Positions 1-64,000 of a DNA stretch of 64,000 nt are shown piece after piece. The stretch lies in the IMG/VR virus record IMGVR_UViG_3300019776_000919, positions 64,001-128,000 of that record; one strand, written 5' to 3'. Source of the DNA: a virus. Numbering within the stretch: position 1 is the first letter of the stretch; every line of letters begins with the position of its first letter. The translations under genes and the position numbers were made by a program. A model generated the notes under the pieces. That model ran no database searches. It was given only the letters and a program-made list of their open reading frames with translations, and was not told where the DNA came from.

Positions 1-123
1 AGAGTTTTTCTTCATCGAAATCTTCATACGTAAGTTTTTCTGAGGCGCTTACTTCTGATTTCTCTTTAGACTCGCTGTTTTCAGAATCGTCAAATAGTTC
101 GTCAATCCAAATCAGTTGTGAAC

Positions 124-360
124 TCATTCACTCACCTTCCATTTGTTTATTAAGTTTGTCAAAAATTCATTTTCCTTTTCTAGTTGTCTAATCCTGTCCT
201 TCAATGAAGGATTCTCATACTCATATTTTTGATTTAAATGATGCAAAGTACGACACTCTTCCGCTAGAAAAATAAGGTCTTTATTTTTACTTAGTAGTGC
301 GTCATTTACTTGCTTATATGGAAATATGTAGATTTGAGCATTATATTGCTGATATGGCAT
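124..360 (-). CDS. hypothetical protein
   Basis: 78-aa ORF co-oriented and tightly packed in the minus-strand operon. Confidence 0.55.
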   Translation of the reverse strand: MPYQQYNAQIYIFPYKQVNDALLSKNKDLIFLAEECRTLHHLNQKYEYENPSLKDRIRQLEKENEFLTNLINKWKVSE

Positions 361-365
361 ATTTT

Positions 366-656
366 CTATGAAGCTTTAGTTAATGCTATTACCGATACCG
401 CCTTTACATGGCCAGTAAAATTATTCTCAATACAATATCCCTCTGAAATCAATCTAGAAGAGTATTTACCTATTACAGTACAAGTACCCCAATGAATACT
501 CTCAACTACTTGATCCCCAATTTGGAATTCATCATTGGGATTTTTTATTTCCGCAGATAAATTCAAGGGCTTGCAAAAGGGACAAGTATCTGGCTCCCAT
601 CCAGAAGTCTCGCTGACACTATCACAGCAATCCCATTCTTTACGATATGTTCCCAT
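366..656 (-). CDS. hypothetical protein with Cys motifs (CC...CPFC)
   Basis: AAGGA RBS upstream; packed after the UDG/exonuclease gene. Confidence 0.6.
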   Translation of the reverse strand: MGTYRKEWDCCDSVSETSGWEPDTCPFCKPLNLSAEIKNPNDEFQIGDQVVESIHWGTCTVIGKYSSRLISEGYCIENNFTGHVKAVSVIALTKAS

Positions 657-670
657 TTGAAATTCCTTAT

Positions 671-1963
671 TTAATCGGCATATTCAGTGCCAACAGTTTC
701 CAATTCAGCGTCAGCTTCTTTCGCTCTAAGCTTTGCTAGTTTCTTCAGATCACCTAGGCCATCTTCGTAACCAGCGTAACCTTCTTCGTACAGATAATCC
801 CAGCAAGCTACCTTTAGGCCGTAACATCCTTGAGTACCAGATTCAATACTGTGCAATACTAGTAAAGTATCAAAAGTAACATTGACGACTCTAATGTTTT
901 CTGCCCAATATAATACCAATATATCAAATTTTGCGTTGTGGCCTACTTTTGGTCGCTTACTTAAAAGAATCGGTTTAACTAAATCCCACGCTTCATCATG
1001 GTCATAAAATTTATTCTTACGATGCCGTAAAGGTATTACTCCAGCTACTACTTTACCCGTAACAGAGTCTCTCCATCCGAACTGAATAGTTAAGATTTTC
1101 AGATTTGGATCTAGCGGATCAAGAGAAGTTGTTTCTGTATCGAAAGATATTACTGCGTTTTCAGGAAGAGCTTCTATAGTATTTACTATAGATTTAACAT
1201 CTTCAATACTTCTTGCAATTTTGATTCTTTTGTTTAATGCAGTAAGAGCATTGAGATGAGTATCTGCGCCGAACTTCCAATCACCCCGGGCTATTTTTGC
1301 AGCTTTTTCAAAATCCCTCTGAATAACTTTCATATAGTCAGGCCCCCACATGCCGCCTTGACCACGGGCGTTTTGCCGAATATATGAAAGAATTCTGGGG
1401 TGTAGTGTAAGTACTACAGGACCGAAATCGGACATACATACTTCTCCCCGATTTCCAGAATTACTTTTATTTAACAGTCCTAAAGATTTTGTAGTAGCAG
1501 TTCCTAAAGATATAATTGCTTTAGGTTTTGTTCTCTTAATCTCTGCTAAAAGATACGGAGAACATTTCTGAAGAGTAGTTTGAGTAGGTGGTTTTCCTTG
1601 GGGGAAATCTGCATTACTGGCTTTACATTTAAGTAAGCTTACAACTCTGAAAGTAAGGCCTTCTAAACCAGATTGATTAGCTATGAAGTTTATGATACCG
1701 GCTTGGATATTGTCCTGTTGATCCGGTCTGCGATCATATTTACCAGGAGGGTTTTGATGATCTTGAATAATCAGAACATCCACTTCATGGTTTAAAAGAC
1801 TCACTACATTTGTAGTTTTACATTTTAGTTTACAGATTTTTTCACAATAAGTGTCATCTATTTTTGAGAAGTCAGTAAGTTTAATTATTGCAGCCTGAGT
1901 TGCTGCTGTTATTTTCGGCCTAGAGTAAAGTTCCTCTAGGCTAAGGTCTGTTAGTTTTGCCAT
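671..1963 (-). CDS. uracil-DNA glycosylase family 4-like domain fused to a DnaQ/PolA-type 3'-5' exonuclease (N-terminal part of a split DNA polymerase)
   Basis: C-x3-C N-terminus, LLKC...PP...CSPYLLAEI...PKAIISLG..A and TLHP (UDG-4 pattern); ExoI FDTETT, ExoII GHNAKFD, FDTLL, YGLK. Start taken at MAKL (1963) because a promoter-like TGGTATAAC lies just upstream. Confidence 0.8.
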   Translation of the reverse strand: MAKLTDLSLEELYSRPKITAATQAAIIKLTDFSKIDDTYCEKICKLKCKTTNVVSLLNHEVDVLIIQDHQNPPGKYDRRPDQQDNIQAGIINFIANQSGLEGLTFRVVSLLKCKASNADFPQGKPPTQTTLQKCSPYLLAEIKRTKPKAIISLGTATTKSLGLLNKSNSGNRGEVCMSDFGPVVLTLHPRILSYIRQNARGQGGMWGPDYMKVIQRDFEKAAKIARGDWKFGADTHLNALTALNKRIKIARSIEDVKSIVNTIEALPENAVISFDTETTSLDPLDPNLKILTIQFGWRDSVTGKVVAGVIPLRHRKNKFYDHDEAWDLVKPILLSKRPKVGHNAKFDILVLYWAENIRVVNVTFDTLLVLHSIESGTQGCYGLKVACWDYLYEEGYAGYEDGLGDLKKLAKLRAKEADAELETVGTEYAD

Positions 1964-2050
1964 ATTATTGTTATACCACAAATACCTGTAAAACCTAAAA
2001 AAAAGAAAACCCCCAGTTACGGGGGCTTCTGAACAAGGAGATTTACTTTA

Positions 2051-2314
2051 TCAAATGCCGTCAGGGAAGGTGCGGAACTTCAAAACCTGTTTGGCGGGGA
2101 TTTGAATAGCCTCACCGGTCTTTGGATTATGCCCACGTCTAGGAGCACGGGTTACCAGCATCATTCTGCCGAGTCCGGGAAAAACAGCTTCTCCCTCTGC
2201 TTGAAGGTGCTTCTTTAGGGCCGCAGTAACGGCAACTAGAATTTGATCACCCTCAGCGTTTGACTTACCCAGTGACTCAGCAATAAGAGCTGCAAATTGT
2301 GAACGATTGCTCAT
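2051..2314 (-). CDS. hup: HU/IHF-family DNA-binding protein
   Basis: FPGLG...RAPRRGHNPKTGEAIQIPAKQVLKF signature. Confidence 0.92.
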   Translation of the reverse strand: MSNRSQFAALIAESLGKSNAEGDQILVAVTAALKKHLQAEGEAVFPGLGRMMLVTRAPRRGHNPKTGEAIQIPAKQVLKFRTFPDGI

Positions 2315-2347
2315 GTGTATTTTCTTTCTTTTTAAGTTTTAATTGAT

Positions 2348-2638
2348 TTAGAGTTTTTTATTTGGACCCAAGAGTTTAATCTTAGGTTGAAATGTGCAAT
2401 TATACGGATTCAAAATTCCCTTGTCAAATCCGATACGTTCTGCCAAAAACTCATTATCAGCAGATACGATGCCTAGTAGGGGAGGTTTACCCCAGCTACC
2501 CTTCCAGTAATCTGGATAAAATGCGTAGCGGTTTTCACCTCTTCCAAAAAACTGCCTGTATTGAGCGGAAGCAAAAGCTGCTTGTTCTTTTTCGCTAACC
2601 GACTCAATTGCTATAGTACTAATTTCTGTGTTGCTCAC
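2348..2638 (-). CDS. hypothetical protein
   Basis: 96-aa ORF in operon. Confidence 0.55.
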   Translation of the reverse strand: MSNTEISTIAIESVSEKEQAAFASAQYRQFFGRGENRYAFYPDYWKGSWGKPPLLGIVSADNEFLAERIGFDKGILNPYNCTFQPKIKLLGPNKKL

Positions 2639-2719
2639 TTTGATTATTAAAGTTGTTGTGAAGATTCAGATTGTACACTACTTTTTTTATAACGCAAGTA
2701 TTTTTTCTAATTTTTCATA

Positions 2720-5700
2720 TTATTTATCATAACCCACTAAGCTCTGTACTTGGAAAGGTGCTTTGCTAAGGTCTAAAGTAAGAACAGTTCTCCTGTCTTG
2801 CAAAAGACCCATAGTCACCCGACGATCATCACTGACGAAATAAGGCTCTTCTCTAAAAGCTCTGAGAATAGCATGCTTAGAAAAACGCTGCCTTTCATCT
2901 CGAATGCTATCGTTTACCTCTTTAAATACCGCACTATACCAGATGTTGATAAGATTAGGGTCTTTTGCATCTCTGCTTATATGACCATCATCCAACACAC
3001 TATTAACTCTACCTTTTAACTGCTCCATATAGTCAATAAATCTGGCTAAGGTGTTGTCGTTTTTCTGAGCATTATGCTCACTAACACTGGTCTTAACTAA
3101 GTAACCAATAAAGTCATACTCCGGGAAATACTTGTCTGCTAATTGCTTAGCAAAATAAGCAGCCCCCGACCATACCTTACTAATTCTATTCGAACATCCG
3201 TGAGAGACTAGGACAGAGTCCAGCTTACGTATCTCAGCCATGACATCTCGGTGATCTGTCCGGCAAGAATCAATAATCCAATAGTAAGTGATATTGCTAA
3301 ATTTCTCGCTGAGATTTTCCATGTTGTCATAATTTTTCTGCAGCACCGGATCTTTAGTGTCATTGTTAGGTACTCGAATCATAATGCATCGTTCTTTAGT
3401 AGCAGGGTCTTCTGGGAGATCTTCCCCTGCTATCATCAACGTTGCATTGATTTTCTGATTTCGTATCTTTTTAGCATCATTTTTATCAGCAATAGTACGA
3501 CCCTCTCTATCGTACCACGACCGGATAGTCCCCAGGTGACGACTAGATTCTTCATCTGCTCTTAGCTCATCGAGAAATAGGGGTAACGAAGCATAGTACT
3601 CCGCTTTTCTCATGAAACCAATCCCGCTACGCAGTTGTTGCACCGATGTGCTAGCCATCTTATCTCGGAAACCAAAGAAGTTTTGAAGCCATCTGGCCAA
3701 AGTAGACTTACCTTTACCAGCAATACCCCAAAACATCAATGATCCCATGCCCCCATTAAACTTAAAAATGCTATTAGAGTATACGTTCGATTGTATCCAA
3801 CCCACAGCCATTAAAGCAGCGCCAGGATCTTTTAAGATCATAGCCATACCCTTAACAGCTTCTCCTAACAAGTTTTCAGTTTCTTCTCTAGATAAGCCAA
3901 CCTGCAATGAAGGTATACCATCATACCCTTCGGTTGAAGAGATACTTTCCGGTTTAATACCCATTGCTCCACTGGGCCAAAATACGCCGTTAGCGTCAGG
4001 CTCTACACAAACCCCGCTATCTGTAATCAGTAAGTTCTTAAAGATCCAGCATTTTTGCGGTTCGTATCTACCTACTTGGCTTGCAATCTTGATCGTAGAA
4101 CCTGTAAATTTGTTATATACAAGTCTCCATACCCCATCAAGATCTTGCTCTCTACCAGACCATTCACAATCTCCATATCTAGCCACCATAATCTTAAAAA
4201 GCTTAACGGTAACCTTAGTTTCAGAATTAACTAGAAACGGCTCACTCTGAAAACCGTCTTCTCGAATGAGTACCACTTCTCTCCATTGCTCCCGGTCATC
4301 ATCTAGATAGATGTTCAGTAATTTCATCGTGAAATCACTGATTCGAGTTTCAATGGTACGATCTTTTACTTCTCGTACTTTGGCGTAATGGGTTCTACGT
4401 TGAATGATATATCCATCATCCTTCATAACCCCCTCTTCTACAAAAGATTCTTCTTCTGCAGCAGATCCAAACTCCGTAGGCAACCTATGGGCCTGGGCTT
4501 GTTGAACAGTAGGTAATGCAGGACCTGTAACATGCATTCCTTCACTAATCATTCCTCCTGGACCAACTTGAAACGTATCTCCTACCGAGAGTCCGTTTTC
4601 TACTATGGTCCCATTTGGGATTAGATCGGGCTTTGGGACGATTTCTGACCACAGGACATCCTCTGCCTTGGTCGACAGTTTTTTTTCCTCTAAAACGACG
4701 TTTACGACGTTGGCCTTGATCAGGTCAGCAATAACTGCACCGGCTCTTACATGCTCGTCAATATCCTTGTCTTCAGGGGGTCGTACATGGACCAATCCCT
4801 TGAAGTTCTTCTTTACAGCTTCAAGTTTCTTTCTATACCCATCCCCGGCATCGTCCGGATCAAATATAGTAAGAATCTTTTTGTCTTTACAATGATTCTT
4901 TAACCATTCGATCTGGTCTGCAGAAATCTGACCTATGATTGCCGCCACTGAAGTTAATCCGGCCCGCAACAAAGACAATCTATCGTTCTCGCCTTCTACC
5001 AGGATAATAGTAGAGTCCGAGCTTAAAGCATCTTGACCATAAAACAAATACCCATTCAAACTGTATTTCTTGGGTAGTTGGTATTGGAGGCGTTTTAAAG
5101 GATCTTTGAAAGTAAAGTGACTGACTCTACCCTTTATGAAATGAGGGTAGATAAAGCAATTAGCAGGCAGGAAATCTTTTCCTGTCTTGAGATTTTTAAG
5201 ACCGCTTTTCTCAACGATTTCCTGATCTATACCAACCGATTCAAGATATTCCAACAGGCCGCCATCGGAGAAACCAATCTTGTTAGTACTCAAAATATCC
5301 TGAGTATGGCCTCTAATTTCGGTTTGATATCTAATTGGAGTAAGTCCGTTTAGAACCGGATAGGGCTTATCGCAAGTTTCAATCAGGCACTGGTGGTAAT
5401 AATCTGCTGCAAGATTAAATACTTGTTGAATTGGATTATACGAACTGGGTAATCTAATACCGTAGTCATTAGCCAACTCCTTGACAGCTTCACCTACAGA
5501 AATACCTTTCCGCTTTGCCCGCCAAGTTATTACGTCGCCTTTCTGTCCGCAAGAAAAGCACTTGTAAAAAGAGTTTTCTGGGGAAGTTTCCTCGTGTTTA
5601 AGAGAGAAGCAATCGTGGTGAGAGCAAAACGGGCAAGCCTCTAATTCTTTATCTTCTATTTTCCAATTCTTTTCCCCGGATTGTTTGAAAGTTACTCCGA

Positions 5701-5755
5701 GGTCTTTTTCTACTTCTTTTAATAAATTGACTTGCTGTTTTACGAGATCAAACAT
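2720..5755 (-). CDS. DNA primase-helicase (Zn finger + TOPRIM + C-terminal P-loop domain)
   Basis: CPFC..H...YKCFSCGQKGDVI zinc finger; LVEGENDRLSL, IFDPDDAG and KDIDE TOPRIM motifs; Walker A GIAGKGKS and Walker B LFLDE. Confidence 0.9.
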   Translation of the reverse strand: MFDLVKQQVNLLKEVEKDLGVTFKQSGEKNWKIEDKELEACPFCSHHDCFSLKHEETSPENSFYKCFSCGQKGDVITWRAKRKGISVGEAVKELANDYGIRLPSSYNPIQQVFNLAADYYHQCLIETCDKPYPVLNGLTPIRYQTEIRGHTQDILSTNKIGFSDGGLLEYLESVGIDQEIVEKSGLKNLKTGKDFLPANCFIYPHFIKGRVSHFTFKDPLKRLQYQLPKKYSLNGYLFYGQDALSSDSTIILVEGENDRLSLLRAGLTSVAAIIGQISADQIEWLKNHCKDKKILTIFDPDDAGDGYRKKLEAVKKNFKGLVHVRPPEDKDIDEHVRAGAVIADLIKANVVNVVLEEKKLSTKAEDVLWSEIVPKPDLIPNGTIVENGLSVGDTFQVGPGGMISEGMHVTGPALPTVQQAQAHRLPTEFGSAAEEESFVEEGVMKDDGYIIQRRTHYAKVREVKDRTIETRISDFTMKLLNIYLDDDREQWREVVLIREDGFQSEPFLVNSETKVTVKLFKIMVARYGDCEWSGREQDLDGVWRLVYNKFTGSTIKIASQVGRYEPQKCWIFKNLLITDSGVCVEPDANGVFWPSGAMGIKPESISSTEGYDGIPSLQVGLSREETENLLGEAVKGMAMILKDPGAALMAVGWIQSNVYSNSIFKFNGGMGSLMFWGIAGKGKSTLARWLQNFFGFRDKMASTSVQQLRSGIGFMRKAEYYASLPLFLDELRADEESSRHLGTIRSWYDREGRTIADKNDAKKIRNQKINATLMIAGEDLPEDPATKERCIMIRVPNNDTKDPVLQKNYDNMENLSEKFSNITYYWIIDSCRTDHRDVMAEIRKLDSVLVSHGCSNRISKVWSGAAYFAKQLADKYFPEYDFIGYLVKTSVSEHNAQKNDNTLARFIDYMEQLKGRVNSVLDDGHISRDAKDPNLINIWYSAVFKEVNDSIRDERQRFSKHAILRAFREEPYFVSDDRRVTMGLLQDRRTVLTLDLSKAPFQVQSLVGYDK

Positions 5756-5837
5756 GAATTCTTTTCTTCTTTTCTTTTCAAAGGGTTATGACTCAAGGGG
5801 TGAGATTATAAGCCATAGCCCTTTGATTAGACAAGGG

Positions 5838-6428
5838 CTAAAACAATTCTAATTGAGTACCTGGTTTTGGATCTTTATTTGGATAAGACGGATTATCCAC
5901 TCCAATTTCTATTTTTACAACCGAACTTGGCTCACTGACTTTAAATGCATACAACATAGACATTTTCAGATCATCATCATAGCTTCGGATACTTTCTTTT
6001 TGAAACCGATATTGTTCTGCTCTATTTAATAGATCTGCATACTCTCTTGCGGTTAAATTAAGTGAACCTATATTACTTTCTAACACATAAGCAGTTTTAT
6101 CAACAAAAGACCGTTGTGCCCAACTTTGACCGTACATTTTCCATCGATCAGGTTGAGTAATTCTAACTGTACTGACTGAAGTTATTGGTTTTGTGCGCTG
6201 ATTTACCGTATCAAGTATATCTGATTGATACGGTAAAGTAGTAGGAGAGTTAGTTGAAGTCGAAGCCGGGTGAATGCATCCATTGGTTAAAGTTACCGGC
6301 GTACCTTGAGTGTAATACGTTGAAGAGGTAACTGAATCTGGGTCGTAAAACTCCCAACTTCTCCCGGACTCACGGTGAGTTTTTTCTTTAATAAAATCAG
6401 CAATTAATTCTGAATTGAAAGTTGACAT
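5838..6428 (-). CDS. hypothetical protein
   Basis: 196-aa ORF abutting the exonuclease gene. Confidence 0.6.
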   Translation of the reverse strand: MSTFNSELIADFIKEKTHRESGRSWEFYDPDSVTSSTYYTQGTPVTLTNGCIHPASTSTNSPTTLPYQSDILDTVNQRTKPITSVSTVRITQPDRWKMYGQSWAQRSFVDKTAYVLESNIGSLNLTAREYADLLNRAEQYRFQKESIRSYDDDLKMSMLYAFKVSEPSSVVKIEIGVDNPSYPNKDPKPGTQLELF

Positions 6429-7460
6429 TTATTTCCCTACTGCTATTTTTATCCATTTTTTAGTACTTAACTCTAATGGTTTAAATTCACCAGATTTACA
6501 TCCAATGTTGTCATATTCACACCATTTGCAATAAGGACCTCTAACATGCTTGAAATAACCCATTTCTTTTAGAAGATCTATTGCACCTTCCAGGCTCATT
6601 TCTAAGCCATTCTTAAGGTTATTTTCAATATCATCCGGATCAGAAAAATCAAGCATCTTAACTTCACCCTCCCCGATAAAATGCACGCCCGTCTGAGCAC
6701 CTTTTACTTTAGAGATAGAGAAGTGAAATAGGATCTTATACCAGTCTAATTGTTCTTTATAAACCTTAGGACTTCCTTGCCCGCCGCCAGTTTTATGATC
6801 CAGGATAACAATATCCATGCACTCTAGTAGTAAGACTAGGTCAATTACGCCTCGAACCCATACGTTCTTGCCAAAAAAATCAGCGGGTTTGAAATCTCTA
6901 GTGATACCCATTCGAAGTTCCGTAAACACCTTTTTAATAGGAGTACGTAACTTAAAGTTATCTATTCGATCCTTGAATTTATTTATGTTGAAACTTAGAA
7001 TAGTAACTCGTTCCTCCCAAACTTCAGGGGTCAACAGTTTTTTATCTAAGTAATCTTTCTTTACTTTAGCGAAAGACTTTTCAACATCTTCACCTAGTAA
7101 TACGTTCTCTAGGATTTCGTGCGCAGCTTTACCCACGTTGGCTGAAATAGGATCTGACTGTAGAAGTAAATTTTCTGGCAGTTTGAACTTAAGAATGTAC
7201 TTCAAATAGAATTGAAAAGGACATTTCTTTAGAGATTTATACTTTGAGTATGACCAGGGGCCCAATGACAAAATATCTAAAGGAACGTGTTTTAATTCTC
7301 GATCTAACTTTTCTATCTCAGTTAGAAATACGTTCTTAGGCTCGGCTAGTTCAGCAGGAACGGGGTTAGGAAGATCTTTCTCAGTTTCAGCTACTTCATT
7401 TTCCCAAGGAGGAGTAGATGCTACTTCCGATTTTTTAGTTTTAGTTTTTTCTTTTTTCAT
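6429..7460 (-). CDS. PD-(D/E)XK RecB/Cas4-like exonuclease
   Basis: WSYSKY..LKKCP.QFY, G.AAHEILE, RGVIDLV, ILDHKTG, QLDWY, C-terminal CKWCEY...C. Confidence 0.88.
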   Translation of the reverse strand: MKKEKTKTKKSEVASTPPWENEVAETEKDLPNPVPAELAEPKNVFLTEIEKLDRELKHVPLDILSLGPWSYSKYKSLKKCPFQFYLKYILKFKLPENLLLQSDPISANVGKAAHEILENVLLGEDVEKSFAKVKKDYLDKKLLTPEVWEERVTILSFNINKFKDRIDNFKLRTPIKKVFTELRMGITRDFKPADFFGKNVWVRGVIDLVLLLECMDIVILDHKTGGGQGSPKVYKEQLDWYKILFHFSISKVKGAQTGVHFIGEGEVKMLDFSDPDDIENNLKNGLEMSLEGAIDLLKEMGYFKHVRGPYCKWCEYDNIGCKSGEFKPLELSTKKWIKIAVGK

Positions 7461-8050
7461 TAATGACGATATTTAGATTTGACTGATTTCACGAAAAAAA
7501 GGCTAGAATCTTCATCGTCAAAATCATTTAACTGATTCTCTTCAGTAGAAGTGTCGATTTTTTCACCGGAAGTACCCTTTATTTCATTAGTGTTTTTTAA
7601 CTGAGTCAGTAGGGCATCCACTTGATTTCTGCGTTCCTGGTTAAAAAACCCAGGGATACTGCTAAATCTATCCTTAGTCAGATTCAAGTAATGGTAGAAA
7701 ATCGTAGGGGTTGGTAGAGCCATTAAGTAACTACCAGTTTTGAACAGCTTAACCATAGCAGAAGGGGCTATGAATTCTGCAGTTACTACGCCAGTCTCTG
7801 TATTACTGACTAAACATGTTGGAAGTGCAACAATAAATCCGTCGTCAGTTTCTTGAAGTAGATATGCTACGATAGTCTTCCCGCCCCCCATGGAAAACAT
7901 TCGTACAGATACTGCCCCTTTCCTAATAATGACCCCTTTTTGATTAAGGGCGGCCATTTCACTAATAAAGGCTTTTTCTTCATTAGTCATTTCCGGTAAG
8001 GGGATTTTTTCTGTGCTTTCCGGATTAAAAGTTTTAATTTCTTCAGTCAC
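7460..8050 (-). CDS. hypothetical protein
   Basis: 196-aa ORF with GTG start, overlapping the exonuclease start. Confidence 0.6.
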   Translation of the reverse strand: MTEEIKTFNPESTEKIPLPEMTNEEKAFISEMAALNQKGVIIRKGAVSVRMFSMGGGKTIVAYLLQETDDGFIVALPTCLVSNTETGVVTAEFIAPSAMVKLFKTGSYLMALPTPTIFYHYLNLTKDRFSSIPGFFNQERRNQVDALLTQLKNTNEIKGTSGEKIDTSTEENQLNDFDDEDSSLFFVKSVKSKYRH

Positions 8051-8122
8051 GCTAGCCTTTGATATTGTAATTTTTATTAACTAAAAAAAGGGAGGGAATA
8101 TACCCTCCGTTTTTATTGCCTA

Positions 8123-8980
8123 TTACAGGCTGTAATTTTTAGCTAGGTTGCTGACTTCAGAAGCTTTAACTTCGTCTACTACAACATTGCTTTCTAAAGC
8201 CGGGGTATCACTCTCAGTTGAATTGTTTGACAGGGCCAAACGATCCCGACGCTCAGTAGCATTCTTGTAGAAAATCTCAATAGTCTTCTTGCGATCTTCT
8301 GAGACTGCGCTAAACAGTTCCTTGAGGAATGGGAGAAGTTCTGCAGGGGTTTTGCGATCCTTTTCATCCAGAACTTGGACTTTGAAATTCTCAACATTCT
8401 TAGCCGTCGAACTAGTTGCGCTTGTCAACCCATAGATTCTCTGATAGGGCAGGACCCCAGCCCGTTTCATCAAACCTTCCAACTCATTACCAATCTTGAA
8501 ATTAGATTTCGAGAATTGGATCAAGAAGATAGATTTCAGATCGCTGGAGATAGCCAAGACAGACTTACTCTTGCCGCAGTCACTTCCAACGCCTTCAACC
8601 CATTTTGCATGTTCACAAGAGTAACATTCACGACCGATTTGACCCATCTTAGCGTCAGGGCTCCAGCACAGCATCTTGTTGTTGGTTTGGTCCGGGTCCC
8701 AGTATTGACGAGTATCCCAAATGCGGATAGGGATGAACTTCAGAGGCTGTTCAAGTTTAGTTTCACCAAGAACGAAATCACCGATAGAAGTCCCCTTAGG
8801 GAGAGAAGTTCTATCCGTGGTTCCTTGAACCAGACGCAGGAAACCGGGCTTCCATTGAGTAGGAGTATCGCCAATGCCTTCAATCGGTGTACCCATTTCT
8901 TCGATAAGTTTCAAGGCATTTTCTTTAATACCTTCGGGGAGGGCTTCGGCTGCAGAGGTCAGAGTTTCAAGATTATTCAT
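8123..8980 (-). CDS. putative ssDNA-binding/recombination protein
   Basis: RLVQG..., four Cys (CWSPD..C..C...C), acidic tail, located beside the exonuclease in the replication module; function inferred. Confidence 0.5.
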   Translation of the reverse strand: MNNLETLTSAAEALPEGIKENALKLIEEMGTPIEGIGDTPTQWKPGFLRLVQGTTDRTSLPKGTSIGDFVLGETKLEQPLKFIPIRIWDTRQYWDPDQTNNKMLCWSPDAKMGQIGRECYSCEHAKWVEGVGSDCGKSKSVLAISSDLKSIFLIQFSKSNFKIGNELEGLMKRAGVLPYQRIYGLTSATSSTAKNVENFKVQVLDEKDRKTPAELLPFLKELFSAVSEDRKKTIEIFYKNATERRDRLALSNNSTESDTPALESNVVVDEVKASEVSNLAKNYSL

Positions 8981-9012
8981 AAATATAAAAGTTAGTTTTA
9001 GTTGTTAAAAAA

Positions 9013-9198
9013 TCAGAGCCCGGATTGAAGAACTGTAGGGTTCGCATCCGTGAGTTGAAATTGTTTGTTTTCAATTATAACAGACAAATCTGCCAAAGAC
9101 AATCCCCAATTTTGTTTAATTCTCTCGGGGATTACTCCAGTTTTAATTTGAAAGTACTCGTCTGAAGTTATCAGTAATGATCCAGTTTTTTCCATCAT
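9013..9198 (-). CDS. hypothetical protein
   Basis: Directly downstream of the conserved phage promoter at 9205. Confidence 0.5.
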   Translation of the reverse strand: MMEKTGSLLITSDEYFQIKTGVIPERIKQNWGLSLADLSVIIENKQFQLTDANPTVLQSGL

Positions 9199-9236
9199 AT
9201 TTTTCTTATACCAGGAATTTCGATGTTCTTGAAGTA

Positions 9237-9458
9237 TTAATCTTCTTTCGGCTTAAAGATTTCTTCGGGCATGCCTGAGACGTGAATTATCAGCCTGTTT
9301 GACGAGGCAAATCCGCACTCGGTTTTATATCTACCGGAGAATGCCTCAGCAAGAAGATCTAGGTTAGGTAATTCTCCAGCGCCATTTCCCTCTATGGCAA
9401 CTGCAAAAATACCTCGTTCGGGGATGAGTTTAATTTCAGTTTTTAACATACTTGACAA
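9237..9458 (-). CDS. hypothetical protein
   Basis: Small ORF divergent from the sigma gene. Confidence 0.45.
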   Translation of the reverse strand: MSSMLKTEIKLIPERGIFAVAIEGNGAGELPNLDLLAEAFSGRYKTECGFASSNRLIIHVSGMPEEIFKPKED

Positions 9459-9480
9459 TTTAAAATTAGTGATTTAAAAT
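9452..9480 (+). promoter_or_regulatory. sigma70-type promoter for the phage sigma factor gene
   Basis: TTGACA-N17-TAAAAT, 24 nt upstream of the ATG at 9505. Confidence 0.7.
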
Positions 9481-9504
9481 ACCGGCCATCAATACAGGTG
9501 ATTA

Positions 9505-10290
9505 ATGGATCTCGGCGCGTACTATGAAAGTATAACAAAAGAACCCTTGTTAAGCAAGGAAGAAGAGTATGATTTTTTCTTAGAGATGAACGATGCGTCT
9601 ATCTCAGAAAAACGTAAAAGAGAAATTCAAGATAAAGTTATACGAGCAAATCTTAGATTTGTATTTAAGGAAGCTAAGAGACGCAGTAAAGGAGATCCTT
9701 ATCTTTTTGAAGAACTTATTGCAGCAGGTAATGATGGTCTTATCGCTGGAATGAGTAAGTATGACCCTGACAGCGGATACAGATTTCTAACCTATGCCGG
9801 GTGGTGGGTTCTTCAAAGAATGCTTAACGTCATGGGTAAACAGCGAATAGTTGCATTACCTATATGGAGGCAGCAATTATCCTCCAGAATAGAGCGAGTG
9901 ATTGAAGCCAATGAAGATATTACATTCCCCGAGCTAAAAAAACACTTCCCAGAAGTACCAGATAAGGATCTTAAAGAACTATTTGAAACTCGCTTCTTAA
10001 CCTTCTATATAGAAGATATGGGAGAAGACAGTGAATTTCAAATAGACCCTATTGAAACAGTCGTCAACACAAAACTTGACAACGAGCGTATTCAAAGCAC
10101 TGTAGAGCAGTTACCTGATTTGCATAAGCAAGTTATACAAGCTTCGTTTGGATTGATAGACGGAGATGATAAAAGAAAACCTGCAGATATTGCTAAAGAA
10201 TTAGGGATCTCCAGGGATAGGTTTAATCAAATTAAACGTGAATCTCTGGAGATGTTGCGTTCAAAATTCGGGGGAGTCAACCCCTTTTAA
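9505..10290 (+). CDS. RNA polymerase sigma factor (sigma70 family)
   Basis: Region 1.2 EPLLSKEEE; region 2 ANLRFV..AKR...EELIAAGNDGL...KYDPDSGYRFLTYAGWWV; region 4 HTH IAKELGISRDRFNQI. Confidence 0.95.
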   Translation: MDLGAYYESITKEPLLSKEEEYDFFLEMNDASISEKRKREIQDKVIRANLRFVFKEAKRRSKGDPYLFEELIAAGNDGLIAGMSKYDPDSGYRFLTYAGWWVLQRMLNVMGKQRIVALPIWRQQLSSRIERVIEANEDITFPELKKHFPEVPDKDLKELFETRFLTFYIEDMGEDSEFQIDPIETVVNTKLDNERIQSTVEQLPDLHKQVIQASFGLIDGDDKRKPADIAKELGISRDRFNQIKRESLEMLRSKFGGVNPF

Positions 10291-10422
10291 TCGCCGCCGT
10301 CTACTTCGTTACTGTTTGGGAAGTGCAGATGGAGGATCATCCTCATCTTTATCCCTAGGCCATGCGCCCCAGTTCCATAGACCCAGTACTGCTTTATGGA
10401 TAAGTATGGCAGCGATCATTGT

Positions 10423-10644
10423 TTAGTAGCCTCTCAGTTCGAGGGGGCTACATAAACTGCTAAATTCTAAATCCCTTTCGTCCCCAAGTTGAGGTCGTGA
10501 ACAAGAGGTACCTAGGTACCAATTCAATTCTTCAGAAGATATCTTCTTACGTGGTGTTTCAAATGGATCATTCGAACTTTCTCCGCATTGAACTACTTGC
10601 GGACGACGTTGAACTATTCCGGCTATGTTTTGAATATGTGCCAT
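10423..10644 (-). CDS. hypothetical protein
   Basis: AGGAG RBS; downstream of the phage promoter at 10686. Confidence 0.55.
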   Translation of the reverse strand: MAHIQNIAGIVQRRPQVVQCGESSNDPFETPRKKISSEELNWYLGTSCSRPQLGDERDLEFSSLCSPLELRGY

Positions 10645-10715
10645 AGCAGGCTCCTAGCGGCGTGACAATGTTACCGCTTAATACTCTTATACCAAAACTT
10701 AAGCTTGTAATTGAA

Positions 10716-12353
10716 TTACGATTTTCTAACTATAGCTTCTTTTACCCAGCCGGGTAAAACCTTGCTGTTTCTAGAAACGAATTTATTAAATCGTTCATCG
10801 AGTAAGAATGTTACTCCGTAATCCGAAGCAGATCTATTCACTCGACCTATTTGTTGACCAAAAATTATCAAGCTCTGATAGTTATACCATTGAAAATCGT
10901 TTTGTACTTTGTCGGATACAAAGGCAGAGCTTGTATTTAGGTAAGGTACTCTAAGTATGATCTGGAATCTAGCCCGATCTTCTTTGAAGTCTACTCCTTG
11001 TTGACACACCGGAGACAGCAACACCTTAGCCTCTTTGGCTGCAAAGAACCCCTGTAACTTCTCCTGAAAGTCCATCGAAGAATGGCTAATGAATCGATCA
11101 TTGTTTAATGCATTTCTAATTTGTTCCCCTGCTAAATAGCTGGGTACATGGATAAGGCCCTTTACATCATGGAATACTGTGCAAATATTCTTGATAATTT
11201 CAATCATCCCTGCAAAATTATCATTCCATTTTGCGTGAGATGTATCGATTTGATATTTAGGGATTGCGTATATGGGTCTGTTTTCTTTCGGGAAAGACGA
11301 CCCTATTCTTACAAAGTAAGCAGAACTAGGGTCAATGCCTATGTTTTTACAATACAACTCTTTGTTATAAATTGTACCCGACATTAGGAGAATTTTTTCT
11401 CCGAACGCCAAGAGCATGGCATTTACCGCACCACCTACGTTATGAGGTACGAACTCTAAGTTTGTCCCGTGAGGTAGGCTTGTTCCCGGCCTTACTTCAG
11501 GAATGACTTCTACTGAAAAACCTTTATCAAGATTGCCGTTCATATTTACGGCCAAAATTTGCATCAAGTATTTTTCTTTAAAAGACTTATATTCCTTGTC
11601 ATGCTGCCTCATTAATTCATCACGAGCAGTTTCTTTAGGGACCAGTTCATCAGACAACAGGAATGTTTCCCAATCTTTCCATGTTTTCAGTTCATCAAAA
11701 GTACCTGGGGGAAATACCTTGGGCAAATAGATCTTTTTAGTGACAAAAGATCTAATGGTACCTTCAATTTCATGCGCCTCATCTATGATGAGAACATCAC
11801 GTTTTTGAAAGCTGTTTCCAAAACTGGATTGAAAGATAAACGAGTGGAGGTTATGGACAACCATCGAGTGAGATTGGGCTATACCCATTGCCACGGTATA
11901 TGGACAAGCCCTGTCAGAAGTGCATAGATTATACACGTCTTTATCATCCCTACAAGGGGCATCTGAGCAATTAGGCTCACCTCTTTTTGGCTGGTCTATT
12001 TTTCCTTCCTGTATTAAAGATATGACTTTTCTATAGGAAGTTGACTTTAATTCGTGAGTGCACGGGTATGCCGCCCTACCCTTCATTAAGACTAAATGCT
12101 TATCGAAATCTTCAAAGTATTGATCTTGAAGACTTTTTCTAGGAGTAATAATGTGAGCGCCGGATTTACCGTAGAATTTAGCTATTGTAGCGGCAATAGC
12201 ACTTTTACCAGACCCCACTGGGGCCTCTAAGATAACAATCTTACTGCCGCTACTAAAAGCTTTATCTATTTCCCGAATCACCAGCTCTTGGCTTTTTCTA
12301 GGTGATTCTAAAGGAAAACACTCCATTATATCTGGAGTGGTTTCGTTACTCAT
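10716..12353 (-). CDS. DinG/XPD-family SF2 helicase
   Basis: PRKSQ Q-motif, EAPVGSGKS, KGRAAYPC with Fe-S Cys, IIDEAH, MSGT, QGVDF, QQIGRVNRS..DYG...LLDERF. Confidence 0.9.
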   Translation of the reverse strand: MSNETTPDIMECFPLESPRKSQELVIREIDKAFSSGSKIVILEAPVGSGKSAIAATIAKFYGKSGAHIITPRKSLQDQYFEDFDKHLVLMKGRAAYPCTHELKSTSYRKVISLIQEGKIDQPKRGEPNCSDAPCRDDKDVYNLCTSDRACPYTVAMGIAQSHSMVVHNLHSFIFQSSFGNSFQKRDVLIIDEAHEIEGTIRSFVTKKIYLPKVFPPGTFDELKTWKDWETFLLSDELVPKETARDELMRQHDKEYKSFKEKYLMQILAVNMNGNLDKGFSVEVIPEVRPGTSLPHGTNLEFVPHNVGGAVNAMLLAFGEKILLMSGTIYNKELYCKNIGIDPSSAYFVRIGSSFPKENRPIYAIPKYQIDTSHAKWNDNFAGMIEIIKNICTVFHDVKGLIHVPSYLAGEQIRNALNNDRFISHSSMDFQEKLQGFFAAKEAKVLLSPVCQQGVDFKEDRARFQIILRVPYLNTSSAFVSDKVQNDFQWYNYQSLIIFGQQIGRVNRSASDYGVTFLLDERFNKFVSRNSKVLPGWVKEAIVRKS

Positions 12354-12772
12354 GCGTATTTTGCGTTTGCCGGTTTGAGTTTAGTAAACAGAGTTTCCAC
12401 TTCACTCTGATCTAAACCTTTTTCAAAGTATAGGGCAGTTATCTCTTTTTCATAAGCAGCTATAACATTGTCAAAATACTTCTTTATCGCCTCAGTTTGT
12501 CCCGGATTTTTAGACGTGGATTTAGAAGAATCATTTTCGATTTCTTCTTCTGCATTGGCATTTATGTAAAATGCATTTTCAGGGGCTTTGTCAAAAATGT
12601 CTGCTAGGGGGACGTTTCCTGACACAACCCAATTCTCAATGTAAGCCCTGCGTTCCAGTTCAGACTTTGTAAAAGTACGATGATAAGCAGAAGGGGTCCA
12701 ACCGGAAGTGGTAGGAGAACTTATAGTATCCGGCATGGCGATAAAAAGATCGGGAGTAAAATTAGCAGTCAT
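12350..12772 (-). CDS. hypothetical protein
   Basis: ATGA overlaps with neighbours. Confidence 0.6.
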   Translation of the reverse strand: MTANFTPDLFIAMPDTISSPTTSGWTPSAYHRTFTKSELERRAYIENWVVSGNVPLADIFDKAPENAFYINANAEEEIENDSSKSTSKNPGQTEAIKKYFDNVIAAYEKEITALYFEKGLDQSEVETLFTKLKPANAKYA

Positions 12773-13023
12773 AGTAATAATGGCCTTTCAAAAATATCCA
12801 GCTTATTTAGCTGCAGTAGAAACTCTTTAATTATCAAAGATTCAGAATTTACACCAGAATCCTCAATAGAAGAAACGGTGTCAAAAATTTTGAAATCTAA
12901 CTTTGAAAATATTTCAGTTGATAACTCTTGCAAAGATATGTCAGGTGCATACTTTAGGTTTTTTTGATTTTTACATAGAATCTCTTCTATGCCTTCTATC
13001 GAAATAGAGTCCAAGTTTATCAT
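12769..13023 (-). CDS. hypothetical protein
   Basis: ATGA overlaps with neighbours. Confidence 0.6.
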   Translation of the reverse strand: MINLDSISIEGIEEILCKNQKNLKYAPDISLQELSTEIFSKLDFKIFDTVSSIEDSGVNSESLIIKEFLLQLNKLDIFERPLLL

Positions 13024-13481
13024 TGAACCCCCGTACTTCCAAAACCATTTTCACCCCGCTTTGTAGATGAAAGGGTTTCAGATTTTACAAAAACCACTTT
13101 AGGAACAGGAATAATAACTCCCTGTGCAATACGATCACCCTTCTTTATCTCCATGGATTGTTGCCATGAGCCTACATCCATAGATAATTTAATCATCAAT
13201 TCTCCTCGATAATCAGAATCAATGACTCCGACGCAGTTGGCCAATCGAGTATCTTTATTGAATCCATGCCCACTGCGGGAATAGATGAACATTGCATGTC
13301 CGGAAGGTATTTCGAACTTCAGATTAGTTTTTATTACGGCAGGAGATCCATACGTCAGAACAGCATCTTCTGATGCACTAATATCGAAAGCTCCTGAACC
13401 ATCTGTTGCATATTTAGGTTCATTAGTGGGGATTTCGATATTAACGCAAGAAAAGTTAACAGGTAGAGTTTGAATTGTCAT
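13020..13481 (-). CDS. dut: trimeric dUTPase
   Basis: GAFDI, SRSG, GVIDSDYRGE, GDRIAQ and RGENGFGSTG motifs. Confidence 0.97.
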   Translation of the reverse strand: MTIQTLPVNFSCVNIEIPTNEPKYATDGSGAFDISASEDAVLTYGSPAVIKTNLKFEIPSGHAMFIYSRSGHGFNKDTRLANCVGVIDSDYRGELMIKLSMDVGSWQQSMEIKKGDRIAQGVIIPVPKVVFVKSETLSSTKRGENGFGSTGVQ

Positions 13482-13538
13482 GTATATTTATTAAAAAAGA
13501 AAAGCCCTGTTTTGGCAGGGCGGGAATGTGACCTAAGA

Positions 13539-14081
13539 TCACGGTTTATCGATAAGTCTGGCGTTGTAAGCCAAATTACCAAAATCCAAAGACAAACGTT
13601 CACAAAGAATGTAAACGCATGTAATAATTGAAGTTATTTGAAATTCTTTATTATCGTCTTTAGGAGCATCAGGATCGGGTTCATTAACTTCATCCTCATC
13701 ATGCCAGACGTACAGGTCCTCGACAATGCTAGTGATAGCAGTGATGCCGCTGATACTGCAAAGGATCGCATCTTGATGATAAATAGGGTCGAATTCTTCC
13801 ATGCATGCATCAATCAGCTCTTCGTCAATCTCCATGTTGAGATTGAGCAGATTCACTAACCCTGCAGTGTAGAAAAGAACTCTTGAAAGTTCTCGACCTA
13901 CGTCCTCCATCTTAGCTTCAGTCAAAGGTTTATTTCGACAAGCCAAAATGATTTTGTTAACTTTACTAAAAGAATCAATACCTTTAACTAAACAGGTTGA
14001 AATCAAAGCGTCGGTATCAAAAGATTCCTCTTTAGATGAATCGAGCAGGAGATCACCTACTTTTTGAATAAGTACTTGCAT
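13539..14081 (-). CDS. hypothetical protein, possibly a degenerate MazG-like helical protein
   Basis: DVGRELSRVLFYTAGLVNLLNL resembles the MazG ELGDVLWY helix but lacks the Asp. Confidence 0.4.
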   Translation of the reverse strand: MQVLIQKVGDLLLDSSKEESFDTDALISTCLVKGIDSFSKVNKIILACRNKPLTEAKMEDVGRELSRVLFYTAGLVNLLNLNMEIDEELIDACMEEFDPIYHQDAILCSISGITAITSIVEDLYVWHDEDEVNEPDPDAPKDDNKEFQITSIITCVYILCERLSLDFGNLAYNARLIDKP

Positions 14082-14377
14082 TTACTAAAAGAGCTGGTTA
14101 GGCTCTTGATGGTGCCTTATTTAGGCGGGTTTTTAGGGCCGGAAAAACCGGAGAAGAAAGCAACGATCATGTTGAGAATTAGGGTCAATGCCCATACACA
14201 GACTGAGTATATGGCAACTGCGGACAGTATCATTATGATTCCTGCCGCAAACAACCCAATGATTGCTTTAATGATCATAGAGTTCCTCAATCATCTCTTT
14301 TGACTGTCGGTAAACAAACCTGCCTGCGTAGTACAGGCAAATTCCGACAATCAAGGTTTGAACTACCAGGGGAAGAT

Positions 14378-14911
14378 TCATACAAGCCTCAATATTCGAT
14401 CTTTTGCCTTTTCAACCTTTTTTGTATAGGCTGATTGGCAGGTTACAGGATTCTTCTTACAAAACTTGTCAGCGCCGGTTGGGCCGAGGTTGTATGCGAG
14501 AAGGGCTTGCCGATTAGTCTTCAATCGGTTTCGATACTGAGTCAATATCTCGACCCCGGTTCGAACGTTTGTTACTGATGAATGCTGGACTTCTTTACCG
14601 TGAACTTTTACGTTCACTTGCATCAAGCCTACGCTAGGTCCGATCTTGTGAATCGCCTGCGGCTTGAAGCTAGATTCTACTGCCATTACTGACAGTACGT
14701 CTACTGGGGTTGGGAATGTATCACCCCCGAATTTGTACGCTAAGCTAACTGCCAGTTGGGCATCAGATCGGGAGATGTTAAAACTTTCTGCCAATCTATC
14801 AGCCACCTTCATCTCAATATACTCCCGTCCAGGCAAGCATTGCGATGGTTGGATAGGGTTTAATGACAACAACCCCATAAACATTACTACTACTGAAAGT
14901 AGGTATTTCAT
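14378..14911 (-). CDS. lytic transglycosylase (SLT domain) with signal peptide
   Basis: VMAVESSF, GLMQV, ALLAYNLGP. Start at MKYLLS (14911), since the longer ORF runs through tRNA-Leu. Confidence 0.88.
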   Translation of the reverse strand: MKYLLSVVVMFMGLLSLNPIQPSQCLPGREYIEMKVADRLAESFNISRSDAQLAVSLAYKFGGDTFPTPVDVLSVMAVESSFKPQAIHKIGPSVGLMQVNVKVHGKEVQHSSVTNVRTGVEILTQYRNRLKTNRQALLAYNLGPTGADKFCKKNPVTCQSAYTKKVEKAKDRILRLV

Positions 14912-14930
14912 GGATTTTCCTTTGGTAATA

Positions 14931-15015
14931 TGGTGCGGGTGAAGGGACTCGAACCCCCACGCCTTGCGGCATCTGGACCTAAACCAGGTGCGTCTACCGA
15001 TTTCGCCACACCCGC
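14931..15015 (-). tRNA. tRNA-Leu(TAG)
   Basis: Cloverleaf with long variable arm, TTCGA T-loop, encoded CCA. Confidence 0.95.
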
Positions 15016-15075
15016 ACAAAACATATATCTCCGTACTATCCTTATACCAGAATATTGACGAATTATTGGTTAATT

Positions 15076-15768
15076 TTACACCAATATCTTACCTGCGTCA
15101 ATATCGTTTTTCAGTTCAACCAACTCATCTACGTTCAGACCCAATTCTTGTTTTAGTAGATGTTTTGCATTAGCTATTTTCTGAGCTTTAGCTATTTCAA
15201 CTCTTTTAAGAAGCTCTTCTTTTTCTTTCAAAGCGTATCTAATGGCTTTGGCAAAAACAAGGTATTCTTGATCGCTTTGATTCGTTAAACTTCTTTTGGA
15301 AAAAGCTGCCAACAAAAACCTTTGAGCATCGTTATTTAAAAGAGCAGGGGGTCTTTTGTAATGAGATGGATGAACGAAGACAGTTATATAATACAGTTGC
15401 GCTTTTAAACCTACAAAATTTGCTTTAAATTTTTGATGATTACTATCGATATAGGACTGGATGTCGGTAACCAGTTTACTATAATTAACCAATAATTCGT
15501 TAATCCCCATGTTGGCTATACAAATTGCTGAAGCTTCTGACCAAGAGTTTTCATCGGTAAGTATTTTATGAAATTCAGGATCCTCATCTCTTCTGACAAA
15601 AGCAAATTTCAAAATATCATGAGGGCTTTTAATGTTCAGATCAGAACCCAACCGGTCTTTAATAAAAGCAATTTTGGCCTGGTCTTGAATTTCTATTGGG
15701 AAATCTTCAAATTTTTCATCTTGACCAGATTTGGATTTATATGAACTCATTTTTTGAAATGACATCAC
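15076..15768 (-). CDS. hypothetical protein, paralog of 15765-16424
   Basis: Shares AKIAFI and C-terminal AK.LL..ELGL with its neighbour. Confidence 0.7.
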   Translation of the reverse strand: MMSFQKMSSYKSKSGQDEKFEDFPIEIQDQAKIAFIKDRLGSDLNIKSPHDILKFAFVRRDEDPEFHKILTDENSWSEASAICIANMGINELLVNYSKLVTDIQSYIDSNHQKFKANFVGLKAQLYYITVFVHPSHYKRPPALLNNDAQRFLLAAFSKRSLTNQSDQEYLVFAKAIRYALKEKEELLKRVEIAKAQKIANAKHLLKQELGLNVDELVELKNDIDAGKILV

Positions 15769-16424
15769 AGTCTCAATCCCAATTCTTTAGCCAATACTTC
15801 TTTTGCCTCTTGAATTCTTTTCTGACGTTCTTTTTCTTTTTTCTCTGCTAAGTATTCTCTCCTTACTTTACTAGTCCAAGCATCTTTTAGGCAAGATTGA
15901 TAAAGTTTTTGTACGTAGTCAAGTCTGGCAAACTCACTATCGGAAGATAACAATAACCCTGAATATTCAGGTAAGCGGGAAAGACGATTTTGTTCAATGA
16001 TTGTTTTCTCGTCTATATTGAGGATATGAGATGTTTCTTCTATTGACTTTTGTTTGAATAAGATGAAAAAATCCTCATCGACCTCAATGTTTTCTATAGC
16101 ATGTAACTTCTCTGCTAAACCTAGTACCGTAGTCTTAACCCATAGATTTTTAGATTCAGCAAAAAGATAATTGACTAAAGTTCTTTTATCATAATCTAAA
16201 TTTGGACTTCTGTCCCGTGATATAAATATGTATTGTACCTCATCCGTCGGAATGAATTTTTGGTTCTTTTCTATTCCTAGGGCGTTGTAAACATTAATAC
16301 TCCAGTTTGTAAATACTTCCAATATAAATGCAATTTTTGCCTCCGTAAGGTCTTGAGGCGACAAGTCATTTACAGAAAAAACACGGGCAGGGGCTTTTGC
16401 TTTTACAGATTTAGAAATAGCCAT
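15765..16424 (-). CDS. hypothetical protein, paralog of 15076-15768
   Basis: EAKIAFILE...AKEVLAKELGL. Confidence 0.7.
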   Translation of the reverse strand: MAISKSVKAKAPARVFSVNDLSPQDLTEAKIAFILEVFTNWSINVYNALGIEKNQKFIPTDEVQYIFISRDRSPNLDYDKRTLVNYLFAESKNLWVKTTVLGLAEKLHAIENIEVDEDFFILFKQKSIEETSHILNIDEKTIIEQNRLSRLPEYSGLLLSSDSEFARLDYVQKLYQSCLKDAWTSKVRREYLAEKKEKERQKRIQEAKEVLAKELGLRL

Positions 16425-16439
16425 GATTATTACAGTACG

Positions 16440-17147
16440 TTATGCGGGATAAGGGACGCCGTGAGATTTATACACAGCTTTGATACCCTCTTCGGAAAGA
16501 AAAGTACCTTCTGATTCAAGGTTACTTATGAATTTTTTAACTTTCAAAACCTTCTTCTCTTGTTCTCGGATGCGGGCTTTTTCTGCTCTTTTTTCCAATT
16601 CTTTTTGACGAATTTCCGCAGTCTTTCTATTTCTCCTATTAGAGTCCAGTGACTCTAGTACGGAGCTTAGGTAATGATAAAGGCCGGATTTACTAGAGTC
16701 AGCTACCGTCAATGCATTTTCAAGATCTTTTCCAGAAACTTTCTGAGGCTTAATAACCACCAGAAATCCCCTAGACGAAGCGTTGTACACTCTATTTAAG
16801 AAATCTTCCCGAGAGCTTGTTACCCACGCGTCTGATTCTACAAGACTAGAATCAAACATATACATCAGCTCATGTCCGTAATGAGATGGGATGGGGTACA
16901 CTTTTTCTTTATCAATAAATGAATACGTAAGTTCGCTGGGCATATTAGTATACCAATATGCAGGCAATTGATGGTTGTTTGCAACTGTAGTAGCGTTGAA
17001 AATTGTCCGGAGTTTTCGCCGGGATTCGTTAATCAATTCCGCTTCTGGGAATTCCTTTAAAGATTCTTTTACCTTAGTCAAATGAAGTTCAACCGAACGT
17101 TCATCTACGTAAGAAGGGAGTTTTTTAGGTTTGATTGGCGAGTTCAT
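16440..17147 (-). CDS. hypothetical protein with charged C-terminal coiled coil
   Basis: 235-aa ORF in operon. Confidence 0.65.
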   Translation of the reverse strand: MNSPIKPKKLPSYVDERSVELHLTKVKESLKEFPEAELINESRRKLRTIFNATTVANNHQLPAYWYTNMPSELTYSFIDKEKVYPIPSHYGHELMYMFDSSLVESDAWVTSSREDFLNRVYNASSRGFLVVIKPQKVSGKDLENALTVADSSKSGLYHYLSSVLESLDSNRRNRKTAEIRQKELEKRAEKARIREQEKKVLKVKKFISNLESEGTFLSEEGIKAVYKSHGVPYPA

Positions 17148-17644
17148 TTACTTATCAGTTCCAAACGTTTATCCAAAGCTTCAAAAGCTTCAGTGTGAGT
17201 TAACCCTTTTTTAGACTTACACCAGATATACCCCGGTAAGCCCATAGGGAATTCTGCGGCGGCGTCATCAATAATTGCGTATTTTGTCAATTTGAATTGA
17301 TGAATATATTCTTGGATGGCTTCCCATCTACGGGGCTCTGAAGGCCTAGTGGTACCGATTATGTACGGTCTAATTTCTTCTGGGAAAAATCCCACTAGGT
17401 CTTCATAGTTCCAACAATATCTCCAAGCCGAACTTATAACAATTTTGACTTTAGGATATTTTTGTAGTAACCCTAAAAGCAACGGGGCCCATCGAAACAA
17501 CCTATTTCCACAAGGGGTATTAAATGCGGAAATCTGCGCCGCATTGTCGGGGTGTAACACCCCATCAATATCTAGAAAAATTATAGGTATTTCAGGAGAA
17601 GGGGACCCCGTTATGTATATAAGAATAGGCTCGGAGATATTCAT
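17144..17644 (-). CDS. HAD-superfamily phosphatase (RNA-repair HAD_SAK-like)
   Basis: FLDIDGVL, IVISSAWR, IIGTT, YAIIDD motifs. Confidence 0.85.
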   Translation of the reverse strand: MNISEPILIYITGSPSPEIPIIFLDIDGVLHPDNAAQISAFNTPCGNRLFRWAPLLLGLLQKYPKVKIVISSAWRYCWNYEDLVGFFPEEIRPYIIGTTRPSEPRRWEAIQEYIHQFKLTKYAIIDDAAAEFPMGLPGYIWCKSKKGLTHTEAFEALDKRLELISK

Positions 17645-17652
17645 AGATCTAG

Positions 17653-18054
17653 TTAAAACTCAGGGAAAATAGCATAAGAGGTGGAGTAACCCTCGTAATG
17701 CGCTTTGACGTTGTAAATGCGAGTGACATAATAATTACCGTCTTCATTTTCTTCTACCGTAAAACTGGCAGTAAAATGACAAAGACCTTCTGCTTGATGC
17801 TTTTTCAAATCACGTTTCATGAAACCCAATTGAGCACGCAAAAGCAGGTTAGCATTATTTTTGTGGAAAACTACAATACCACTGCTAAAAGGATTCTGCT
17901 CAAACTGGGACGGATCATTTTGAATAAGCGTCCCATCAATGTTTTGAATAAGCAAAGCAATCTTACCTGCGCCAATAGAATAATTGGTATTGATATCCAC
18001 AATGCGGAAAGAGTTTGCATTGCGAGTACCGGTCAGGTTAATTTTCTTAGGCAT
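17653..18054 (-). CDS. hypothetical protein
   Basis: 133-aa ORF in operon. Confidence 0.6.
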   Translation of the reverse strand: MPKKINLTGTRNANSFRIVDINTNYSIGAGKIALLIQNIDGTLIQNDPSQFEQNPFSSGIVVFHKNNANLLLRAQLGFMKRDLKKHQAEGLCHFTASFTVEENEDGNYYVTRIYNVKAHYEGYSTSYAIFPEF

Positions 18055-18148
18055 AATATTTCCAATTCTTCAGTAACTAAAGTGATTAAAAGATTCAAAT
18101 TTTATTGGAATTATTATCATGCGAGTATAAGTCCGCCGACTTAAAACA

Positions 18149-18457
18149 TTACTTCAAAATCCCTTGATTCTTAAGGATTTTTTGCCAATCAGATTCCCAT
18201 TTTTCCGATTCGGGTTTTACACAATCAGGCTGATTGGTATTCTTATCGTACTCCATTGCCTTGCGTTTAAGAGCCTGATATTCTTCCCATTGCTCTTTAG
18301 TAATAATAACAGTTTTAAGAGGAAATGGCCAAACGCCGGGAGTAAATGGAGTGACTTTCTTATCGCTTTCGTAAGGATATACATCCCCCGGAGCAGGAAA
18401 CTTTGGTAAAGGCCACTTATCCTGATAGTGGTCTGTAATCATGGATACAACGCACAT
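18149..18457 (-). CDS. hypothetical protein
   Basis: AAGGA RBS; MCVVSM...QPDC pattern. Confidence 0.65.
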   Translation of the reverse strand: MCVVSMITDHYQDKWPLPKFPAPGDVYPYESDKKVTPFTPGVWPFPLKTVIITKEQWEEYQALKRKAMEYDKNTNQPDCVKPESEKWESDWQKILKNQGILK

Positions 18458-18459
18458 GC

Positions 18460-19413
18460 CTATTCCTTAAAATGTTTCTTGAATAACTTTTCAAAATCAA
18501 TCGCTTCAGCAGGTTTCTTAAGCTTATTAAGAATTTCTACTCTATTGGCCAATTCATCGTTCCGTTCGGTTTTTATGACCCTAACCCAGGAACCATCAGT
18601 CATAACCAATTTCCCATCCCAGATCTCTACTTGATCACTGGGGCTACCGGTGCCAGCAAATTCACTAACACACATATATTCTGGGATACTTGTTTTCCCC
18701 CAATCTACAATCTTGGCCGCAAGAAGATTTTTATCAGCCTCAACTTCTTCTTTCATTCTTTTTTTAAATTTAGAAAGGCGTTGCCAGTGATCCGAAGACC
18801 CGTCTTTATATTCAGGGGAGACGTAAAAGAGGGCATCGCTAAAATGAAATCCACCACCATAATAATTATGGCTAGCATCCTTATGTACGACACTCCCTAA
18901 TTCCAACATCAATACCCAAACTTCCTTTAAAAGCTGAATGTCTTCAGGGGTTCTTTCTTCTGTTTCGTTTTTTGCGGTCATTTTTAAATAAACGCTTTCG
19001 AGAGCCTTGTAAACCAAGGTATTAAACAGCTCATCAGAAGATCGATTAAACCCTCGTTCAAACTTCAAGTAATCAACGGCAAATTTGCAAATTGCACCAG
19101 ATCGATAAACCCCTGAGTAGCATTGAACAAGAACATTGTTTTCTAATGCTTTCGCTTCTAATAGGATTTTTACAATCTCGAAAGATTGTTGTTCAGTTAT
19201 ACAAAACTCCCCCATTTGAGACAAGAGGGACGTATGTTTTTCATCCAAGTCTAAAAACTCAAATTGATGTTCTTCTTTGAACTTGGAATTATGAGTTGCA
19301 AACCTGCTAGCAGGGTCTGATATTTGAATCAGAACGGTTTTCTCAGTATTAACCTGAGAAAAATCAATACCCAAGGGTAGATTATTCTTAGATGTCTTTA
19401 AGATTTTAGACAT
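18460..19413 (-). CDS. protein-tyrosine/dual-specificity phosphatase-like N-terminal domain plus unknown C-terminal domain
   Basis: LIQISDP, FEFLD, VLVQCYSGVYRSGAI (CX5R loop). Confidence 0.7.
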   Translation of the reverse strand: MSKILKTSKNNLPLGIDFSQVNTEKTVLIQISDPASRFATHNSKFKEEHQFEFLDLDEKHTSLLSQMGEFCITEQQSFEIVKILLEAKALENNVLVQCYSGVYRSGAICKFAVDYLKFERGFNRSSDELFNTLVYKALESVYLKMTAKNETEERTPEDIQLLKEVWVLMLELGSVVHKDASHNYYGGGFHFSDALFYVSPEYKDGSSDHWQRLSKFKKRMKEEVEADKNLLAAKIVDWGKTSIPEYMCVSEFAGTGSPSDQVEIWDGKLVMTDGSWVRVIKTERNDELANRVEILNKLKKPAEAIDFEKLFKKHFKE

Positions 19414-19450
19414 GAATCCCTTAATGTATGTAAGGGTAAAAGTTAAGGTT

Positions 19451-19535
19451 TGGTGGAAGAGGTTGGATTCGAACCAACGTAGGCTGAGCCAGCGGATTTA
19501 CAGTCCACCCCCTTTAGCCACTCGGGCACTCTTCC
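19451..19535 (-). tRNA. tRNA-Tyr(GTA)
   Basis: Cloverleaf, CTGTAAA loop, long variable arm, CCA. Confidence 0.95.
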
Positions 19536-19545
19536 ACAATTAAGT

Positions 19546-19622
<77 letters not shown>

Positions 19623-19638
19623 GTTAAGGTATTATAAC

Positions 19639-19863
19639 TTAAGTTTTAAATCTTTTCAATAAATACAAAACACCACATATCAAAAACCAACTAAGCATCA
19701 AAATTACGCCCAAGGTGTTCAATACGGGGACGTAACAAATCCACGTTGGTATTTCATATTTATTAGTGATTTTATTATCTACTTCCATACTAAATTCTAG
19801 CGGGAGTGCCAACCAGCATACTACCACGGAAATTACATATATGAGATTTAAATTGTTAACCAT
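19639..19863 (-). CDS. small membrane protein
   Basis: Two hydrophobic segments with YVPVLN; similar to 19890-20174. Confidence 0.55.
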   Translation of the reverse strand: MVNNLNLIYVISVVVCWLALPLEFSMEVDNKITNKYEIPTWICYVPVLNTLGVILMLSWFLICGVLYLLKRFKT

Positions 19864-19889
19864 AAAATACCCGTCGCAATTTGACCTGA

Positions 19890-20174
19890 TTATCCCGGGC
19901 TGTCAGTATTGATATTGAGTAACGCGTCAAATAGCCGCTGAAATACTATCGTAAGGACGACACATGCATACACCATTAAAACCAATAGTACACTAGTAAC
20001 AAATATTGAATTTATACCTGGTATGTATGCAATTCGAAATGGTAGGCGTACATCTTCTCCAAATCCCGGCACGTCCAGTTTTACTGGAAGTATTATTACA
20101 CAAATTAACCAGGAGAAAAAATAGAGAAGAAGAATTAAATTTAAAATGTTCATGTTACTTGTAATTTGGTCCAA
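19890..20174 (-). CDS. small membrane protein
   Basis: Two hydrophobic segments with YIPGIN. Confidence 0.55.
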   Translation of the reverse strand: MDQITSNMNILNLILLLYFFSWLICVIILPVKLDVPGFGEDVRLPFRIAYIPGINSIFVTSVLLVLMVYACVVLTIVFQRLFDALLNINTDSPG

Positions 20175-20179
20175 TAAAA

Positions 20180-20256
20180 AAAACTAAGAGGAGAAGGAGA
20201 GAACCTCTTAGTTTATAAACCGACTAATCTCTAAAAGAGAATAGTCGGTTTTTTTA
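20180..20256 (-). terminator. tandem hairpin terminators
   Basis: AAACCGACT...AGTCGGTTT and AAACTAAGAGG...CCTCTTAGTTT stems after the 275-aa gene. Confidence 0.6.
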
Positions 20257-20258
20257 CA

Positions 20259-21086
20259 TCACAGACCGTTTTGCAGGACCGGGATTCCGCCACGGGTAAC
20301 CGGGGCCAGAGCCTTCGGAGCCTTGTCGCTACCGAACAGGTCACCGTCACCCAGCAGGGCCATCATGACCATGGGGTTCATGCCGCCAGCACCAGCGCCG
20401 CCCAGGCCACCGGTCATCATCAGCAGGGGCAGCATGTCCTTCAGGTCACCACCCTTACCGCCCAGACCGCCGTCTTTCAGCAGCATCAGGGGCAGGATGG
20501 ATGCCATGGGATTGGCAGCGGGAGCGCCAGCAGCGCCGCCAGCAGCGCCAGCTTGAGAGGTCAGCAGCAGCAGGGGCAGCAGCTTTTCCAGCTTCGAGTC
20601 GCCGTCGTTACCACCCAGCATCAGCAGAGGCAGGAGGTTGCTAGCGAAACCAGCAGCACCATCGGCACCGCCAGTGAAGCTGAACAGATTGCGAACAACC
20701 AGGATACCTGACGAACCCAGGATTTGAACCTTCGGGGGGCTGTAGGTCTTGTTGTTGCCATTGTGATCCAGAACCTTCAGAGCAGCACCAGTCTTACCGG
20801 TAACCCAACCGATGATGCCAGCATCACCAACAACGATATCGCCTTCGTTGACTTCTTCAAAAGTCGACTGGGTAGCGAAAGCGGGGATTTTGACTCCCAG
20901 ACCTTCGATGGGGTTGACGTTAACGCCGTAGATCTTCGGATCTGACGGAGTAGCGCCATGGGCAATCGACAGGCTATAAACGCCGTTTGCAGTTTCCAGG
21001 CCGATGCCGCCAGTAGTGATGTCCCAAACCAGGCCGCTGATGCGACGGAACATACGATTCATGAACTTATTGGTAATATTTGACAT
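20259..21086 (-). CDS. hypothetical protein with Gly/Ala/Met-rich repeated LLPLLML helices
   Basis: GC-rich codon usage; repeats LLPLLML, LLPLLLL, ILPLMLL, MLPLLMM, MNPMVMM. Confidence 0.75.
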   Translation of the reverse strand: MSNITNKFMNRMFRRISGLVWDITTGGIGLETANGVYSLSIAHGATPSDPKIYGVNVNPIEGLGVKIPAFATQSTFEEVNEGDIVVGDAGIIGWVTGKTGAALKVLDHNGNNKTYSPPKVQILGSSGILVVRNLFSFTGGADGAAGFASNLLPLLMLGGNDGDSKLEKLLPLLLLTSQAGAAGGAAGAPAANPMASILPLMLLKDGGLGGKGGDLKDMLPLLMMTGGLGGAGAGGMNPMVMMALLGDGDLFGSDKAPKALAPVTRGGIPVLQNGL

Positions 21087-21221
21087 ATTGTTACTTTCAA
21101 TTGAACTAAAGAATAAGAAAAAAGAACGCGTTGCTTTTTATAGTTTTACCAAAAAAAGAAGCTTCTAATTTTCACAATCTGGTTGCCCAATCTGTTACTA
21201 ATCAGAAGCCTCTTATAAAAA

Positions 21222-21297
21222 TGGTAGCTCCGGCTGGAATCGAACCAGCGACCTTCACCTTATCAAGATGTTGCTCTACCGACTGAGCTACAAAGCT
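21222..21297 (-). tRNA. tRNA-Ile(GAT)
   Basis: Cloverleaf, TTGATAA loop, CCA; one mismatch at the top of the anticodon stem. Confidence 0.85.
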
Positions 21298-21441
21298 AAG
21301 GAAACTAAGAAAACCTTAGACGTAAGTCTTGTTTACAATTTTCTTATACCACGTAATTTGAAAATATTGAAATACTATTATAAGTTATTAGGTTAGTGTT
21401 AAAGCTTAAAATAATAGCAACTTTCCTAAATATAAATCCAA

Positions 21442-22362
21442 ATGGCATTTACTTCTTTTACTAGATCATATGGCGTAGCTTACGCTAACTACAAGGTACA
21501 AATTACCGACGCCGCTAACGGGGCGTCCGCCATCGTATTAAATACCTCAGGGGCTGTGTTAAGTAACATTGGACTAGCTACCTTAGACTCCAGTGGAAAT
21601 TTATCTGTAATACTAGATGACTCTAGAACTTGGAATGTAAATGTAGTAGATGAAGTTCACGACGCTAATACTATCGGCATGGCTACTTCATCACCTAGTG
21701 GTCTTCTAGGGCCGGACAATAGGTTAGCTCCAGGTGCTCTAACTCCGGCGCAAGCCAATGCTCTAAAGAGTTCAGATGGTGCATGTGGATACTTAGGTAC
21801 TTTAGCTTGGGCAAGCAGGCCACTTACAGGATTAAGTGTAGGTAATACCGCTAGGTTTACTGGAATTGGTAGACAAGTGGAGTTATGGACTTGGGATGGC
21901 TCAAGATGGATGGCACCCGGCATTATAATCTTGGCACAATCAGCAGTAAGCGCACCTTTAACCGGAACAACTTCAGCCACTATACTTACAAATATTACAA
22001 TTCCAGGTGGATGTATGGGTCCTAACGGCAGTATTAGAATTACTTTCTACGGATCCATGACTAATAACGCTAATAATAAAACTTGGATTGTTAGATTCGG
22101 AACGTCTACTACTCAATATTATTTAGTAGGGCTTAGTAATGCTGCGGCAGTATGGTCTACTTTAACAATTTCAAACAGGGGTGCAGTCGGTGCTCAAATA
22201 GGCACTCCTACCGGATCTTCTGTAGCCCCGGGTCCCATTCCTGCGCTAGTAACGGGAAGTGATAACACTGATGTGGATCAAACACTGCAAATTATCGGTA
22301 TTCTAGGTACGGCGTCAGACACTATGGCCGTAGAAGCCTATAAGGTGGAACTATTGCAGTAA
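21442..22362 (+). CDS. putative virion fibre/structural protein
   Basis: Thr/Gly/Ser/Ala-rich beta-type sequence, LWTWDGSRW motif; on the + strand like the portal and RNAP genes. Confidence 0.55.
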   Translation: MAFTSFTRSYGVAYANYKVQITDAANGASAIVLNTSGAVLSNIGLATLDSSGNLSVILDDSRTWNVNVVDEVHDANTIGMATSSPSGLLGPDNRLAPGALTPAQANALKSSDGACGYLGTLAWASRPLTGLSVGNTARFTGIGRQVELWTWDGSRWMAPGIIILAQSAVSAPLTGTTSATILTNITIPGGCMGPNGSIRITFYGSMTNNANNKTWIVRFGTSTTQYYLVGLSNAAAVWSTLTISNRGAVGAQIGTPTGSSVAPGPIPALVTGSDNTDVDQTLQIIGILGTASDTMAVEAYKVELLQ

Positions 22363-23363
22363 TGATAACATCCACAATTCCAGTTCTGCAAGGAAGCGTC
22401 ACTGTACCAAGCGATTTTTGTGGAAATCATTTCAACAACGTATCGCCTGTAGAAAACCAATATCGAAGCTGTGTTCTACATGATGCCGCTGGGTGTGATT
22501 GGGGGGAGATACATACTGCTCCAGGGGTATTTAATTGGTCTGCTTTAGATGCAAGAGTTGCTTCTATAGGTTCAAAATCTTGGACTTATGTTGTATCCAG
22601 AACTCCTACTTGGGCAAGTGCTAGACCCAATGAGCCTCACCCTTATGGGGCTGGGGCGGCGGCAGAACCCGCTGACATGTCTAATCTTTACAACTTTATC
22701 GTAGCTCTTTGTAATAGATACCCTACTCTATCCAAAATAGAAGTTTGGAATGAACCAGATATAGCTGCTCCGTTTGCCCCAATATGGTATACAGGTACTG
22801 TTGCTACTTTTGTAACGTTAACTCAAAGTATATATAACGCTGCTAAATCTGTCAGACCCCAAATAAAAATACTTGGGCCATCTTGTACGAACTACTTAAC
22901 CACTTGGTTTAAACAGTTTCTTCAAGCAGGAGGGGGTTCCTATATAGATGCTTGGGCAATTCACGGTTATTTCTTACAATGGAGTAGCCCCAACAACTCT
23001 ATGCTAGGGTTATTAAGAACAATCAATTGTTTATATGTATCTTGTAGTGATACAGGTATTACAAAATCGGAAATTTACTTGACTGAATTTGGTCAATTTG
23101 GAGCTAGGGCAGAATCTTCTGATTCAGAATACATACGTCAATTTAAACAAGGTATGATTCTTGCTGCGGCACTGAAGATAAAGCAGGCAAGTTGGTATGC
23201 ATACGATGATGCCGTGATGGGGTATTCTGGTCGCCCAGTAGTTGAAAACGCAATAGCTGATTTTATAAACAGTTTTTGTGGATCTACGTTATCTAATGTA
23301 ACAATAAACATGCCAGAATGTTCTATTACATGCTCTATTAACGGCGTTGTTCAAACAATCTAA
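22362..23363 (+). CDS. clan GH-A glycoside hydrolase (GH39/GH5-like)
   Basis: W..IH..PGVFNWS.LD, TPTWAS, acid/base EVWNEPD, nucleophile IYLTEFG. Confidence 0.8.
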   Translation: MITSTIPVLQGSVTVPSDFCGNHFNNVSPVENQYRSCVLHDAAGCDWGEIHTAPGVFNWSALDARVASIGSKSWTYVVSRTPTWASARPNEPHPYGAGAAAEPADMSNLYNFIVALCNRYPTLSKIEVWNEPDIAAPFAPIWYTGTVATFVTLTQSIYNAAKSVRPQIKILGPSCTNYLTTWFKQFLQAGGGSYIDAWAIHGYFLQWSSPNNSMLGLLRTINCLYVSCSDTGITKSEIYLTEFGQFGARAESSDSEYIRQFKQGMILAAALKIKQASWYAYDDAVMGYSGRPVVENAIADFINSFCGSTLSNVTINMPECSITCSINGVVQTI

Positions 23364-23402
23364 AAAATAAACTAAAAGCTAGGGGGTCCTAGCTTACCTG
23401 GT

Positions 23403-24332
23403 TTAACCCAGGCTCTTCAAGTGTTCATGCACTGCGTCATTGGTACCCAGCAGCACCATGACTTGTTTACCGCCCCGGCGACCAAGCACCTTCTCTTTGT
23501 GAGGCTTGCTCATAGCCCCTTCGAGCACGATCATGTGATCGTAACCCATGATGCCCCGGATATCCGGGTCAGTCGAGGTTTCAATTTTAAGATGCGGATG
23601 CTTGCTCTGGTAGTTCGGCTGCAGGGCGTGGTTCACACCAAAGATCAGCACAGACGGTTTGCGCTTCGGTTGATGCAACGGGGCCGCAGTCAACGGGAGT
23701 TCCATTGCTTGGCTTTGCCCTTCTGGCCGGGTCAGGACATCCATCATCCCCTCCACTTCTGCCCGCAACTGACTCAGTTGAGCCAATTGCTGATCCTGTT
23801 TGGAAACCAGCTCAGTGAACTGAGTCAGAATCTTCGAAGAGATGGCGTCAACCAACTCAGGCATCATGGCCCGCAACTTGTCCTCAATGATCTTGCTAGC
23901 GGGGATCTCCACCTTCTCCCGTACCATGGGGGATGGAATGATGGCCTTGAGCTTTTGGGTTTGCCCGTAAGGCTTATCCCGGCCAGTCAATGTTGGGACG
24001 TAGTGACCAACGGAGAAGTCCTCAACCTTGGGCGAAGCCTTTTGAGGAGACGTGGTTGCAACCAGCTCTTCAATCTTCACCTCCAGTTCCTTCGCTGCTT
24101 TCTCTTTCTGAGCAGCATAGATACTCAGGAAAGTGCGGCTGGTGTCGTACAAAGTCGAAGGGCTGGTGAAAGCACGGCGGCGGTGAATGGGGAGATCCAG
24201 TTGGACTTCAAGAAGAAGTTCACGAAGCTCCTTCATTGTCCGAGGCTTTTCCGCCTCGTTTCTTGGGCCAAACTTTGCAGCCATCAAAGCCAACTCGTCT
24301 GCGTCCCAAAAAATTCGAACACGTTTGATCAT
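23403..24332 (-). CDS. hypothetical protein
   Basis: GAGG RBS and phage promoter upstream; GC-rich codons. Confidence 0.7.
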   Translation of the reverse strand: MIKRVRIFWDADELALMAAKFGPRNEAEKPRTMKELRELLLEVQLDLPIHRRRAFTSPSTLYDTSRTFLSIYAAQKEKAAKELEVKIEELVATTSPQKASPKVEDFSVGHYVPTLTGRDKPYGQTQKLKAIIPSPMVREKVEIPASKIIEDKLRAMMPELVDAISSKILTQFTELVSKQDQQLAQLSQLRAEVEGMMDVLTRPEGQSQAMELPLTAAPLHQPKRKPSVLIFGVNHALQPNYQSKHPHLKIETSTDPDIRGIMGYDHMIVLEGAMSKPHKEKVLGRRGGKQVMVLLGTNDAVHEHLKSLG

Positions 24333-24413
24333 TGCATACCCTCATATGCGGTTTAGAAGGAATATCCCTTCATACTATTCTTATACCATATTACAATGTA
24401 AGAATTGACTAAA
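24332..24413. repeat. 82-bp promoter/RBS cassette, copy 1
   Basis: TTGCATACCCTCATATGCGG...CTTATACCATATTACAATGTAAGAATTGACTAAA; one mismatch versus 25842-25923. Confidence 0.9.
24380..24409 (-). promoter_or_regulatory. conserved phage promoter (T/G)TCAA-N15/16-TGGTATAAG, representative copy
   Basis: + strand CTTATACCA at 9205, 10686, 15041, 21343, 24380, 24991, 25890, 28332, 31779, 33600, 39914, 43848, 48740, 49387 and 59319, nearly always followed 15-16 nt later by TTGA(A/C) or TTGG, and always upstream of minus-strand genes or tRNAs. Confidence 0.88.
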
Positions 24414-24467
24414 TAATCTAAAAACAGGTATTTAAACCTGTTTTGGTCAACTTCTTGACCGGAATTA

Positions 24468-24950
24468 CTACTTTGAGTAATTCATCATGCAAAGGAAGAG
24501 GTAGTCGTTGATTTCGTCTATTTCTACATTACAAGGCTCTTTGAGCAAATCAATCCCTTTGTTGAGACTCAACAGAGCATATATGAGAAACTCTATTGCA
24601 TCACCGATATTGGTGGCGTCAAGCGCCATCTTAAAATATCCCGCTGGACTGGCTGGGTGAAACCATTTAGCAAGGTATCCAGTTTCCATTCCCTCTACAA
24701 GGTCTCCGGAGACATTGTTCAGTTTATTCGAAACCTTAGTGACGAGGTCGTCCGACAGTAACTCCCAAAACTCTCTATGAGCTTCTCCGCCCATCAGTTC
24801 CAATTTTGAAAGATTCATCGGGAGAACTTTCAGCAAATCTTTTGCCGAAATATTCTCGTCAAGTTGACAAAGAACTTCTACGTCCTCTTTAATCTCGTAA
24901 AACTTAGCAAGGGCAACTAATTCTGCTTTTTTAAAATATAACATTTTCAA
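24468..24950 (-). CDS. hypothetical protein
   Basis: GGAGG RBS, TTG start, promoter at 24991. Confidence 0.65.
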   Translation of the reverse strand: MKMLYFKKAELVALAKFYEIKEDVEVLCQLDENISAKDLLKVLPMNLSKLELMGGEAHREFWELLSDDLVTKVSNKLNNVSGDLVEGMETGYLAKWFHPASPAGYFKMALDATNIGDAIEFLIYALLSLNKGIDLLKEPCNVEIDEINDYLFLCMMNYSK

Positions 24951-25072
24951 CCTCCGTATATGTAAGGAAGAGATATTTCTTCGTACTATTCTTATACCAT
25001 ATTACAATATTAGAATTGACTAGGAATTATCGTTTTCTTAACTAAAGAAATGGGGTTGCCATTTCTAACTCC

Positions 25073-25456
25073 TTATTGGAGTTTTATCGGATTTATCTCC
25101 GGGTTGTTGAACACCCAAAGGTCCAACGCTTTTCTCAAAGTGTCACCTTGAATGCGAGTCAGGGACTTGTCCTTGAGAGGGATCAGTTCCAGTGCAATGC
25201 CATAGCTATCAAGGACATGACCGACCTTGATGATCGTCTTGAAGAATTGGTCCAGGCCAACTCCCAGGTCGACGCACAGCATCATTGCCTGGTTGAAGTC
25301 AAGGGTCAATTCTCCCCGCTCGTAACGAGAGTAATGCTTTTCGCTTACTTTCAGCGATCCGCACACCTCGGCTCTGGTGGCTTTGCGAAGCTCACGGTAT
25401 TTCCGAAGCACCAGCCCGACAATTTCGGGAAAAATGACGTAGAGATTGTTGCTCAT
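25073..25456 (-). CDS. XRE-family HTH protein
   Basis: LRKYRE....TRAEV...L.VS...YSRYERGE; GGAGG RBS before MSNN. Confidence 0.8.
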   Translation of the reverse strand: MSNNLYVIFPEIVGLVLRKYRELRKATRAEVCGSLKVSEKHYSRYERGELTLDFNQAMMLCVDLGVGLDQFFKTIIKVGHVLDSYGIALELIPLKDKSLTRIQGDTLRKALDLWVFNNPEINPIKLQ

Positions 25457-25457
25457 T

Positions 25458-25847
25458 TCAACCTCCGAAAGCAATGGCTGTGTGTTCGTTATCCAATTGG
25501 ATAACTTTGTCCTTGATAAGATCTTTCAAGGCTTTACCACGGAGTTGGATTCCGGAAAGTTCCTCTTTCTCCACTTCAACTTCAATCCCCTTGTCGAAAA
25601 GGAAACACTCGACGCCGGACGTAATTTGAAAGAAGTCTTCCATCTGAACGTCCAGATGGGTGAGCGTCAGGTAGAGATTGGTGACGCTCATCGGTACTTC
25701 ACCAGTTTCGTAGCGGGAGTAAGTAGAGACCGAAACCTTCGTTTCGGCGGCTACTCCGGTCTGAAGGAGATTTCTCCGTTTGCGGAGCTGCTCGATAATA
25801 GTGCCGACGAGAACGTCGTACGTACAGAAAACTTCGGTCATTTGCAT
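25458..25847 (-). CDS. XRE-family HTH protein (paralog of neighbour)
   Basis: LRKRRNLLQTGVAAETKVSVSTYSRYETGE. Confidence 0.82.
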   Translation of the reverse strand: MQMTEVFCTYDVLVGTIIEQLRKRRNLLQTGVAAETKVSVSTYSRYETGEVPMSVTNLYLTLTHLDVQMEDFFQITSGVECFLFDKGIEVEVEKEELSGIQLRGKALKDLIKDKVIQLDNEHTAIAFGG

Positions 25848-25923
25848 ACCCTCATATGCGGTTTAGAAGGAATATCCCTTCATACTATTCTTATACCATA
25901 TTGCAATGTAAGAATTGACTAAA
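25842..25923. repeat. 82-bp promoter/RBS cassette, copy 2
   Basis: Near-identical to 24332-24413. Confidence 0.9.
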
Positions 25924-25928
25924 GTAAG

Positions 25929-25955
25929 CTAAAAACAAGGGGTTTAGCCTTGTTT
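25929..25955 (-). terminator. intrinsic terminator after the structured RNA
   Basis: AAACAAGG-loop-CCTTGTTTTTAG on the minus strand. Confidence 0.65.
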
Positions 25956-26446
25956 GCTGCCGTTAGGCAGATCGTGAAGAACCCTTGCAACCCTAGGGAT
26001 GGTTAGTCTTAAGTCGAAAAGTCGGAACGCAGGTAGTCGGTAAATCGGATAATCGAAACGTCTGAATTCGGAAATTCGGAGTACCGATAATCCACCCAGT
26101 TATAGCCAGGCGGATGTGTTGTTTCCAATAAATAAGGTTTGCTTTACCGATGCAAATTTGGCACCTAACGATGGTGCCCCGACAATGTAGCTGCGCAACT
26201 ACTCGTGATAGGCTCACGGTGGCCTTCCTAGTCGCATTGCAAAGGTTCTTTTTATTAAGTATTACACGTATATATAGAATGTACAGCCAATAAGGCGAAC
26301 TTCTTAGCGCTACCTAAGTTTCATGCTTCTTATTATAACTAATACATTCCTCAACTAGATGGAGTCCCTACGCAGGCTCTGTCCTTTTCAGGGAGCGTAA
26401 GTATCCATTACGTGAATACTTAATTCACGATCTGCCTAACGGCAGC
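25956..26446 (-). ncRNA. ~490-nt structured RNA with short tandem repeats, directly 3' of the DIP1984-like gene
   Basis: Perfect 23-bp terminal inverted repeat (25956-25978/26424-26446), two nested long stems, several hairpins, ~11 repeats of 7-8 nt ending mostly in YCGA. Confidence 0.75.
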
Positions 26447-26456
26447 TGTTTCAAGG

Positions 26457-27146
26457 TTAGTTGAAACGAACGGTCAGCGGGATTGCTGCATACTCCGGCT
26501 GGATCGGAATGTAGATCGTATTGACCTGTTCCAGATTCAGGTTGAGTTCAATGGCCCAGTTTGCCTGTTGGATTGCAGCGTCCGCTTCACGCAGGCAGTC
26601 CGAAGCAAAGCGCAAGGCCTTGACGGCACCGATCACGTCGAACGGCGTGTAGGTGAAATTCCAAACGTCTTCTGAACCACCCTCCTCTCCGGGTCGGGTA
26701 ATCCGGCCGGATTGAGGGACACGGCTGATGCCAACCACCTGCTCACCGCTGTTGGGACGGGAGGTCATTTCCGTCAACAGACGGACCTTGATCTGCAGCT
26801 TCTTGCGCAAGAGCAGCAGCTGACCCAGGGTGATCGAAACCTTGTTCTGATTCGGAGTTTCAGGGTAGCTGTTCGAAAGCAGGTATTCGGGGACCTGCAG
26901 GGTCGTCGAGGCGTTGGCCGTTTGGATGGCCAGATCCAGGGCCGTGATTGCGTTCAAGATGTAGTCTTGAGAACGCAGGGCGCTTTCAACGGTCTCGACG
27001 TGAACTCGCTGAAAAACTTCAGCGGTAACGTTTGCCCCGAGGGCGGTGCTGATCCTCTGCGGCTTCGGCGTCAGGTGAGCCGTGCTCAGCATCGTGACCT
27101 TCACGTTCATTTCCTTGCGTATGGTCAAAGCTTCAGCGAGTTTCAT
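26457..27146 (-). CDS. DIP1984/DUF6847-like coiled-coil protein
   Basis: MKLAEAL..R start and internally duplicated halves (ITLGQLLLLRKKL; LDLAIQTANA / ADAAIQQANW). Confidence 0.78.
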   Translation of the reverse strand: MKLAEALTIRKEMNVKVTMLSTAHLTPKPQRISTALGANVTAEVFQRVHVETVESALRSQDYILNAITALDLAIQTANASTTLQVPEYLLSNSYPETPNQNKVSITLGQLLLLRKKLQIKVRLLTEMTSRPNSGEQVVGISRVPQSGRITRPGEEGGSEDVWNFTYTPFDVIGAVKALRFASDCLREADAAIQQANWAIELNLNLEQVNTIYIPIQPEYAAIPLTVRFN

Positions 27147-27192
27147 TTCAGTTCTTTCAGTCGGGTTGAAATAGTCGGATTGGATTTGCAGT

Positions 27193-27711
27193 TTACGACC
27201 GCAGGCGTTTCATGCATCGATCAAGTGCTTCTCCATCGATAACCCCTATGGAGAAGAAATCCTTGGGGTCAAGGGTTAGTGACCACCGATCTTGGCAATC
27301 CATTGTGGTTGCCGTGAAAGGGACGGTATTGATCACCACCACGAAAGGGTAACTTCCTTTTGAACCACGGATCATTTCACCACCAAATTTCTTGACGATG
27401 TCACCGACCTTCAAGGTGACTCCCGTCCTGACCGTCTCTTTACGGACTTCAGGGGTGGGCGAAGTCATTCGAGGTATCAACGGCTCCGCAATCAGCGGTT
27501 GAAAACCCAACCCAACTTGCAGGGTAGGGATTTCTTGCGTTGCCGATTTTTTGGTTTCCACCTGAATCAACTTGGGACCCGAATCTTGTTTCGGCAATTG
27601 ATTCGGCATCCGGAAAGGAGGAGCTGATTTTTCAATCGGCAAATTTCCAATCCCCGTTACCAACGAAGGAGGAGTGGTTTGAATCTGGAAATCAGACATA
27701 GCGTGTAACAC
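27193..27711 (-). CDS. hypothetical protein
   Basis: Pro-rich N-terminus with compact C-terminal domain. Confidence 0.6.
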   Translation of the reverse strand: MLHAMSDFQIQTTPPSLVTGIGNLPIEKSAPPFRMPNQLPKQDSGPKLIQVETKKSATQEIPTLQVGLGFQPLIAEPLIPRMTSPTPEVRKETVRTGVTLKVGDIVKKFGGEMIRGSKGSYPFVVVINTVPFTATTMDCQDRWSLTLDPKDFFSIGVIDGEALDRCMKRLRS

Positions 27712-27731
27712 CTATTTGTTCAAGTTGGTAA

Positions 27732-28280
27732 TGGTAGGCCGTGTTGGATTCGAACCAACGACCAAAGGATTCGTACCACTTCGACTTTCGCCGCCGTCTT
27801 TCGACGTTCGTGGTCTGGACTATGTCTTGACCATACTACCGTCGCAGGTTAGGTCCGTGCTGTTTAGTCTCTACACCTTTCGCCTTAGGGGAGGCGACTT
27901 GGCTCGGCATTAGCTTGGAATTGTATGAACACGTCAGGAGTTCAGGAAAGGGCGCACCACAATCCTTCAGTCCATGATCACTATTCATGCCCTTCTTTAG
28001 CTTTCGCCGAATTTAACACGATTCATCCCAAATCTCACAGTAGTTCGCATTGCATCGGATTAACCTATCCTCTGAGGGGAGGATGATTGAATTATGCCTT
28101 GTGAGCATATCAATTTATTTGCAATGTTACTATACCGGCTTTTGATTTAGTTTATACGCCTTTCGGTTGAGTCGTTACGCCATCCGGGCTGATGACTACC
28201 GCTCATTTTTCGTAGATGCACAATACTGAAAATGAGATTTACTATGAGTCCTCTGCTCTAACCATCTGAGCTAACGGCCC
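27732..28280 (-). tRNA. tRNA-Ile2(CAT) interrupted by a group I intron
   Basis: 5' exon 28280-28244 (GGGCCGTTAGCTCAG...GGACTCAT), 3' exon 27771-27732 (AATCCTTTGGTCGTTGGTTCGAATCCAACACGGCCTACCA). Confidence 0.9.
27772..28243 (-). mobile_element. group I intron (472 nt) with a structured ~195-nt P1-loop insertion
   Basis: P1 CTCAT^AGTA/TACTGTGAG with U.G at the splice site; P AATTCGGCGAAAG, Q AATGCCGAGC, R GTAGAGACTA, S AAGACATAGTCC; terminal G. Confidence 0.88.
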
Positions 28281-28522
28281 ACTGCCAACTTTTTAAAGCA
28301 TAAAGCAATGTACAGATTTCTCTGTACTATTCTTATACCATGTTGTAATACGATTATTGAATTACTAAAGAGATCTCAGTTTGTATTTGTCATTCCTTCG
28401 GTATACAGTCTCTAACCACACCCAATGCACAACGTCTTCATTGTATTGATTTTGAGTAGTGACTAAAACCGGATACCAAGCAAACCAATTCTTCCATCCG
28501 TGGTCAGGTATGATTCTGATTC

Positions 28523-29050
28523 TCATCGTTTAAATTTTGCCCGTGTGAAGATTAAAGCCGCCAAAGCAATGCCGAGTAAGAACATGGATCCGGGTTCAGG
28601 GACCTTGTTAGTTAATACTAGAATTTCTTTTTCCTGACTACGTTCCTCAGGGATGGGGTCCGGGATTTTGAACTCAGTTCGTTGATGTCTGTCAATTAAA
28701 GAAATGTTGTTGCAAACAGTAGGGATTATTACACACACTTTCGGGGTGCAATAAACCAGGCCTCGTTCAACCCTGGCAGGCTCCCAGTTCATTTTGACAT
28801 TTCGACAAATCTTATTTCTACCAAAAGCCATGTAGCGAAGATTGTCATATTTGTAGTAAAAGCCCTCAATACCCTTTTGAGTAATGGTTGCCATCTCTAC
28901 ATAGTCTTTTTTTTCAACTAGAGTGGTTAGCTTTCGCTTATCCTCTATGTCAATGGGTAAACGATAAATTGCATCACCTAAATTTCCGCCGCCGTTCCGA
29001 AACGAATCCAATCCTGGATTTGTCCAATCGCAATTGTCCAGAAATATCAC
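28523..29050 (-). CDS. MHFG-type PEP-CTERM protein
   Basis: W..PG.D, LRYMAFG, GLVYC....VIIPTVCNNIS, C-terminal VPEPGS + TM helix + basic tail. Confidence 0.82.
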   Translation of the reverse strand: MIFLDNCDWTNPGLDSFRNGGGNLGDAIYRLPIDIEDKRKLTTLVEKKDYVEMATITQKGIEGFYYKYDNLRYMAFGRNKICRNVKMNWEPARVERGLVYCTPKVCVIIPTVCNNISLIDRHQRTEFKIPDPIPEERSQEKEILVLTNKVPEPGSMFLLGIALAALIFTRAKFKR

Positions 29051-29442
29051 TTCTTGACTCCATCAGTTTTAAAGTCATCTTTCTTGATGTTGTATTTTTC
29101 TAATTCTGTGTCAAGAATAATATTTGCTTTCTTTCTAAGCAAACTAATGATTTTCTCTACTTCAGGAGACTCTGCAGCTTTAAGAGCATAATGAGCACCG
29201 ACCAAGTATGCAGTTTGTGTTTTATCAGGTAGGGCTACATTGGCAATAATGAAAAATAAAGAAAGAAGCGGCATTAACCTATTACCTTTCATAAAAGGGA
29301 ACTTGGTGCCAGTGTCGTTTACAGGGTCTAAAGTGAAAATAGTGATTATCAAAGCCACTATACCAGTGGCAATTGCTGCTACGGCTAAGAAGCTTCTGAA
29401 AGCATCCAGTTTTAACCAAAGATAAAGAATGAAAAGTTCCAT
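29047..29442 (-). CDS. membrane protein
   Basis: Two TM segments followed by LPDKTQTAY. Confidence 0.65.
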   Translation of the reverse strand: MELFILYLWLKLDAFRSFLAVAAIATGIVALIITIFTLDPVNDTGTKFPFMKGNRLMPLLSLFFIIANVALPDKTQTAYLVGAHYALKAAESPEVEKIISLLRKKANIILDTELEKYNIKKDDFKTDGVKK

Positions 29443-29477
29443 GATTTGTTTCTTAAAGTTAGGTTAAAGTTCAAAAT

Positions 29478-29708
29478 TTAAACTGGTCTATCGTAATTGT
29501 AAAGATCATAATCCCAATACCTATTTTTATTATAGGGATCATCCTGATGCATTTTTAAACATTCCGGATGCATTTTATTTGTCCCTGCATCCCCTTCGTA
29601 ATAACTACGCCAACGTTTATATTCGTGATTAATCTGAATTTGTTGGCCACAGCTATGGCAAATGTGTATTTTCCTAGCTTTATGAGTTTCTATTTCTGTA
29701 CAATGCAT
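29478..29708 (-). CDS. small Zn-ribbon protein
   Basis: KARK.H.C..C...I...H..C. Confidence 0.6.
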   Translation of the reverse strand: MHCTEIETHKARKIHICHSCGQQIQINHEYKRWRSYYEGDAGTNKMHPECLKMHQDDPYNKNRYWDYDLYNYDRPV

Positions 29709-29917
29709 GCGTCGGATTTTTTAACGTTTAACTTATCTGCAGGGTAACCCTGAAGTATATCAATACACACCCAACCCACAATACATATATACGCAATTAG
29801 CTGAAACCAATTAAAAAAATTCAGTTTAGGATTCTTGTATGAGAAAGCCTTTAATAGATTGTATTGCAAATTTCCTAGCAAAATGCCTACGATAAAGTAA
29901 GAAAATGAAAATGACAT
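29690..29917 (-). CDS. small membrane protein
   Basis: AAGGA RBS, hydrophobic. Confidence 0.5.
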   Translation of the reverse strand: MSFSFSYFIVGILLGNLQYNLLKAFSYKNPKLNFFNWFQLIAYICIVGWVCIDILQGYPADKLNVKKSDACIVQK

Positions 29918-30001
29918 GAATCTTCCTTTAAGGGGTTAAATCGAAAAATAAAACTAAGTAAAGCTAAAGTCTACTTAGGATTTAGAGATGGGGGCGGATG
30001 G

Positions 30002-30078
30002 TGGTGCCGACTATCCGAATCGAACGGATGACCTACCGCTTACAAGGCGGTTGCTCTACCGGGCTGAGCTAAGTCGGC
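30002..30078 (-). tRNA. tRNA-Thr(TGT)
   Basis: Cloverleaf, CTTGTAA loop, CCA. Confidence 0.95.
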
Positions 30079-30126
30079 GTGTTCCGTATTTTAAATTGAT
30101 ACTGCTTTAAAGTCAACAACATCAAT

Positions 30127-30513
30127 TTAAATTCGTTTAACTGGGAAGGTATATATTACGTACGGTTTTTTGTTGGAAAAAGTGGCAAGTATCGAATCAA
30201 CTTCGTCTTTGGCGTATCCTAGAGCCCCGTACGTCTTTCTAGCCGTAGGCATAGAGGTGGGGTCATAAAGACGCTTTAAAACGTTGTTAAGTCTAGATAT
30301 CGGAGTAATCCTTGTATGTATGCGGCGCTTTTCAAACCGCATAGAAGCAATCTTTTTATGATAACGCTTCGATTCCAAATTTTCTTTGCGAATATAGCTC
30401 TTAATGGAGGGGGTTATTCCATCAAGCGTCCATTCGTACGGATGACTTCTACTTCCGTTATTCACAACTCTGATCAAAAACCCCCTGTGGCGGAAAAGCA
30501 AAATGGGTTTCAT
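30127..30513 (-). CDS. basic hypothetical protein
   Basis: 128-aa ORF in operon. Confidence 0.55.
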   Translation of the reverse strand: MKPILLFRHRGFLIRVVNNGSRSHPYEWTLDGITPSIKSYIRKENLESKRYHKKIASMRFEKRRIHTRITPISRLNNVLKRLYDPTSMPTARKTYGALGYAKDEVDSILATFSNKKPYVIYTFPVKRI

Positions 30514-30514
30514 T

Positions 30515-30829
30515 TCAATCCCTGATTGTCAAGAGTTTTTTTGTCATATCCTCCGCCATTTTCTTACCCCCGTGTTTATCAGGGTGGCAAAGCATAATCA
30601 ACCTCTTTATATCTTCTTGAGAGAAGGGATTCTTAGTATTCGTTCTTTTTTGCAGTTCCGAAATGATAAATTTCATTTCTCTTATCAAATCCTCTTGGTG
30701 ATCAAGTTTGTGATGTTGTTGATGGACAAGTTCTGACAGAGATGTGGATTTATGCATAGATGCCCACAATAAAACAACTAATACTATTACCACTGCAATC
30801 AACAGGGTAATTGCCAATTGGGCGGTCAT
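30515..30829 (-). CDS. membrane-anchored protein with partial J-domain
   Basis: N-terminal TM, coiled coil, C-terminal IKRLIMLCHPDKHGG. Confidence 0.65.
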   Translation of the reverse strand: MTAQLAITLLIAVVIVLVVLLWASMHKSTSLSELVHQQHHKLDHQEDLIREMKFIISELQKRTNTKNPFSQEDIKRLIMLCHPDKHGGKKMAEDMTKKLLTIRD

Positions 30830-30886
30830 ATTTGTATATCCATTTAATCAAGTCAAAAAAATAAAGCCTAGAATTAACGTAGGCTT

Positions 30887-31144
30887 TTATGAGAAGGATT
30901 GATTCTCAGATTTACTGAGTATTGCAGATGGTGAAAATTTGTAAGAAAAAGCCATCTCTGGTGGATTTTCGTATTTCTTTACAAATTTCTCCGCAAGCTC
31001 TTGATTGGGAAAATACCTAATCAAGACTTCAGCGTTTTGATAATCCCACCCTCCGGGTATATACCAATAACTGACAGCGTGGGTTGTTTCTACGGAGGGT
31101 TCCAGAGTGCCGCCAAAACTGAATATTTCAATATGGTTTGACAA
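30887..31144 (-). CDS. hypothetical protein
   Basis: 85-aa ORF downstream of tRNA-Val. Confidence 0.5.
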   Translation of the reverse strand: MSNHIEIFSFGGTLEPSVETTHAVSYWYIPGGWDYQNAEVLIRYFPNQELAEKFVKKYENPPEMAFSYKFSPSAILSKSENQSFS

Positions 31145-31178
31145 TTACCACACCCTTAAAGATAACTGACGGTGTATT

Positions 31179-31254
31179 TGGTGGATCCTGACGGGCTCGA
31201 ACCGCCGACCTATGCCTTGTAAGGGCACCGCTCTACCAACTGAGCTAAGGATCC
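31179..31254 (-). tRNA. tRNA-Val(TAC)
   Basis: Cloverleaf, CTTACAA loop, CCA. Confidence 0.95.
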
Positions 31255-31269
31255 ATATTCGTATTATAA

Positions 31270-31518
31270 CTACAATTCTTCTCGATTGGAATACTTGTAG
31301 TTTTTCCGCAACAGTTTGCAGATTGTTTCAAAGGCTTGTTTTGCCCAGACCATGTTCAGGACTGGGGTGATGCTGATCACGATAACTGCAATCGTTGCAA
31401 AAATGATTTGGCCATCCGAGAGGTAGTATCCCTCTTTCGTCGGGACAATCAATTTCAGCCCCAATAGGCAAAGGCACAGGATCACTGCGCCTTCATATGC
31501 GATTTTCAAAATCTCCAT
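31270..31518 (-). CDS. small membrane protein
   Basis: GAGGGG RBS; two hydrophobic segments. Confidence 0.55.
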   Translation of the reverse strand: MEILKIAYEGAVILCLCLLGLKLIVPTKEGYYLSDGQIIFATIAVIVISITPVLNMVWAKQAFETICKLLRKNYKYSNREEL

Positions 31519-31530
31519 GATCCCCTCGTT

Positions 31531-31743
31531 TCAGTTGAGTTTCTTGAGATGACCTTCCGCAATGCCCAGGTCCAGCCGAGTCAACGGCTTACCCCGAGAG
31601 CGAATTTCCAGGCTTTTGACATCCTTGGAATTGTCCAAAGTTTCAAGAAGCAGGACCAGATTTTCAAGTCTGGATGGAGTATACAACTCCACCGAAGTGG
31701 GGCCGATGCAACCCTCATAGAGAGTGATTTTGATAGCAAGCAT
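31531..31743 (-). CDS. hypothetical protein
   Basis: AAGGA RBS; promoter at 31779. Confidence 0.6.
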   Translation of the reverse strand: MLAIKITLYEGCIGPTSVELYTPSRLENLVLLLETLDNSKDVKSLEIRSRGKPLTRLDLGIAEGHLKKLN

Positions 31744-31789
31744 TCCTTTATTCCCTCAATAAAGTTCTTCCTACTATACTTATACCATA

Positions 31790-31990
31790 TTACAACTTAA
31801 AGTTGAATAACTTAGCCAGTAAACCTCGTCGCTCCGTGCTAGACTTTTGGCGAAATTCTTTAAGAGTCTTGGCTAAAAACTTGAACTCTTCATCGGAAGG
31901 TCCGAGTTTCAAAAACTCATACATGGCAAGAGTTATTTGTATCTCTTCACCGGGTTTAGGATTACTGTTTTCGCTCATTGATTTATTCAC
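31790..31990 (-). CDS. hypothetical protein
   Basis: 66-aa ORF. Confidence 0.45.
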   Translation of the reverse strand: MNKSMSENSNPKPGEEIQITLAMYEFLKLGPSDEEFKFLAKTLKEFRQKSSTERRGLLAKLFNFKL

Positions 31991-32228
31991 TTTCAGGTTG
32001 AGTCAAGAATGCGCTAGAGAAGCCCGACTATTATCATCCCCCTACCGTTTTACCCAAACAGGGGTTATCCACTAAGTCTCTCTACTAGAGTGTTATTAAT
32101 AGAGTGACATAGGATATTTCACTTTCTCTTACTGGTGATGCTGTGGATGGTAAGAGAAGCCATGATAATAGGTCAATCCGGTGGGCTAGCCCGGATGAGG
32201 AGGTGTTTGGAACCAGTCGATATTCAGA

Positions 32229-33011
32229 TCAAGTCAAAGTGTTCCGCATCGCAGAAGAAAAGTGCTTGTGGATCAAATTGTTGAACATTGAAGCCAGGGC
32301 GTTGGTGATGTGCTTGAACATGTCCCGGAAAACCAAGCGCAAAACATCGCTGACCAAGAAAATCGGCCAAGCAAGCGTTTTGTCTGCCAAATTCCAAGCA
32401 GTCAAAGACTTGTTTAAGGAAAAGACGAACGGGTCCTTGATTTCATTCAGGCAGGATTTGTTTGCCACGTATGAATATTGAATACTAACCATGTCAAACC
32501 GAATGAGGGTTTGATCAGACAGTCGACCGGTAAATTTGCGCACGATTTCATACACCTCCAAAACTTCTTTATGAACTCCGGGAGACCAATCTTCATTCGT
32601 TTTTTTAAGCAGGTTTTGATAGGTATCAAAAAGTTGATAACTGATCAAAGTCTGCTTCCATGTGTTAGCCAAAAACCCCTTGGTCAAAATAACTTCATGG
32701 AGCGTAGCTGCAATGGCATAAATGATGCCTATTGCAAAGTACGCAAAGATGTACCCCGTTGAATTCCAAATTGAAAGACCGAGGTCCCGAACACTTTCAG
32801 GATACGATTTCGGAGATACCGTCGCACATATAAATTCATATGCAACAAACCCGAGCGCAATCCAGTAGTACGAGGAGTATTGATCCGGGGTGTTCAAAAA
32901 ATCTTGAAGCCTGTAATACTTTCGATCCACCGCTCGGATGCATTCGAAGAGAATCCAAAACCCCAAGACCCAAGTCAAAAGGAACGGAGTGAGAAATTCA
33001 AAAACGATCAT
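32229..33011 (-). CDS. multi-pass membrane protein
   Basis: Several TM segments; YFAIGIIYA and LAWPIF motifs. Confidence 0.7.
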   Translation of the reverse strand: MIVFEFLTPFLLTWVLGFWILFECIRAVDRKYYRLQDFLNTPDQYSSYYWIALGFVAYEFICATVSPKSYPESVRDLGLSIWNSTGYIFAYFAIGIIYAIAATLHEVILTKGFLANTWKQTLISYQLFDTYQNLLKKTNEDWSPGVHKEVLEVYEIVRKFTGRLSDQTLIRFDMVSIQYSYVANKSCLNEIKDPFVFSLNKSLTAWNLADKTLAWPIFLVSDVLRLVFRDMFKHITNALASMFNNLIHKHFSSAMRNTLT

Positions 33012-33100
33012 AAACCACCATTATGAATAGGGGTTGAAATTTAAAGCCAAACTTTGCTATTATTTTTTAGTTTTTGTATCTAGGTCAGTTGACGTTTGAT

Positions 33101-33538
33101 TTAAACCACGTAGCCCCGGTCGACTTGCATCAGCTTACGGATCTCCAGAAGATCCATATGATTGACTTGAAGCGATCCTTGATGATAGTGAGTGGCCCGA
33201 TATCCAATTTTTATAAATACCTCGTGGGCAACATCGCCAGGAACAATGTTGATAATCCCGTTGGGCCGACTTTGAGCTTCAACCATCAATCGATCCAACG
33301 TCTCTTGGATTTGAATCGTGGGACCATCCGCCTTAATGCTTGACATGGATTGAGAGATTTTGCACACGGCGAGGATGTACAAAGGCAGGCTCAAAACAAA
33401 CACCTTTTCTGCTGGAGTTGATTGGCTTGTGCAATACAAACCCCAGACCATCGGAATGCAACAAGACAGCACAATTATTGCAATATTCAGGAGTTTTCGA
33501 TTGTGCGGGGCGGGCAGGGGTTGAAGATTCGATTTCAT
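33101..33538 (-). CDS. membrane protein
   Basis: GAGG RBS, promoter at 33600, two TM segments. Confidence 0.6.
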   Translation of the reverse strand: MKSNLQPLPAPHNRKLLNIAIIVLSCCIPMVWGLYCTSQSTPAEKVFVLSLPLYILAVCKISQSMSSIKADGPTIQIQETLDRLMVEAQSRPNGIINIVPGDVAHEVFIKIGYRATHYHQGSLQVNHMDLLEIRKLMQVDRGYVV

Positions 33539-33637
33539 AGCGCCTCTGATGATTGAAGTATTAGCTAAATTTTCAGGAGACGTATATGTCTCTATACTTC
33601 TTATACCAGAATAAGCACTTGTAATTGAATGTAGAAT

Positions 33638-33880
33638 TTAATCCGAATATACTAATTCACCGTCAGACAATTTGATGATGTTGGTATACCCTCCCGGTTC
33701 CCTGCTTATGTAACAATCAGTTTCTGTTCTGACCCAAGGAAGGATATCCCCAATTCTGTATTGGGAATACCACATGCGGTGGTCTGAGAAACCAACAATT
33801 TTAATACCTATTGGATTTTTTCTGGCAACAGGAGTTAAAGAGGGGTCGATTATGTTTGTATTTGGCTGAGATTCTTGCAT
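33638..33880 (-). CDS. hypothetical protein
   Basis: 80-aa ORF overlapping the upstream gene. Confidence 0.55.
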   Translation of the reverse strand: MQESQPNTNIIDPSLTPVARKNPIGIKIVGFSDHRMWYSQYRIGDILPWVRTETDCYISREPGGYTNIIKLSDGELVYSD

Positions 33881-34236
33881 GAACGCAATTCTACCTCGTA
33901 TTTAAGCTGAGGTCTATACCAAATTCTTCCGGATATAGGATTTGGCTCTTGCCGATGCCTAGACCAGTCTGCATATTTACTCATGCCACCTAATTTGTCG
34001 TGCCATCTAAGCATAATTCTGCAAATAGAACCAACGTCTTTTCTTTGGCTGCACGCCATTTCATCAAGGATTTCTCCGGTCGGAGAAAATAGCCTAGCGT
34101 GCCACCTATCATTGATCTTTGTCACTTTAATGTAAATATCGGGATGATTATAAATAACCGGCGGCATCATCTTTTCTTTTTTACATTGTAATTTTTGCCT
34201 ACGTTCTAATTTTTGTTTACGCTTTGACTTTTTCAT
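33850..34236 (-). CDS. hypothetical protein
   Basis: 128-aa ORF. Confidence 0.6.
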   Translation of the reverse strand: MKKSKRKQKLERRQKLQCKKEKMMPPVIYNHPDIYIKVTKINDRWHARLFSPTGEILDEMACSQRKDVGSICRIMLRWHDKLGGMSKYADWSRHRQEPNPISGRIWYRPQLKYEVELRSCKNLSQIQT

Positions 34237-34517
34237 AGTATATAGAATGTGTAGGTAAGCTAAAAACTAAAGAAAATGAGTGAATTCAAACTTGAAATAA
34301 GGTAGGGGGCTACCATAACCTAGGTGTACAGCCTAAGTTACGGTAGCCATTAGGGTTCGGCACGAAGGCACAGGGGAACTCTACGCAGGCCAGATTGCTC
34401 GGGAAGATATTAACCCTTGGTTTAGTGTATACGGCAAAGAGTTTATTCTCTACCGTTTCGTCCACTGCTTATAGTCCCGGACTGATCACTACACGGACTG
34501 TTGGCTGCTGTGCCGTA

Positions 34518-34919
34518 TTACATGTAGGCACGGGCTTCGCTGAGGACCTTGGCTTCGCCTTCCATGGCGTCGCTAACGGCTTTGTTGAACTGGATGTGGT
34601 CGAAATCCTGCTGCGCCAGAGCTGCTTTCAACTTGGTCAACTCGATCAAGGAATGTTTGATGGCCTTCTCAGCGGCACGCAGCTTGCGAATGGATTTCAC
34701 CCGCTTTTTCAGGTGGGCATCCAGGTCGGAGATCTGGCCGACCTTCACTTGAATGAGATCGTTTTGACGATCTTCGTTCAGTTGTGCCTGGGCTTTCGCA
34801 AAGGCCTCGCTTGAGGCGATGCCGGGGGCCTGCTCGAATTCGGCCAAGTCGTCTGCCGAGACGCTTGCCGCCGGATTTCCGGGGAGCTTCACGTTGTTCT
34901 TCAACTTGTCTTTGCTCAT
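34518..34919 (-). CDS. coiled-coil hypothetical protein
   Basis: AAGG RBS, GC-rich codons. Confidence 0.65.
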   Translation of the reverse strand: MSKDKLKNNVKLPGNPAASVSADDLAEFEQAPGIASSEAFAKAQAQLNEDRQNDLIQVKVGQISDLDAHLKKRVKSIRKLRAAEKAIKHSLIELTKLKAALAQQDFDHIQFNKAVSDAMEGEAKVLSEARAYM

Positions 34920-34999
34920 GTTCTGCCTTTCGTGCAGTTGAGTGGTGGTGAAGGAAGATGGTAGGACGTACTGGATTCGAACCAGTGACCATCGGATTA

Positions 35000-35656
35000 C
35001 TTACTACTCCAGTTTTCACTGGCTGATTTTCATCATTGTAGTCTGGACTATATCATCACCTTCTGTCTTCACAGTTAAGGTGTCTTGCTCGTAGTCTCTG
35101 AGGACTCTCATAACGTCTAGGTAATCTGATAGCAAGTTTACCTTGCTATTCTGCCCGTTCTTAGGAGGATCGGCTCTCAGTGTCAAATGTGAACCTGTTG
35201 TTTTCAACAGCTCATCGTTTCTAATCCAAGCAATCTTGTCATCATCAACGCAGTAAACTGCATATATTTGACAATCTTTCATGTTGTATTGAAACCTATA
35301 ATTTGGCCCTGATTTCCAACCGCATACTGAATAAACCCCGTTTGTTTTAGTTACGGTTTTTACCTGTATGCCTATCAGCTTTGACTTTACTTCAAGCACT
35401 AAGTCTATTCTTGAGATATCACCGAGTTCGATGAATACTGAATATCCTAAGGCCAAAAGCTCAGTCGCTACTTTCATTTCTCCTAAATTACCTAATCGCT
35501 TAGTGTGCATAATCTTTTGGATTATACATCACAAGTTGCCTGCTGATTGACCAATCCTTTAGATTTTTACGACTGGGGTCGTACTAAAGGCTCTAAGGTT
35601 ATTCCAGCATATCGCAAGATTTTCATTCACATATTTCTATGTGACGCTTCCAATCA
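35000..35656 (-). mobile_element. group I intron (657 nt) carrying a homing endonuclease
   Basis: P1 CTTT^T-GATT-GGAAG; P ATATGCTGGAA, Q AATCAGCAGG, R CAGAGACTAC, S GATATAGTCC; terminal G. Confidence 0.9.
35016..35510 (-). CDS. intron-encoded PD-(D/E)XK homing endonuclease (I-Ssp6803I-like)
   Basis: TKRLG.LGE..V...L...GY.V..E.GD..R.DLV......IQVKT; the C-terminus is read through the intron R and S elements. Confidence 0.85.
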   Translation of the reverse strand: MHTKRLGNLGEMKVATELLALGYSVFIELGDISRIDLVLEVKSKLIGIQVKTVTKTNGVYSVCGWKSGPNYRFQYNMKDCQIYAVYCVDDDKIAWIRNDELLKTTGSHLTLRADPPKNGQNSKVNLLSDYLDVMRVLRDYEQDTLTVKTEGDDIVQTTMMKISQ

Positions 35657-35737
35657 AAAGTCCGGTGCTCTACCAACTGAGCTAACGTCCCAAATTTGCA
35701 ACCTAGTATTTTACACTAGATTCTAATCGAAATCAAA

Positions 35738-36142
35738 TCAATTCGGCCCAAAGAAATAGATCCAATCACCCATCGTCAGTGCCAGCGACTGAGGGACCGT
35801 GCTGCTGAAAAGGTTTACCCACGCTGCGTACTCCGTCATGGCTGCAGTGTGTTCTTGAATTTTTGCATGGGCTTCAGCGAACGATTTCTGAAGATCAGTA
35901 TTCAAAACCACCTTTGGAGCAGCCCCGGTGTTGGACACCAGATTATGAGACTCGCTTTGGGTAATGGTTACCCCCTTGGTGCGGAGTTCTGCTTCAAGCT
36001 CGTCTTTCCGTTTTACCCAGTATTCAGCCCTGGATTTGCGAAATTCCAACTTCTTCTGTGCCGCTTTCAAAAGAATCGGCTGGTCAAAGTTGAACAACCA
36101 ATTTTCACGATGAGATTCGAAATGCTTAGGGTCAAGTAACAT
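35738..36142 (-). CDS. hypothetical coiled-coil protein
   Basis: Start at MLLDPK after an AAGG RBS. Confidence 0.65.
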   Translation of the reverse strand: MLLDPKHFESHRENWLFNFDQPILLKAAQKKLEFRKSRAEYWVKRKDELEAELRTKGVTITQSESHNLVSNTGAAPKVVLNTDLQKSFAEAHAKIQEHTAAMTEYAAWVNLFSSTVPQSLALTMGDWIYFFGPN

Positions 36143-36249
36143 GACAGCCTTTCTATGGGGGTGCCCGACCCTCAAGATGAACAAACTCGTCTTACCACCA
36201 CAGCAGTCGGAGAACGAGGGTCGGGCGAAACTGAAAAATTATGAATCTG

Positions 36250-36362
36250 AGAGGTTGATAAGGGTGCTGGCTTCAACGCCACGGTCAATAGAGGAGGGTA
36301 TATTGAACGTGATTGGCCCAGAGGGTAGGCCTTTTATGAAACCAGCACTCCTATCAATCTCT
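36250..36362. ncRNA. stem-closed small RNA candidate
   Basis: ~26-bp imperfect terminal stem AGAGGTTGATAAGGGTGCTGGCTTCA / TGAAACCAGCACTCCTATCAATCTCT. Confidence 0.5.
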
Positions 36363-36493
36363 ACGGGACTTGATAGGGGAATAGTGGTCGCCATTCCGCT
36401 TTTAAATTAGTGCTGTTCCTCAAGTATGCTTTTTATTGCATCGGTGCGGACCTCCTTGGCCGCTCGATTAATGAAGGCATGGTTTCAGGCAAA

Positions 36494-36567
36494 TGGAGCG
36501 GGGTACGAGACTCGAACTCGTTTAGGTAGCTTGGAAGGCTACAGCACAACCCATATGCCAACCCCGC
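36494..36567 (-). tRNA. tRNA-Gly(TCC)
   Basis: Cloverleaf, CTTCCAA loop, discriminator T, CCA. Confidence 0.9.
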
Positions 36568-36571
36568 AAAA

Positions 36572-36682
36572 GGCAGAAGTAGAGAAAGACCGGACGTTGC
36601 TCACATGAATGAGCTGGTTAATTCCTCCGGCATAGACCTGGGGCTAAACACCCCCTGCTTGCCACACATTCTCTACTTTGCC
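36572..36682 (-). ncRNA. stem-closed small RNA candidate
   Basis: GGCAAAGTAGAGAA / TTCTCTACTTCTGCC ends plus internal hairpins. Confidence 0.55.
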
Positions 36683-36774
36683 AAAACTGAATAACGTCAC
36701 CCTTTACATCTTGTCTGTGGGGTGTTCACAATCGGCTTATCCAACAAGTCTCACCAATCGTTACGTCATATTTA

Positions 36775-36850
36775 TGGCTCCCCGACCTGGGCTCGAACCA
36801 GGGACCTACGGATTAACAGTCCGGCGCTCTACCAACTGAGCTATCAGGGA
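36775..36850 (-). tRNA. tRNA-Asn(GTT)
   Basis: Cloverleaf, CTGTTAA loop, CCA. Confidence 0.95.
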
Positions 36851-37027
36851 ATTGTGAAAGTGGTATTTCATATTATACCACAATCAATGAACAGAAGCGG
36901 CAATCTAGTATGCCTATTACTAATCATTATTAGTACTGTACCCTACCTGAACGTTTAGTCGTGCTCCCAATGCTTCACATGGAAATATGCACGGATCAGG
37001 GTGTTACATGTTTACCGGGTCATTGAT

Positions 37028-37128
37028 TGGAGGAGAGACTGGGATTCGAACCCAGGTTTCAATGCCAATTCCTACCTTCGGTTGCTCCCGTGTAGTCCTT
37101 GCGTCCTAAGCCTCTAGACGATCTCTCT
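37028..37128 (-). ncRNA. tRNA-like RNA with expanded, non-canonical anticodon arm
   Basis: Acceptor stem, D arm GTCTAGAGGCTTAGGAC, T arm CTGGG-TTCGAAT-CCCAG and CCA present; ~47 nt between D and T arms with no 7-nt anticodon loop. Confidence 0.65.
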
Positions 37129-37136
37129 TTTTAAAA

Positions 37137-37250
37137 CCTCGTCAAGGTGGAATCAAACCACCATTATGGAGTTGGCATTGCCGTTACGAACAATCGTCGT
37201 GTTTGGCACGTCCTAGTGCTCCATTGTAATGCCATTATACTATCGACGAG
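37137..37250 (-). ncRNA. tRNA-like RNA (Gly-like body) with ~40-nt insert in the anticodon loop
   Basis: TCGTCGA/TTGACGA acceptor, D arm TAGTATAATGGCATTAC, ATGGAG/CTCCAT stem, T arm GGTGG-TTTGATT-CCACC; no CCA. Confidence 0.6.
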
Positions 37251-37276
37251 TAACATCCGGTCAGCTACTCCGGAGG

Positions 37277-37366
37277 TTGAAATAGTTAGAAGCTTATTCC
37301 ACGAGCCGTTTATGGTCACGGTGCAAGAATGAACTTCGCTCTGAATACAGCTTCTAACTATTTCAA
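37277..37366. ncRNA. stem-closed small RNA candidate
   Basis: Perfect 18-bp TTGAAATAGTTAGAAGCT / AGCTTCTAACTATTTCAA plus 5 further pairs. Confidence 0.55.
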
Positions 37367-37376
37367 TTGGCAAAGC

Positions 37377-37508
37377 TCACATACCGTTACCAACAAAGTA
37401 GAACCAAAGGTCCGTGTCATGGTTTTTGCAAATGTCTGCGTGGAGCATGGCCCAGTCCAAGTTCAGACGTGATTGTGGTGATGCGTAGACGTTCAAAAGG
37501 GAAAGCAT
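37377..37508 (-). CDS. 43-aa small protein (not in the ORF track)
   Basis: AGGAG RBS, MLSLLNVYASPQSRLNLDWAMLHADICKNHDTDLWFYFVGNGM. Confidence 0.45.
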   Translation of the reverse strand: MLSLLNVYASPQSRLNLDWAMLHADICKNHDTDLWFYFVGNGM

Positions 37509-37519
37509 GTGAACTCCTA

Positions 37520-37727
37520 ACTGTATGAAAGACAAGTCAAGCAATACCTTATCCAAGTGGCCTTATTGAGACTTTTCCAGTAAGAGGGACTCTCCTGGTA
37601 CGGTAGTCAAAAGGGGACTCAAACAAGTGCCGAAGGATTTACCCTGGGAGCCAAAATCACTTTCTTCACTCAAGTTTACCGCGAATAGACTTGATCTATT
37701 AGAACAAAGACTTGTCTTTAATACAGT
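37520..37727. ncRNA. stem-closed RNA candidate (~208 nt)
   Basis: 18/19-bp terminal inverted repeat ACTGTATGAAAGACAAGTC / GACTTGTCTTTAATACAGT. Confidence 0.55.
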
Positions 37728-37740
37728 CAAGGTGGATTGG

Positions 37741-37914
37741 AAATTACGCAAAAGGTGGTGAACCTCAGTCATCAATTTATAGTTGCGACCTATTGTTGCG
37801 TCTGGGATTAATAACCCGCTGTGTTTCGTGGCCACAAAGAGCACAGTTGAGAGTTACATGATCAGGTTCAGCCAACATTGAATTCTTCAGGTTCACCACC
37901 TTTTGCGCAAATTT
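37741..37914 (-). ncRNA. stem-closed RNA candidate (~174 nt)
   Basis: ~24-bp terminal stem including CGCAAAAGGTGGTGAACCT / AGGTTCACCACCTTTTGCG. Confidence 0.6.
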
Positions 37915-37988
37915 AAGGTGCCCCTCCTTTGAGGCACGGTACTCTTACAAAGCAAGGCTCCTTGCGAACAAGGATCTTGGGAGGGGCA

Positions 37989-47251: not shown

Positions 47252-47572
47252 TTACCAACCAGCGGGCAATGGGTAACCCGCTTTTTTTGCTGCGTTGCGG
47301 GCCTTTTGAAGAGCCGCATCTTTCAAGGGGGAACCTTGAGGATAGTTGCGAGTCATCATCAACTCCCAAATCGCCGTCATCAGTTCGTCAGAAGCAGAGA
47401 ACAGCTTGGCAGTTGCGTGCAACTGGTCAAGGTTTTCAAACACTCGGCTGGGAGTTTCCACCTTGCACTTGAACTTGGGGCAGGGGCGGTCAAAACCGTC
47501 CTTACCCATTGCGTAAACAGTGACCCCAGAAACCTCGAAAGGTTCCTGAACATGTTTCTTTTTAAGATTCAT
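47252..47572 (-). CDS. hypothetical protein
   Basis: LFSASDELM motif resembling the phage L.AAAPEL segment. Confidence 0.55.
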   Translation of the reverse strand: MNLKKKHVQEPFEVSGVTVYAMGKDGFDRPCPKFKCKVETPSRVFENLDQLHATAKLFSASDELMTAIWELMMTRNYPQGSPLKDAALQKARNAAKKAGYPLPAGW

Positions 47573-47594
47573 GAGTAGACTTCCGGGTTAAGGA

Positions 47595-47948
47595 TTAGGG
47601 CTTACTGTAAGTGTCGTGTTGCAAACCCTTGTATGCGCCGATGGCCATGATGCAGCCAGCGATGACTGCAAAGCCTGCAGTCACGTAGCTTTGTATCTCT
47701 GCAGCACGTTCACGTTTGCGGGTCTGATCCATCAAGGTCAGGGTGCGGTCAAAGATGAGGTCTTCACCTTTTTCAGGAACGGAGAGGTCAATCTCCAAGA
47801 GACCAGCTTTGATGTTGACGCGCTCACGCCGTACGGGTGCTCGGCGGTCAGGTTGAACTTGACCACTGGCATCAGTGAAAGTCTTGGGTTTCATGTCTTT
47901 CCTCACGTTGTATGTTACGGGAGAAGGGGGTTTCGCAAAAGGAATCAT
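47595..47948 (-). CDS. hypothetical protein with C-terminal TM
   Basis: AAGGTG RBS. Confidence 0.6.
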   Translation of the reverse strand: MIPFAKPPSPVTYNVRKDMKPKTFTDASGQVQPDRRAPVRRERVNIKAGLLEIDLSVPEKGEDLIFDRTLTLMDQTRKRERAAEIQSYVTAGFAVIAGCIMAIGAYKGLQHDTYSKP

Positions 47949-48012
47949 GAATCACCTTAAAAAAAACCTGAGCAACCGGGTAGGCGCTCAGGTTCTTTCA
48001 GGCCGGGGAGGT

Positions 48013-48342
48013 TCAGGCGGTCAGCGGGTCACCGGCGACTTCAGCAGCCGCTTGGTTCATGGCTTCGGTCAGCTTGCGCTGGCCAACCTTGTTGCCCGCG
48101 TAGTAACCCAGCCCGCCAGCAATGGCAGCAATGCCGACGCCCGTGGCTGCGGCAAAGTAGCCCTTCTGCCACCAGCGCTTTTCAAGGGAGGCGGCCGGGA
48201 CCACGCTCTGATGGCCTTGGCTGTCCACCATCAGGATCTCGCCGGGGCCGGGCAGGCTGGCGGTGTTGGCACGGGTCTCGTTGGCCTCAGCGGTGTTGGT
48301 GGTGGCTTCGGCGTTGGCGGTGTTGGCGTTCTTGTTCGACAT
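48013..48342 (-). CDS. hypothetical membrane protein
   Basis: AGGAG RBS, very GC-rich codons, N-terminus MSNKNANTANAE. Confidence 0.7.
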   Translation of the reverse strand: MSNKNANTANAEATTNTAEANETRANTASLPGPGEILMVDSQGHQSVVPAASLEKRWWQKGYFAAATGVGIAAIAGGLGYYAGNKVGQRKLTEAMNQAAAEVAGDPLTA

Positions 48343-48416
48343 GAGATTTCTCCTAGAAGAGGTTGGGGTTGGCCCGAGTTACGGGCCGAGGTGCTGGATG
48401 GGTTGAAAAGCCTGGA

Positions 48417-48680
48417 TTACAGGCTGGCGGCGTTGTTGTTGACCGTGTCCTGGCCGAGGTAGTCTTGGCCGAAAGCCTTGTGGGCCGCAGCACGACCGGC
48501 AGCGGCACCGAAACATGCCAAGAACACAATGCCGACATAGCCGAGTGCGGCCATGGCAAAGACCTTGGTGGCGCTGGGCTCCTTGGCGCCTTCCTGCTTG
48601 ATGAAGATGATGCGTTCGGTGCGGGTGTTGCCAACGTCAGTTTCGTTGTTGGCAGTGTTGGTGTTGGTTTCGTTCGACAT
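48417..48680 (-). CDS. hypothetical membrane protein
   Basis: GGAG RBS, promoter at 48740, N-terminus MSNETNTNTANNE. Confidence 0.7.
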   Translation of the reverse strand: MSNETNTNTANNETDVGNTRTERIIFIKQEGAKEPSATKVFAMAALGYVGIVFLACFGAAAGRAAAHKAFGQDYLGQDTVNNNAASL

Positions 48681-48861
48681 GAGGTTCTCCGAGAAGTGGT
48701 GGGTTTGTTGCGAGGAAAGCTATTTTTCTCCGCACTATACTTATACCATCTTGTAATTTGAATATTGAAAAATTTGAGCTGTTTTTACATAAAAAGATCG
48801 AAAAAAGACTGAAAATAACTAAAAATACCCGTTTTACGAGTATTTAGGACCGTTGAACGGG

Positions 48862-49341
48862 TTAGTTCAACAGTTTTTGTTCTTGCGGCTCATCTTCGCT
48901 AGCGAGGGCTATACCCACGATAGTTGAGAAGAGTAACAAGGTTGCCATCCCGATGGTAGGTAGGATGCCATCCAAAAAGCTAGATGATTGCTTTTCGGTT
49001 TTTTCAGGAGTACCGATAAGAACAAACTTATCAGCTAACAATTCCTTGCGGCTGAAAGAAAGCACGGGTGCGGAAGAAGATTTCAGCAAGGATTGAAACC
49101 GTTCTTCAGAATCGTACTTTCGATCAGAGATACCGATCTGCACGGGACAGTCGTTATCAGTGACGTGGATGTTGCGGGTATTGTCCGGATTAACCGAAGC
49201 AATTACTGCTGCCAAATCATGAGTAAAGATACTCGCAGACTTGGTGTCAGGGAATCGAACAATCAGATCCCCTGTTTGCGTGTCATCAGGGACAATAAAT
49301 ACTATCCCCATGTCTATGTCATCAGAAAACTCCTCTTTCAT
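48862..49341 (-). CDS. hypothetical protein with C-terminal TM
   Basis: Promoter at 49387. Confidence 0.6.
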   Translation of the reverse strand: MKEEFSDDIDMGIVFIVPDDTQTGDLIVRFPDTKSASIFTHDLAAVIASVNPDNTRNIHVTDNDCPVQIGISDRKYDSEERFQSLLKSSSAPVLSFSRKELLADKFVLIGTPEKTEKQSSSFLDGILPTIGMATLLLFSTIVGIALASEDEPQEQKLLN

Positions 49342-49594
49342 AGTACCCCTTGCTAAGAATGAAACGTACGATCTCCCTACTTAGTTCTTATACCACTTTC
49401 CGTATCGAAAATTGGAATATCGATTTAAACGACTTTAAAGCGATTTTTTTAACGTAAGGTAGGCATGGGTATAGGGTTGCTATTGAAAATTCAACCAAGG
49501 GTCGATTAAGGGCCCTGCTGAAGGTTTCTAGGATAAATTCCTATGTGAGTTATTTCAGATCGAATTAAAGCGAGGTTCCAATCGTTGAAAAAGG

Positions 49595-50171
49595 TCAAAA
49601 GCCAGTTTTTTTCTAGGCTGTTGTAATTTGTCCGGAATTTGTGGCAGAAATTGTTCCAGTAAAATCAGGGAAGAGCCACTTTTTATTTTTTCATTTTTCA
49701 AAAAGTGGCTTCAGGAGTTCCAGTCTTTATTGGTAAAATAGGGTCAAAAGCCAGTTTTCCACTTTTTTTGGAAAAAATATACATACTCTATGAGAGAGAA
49801 AAAAATTTCTGGAAAAATGGAATTCAATATTGTAATATTAAAGTGCCAGTAAAACATACACTTATATATATATATATATATTACTTCTCCTGAGATCTAT
49901 ATTATATATATATATAAGGGACATATTTGTGGCTTTAATGTGTTGATATTTTTTTCCAGAAATTTTCTCTCACACAGAGTATGTATATTTTTTCCAAAAA
50001 AAAGTGGAAAACTGGCTTTTGACCCTCTTTCCCCTGTGGATACTAGAACTCTTGAAGCCACTTTTTGAAAAAACGAAAAATAAAAACTGGCTCTTCCCTG
50101 ATTTTACTGGGACAATTTCTGCCAAAATTTTCGGACAAAACTGGCAAGCAAAAATAAAAACTGGCTTTTGA
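49595..50171. repeat. ~580-bp imperfect palindrome with (TA)n centre; candidate origin or terminus
   Basis: Arms match over >200 bp (e.g. TCAAAAGCCAGTTTT / AAAACTGGCTTTTGA, twice per arm); lies at the divergent strand switch. Confidence 0.85.
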
Positions 50172-50301
50172 TGTTATTGCACCAATTTAGTGCCGATACG
50201 AATTAAGAGGTTTGGTTAAATTTCACATATACAAGAGTCGAATATAAGTCAACTTGTCTTTCAGTTAAAATTCCTATACAATCTAAGTTCCTAACTCAAA
50301 C

Positions 50302-52116
50302 ATGTCTTCTTTAAATCAACCCCCATTAACCCCAGGTTTTGGTAATTACAGCGGCCTAGCAGGGGGCAGTCACGCACAGACAAAAAATCCCTTCTATTCA
50401 GTAGGTAATCAATTCCTACCTAGAAATCTTCACGATGTTATTAAGTGGGTTAGATTTATTACTGTTCAAAGCCCGGTAACTACCGAGGTTTTACGTAAGC
50501 TATCTACTTATCCAATCACTAAGTTCACTTACGACATCAAGGACCCTGCTTTAAAAGACAAGTATGAAAACATAGCTAAAAGCTTTAAGCTCAAGTCTGT
50601 GCTTCATGATATTGGTTTTCAATATCACACACTTGGAAATGTCTTCATCAGTGTTAATTTCCCTATTCAACGTTTTTATGCTTGCCCTACTGAAGGGTGT
50701 GGAGCTTCTTTCTCCGCTTCAAAGGCGTCGTTCTTGACTTTTAAGAACTACTCTATGAAAGGGGTTTGTCCTAAATGCACAAACGACAATATCTTCAGGA
50801 GAGTTGATACTAAGAGTACCAATATTGATGACATGAACGTCATTGTGTGGGACCCTGTAAATATCTCTGTTAACAATAATCCTATTACTGGGAAGAGTGA
50901 GTACTATTACACTATCCCGAATGAAATAAAAAGAAAAATCCAAGAAGGCGACAGATTCCTTCTAGATTCTATACCTTGGGAATTCGTAGAAGCTGTTAAA
51001 GAGAAAAAACAATTTAAATTTGAAAGCAATAGAATATTTCACCTGAAGAATCTGGACATGGGTTTTTCAGTGAACGGAATCTCTGTCCCCCCTCTCGTTA
51101 GTCATTTCAGTTTGGTTTTCTATCAAGCCACGTTGCGTAAAGCGAATGAGAGCATTGCTACTGACTTCATGGCTCCACTTAGAGTAATTTATCCTCAACC
51201 TCAAACTGCCAATTCTGACCCCGTTGTAAGCTTATCAATGAGAAACTTCTCCAATAGGATGGAAGAAGCTATGATTAAACATAAGCAAGACAATAACCAC
51301 GTTCTTATTGCCCCGGTACCTATCGGGTATCAAGCAGTTAGCGGGGAAGGTAAGACTTTGTTGGTTAATCAAGAAATTGCTCAAGCTGAGGAATCTTTGC
51401 TATTGAGCATGGGTGTAAGTAGAGAATTGCTTAGTGGCACGACTAATTGGACCAGCTCTACTGTTGGTTTAAGAATGTTGAAGAATACATTGGATAGTTA
51501 TGTTAATCAAATCCTTGAGCTATTGGACTGGATTTTTTCAACTAGCGCTACTTATTTAAATTTGCCTGTACGTAAGGTTGGACTTACTCCATTCCAACTT
51601 ACGGATGATGATGCACTGAAAAGCATTCTGATTCAATTAACCCAGTCGGGTAATGTATCCATGACTACGATCTATGAATCGATGGGTAGGTCATATGAAG
51701 AAGAACTTGATCGTATTCGTGAAGAAGCTAAATTAAAGGCCCGTAATGACGTTCGTCAACAATTCGAAGTTGAACAAGCTCAGTACCTAGAAGGTTTAGA
51801 GATCAATAAGGAAAACAAGAAAGACGATGGATACATGGATGTACTTAAAATGTGTCAAGACATGGCTTCTCAACTTATCAATGCAGATGAGGGTACTACT
51901 CGTCAGGTCTTGAATGAATTGAAAGTAACGGACTACGCTAAATACTTGATGGTATCCAAGTTAATAGAAGAAGGTAGAAAAACTCAAACCTTGCAAACTG
52001 ATCAAGAGCTAGCGGCTCAAGCGCAGGATCCTAATTCCCCGAATGCCCCTAAGGGTGCGGATCCCGCGTCAAATCAAAGCACCGGGGGTCAACCTCAAGG
52101 TGACGCACCTGTTTAA
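50302..52116 (+). CDS. probable portal protein with Zn-ribbon insertion
   Basis: ~600 aa, first + strand gene, Y..LGNVF, RIFHLKN...GISVPP, CPTEGC...CPKC, disordered Q/P-rich tail; family inferred. Confidence 0.55.
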   Translation: MSSLNQPPLTPGFGNYSGLAGGSHAQTKNPFYSVGNQFLPRNLHDVIKWVRFITVQSPVTTEVLRKLSTYPITKFTYDIKDPALKDKYENIAKSFKLKSVLHDIGFQYHTLGNVFISVNFPIQRFYACPTEGCGASFSASKASFLTFKNYSMKGVCPKCTNDNIFRRVDTKSTNIDDMNVIVWDPVNISVNNNPITGKSEYYYTIPNEIKRKIQEGDRFLLDSIPWEFVEAVKEKKQFKFESNRIFHLKNLDMGFSVNGISVPPLVSHFSLVFYQATLRKANESIATDFMAPLRVIYPQPQTANSDPVVSLSMRNFSNRMEEAMIKHKQDNNHVLIAPVPIGYQAVSGEGKTLLVNQEIAQAEESLLLSMGVSRELLSGTTNWTSSTVGLRMLKNTLDSYVNQILELLDWIFSTSATYLNLPVRKVGLTPFQLTDDDALKSILIQLTQSGNVSMTTIYESMGRSYEEELDRIREEAKLKARNDVRQQFEVEQAQYLEGLEINKENKKDDGYMDVLKMCQDMASQLINADEGTTRQVLNELKVTDYAKYLMVSKLIEEGRKTQTLQTDQELAAQAQDPNSPNAPKGADPASNQSTGGQPQGDAPV

Positions 52117-52129
52117 TACGTAATTTATA

Positions 52130-52417
52130 ATGGAATCACTTCAAAATCTAGACATAAAAACCAAGGGGAGTGCTACTCCTCTTTCAGCGTCTGCCGTACC
52201 TGGTTTTTTACCTTCGAATAAAAACGGAAATCTAAATAAGTTCAGGGTCCGATATCAGAAACTGAATATGGATGAACTCCCTGATATTGCCGAATTGGAA
52301 AAGATTGAAACTAGAGCAATCCATAATGAAGGTTGCTATATTCTTTCCAAGAAAGAGTTCCTGTTTATGGATAAGGTACTTATCCTAGTTCAATACTTAG
52401 AAGAAATTAAAGAATAA
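52130..52417 (+). CDS. hypothetical protein
   Basis: Between the portal-like and RNAP genes. Confidence 0.65.
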   Translation: MESLQNLDIKTKGSATPLSASAVPGFLPSNKNGNLNKFRVRYQKLNMDELPDIAELEKIETRAIHNEGCYILSKKEFLFMDKVLILVQYLEEIKE

Positions 52418-52419
52418 AC

Positions 52420-55400
52420 ATGACTGATAAAATCAATGCCGTAACTGGAGATAAGTTAACTTATATCTTCTCGTCACCTAAGGAGATTAATGACAAGGTT
52501 GATAAAGTTCTAGTTAAAGGTTTGTCCACTCAGTTCCCAGTGGAAGGTAAGCACTTTCGTTTGGAAGTAGATAACATCCGTGCTGAAAGAAAGAACTATT
52601 CTCACGACGATGAAAAAACAGCTATCCTTCAGAGTAAGAGTCTGACGTACCCTATTAAAGCTAGGCTTAAACTTATTCGTAAAGACACCGGAGAGGTCGT
52701 AGATCAGAATCCTGACTTTACGCTTATGGATGGTTTCCATATGACTGAGAAGCATACTCTGCTCTATAAAGGTAATAACTACGGCGTTGCTAATCAATTA
52801 CAATTGCTGCCCGGGGTTTATACCCGTATCGATAACGTGGGTGGGTTAGAGAGTCACTTTAACACTGGCTCAGGTAGAAGCTTTAAGGTTGAACTAGACC
52901 CCCAAACCGAACTTTTTACCATCACTCCTGATGGAACTAGTTCTAAGATTCCTGTTACTCCTCTACTTACTAAAGTATTCGGAGTAGGCCCTTTAGTAGC
53001 CAGCAAATACTTCTCTCCTGAAATCTGGGACAATAACGTTGCTGCTACTGCAGGTAAGGATGACCGCTTTGTAGCAGATCTCTATAGAAAACTAGTTTCT
53101 ACTTCTAAACAAGATCCTCATGCTTCTGTCCCTAAGATGGCTGAACAGCTGAGAGAATCTTTGGCTTCGTCTAAGCTTCACGCTAAGACTACTTTGGCTA
53201 CGTTAGGGAAGTCGTTTGAAGGTATCAACGAAGAGACTATTCTTTTGGCGATGAAGAATCTAGCTGATACCGCTAGTAATAAGCGTAAAGAAGATAACCG
53301 TGACTCCCTGCAATTTAAACGCGTTCAGAATCTTCCGGATTTCCTTAATACTCGTTTCTCTAAAGAGCACCAAGTTGTTAAGTTAATCAAGAGTAGAATG
53401 GCCCGGGAACTGGATCGTATTAATCCTGAAAAACCCACGCTAAAAAATAGCTTAGTACCTAAGCCTTTCAACAAGTTCCTGTCCGGTTACCTCATGGATA
53501 GTAACCTAGTTGCTACCCCGCAAGAAACCAATCCTTTGGAGAGCATTGAAAACGTTGCTAAGGTAACTGTGTTAGGTGCTGGTGAAGGTGGTATCTCCTC
53601 TGATAGAGGCGTACCTATCAGTGCCCGAGACATTGACCCATCCCATTTAGGTATCATTGACCCTAGCCGTACACCTGAAAGTGGACACGCTGGTATTGAC
53701 CAGCGGTTTACCATTACTGCAAGACGTGACGATGACGGTAATCTTTACGCTAGAGTAAAGGATAATAATGGCAAGATCAAATTCTTAAGTACTCAAGATA
53801 TGATGTCTAGTACTATCGGATTCCCCCATCAAGAACACAAGGGTAAGGTACAGGCTCAGATCAAAGGCGAATTGGGAGCTTGCGATGCTTCTGAAGTGGA
53901 TTATTGGTTAGGTGACACCACTGACATGTACACAGTTACTACTAACTTAGTTCCATTCTTGAATAGCAACAGTCCGGGTAGACTTACTATGGCTGGTAAA
54001 GCTATTCCTCAAGCGCTGAGTCTGGTCAATAGAGAGGAGCCACTTGTTCAAACTACTAATGAGCATGGATTACCTTTTGTTAAATTACTAGCTAAGCTGG
54101 GAACTACTGTTGCCCCTCATGCGGGTACGGTCATGAAGGTTGATGGTAACTCAGTAGTTATCAAATCCCCTGAGGGAAAACTCACTTCTGTAAAAGCAGT
54201 TAAGAATCTTCCTTTTAATATGAAGGGTTTCCATGACGATGAAACTCCTTTGGTTAAAGTCGGAGATACTGTTCAGGAGCATGATCAACTATACGAGAGT
54301 AACTACACTAAGAATGGAACTCTTGCCTTGGGTAAGAACTTAGAAGTAGCATATATTCCCTGGAAGGGTTATAACCACGAAGACGGATTGGTAATTAGCC
54401 AGTCTATAGCTGACGGTTTATCTAGCCATCATGCTTATAAAGTTGACTATGAAATCAGCAACGAGTCTGTTCCTAAGAAAGCTTTGTTGGCCCGTTACTT
54501 CCCTGGTAAGTTGACCAAAGAGCAACTAGACAAGCTCGATGATCGAGGTTTTGCTAAACCCGGCGTTACTCTTGAGCATGGAGACCCTGTATTTGCCGTT
54601 CTGGAGCATCGTGAGCCTACGCCTAGTGATAAGATGCTGGGTCGCTTACATAAGAGCTTAGTGACACCATACAAGCTCATTACTGAAGTATGGAATCATG
54701 ATGAAGTCGGTAAGGTTGTTGATGCCCATACTGCAAGTAAGCAGGTTAGATTCATTATCCGTTCTGTAAAGAGTTTAGAAATTGGAGATAAGCTGACTGG
54801 ACTACATGGCAATAAGGGTATCGTATCTTTGATACTCCCTGACTCAAAGATGCCTTACAATAAGAACACTGGTAAGCCGGTTGACATTCTTTTGAACCCT
54901 GCTTCCGTTACTTCACGGGTTAACTTGGGGCAGCTCATGGAAACTGCAGCGGCTAAGATTGCTAAAGCTACTGGTAAGCCATATATGATCCATAACTTTA
55001 GTAAAGGTTCTAACGTAGCCGAGCTTCAAGAAGAGCTAAAAAAACACGGGTTGTCTGATGCTGAGGATATTGTAGATCCGGAAACGAATCGTACATTGGG
55101 TAACATCCTTACCGGCCCCCAGTACTTTATTAAACTTTATAAAACGTCTGATCAAAACTGGTCGGCTAGAAATACTGGTGGGTATGATGCTAACAATCAA
55201 CCTACTAAGGGTGGTGAAGAAGGGTCTAAGAGCGTAGGCTACATGGAAATGCTCGGTTTAATGGGTTCTAATGCTAGAAAGAATCTGAAAGAAATCGCTA
55301 CCATTAAGAGTGAAAACAACCAGGAGTATTGGGATAAGTTTTTACAAGGTCAACCTCTACCTAAACCCAAAACTACGTTTGTATCTAAGAAGTTCTTAGA

Positions 55401-55812
55401 TTATCTAACTGCATCAGGCATCAAGACCACTATTCGTGATGGCGTTATTAAAGCTACCCCTTTGACAGACAAAGACATCCTTGCTATGTCAAATGGAGCT
55501 ATTAAGAATTCATCGATGATCAATGCTAAAACCTTAGGTCCTGACAAGGGTGGATTGTTTGACCCTGCGGTTACTGGTGGATTGGATGGAGAGAAATGGG
55601 CTCATTATAAGCTCGTTGAACCTATTCCTAATCCGTTGATGGAAAGACCCATTAAATCTGTTTTGGGTTTATCAACAAAGGATTTCGAAGACATTACCTT
55701 AGGTAAGATCGGAGTACATCGGGAGGGTGATGTGTTTCATTTACACGATATAGATACTGGCAACAGAATTAAATCTGTTAAAATATCTGCTCTAAATACT
55801 GCAGCAGAATAA
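52420..55812 (+). CDS. rpoB: RNA polymerase beta subunit fused to the N-terminal segment of beta'
   Basis: IDPSRTPES, LVPFL, LALGKNLEVAYIPWKGYNHED, GDKLTGLHGNKGIVS, PVDILLNP...SRVNLGQ, QPTKGG..G; then beta'-like KTLGPDKGGLFDP and AHYKLVEP. Confidence 0.92.
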   Translation: MTDKINAVTGDKLTYIFSSPKEINDKVDKVLVKGLSTQFPVEGKHFRLEVDNIRAERKNYSHDDEKTAILQSKSLTYPIKARLKLIRKDTGEVVDQNPDFTLMDGFHMTEKHTLLYKGNNYGVANQLQLLPGVYTRIDNVGGLESHFNTGSGRSFKVELDPQTELFTITPDGTSSKIPVTPLLTKVFGVGPLVASKYFSPEIWDNNVAATAGKDDRFVADLYRKLVSTSKQDPHASVPKMAEQLRESLASSKLHAKTTLATLGKSFEGINEETILLAMKNLADTASNKRKEDNRDSLQFKRVQNLPDFLNTRFSKEHQVVKLIKSRMARELDRINPEKPTLKNSLVPKPFNKFLSGYLMDSNLVATPQETNPLESIENVAKVTVLGAGEGGISSDRGVPISARDIDPSHLGIIDPSRTPESGHAGIDQRFTITARRDDDGNLYARVKDNNGKIKFLSTQDMMSSTIGFPHQEHKGKVQAQIKGELGACDASEVDYWLGDTTDMYTVTTNLVPFLNSNSPGRLTMAGKAIPQALSLVNREEPLVQTTNEHGLPFVKLLAKLGTTVAPHAGTVMKVDGNSVVIKSPEGKLTSVKAVKNLPFNMKGFHDDETPLVKVGDTVQEHDQLYESNYTKNGTLALGKNLEVAYIPWKGYNHEDGLVISQSIADGLSSHHAYKVDYEISNESVPKKALLARYFPGKLTKEQLDKLDDRGFAKPGVTLEHGDPVFAVLEHREPTPSDKMLGRLHKSLVTPYKLITEVWNHDEVGKVVDAHTASKQVRFIIRSVKSLEIGDKLTGLHGNKGIVSLILPDSKMPYNKNTGKPVDILLNPASVTSRVNLGQLMETAAAKIAKATGKPYMIHNFSKGSNVAELQEELKKHGLSDAEDIVDPETNRTLGNILTGPQYFIKLYKTSDQNWSARNTGGYDANNQPTKGGEEGSKSVGYMEMLGLMGSNARKNLKEIATIKSENNQEYWDKFLQGQPLPKPKTTFVSKKFLDYLTASGIKTTIRDGVIKATPLTDKDILAMSNGAIKNSSMINAKTLGPDKGGLFDPAVTGGLDGEKWAHYKLVEPIPNPLMERPIKSVLGLSTKDFEDITLGKIGVHREGDVFHLHDIDTGNRIKSVKISALNTAAE

Positions 55813-55841
55813 TCTAAAAAAAGGAGGGTACGCCCTCCTTA
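55813..55841. terminator. hairpin terminator between the RNAP gene and the convergent ORF
   Basis: AAGGAGGG-TACG-CCCTCCTT with a T-run and TAG on the minus strand. Confidence 0.6.
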
Positions 55842-55850
55842 TTCACATGC

Positions 55851-56066
55851 TTACTCTATATATCTATCTTCATTTGCAATTTCAATATCAATTGCATCTT
55901 CACGAAGCATGTCGTCCACCTGAGAGAGCCTCAACTTATTTATCTGTCTATTATCAGAACACAACTTGCAATTTCCATGGTTCCTACAACTTCTATCAAA
56001 TCTTTTAGATCCCCGATACTCTTCTCTATCTTCTTTCCCGTATTTGATTGATTTATTTAGAGTCAT
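55851..56066 (-). CDS. small Cys/His protein lying between the RNAP pieces
   Basis: YRGSKRFDRSCRNHGNCKLCSDNR. Confidence 0.65.
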   Translation of the reverse strand: MTLNKSIKYGKEDREEYRGSKRFDRSCRNHGNCKLCSDNRQINKLRLSQVDDMLREDAIDIEIANEDRYIE

Positions 56067-56109
56067 ATTATTTGTTCAAAATGAGGTAAAATTGTAAGGG
56101 ATAATTCAA

Positions 56110-57264
56110 ATGAATACAATAGATACCGATAGCTTAGTTACCGGCGGAGCAGCAATCAGAGATATGCTTTCTGCTATAGATGTCAAGTCTCAATTAGAAA
56201 CTCTAAAAAAAGATGTTTTGACTATTAAATCAACGTCTAAAAAAGACGCTATGATTAGGAAGATTAAATATCTTCACAGTCTGGATCAAATGGATAAAAA
56301 GCCTGATGACGCTTACATCCTGAACTACATGCCTGTCATCCCTCCTGTCAACCGTAGAACTTTATTCAAGGCTGGAAATCGTGCTGAACATGCAGATGTT
56401 ACAACTTTGTATAAGGACCACATGCTAGTTAATAGCAAACTTGGTGAAATTAAGGACGACGTTGAAGGTTCGGAATTAAAAGATCAAAGAGCTGATTTGT
56501 ACAACGGCGCTAAAGCCGTGATGGGATTAGGAGATGCTATCACTGGATCCAGTAGAGGAAAAACCCTTAAAGGTTTCTTGAAGCAGATTGCAGGAGAAAC
56601 TGGTCCTAAGACAGGTTTTTTCCAAGCCAAAATTTTAAGTAAGAAGCAAGACTTTTCGGGTAGAGCTACTATTTACGCTGAACCCAATCTTGGCTTTAAT
56701 GAAATCGCTTGCCCCGAAGATATGATCTGGGCTATGTATGAGTTTCACATCATTCGAGATTTAGTTAAGAACGGATATACTTATCCGGATGCTAAAAAAG
56801 CGGTTGAAAGTAGAAATGCGTCGGCACAATCTACTTTCAACAAGCTTATTAAGCAGATACCCATTATTGCTAACAGAGCACCTACTCTAATGCAAAGCAA
56901 CATCACTGCTCATTTCCCTGTGCCTATTAAAGGTAAAACATTGGGTATCAATCCGATACACTTACCAATGTACGCAGGGGACTTTGACGGCGATGCTTTA
57001 ACGGTACACGTACCGATTACTCCAGAGGCAATTGACGAGGCTAGAAGGAAGTTGCTTCCTGAGCATCACATGTACGACTTCCGTACAGGTTTGGGAAAAT
57101 CTCTTATCGCCCCTGGTCACGAAGCCATTTTAGGATCACACTACTTGACTGATCCAGATATGACTCAGAACGTCAGAGAATTTGATTCTGAAGCGGATGT
57201 GTTAAAAGCCCTTGAAAAAGGTGAGATTCAAAAGAATACACCCATCAAGTTACGTGGCTCTTAA
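56110..57264 (+). CDS. rpoC: RNA polymerase beta' central/catalytic fragment
   Basis: GGAAIRDML, MPVIPP..R, ILSKKQDFSGRATI, ANRAPTL, catalytic YAGDFDGDA. Confidence 0.93.
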   Translation: MNTIDTDSLVTGGAAIRDMLSAIDVKSQLETLKKDVLTIKSTSKKDAMIRKIKYLHSLDQMDKKPDDAYILNYMPVIPPVNRRTLFKAGNRAEHADVTTLYKDHMLVNSKLGEIKDDVEGSELKDQRADLYNGAKAVMGLGDAITGSSRGKTLKGFLKQIAGETGPKTGFFQAKILSKKQDFSGRATIYAEPNLGFNEIACPEDMIWAMYEFHIIRDLVKNGYTYPDAKKAVESRNASAQSTFNKLIKQIPIIANRAPTLMQSNITAHFPVPIKGKTLGINPIHLPMYAGDFDGDALTVHVPITPEAIDEARRKLLPEHHMYDFRTGLGKSLIAPGHEAILGSHYLTDPDMTQNVREFDSEADVLKALEKGEIQKNTPIKLRGS

Positions 57265-57509
57265 TTACCGAATCCAGTAGAGCTTTGTTGATTATCCGAT
57301 CCAGTACCAAACCCTGATTGCACGTTACGTACAGAAGGGTTTGATCTAGGTTTAGGAACAGTGATAGCAAGCCGACTGGCCTTTGCTGCTATCGTTCCCC
57401 TGGATTTAGGAATAACCTTTACTGCGTCTTGCAAACCGTTTCCGTTTTGGTACGCGTTTTTCAAAGCTTCAATCTCTGACTGTGTCCAGAAATAAGAAGA
57501 GTTTCCCAT
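57261..57509 (-). CDS. small HTH-like protein
   Basis: WTQSEIEALK..Y...SRGTIAAKASRL. Confidence 0.55.
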   Translation of the reverse strand: MGNSSYFWTQSEIEALKNAYQNGNGLQDAVKVIPKSRGTIAAKASRLAITVPKPRSNPSVRNVQSGFGTGSDNQQSSTGFGN

Positions 57510-57512
57510 GTG

Positions 57513-64000: not shown

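What the first reader, a model, noticed from the sequence alone, without database searches (positions are those of the whole stretch)
25929..27146. DIP1984-like coiled-coil gene coupled to a ~490-nt structured RNA with ~11 short tandem repeats: candidate RNA-protein system
Seen: 10 nt after the stop codon an RNA begins that is closed by a perfect 23-bp stem (GCTGCCGTTAGGCAGATCGTGAA, 25956-25978/26424-26446). It has two more long stems (25977-26002/26222-26250 and 26254-26270/26409-26424) forming a three-way junction, at least four small hairpins, and then a terminator. One domain holds an apparently unpaired tract (26093-26004, minus) of 7-8-nt units: TTATCGG TACTCCGA ATTTCCGA ATTCAGA CGTTTCGA TTATCCGA TTTACCGA CTACCTG CGTTCCGA CTTTTCGA CTTAAGA. 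Known: DIP1984/DUF6847 proteins are internally duplicated coiled-coil proteins without a settled function, and oligomers that read one short RNA repeat per subunit exist (TRAP; CsrA sponges). Inference: the protein oligomerises on this repeat tract to form a dedicated RNP, acting as scaffold, antitoxin-like partner or sponge.
Basis: partly seen in the sequence, partly recalled or inferred. Interest (0 to 1): 0.9.

Follow-up and report, generated by a model that had tools for sequence, protein, structure and literature searches.

The report
Phage repeat-tract RNA partnering DUF6847 protein
Right behind a small gene of unknown function, this 170-kb phage encodes a conserved folded RNA with a row of about ten evenly spaced 7-8-base units; gene and RNA stay together in every relative examined and match no catalogued RNA family, so they are probably two halves of an undescribed protein-RNA particle whose job is still unknown.

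Summary
The 23-bp perfect stem, the inner stems, the hairpins, the terminator and the 7-8-nt repeat tract are all present on the minus strand (fold z = -9.6).

It is a ~275-nt core (25977-26250). The 23-bp outer stem and the 170-nt domain A were found in no relative.

The core recurs on the same strand downstream of all 11 metagenomic homologues of the protein for which DNA was available. It also recurs after half-size relatives in ~40-kb phages, some of them in a different genomic context. Seventeen of 20 tested base pairs show compensatory changes. Rfam 15 has no match.

In the short-protein phages the RNA encloses a tRNA, which is tRNA-Ile in four distinct loci.

One hairpin is a complete palindrome in every member, which hints at RNA-RNA pairing.

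The protein has the DIP1984 (PDB 3KDQ) fold, is an internal duplication and is predicted to form a homodimer. Actinobacterial DIP1984 genes also carry a 7-nt periodic tract downstream.

Best reading: a dedicated ribonucleoprotein in which protein units sit on the phased repeats. Binding and function are not shown.

The closest functional analogue is the 2026 VIPR system, but this is not a member of it. This scan has noted the same gene-RNA pairing before on at least eight other genomes.

The parts
26457..27146 (-). Gene for a 229-aa DIP1984/DUF6847-fold protein (P0001). It is an internal duplication of a ~100-aa unit and is predicted to form a homodimer.
   Evidence: ORF. Pfam DUF6847 23.7 bits, below the cut-off of 27. 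NF038048 31.1 bits, below the cut-off of 70. AlphaFold2 pLDDT 83.5. Top PDB hit 3kdq. Both halves align to the 106-aa relative. Dimer ipSAE 0.75 against a best control of 0.00.
25977..26250 (-). Conserved RNA core. It comprises closing stem P1, the internal loop AUGCGA, P2, hairpins P3-P5, variable hairpins P6-P7, the repeat tract and the CUAACCA motif.
   Evidence: A homologous core lies downstream of every protein homologue. Covariation.
26237..26250 (-). P1 5' arm. It pairs with 25977-25990.
   Evidence: P1 is 13-27 bp with unrelated sequences in the relatives.
25977..25990 (-). P1 3' arm.
26227..26231 (-). P2 5' arm (CUAGG). It pairs with 25993-25997 (CCUAG).
   Evidence: P2 was found in 10 of 10 members, each with a different sequence.
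26160..26237 (-). Conserved 5' domain, containing P3 (26204-26218), the palindromic hairpin P4 (26187-26202) and P5 (26160-26178).
   Evidence: Covariance model R1 scores 83.4 bits here. Seventeen of 20 pairs are compensatory and 0 of 500 shuffles reach the observed values. P4 is a palindrome in all members.
26007..26090 (-). Repeat tract of about 10-11 units of 7-8 nt, most ending in CCGA, UCGA or AGA.
   Evidence: The tract is conserved at 58-74% identity between members.
26000..26006 (-). CUAACCA motif at the 3' end of the tract. It may form a pseudoknot with the P5 loop (GUUAG/CUAAC).
   Evidence: The TA[AT]CCA form is present in all 10 metagenomic members; several short-protein loci have variants. 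Pseudoknot pairing is unique and supported in 5 of 10 members.
26254..26423 (-). Domain A, a ~170-nt arm seen only in this phage.
   Evidence: It folds as a separate arm. It has no convincing counterpart in relatives and no Rfam or tRNA hit.
26424..26446 (-). 5' arm of the 23-bp perfect outer stem, specific to this phage. It is a probable double-stranded RNA processing site (inference).
   Evidence: Absent from the relatives. No other copy in the genome.
25956..25978 (-). 3' arm of the outer stem. It contains a local hairpin that has a counterpart in L004.
25925..25955 (-). Intrinsic-terminator-like hairpin (AAACAAGG / CCUUGUUU) followed by a U-rich tail.
   Evidence: Equivalent terminators follow the RNA in L004, L184 and L181.
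25883..25898 (-). Next promoter-like motif (TGGTATAAGAATAGTA). It marks the end of the transcription unit.
   Evidence: 11 matches, all on the minus strand, against 0.12 expected.
28325..28340 (-). Promoter-like motif at the start of the unit that holds tRNA(CAU) with its intron, the 172-aa gene, the DIP1984-like gene and the RNA.
   Evidence: No further copy of the motif lies between 28325 and 25898.
27193..27711 (-). Upstream 172-aa gene. It is conserved next to the module in five of the large-phage loci.
   Evidence: BLASTP among loci. phrog_17597, function unknown.

Best explanation
The region encodes a real, uncatalogued structured non-coding RNA.

**Transcription unit.** The RNA is made as the 3' end of one unit: a promoter-like motif at 28325-28340, a tRNA(CAU) carrying a group I intron, a 172-aa gene, the DIP1984-fold gene, the RNA, and a terminator at 25933-25955.

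**Conserved core (25977-26250).** A long closing stem encloses four parts: a three-hairpin 5' domain, a variable insert (plain hairpins here, a tRNA in the short-protein phages), a tract of about ten 7-8-nt units that each end in (C)CGA or AGA, and a CUAACCA motif.

**Proposed function.** I read the RNA as the cognate partner of the adjacent DIP1984/DUF6847-fold protein. Symmetric protein units (a dimer of the duplicated protein) would dock on the phased anchors of the tract and build a defined ribonucleoprotein. The fully palindromic hairpin P4 may pair two RNAs together.

**Shown.** The RNA family, its structure, the strand, the transcription-unit boundaries as promoter-like and terminator-like motifs, and the strict gene-RNA linkage.

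**Inferred.** Physical binding, stoichiometry, RNA dimerisation, processing at the long stem, and the cellular target. A link to tRNA-Ile decoding or to nucleic-acid recognition is possible but unproven.
For: **RNA family and structure**
- The fold is far more stable than shuffles, z = -9.6.
- Ten distinct homologous cores align (A2). RNAalifold finds compensatory changes in 22 of 29 pairs.
- P2, P3, P4 and P5 form in 10 of 10 members with different sequences.
- On the model-fitted alignment, 17 of 20 pairs have double changes. 77.8% of cells are paired, against 34-48% when the partner column is slid. No shuffle of 500 reaches the observed values.
- Covariance model R1 finds untrained members at L191 (42 bits), L212/L213 (48.9), L208/L209 (38.3) and L205 (32.3).

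**Linkage to the protein gene**
- All 11 metagenomic homologues with DNA (22-41% identity) carry the RNA downstream on the same strand.
- Half-size DUF6847 relatives in ~40-kb phages carry it starting 2-17 nt after their stop codon. In L208 the cassette lies between the terminase and portal genes.
- All six actinobacterial DIP1984 loci tested have a 7-nt periodic tract starting 117-143 nt after the stop.

**Strand and transcription unit**
- The embedded tRNAs are on the same strand.
- Terminators follow the RNA.
- The promoter-like motif brackets the unit.

**Repeat tract**
- Periodicity is present in every member.
- Tract sequence is conserved at 58-74% identity.
- In L190 the unit end GA is replaced by GC throughout: 10 GC against 3 GA, where other members have 5-14 GA and 1-6 GC. 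Such a concerted change suggests that a single reader recognises all units.

**Protein**
- It has the 3kdq fold.
- The homodimer model scores 0.75, with a best control of 0.00. Calibration: 20 of 30 solved homo-pairs reach the mark, against 1 of 23 proteins solved as single chains. The runs share at least 88% of contacts, and partner pLDDT is at least 85.
Against: - There is no direct evidence of binding.
- The protein family has a near-neutral pI of 6.8-9.0 and no recognised RNA-binding domain.
- Adjacency could reflect co-transcription alone.
- The tract is not clearly less paired than the rest in thermodynamic models.
- Unit number and spacing are looser in the short-protein clade.
- Because 3kdq is a solved multi-chain entry of the same fold, the dimer pass may partly reflect that likeness.
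Confidence: 0.55

Rival explanations
1. The RNA acts on its own. It could be an RNA-only quaternary assembly, or a sponge or decoy for a host factor such as a nuclease, Rho or a tRNA-binding enzyme. Under this reading the DUF6847 gene is merely co-transcribed.
For: P4 is a complete palindrome, including its four central bases, in every member. The centres include GCGC, GUAC, ACGU, GGCC and UGCA, and CCGG, CUGG and GUGC by eye in other loci. This points to RNA-RNA pairing of the kind seen in homo-oligomeric GOLLD, ROOL and OLE (PMC12286853). The element lies in a tRNA island, as GOLLD often does. The protein has no RNA-binding signature.
Against: Linkage to the gene holds across different genomic contexts, two protein architectures, and both bacteria and phages. 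In the short-protein clade the RNA starts 2-17 nt after the stop codon. That is hard to explain without a shared function.
Confidence: 0.2
2. The element is a cis-acting 3' untranslated region. The long stems would protect the mRNA or direct its processing, for example by RNase III, and the RNA would have no function in trans.
For: The RNA always lies between the stop codon and a terminator. The closing stems are long and near-perfect: 23 bp here, and about 30 bp in L004.
Against: A 275-nt multi-domain fold with conserved loop sequences, a phased repeat tract and, in relatives, an embedded tRNA is far more than stabilisation would need. In L190 two ORFs separate the gene from the RNA.
Confidence: 0.1
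3. The pair is a type III toxin-antitoxin-like system. The repeat RNA would neutralise the adjacent protein, which would be toxic when free.
For: It is a protein plus a repeat RNA, encoded by phages and mobile elements.
Against: The units are 7-8 nt, not ~36 nt. The RNA lies downstream of the gene, not upstream behind a terminator. The protein fold is a helical bundle with no ToxN-like hit.
Confidence: 0.05
4. The 491-bp segment is a miniature inverted-repeat transposable element (MITE-like), with 23-bp terminal inverted repeats and a 5-bp target duplication (TGTTT).
For: The inverted repeats are perfect. TGTTT flanks both ends, at 25951-25955 and 26447-26451.
Against: There is a single copy in the genome. 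The repeat sequence was not found in the viral collection. The core inside the repeats is orthologous to RNAs at the same position in relatives that lack the repeats. The 3' arm and the AAACAAGG flank have counterparts in L004. The outer stem therefore looks like a local inverted duplication.
Confidence: 0.02

Closest known systems
VIPR systems (Vipr protein plus vrRNA; bioRxiv 10.64898/2026.04.26.720920 and 10.64898/2026.04.26.720927)
   Same: Both are mostly phage-encoded minimal loci with a small protein gene next to a non-coding RNA. In both, the RNA has about ten short-period tandem units with a fixed anchor, joined to a structured invariant part. In VIPR, protein protomers polymerise along the repeats.
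   Different: Vipr is a RAMP/RRM-fold protein, whereas this protein has the helical 3kdq fold. VIPR units are 5 nt (GGY/NN), whereas these are 7-8 nt ending in CCGA or AGA. The VIPR NN positions are hypervariable guides, whereas this tract is conserved between relatives. The vrRNA is ~100 nt, whereas this core is ~275 nt and closed by a long stem.
TRAP with the trp leader RNA (established knowledge)
   Same: An oligomer reads one short triplet per subunit along about 11 phased repeats.
   Different: TRAP binds GAG or UAG triplets spaced by 2-3 nt and is a beta-sandwich 11-mer that regulates attenuation. Here the period is 7-8 nt, the protein is helical, and the RNA is a closed multi-domain molecule at the 3' end of an operon.
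Rsr (Ro60) with Y RNA / YrlA (Rfam RF02553)
   Same: The non-coding RNA is encoded next to its protein gene. It has a closing stem plus a tRNA-like module. Here the relatives enclose a real tRNA, and the insert in L210 scores 36.5 bits on YrlA.
   Different: There is no Ro60/TROVE gene. There is no YrlA hit in the window, and the scores in relatives fall below the gathering threshold of 69. Y RNAs have no phased repeat tract.
GOLLD and ROOL large phage-associated RNAs (PMC12286853, PMC5737381)
   Same: All are large ornate RNAs of unknown function in phages, often beside tRNA genes. GOLLD and ROOL self-assemble, and the palindromic P4 here hints at the same.
   Different: There is no Rfam match to either. 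Those RNAs have no dedicated adjacent protein gene and no short-period repeat tract.
CsrA/RsmA sponges (CsrB, RsmZ)
   Same: One RNA carries many copies of a short motif.
   Different: Sponge motifs are GGA in hairpin loops. The transcribed strand of this tract has none. No csrA-like gene is nearby.

Membership tests
DIP1984 / DUF6847 protein family (PF20935, NF038048) | Score at or above the curated profile cut-off | tested here: not met
   P0001 scores 23.7 bits on PF20935 (cut-off 27) and 31.1 bits on NF038048 (cut-off 70). The short relatives in L208 and L212 do pass Pfam, at 32-33 bits.
DIP1984 / DUF6847 protein family (PF20935, NF038048) | Fold of the solved member 3KDQ | tested here: met
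   Foldseek's top hit is 3kdq_A, probability 1.00, TM 0.72 normalised to the target. The Atlas structure rows are named 'DIP1984 family' and 'Septicolysin', TM 0.77-0.78.
VIPR (Vipr-vrRNA) | RAMP/RRM-fold Vipr protein | tested here: not met
   The model is a helical bundle with a few short strands. No RAMP appears among the PDB hits.
VIPR (Vipr-vrRNA) | 9-16 tandem 5-nt units, GGY fixed and NN hypervariable | tested here: not met
   The period is 7-8 nt with CCGA or AGA ends. The tract is 58-74% identical between relatives, more conserved than the stems.
VIPR (Vipr-vrRNA) | Protein protomers polymerise along the repeat RNA | not testable with these tools
   Only a homodimer could be modelled.
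TRAP-type attenuation RNA | (G/U)AG triplets with 2-3 nt spacers in a 5' leader, read by an 11-mer TRAP | tested here: not met
   The period and motif differ. The RNA lies 3' of the gene. No TRAP domain was found.
Y RNA / YrlA | Rfam RF02553 at the gathering score, and a neighbouring rsr (Ro60) gene | tested here: not met
   There is no hit in the window. L210 scores 36.5 bits and L187 29.9 bits, both below 69. Neighbouring genes show no TROVE domain.
GOLLD / ROOL | Match to the Rfam covariance models | tested here: not met
   No match at E <= 1 in the window or in relatives.
Type III toxin-antitoxin (ToxIN-like) | Tandem ~34-36-nt antitoxin repeats upstream of a ToxN-fold endoribonuclease gene | tested here: not met
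   The units are 7-8 nt and lie downstream of the gene. There is no ToxN or PADLOC hit.
MITE | Several dispersed copies with the same terminal inverted repeats | tested here: not met
   One copy in the 169,713-bp genome. No match to the repeat in the viral collection.

The most novel reading that the evidence does not exclude
DUF6847 proteins with their heptad/octad-repeat RNAs are a second, evolutionarily unrelated class of 'protein-filament-on-repeat-RNA' machines analogous to VIPR. Protein units would clamp the fixed anchors (CCGA here; other anchors in other clades). The intervening bases would then be presented as a non-contiguous reading head for a conserved nucleic-acid target, possibly one linked to tRNA-Ile. 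The palindromic hairpin would join two such rails.
Probability: 0.12. Interest if true: 0.95.

Novelty: categorically new. Interest (0 to 1): 0.85.

Why it matters
If the pairing is functional, this is a widespread ribonucleoprotein with no described role. It occurs in large and small phages and in Actinomycetota. Earlier notes of this scan, which I did not verify, also report it in gut bacteria, megaplasmids and an archaeon.

Its RNA has an unusual design: a closed scaffold, a slot that can hold a tRNA, and a rail of phased short units. The 2026 discovery of VIPR showed that such rails can encode programmable nucleic-acid recognition. A second, unrelated protein family using a similar layout would widen that principle.

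It would also give a first functional handle on DUF6847/DIP1984, which has had a crystal structure since 2009 (3KDQ) but no known function and is often mislabelled 'septicolysin'.

Tried and rejected
- **Rfam.** No family matched the RNA in the window or in 21 related loci.
- **BLAST.** The element has no match in the phage collection and no second copy in its own genome.
- **Exact-pattern scans.** Scans of the viral, metagenome and genome collections with a conserved 18-mer returned only chance hits. The 69 genome hits are about the number expected by chance, and none carries the adjoining motif. A tract pattern found nothing in the viral collection.
- **Protein searches.** The word-indexed protein search and the first protein-to-locus scan found no relatives. 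The exhaustive search did.
- **A false negative, corrected.** My first test of canonical bacterial DIP1984 loci used model R1 and a GA-chain detector and was negative. That negative was specific to this clade. A motif-free periodicity test found a 7-nt tract in all six loci.
- **Tract against tRNA(CAU).** Complementarity between the tract and the neighbouring tRNA(CAU) is no better than with shuffled tRNA in three of four loci.
- **Pseudoknot.** P5 loop with CUAACCA is supported in only 5 of 10 members.
- **Domain A.** It has no convincing counterpart in relatives.
- **Defence models.** PADLOC gave nothing meaningful.
- **Coding reading.** I did not pursue the 74-aa ORF at 25993-26217. It overlaps covarying helices and a 7-8-nt repeat, which no reading frame fits.
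Full report
**Setting**

The window is bases 64001-128000 of a complete 169,713-bp phage record with direct terminal repeats. It is rich in RNA genes. It holds ten tRNAs and a tmRNA and a group I intron at 27792-28061. Nearly all genes run on the minus strand.

The finding covers a 229-aa ORF at 26457-27146 (minus) and the 609-nt gap between it and the next gene, an XRE-type HTH gene that starts at 25847.

**Observation**

- The arms 26424-26446 and 25956-25978 are 23 nt and perfectly complementary. 25977-25990/26237-26250 (14 bp, one U-G pair) and 26254-26263/26415-26424 (10 bp) form the two inner stems.
- The minus-strand RNA folds at -189 kcal/mol, against -130.8 +/- 6.0 for shuffles, z = -9.6.
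- The tract 26007-26090 has YCGA at spacings of 8, 15, 8, 8, 15 and 8 nt.
- With a simple chain detector it is the longest such array in the whole genome. In about 2 Mb of unrelated control DNA only 1 of 338 strands holds a chain as long.
- A terminator-like hairpin follows at 25933-25955.
- The one weak point is 'unpaired'. Thermodynamic pairing probability in the tract is 0.52, against 0.63 elsewhere.

**Relatives**

The protein has no close relative in the word-indexed search. An exhaustive HMMER search found 11 homologues at 22-41% identity.

I fetched their contigs. Ten distinct loci have a homologous RNA downstream of the gene on the same strand. An eleventh, L191, was cut off 164 nt after the gene and was later found by the covariance model. 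One further homologue has no DNA on hand.

**Shared architecture**

- P1 is a long closing stem of unrelated sequence.
- An internal loop follows (GUGCG on the 5' side).
- P2 is 5-7 bp and differs in all ten members: CUAGG, UCAGGG, CUGGG, UUCAAGU, UCCGG and so on.
- P3 is a hairpin (CGUGA-GCCUA-UCACG here; AGGGA/UCCCU, ACCUG/CAGGU and CCCGU/ACGGG elsewhere).
- P4 and P5 are further hairpins.
- One to four variable hairpins follow.
- Then comes the repeat tract, then CUAACCA.

**Covariation**

- RNAalifold finds compensatory changes in 22 of 29 pairs.
- I built a covariance model of the 5' domain (R1) and realigned 11 members to it.
- On that alignment 17 of 20 pairs have changes on both sides. 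77.8% of cells are paired, against 34-48% when the partner column is slid. No shuffle of 500 reaches the observed values. The alignment was fitted to the model, which favours the structure. The per-sequence helix search does not depend on it and agrees.
- No Rfam 15 family matches in the window or in any relative.

**What is and is not conserved**

The conserved unit is the ~275-nt core, 25977-26250. The 23-bp perfect stem and the 170-nt domain A (26254-26423) occur only in this phage. The spacers of the relatives do not align with them.

L004 has a small hairpin where this phage has the 3' arm, and the same AAACAAGG terminator flank. The outer stem therefore looks like a recent local inverted duplication.

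This, together with the single copy in the genome, argues against the MITE reading, despite the TGTTT flanks.

**A second, independent set of relatives**

A profile scan of the viral collection returned ten loci, eight of them with short (~100-123 aa) relatives.

- The two short proteins tested (L208, L212) pass the Pfam DUF6847 threshold, at 32-33 bits.
- The L208 protein aligns to both halves of P0001. P0001 is therefore an internal duplication.
- Model R1, which was not trained on these loci, hits directly behind the gene in L212/L213, L208/L209 and L205.
- By eye, L206, L207, L210 and L214 have the same layout, with more diverged hairpins.
- In L208 the cassette sits between the large terminase and a P22-type portal gene. 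That is a different context from the tRNA island here.

In the short-protein loci the RNA encloses a tRNA between the 5' domain and the tract. It is tRNA-Ile(GAU) in L206, L208 and L214, tRNA-Ile(AAU) in L212, and a Gln-like tRNA in L205. L210 has a tRNA-like insert that scores 36.5 bits on the YrlA model, below threshold.

**Transcription unit**

The motif TGGTATAAGnATAGTA occurs 11 times in the window, always on the minus strand, against 0.12 expected. Copies lie at 28325-28340 and 25883-25898, with none between.

These motifs bracket one unit, which therefore holds a tRNA with anticodon CAU interrupted by the group I intron, the 172-aa gene, the DIP1984-like gene, the RNA and the terminator. 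An intact tRNA(CAU) lies upstream of the same module in L181, L185 and L187. The recurring proximity to tRNA(CAU) and tRNA-Ile is noted but unexplained.

**The tract**

- Autocorrelation peaks at lags 7-8, 15-16 and 23 in every member. Mean values are 0.39, 0.38 and 0.35, against 0.26 +/- 0.05 for shuffles.
- Many members begin and end the tract with the same three-unit block (ACUCCGA, NUNUCCGA, NUUCAGA).
- In L190 nearly every unit ends in GC instead of GA: 10 GC against 3 GA, where other members have 5-14 GA and 1-6 GC. Such a concerted change suggests that one reader recognises all units.
- The tract is 58-74% identical between members. That is more conserved than the stems and the variable hairpins. 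It speaks against a hypervariable programmable guide.

**Hairpin P4**

P4 is a complete palindrome in every member, including the four central bases that cannot pair within a hairpin. The centres are GCGC, GUAC, ACGU, GGCC and UGCA, and CCGG, CUGG and GUGC by eye in the other loci.

Keeping a self-complementary centre through at least five different sequences is unlikely by chance, roughly 1 in 16 per independent change. It suggests an intermolecular duplex, that is, an RNA dimer. G-U pairs in the stem argue for RNA-level rather than DNA-level pairing. This is inference.

**The protein**

- The AlphaFold2 model (pLDDT 83.5) has 3kdq as its only significant PDB neighbour. 3kdq is the Corynebacterium diphtheriae protein of unknown function. 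TM is 0.72 normalised to the target. The Atlas structure neighbours are labelled DIP1984 or septicolysin.
- The pI is near neutral, and no RNA-binding domain is detected.
- A homodimer is predicted. The score is 0.75, with a best control of 0.00. In the tool's calibration 20 of 30 solved homo-pairs reach the mark, against 1 of 23 proteins solved as single chains. The runs agree in at least 88% of contacts, and partner pLDDT is at least 85. Because 3kdq is a solved multi-chain entry of this fold, part of this may be likeness to it.

**Canonical bacterial DIP1984 genes**

A sample of 301 Actinomycetota genomes gave eight matches above the family cut-off.

Model R1 and the GA-chain detector were negative on these loci. 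After reading earlier notes of this scan, I repeated the test without assuming a motif. In all six loci examined, the best 7-nt periodic window downstream starts 117-143 nt after the stop. Scores are 0.34-0.45, against 0.26-0.29 +/- 0.03 for shuffles. In at least four of the loci a T-arm-like hairpin precedes it.

The pairing of a DUF6847 gene with a downstream short-period repeat RNA is therefore not confined to this phage clade.

**Interpretation**

Strongly supported:
- This is a new structured RNA family.
- It is genetically locked to DUF6847-fold genes.

Likely but unproven:
- The two form a ribonucleoprotein in which symmetric protein units dock on the phased anchors.

Unknown:
- What the particle does.

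**Comparison with known systems**

The closest known mechanism is VIPR. There, a phage RAMP protein polymerises on 9-16 YNNGG units and presents the NN bases as a non-contiguous DNA guide (bioRxiv 10.64898/2026.04.26.720920). The present system fails the membership tests for VIPR on protein fold, period and hypervariability. It also fails those for TRAP, CsrB-type sponges, Y RNA, type III toxin-antitoxin pairs, GOLLD/ROOL and MITEs.

I found no paper that mentions DUF6847 or DIP1984 among the listed results. The two large surveys of structured RNAs that I checked do not mention the family in their main text. Their supplementary catalogues were not searched, so prior listing as an anonymous motif cannot be excluded.

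**Earlier notes of this scan**

The scan has noted the same kind of gene-RNA pair before on at least eight other genomes. I treated those notes as leads only.

Noticed in passing
L206:3403-3477, L208:3430-3505, L212:3407-3480, L214:3433-3508, L205:1586-1673: In the short-protein clade the RNA encloses a complete tRNA between the 5' domain and the repeat tract. It is tRNA-Ile (GAU or AAU) in four loci and Gln-like in one. Release of the tRNA would split the RNA into two halves held together by P1 and P2.
   Followed up: partly
window 27732-28280 (minus): A tRNA with anticodon CAU (Met or Ile2) is interrupted by a group I intron (Rfam 46.2 bits, just under the gathering score of 50). It lies in the same transcription unit as the module. 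An intact tRNA(CAU) lies upstream of the module in L181, L185 and L187.
   Followed up: partly
window, 11 sites including 24373, 24984, 25883, 28325 and 31772 (minus): The promoter-like motif TGGTATAAGnATAGTA occurs 11 times, all on the minus strand, against 0.12 expected. The same motif follows the RNA terminator in L004, L184, L185 and L190.
   Followed up: yes
window 26187-26202 and the equivalent hairpin in all relatives: Hairpin P4 is a full palindrome including its 4-nt centre, with at least five different centre sequences across the family. This suggests RNA-RNA dimerisation.
   Followed up: partly
L190:1926-2228: All repeat units end in GC instead of GA, a concerted change across the tract. 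Two extra ORFs separate the gene from the RNA.
   Followed up: partly
L187:2243-2367 and L210:3436-3495: There are sub-threshold matches to the Y RNA-like YrlA model (29.9 and 36.5 bits, gathering score 69). These are tRNA-like elements beside or inside the module.
   Followed up: no
L193-L197, L199 (Actinomycetota DIP1984 loci), about 90-210 nt after the stop codon: In at least four of the loci a T-arm-like hairpin (for example GGGG-UUCGACU-CCCC) is followed by a 7-nt periodic tract with CAC/GCA-type anchors. Rfam has no match.
   Followed up: partly
window 37936-38267 and L207:1867-2253: Phage-encoded tmRNA genes lie in the same tRNA islands.
   Followed up: no
window 25073-25474 and 25458-25847 (minus): Two adjacent XRE-type HTH genes lie directly downstream of the RNA. 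An HTH gene also follows the RNA in L004-L007.
   Followed up: no
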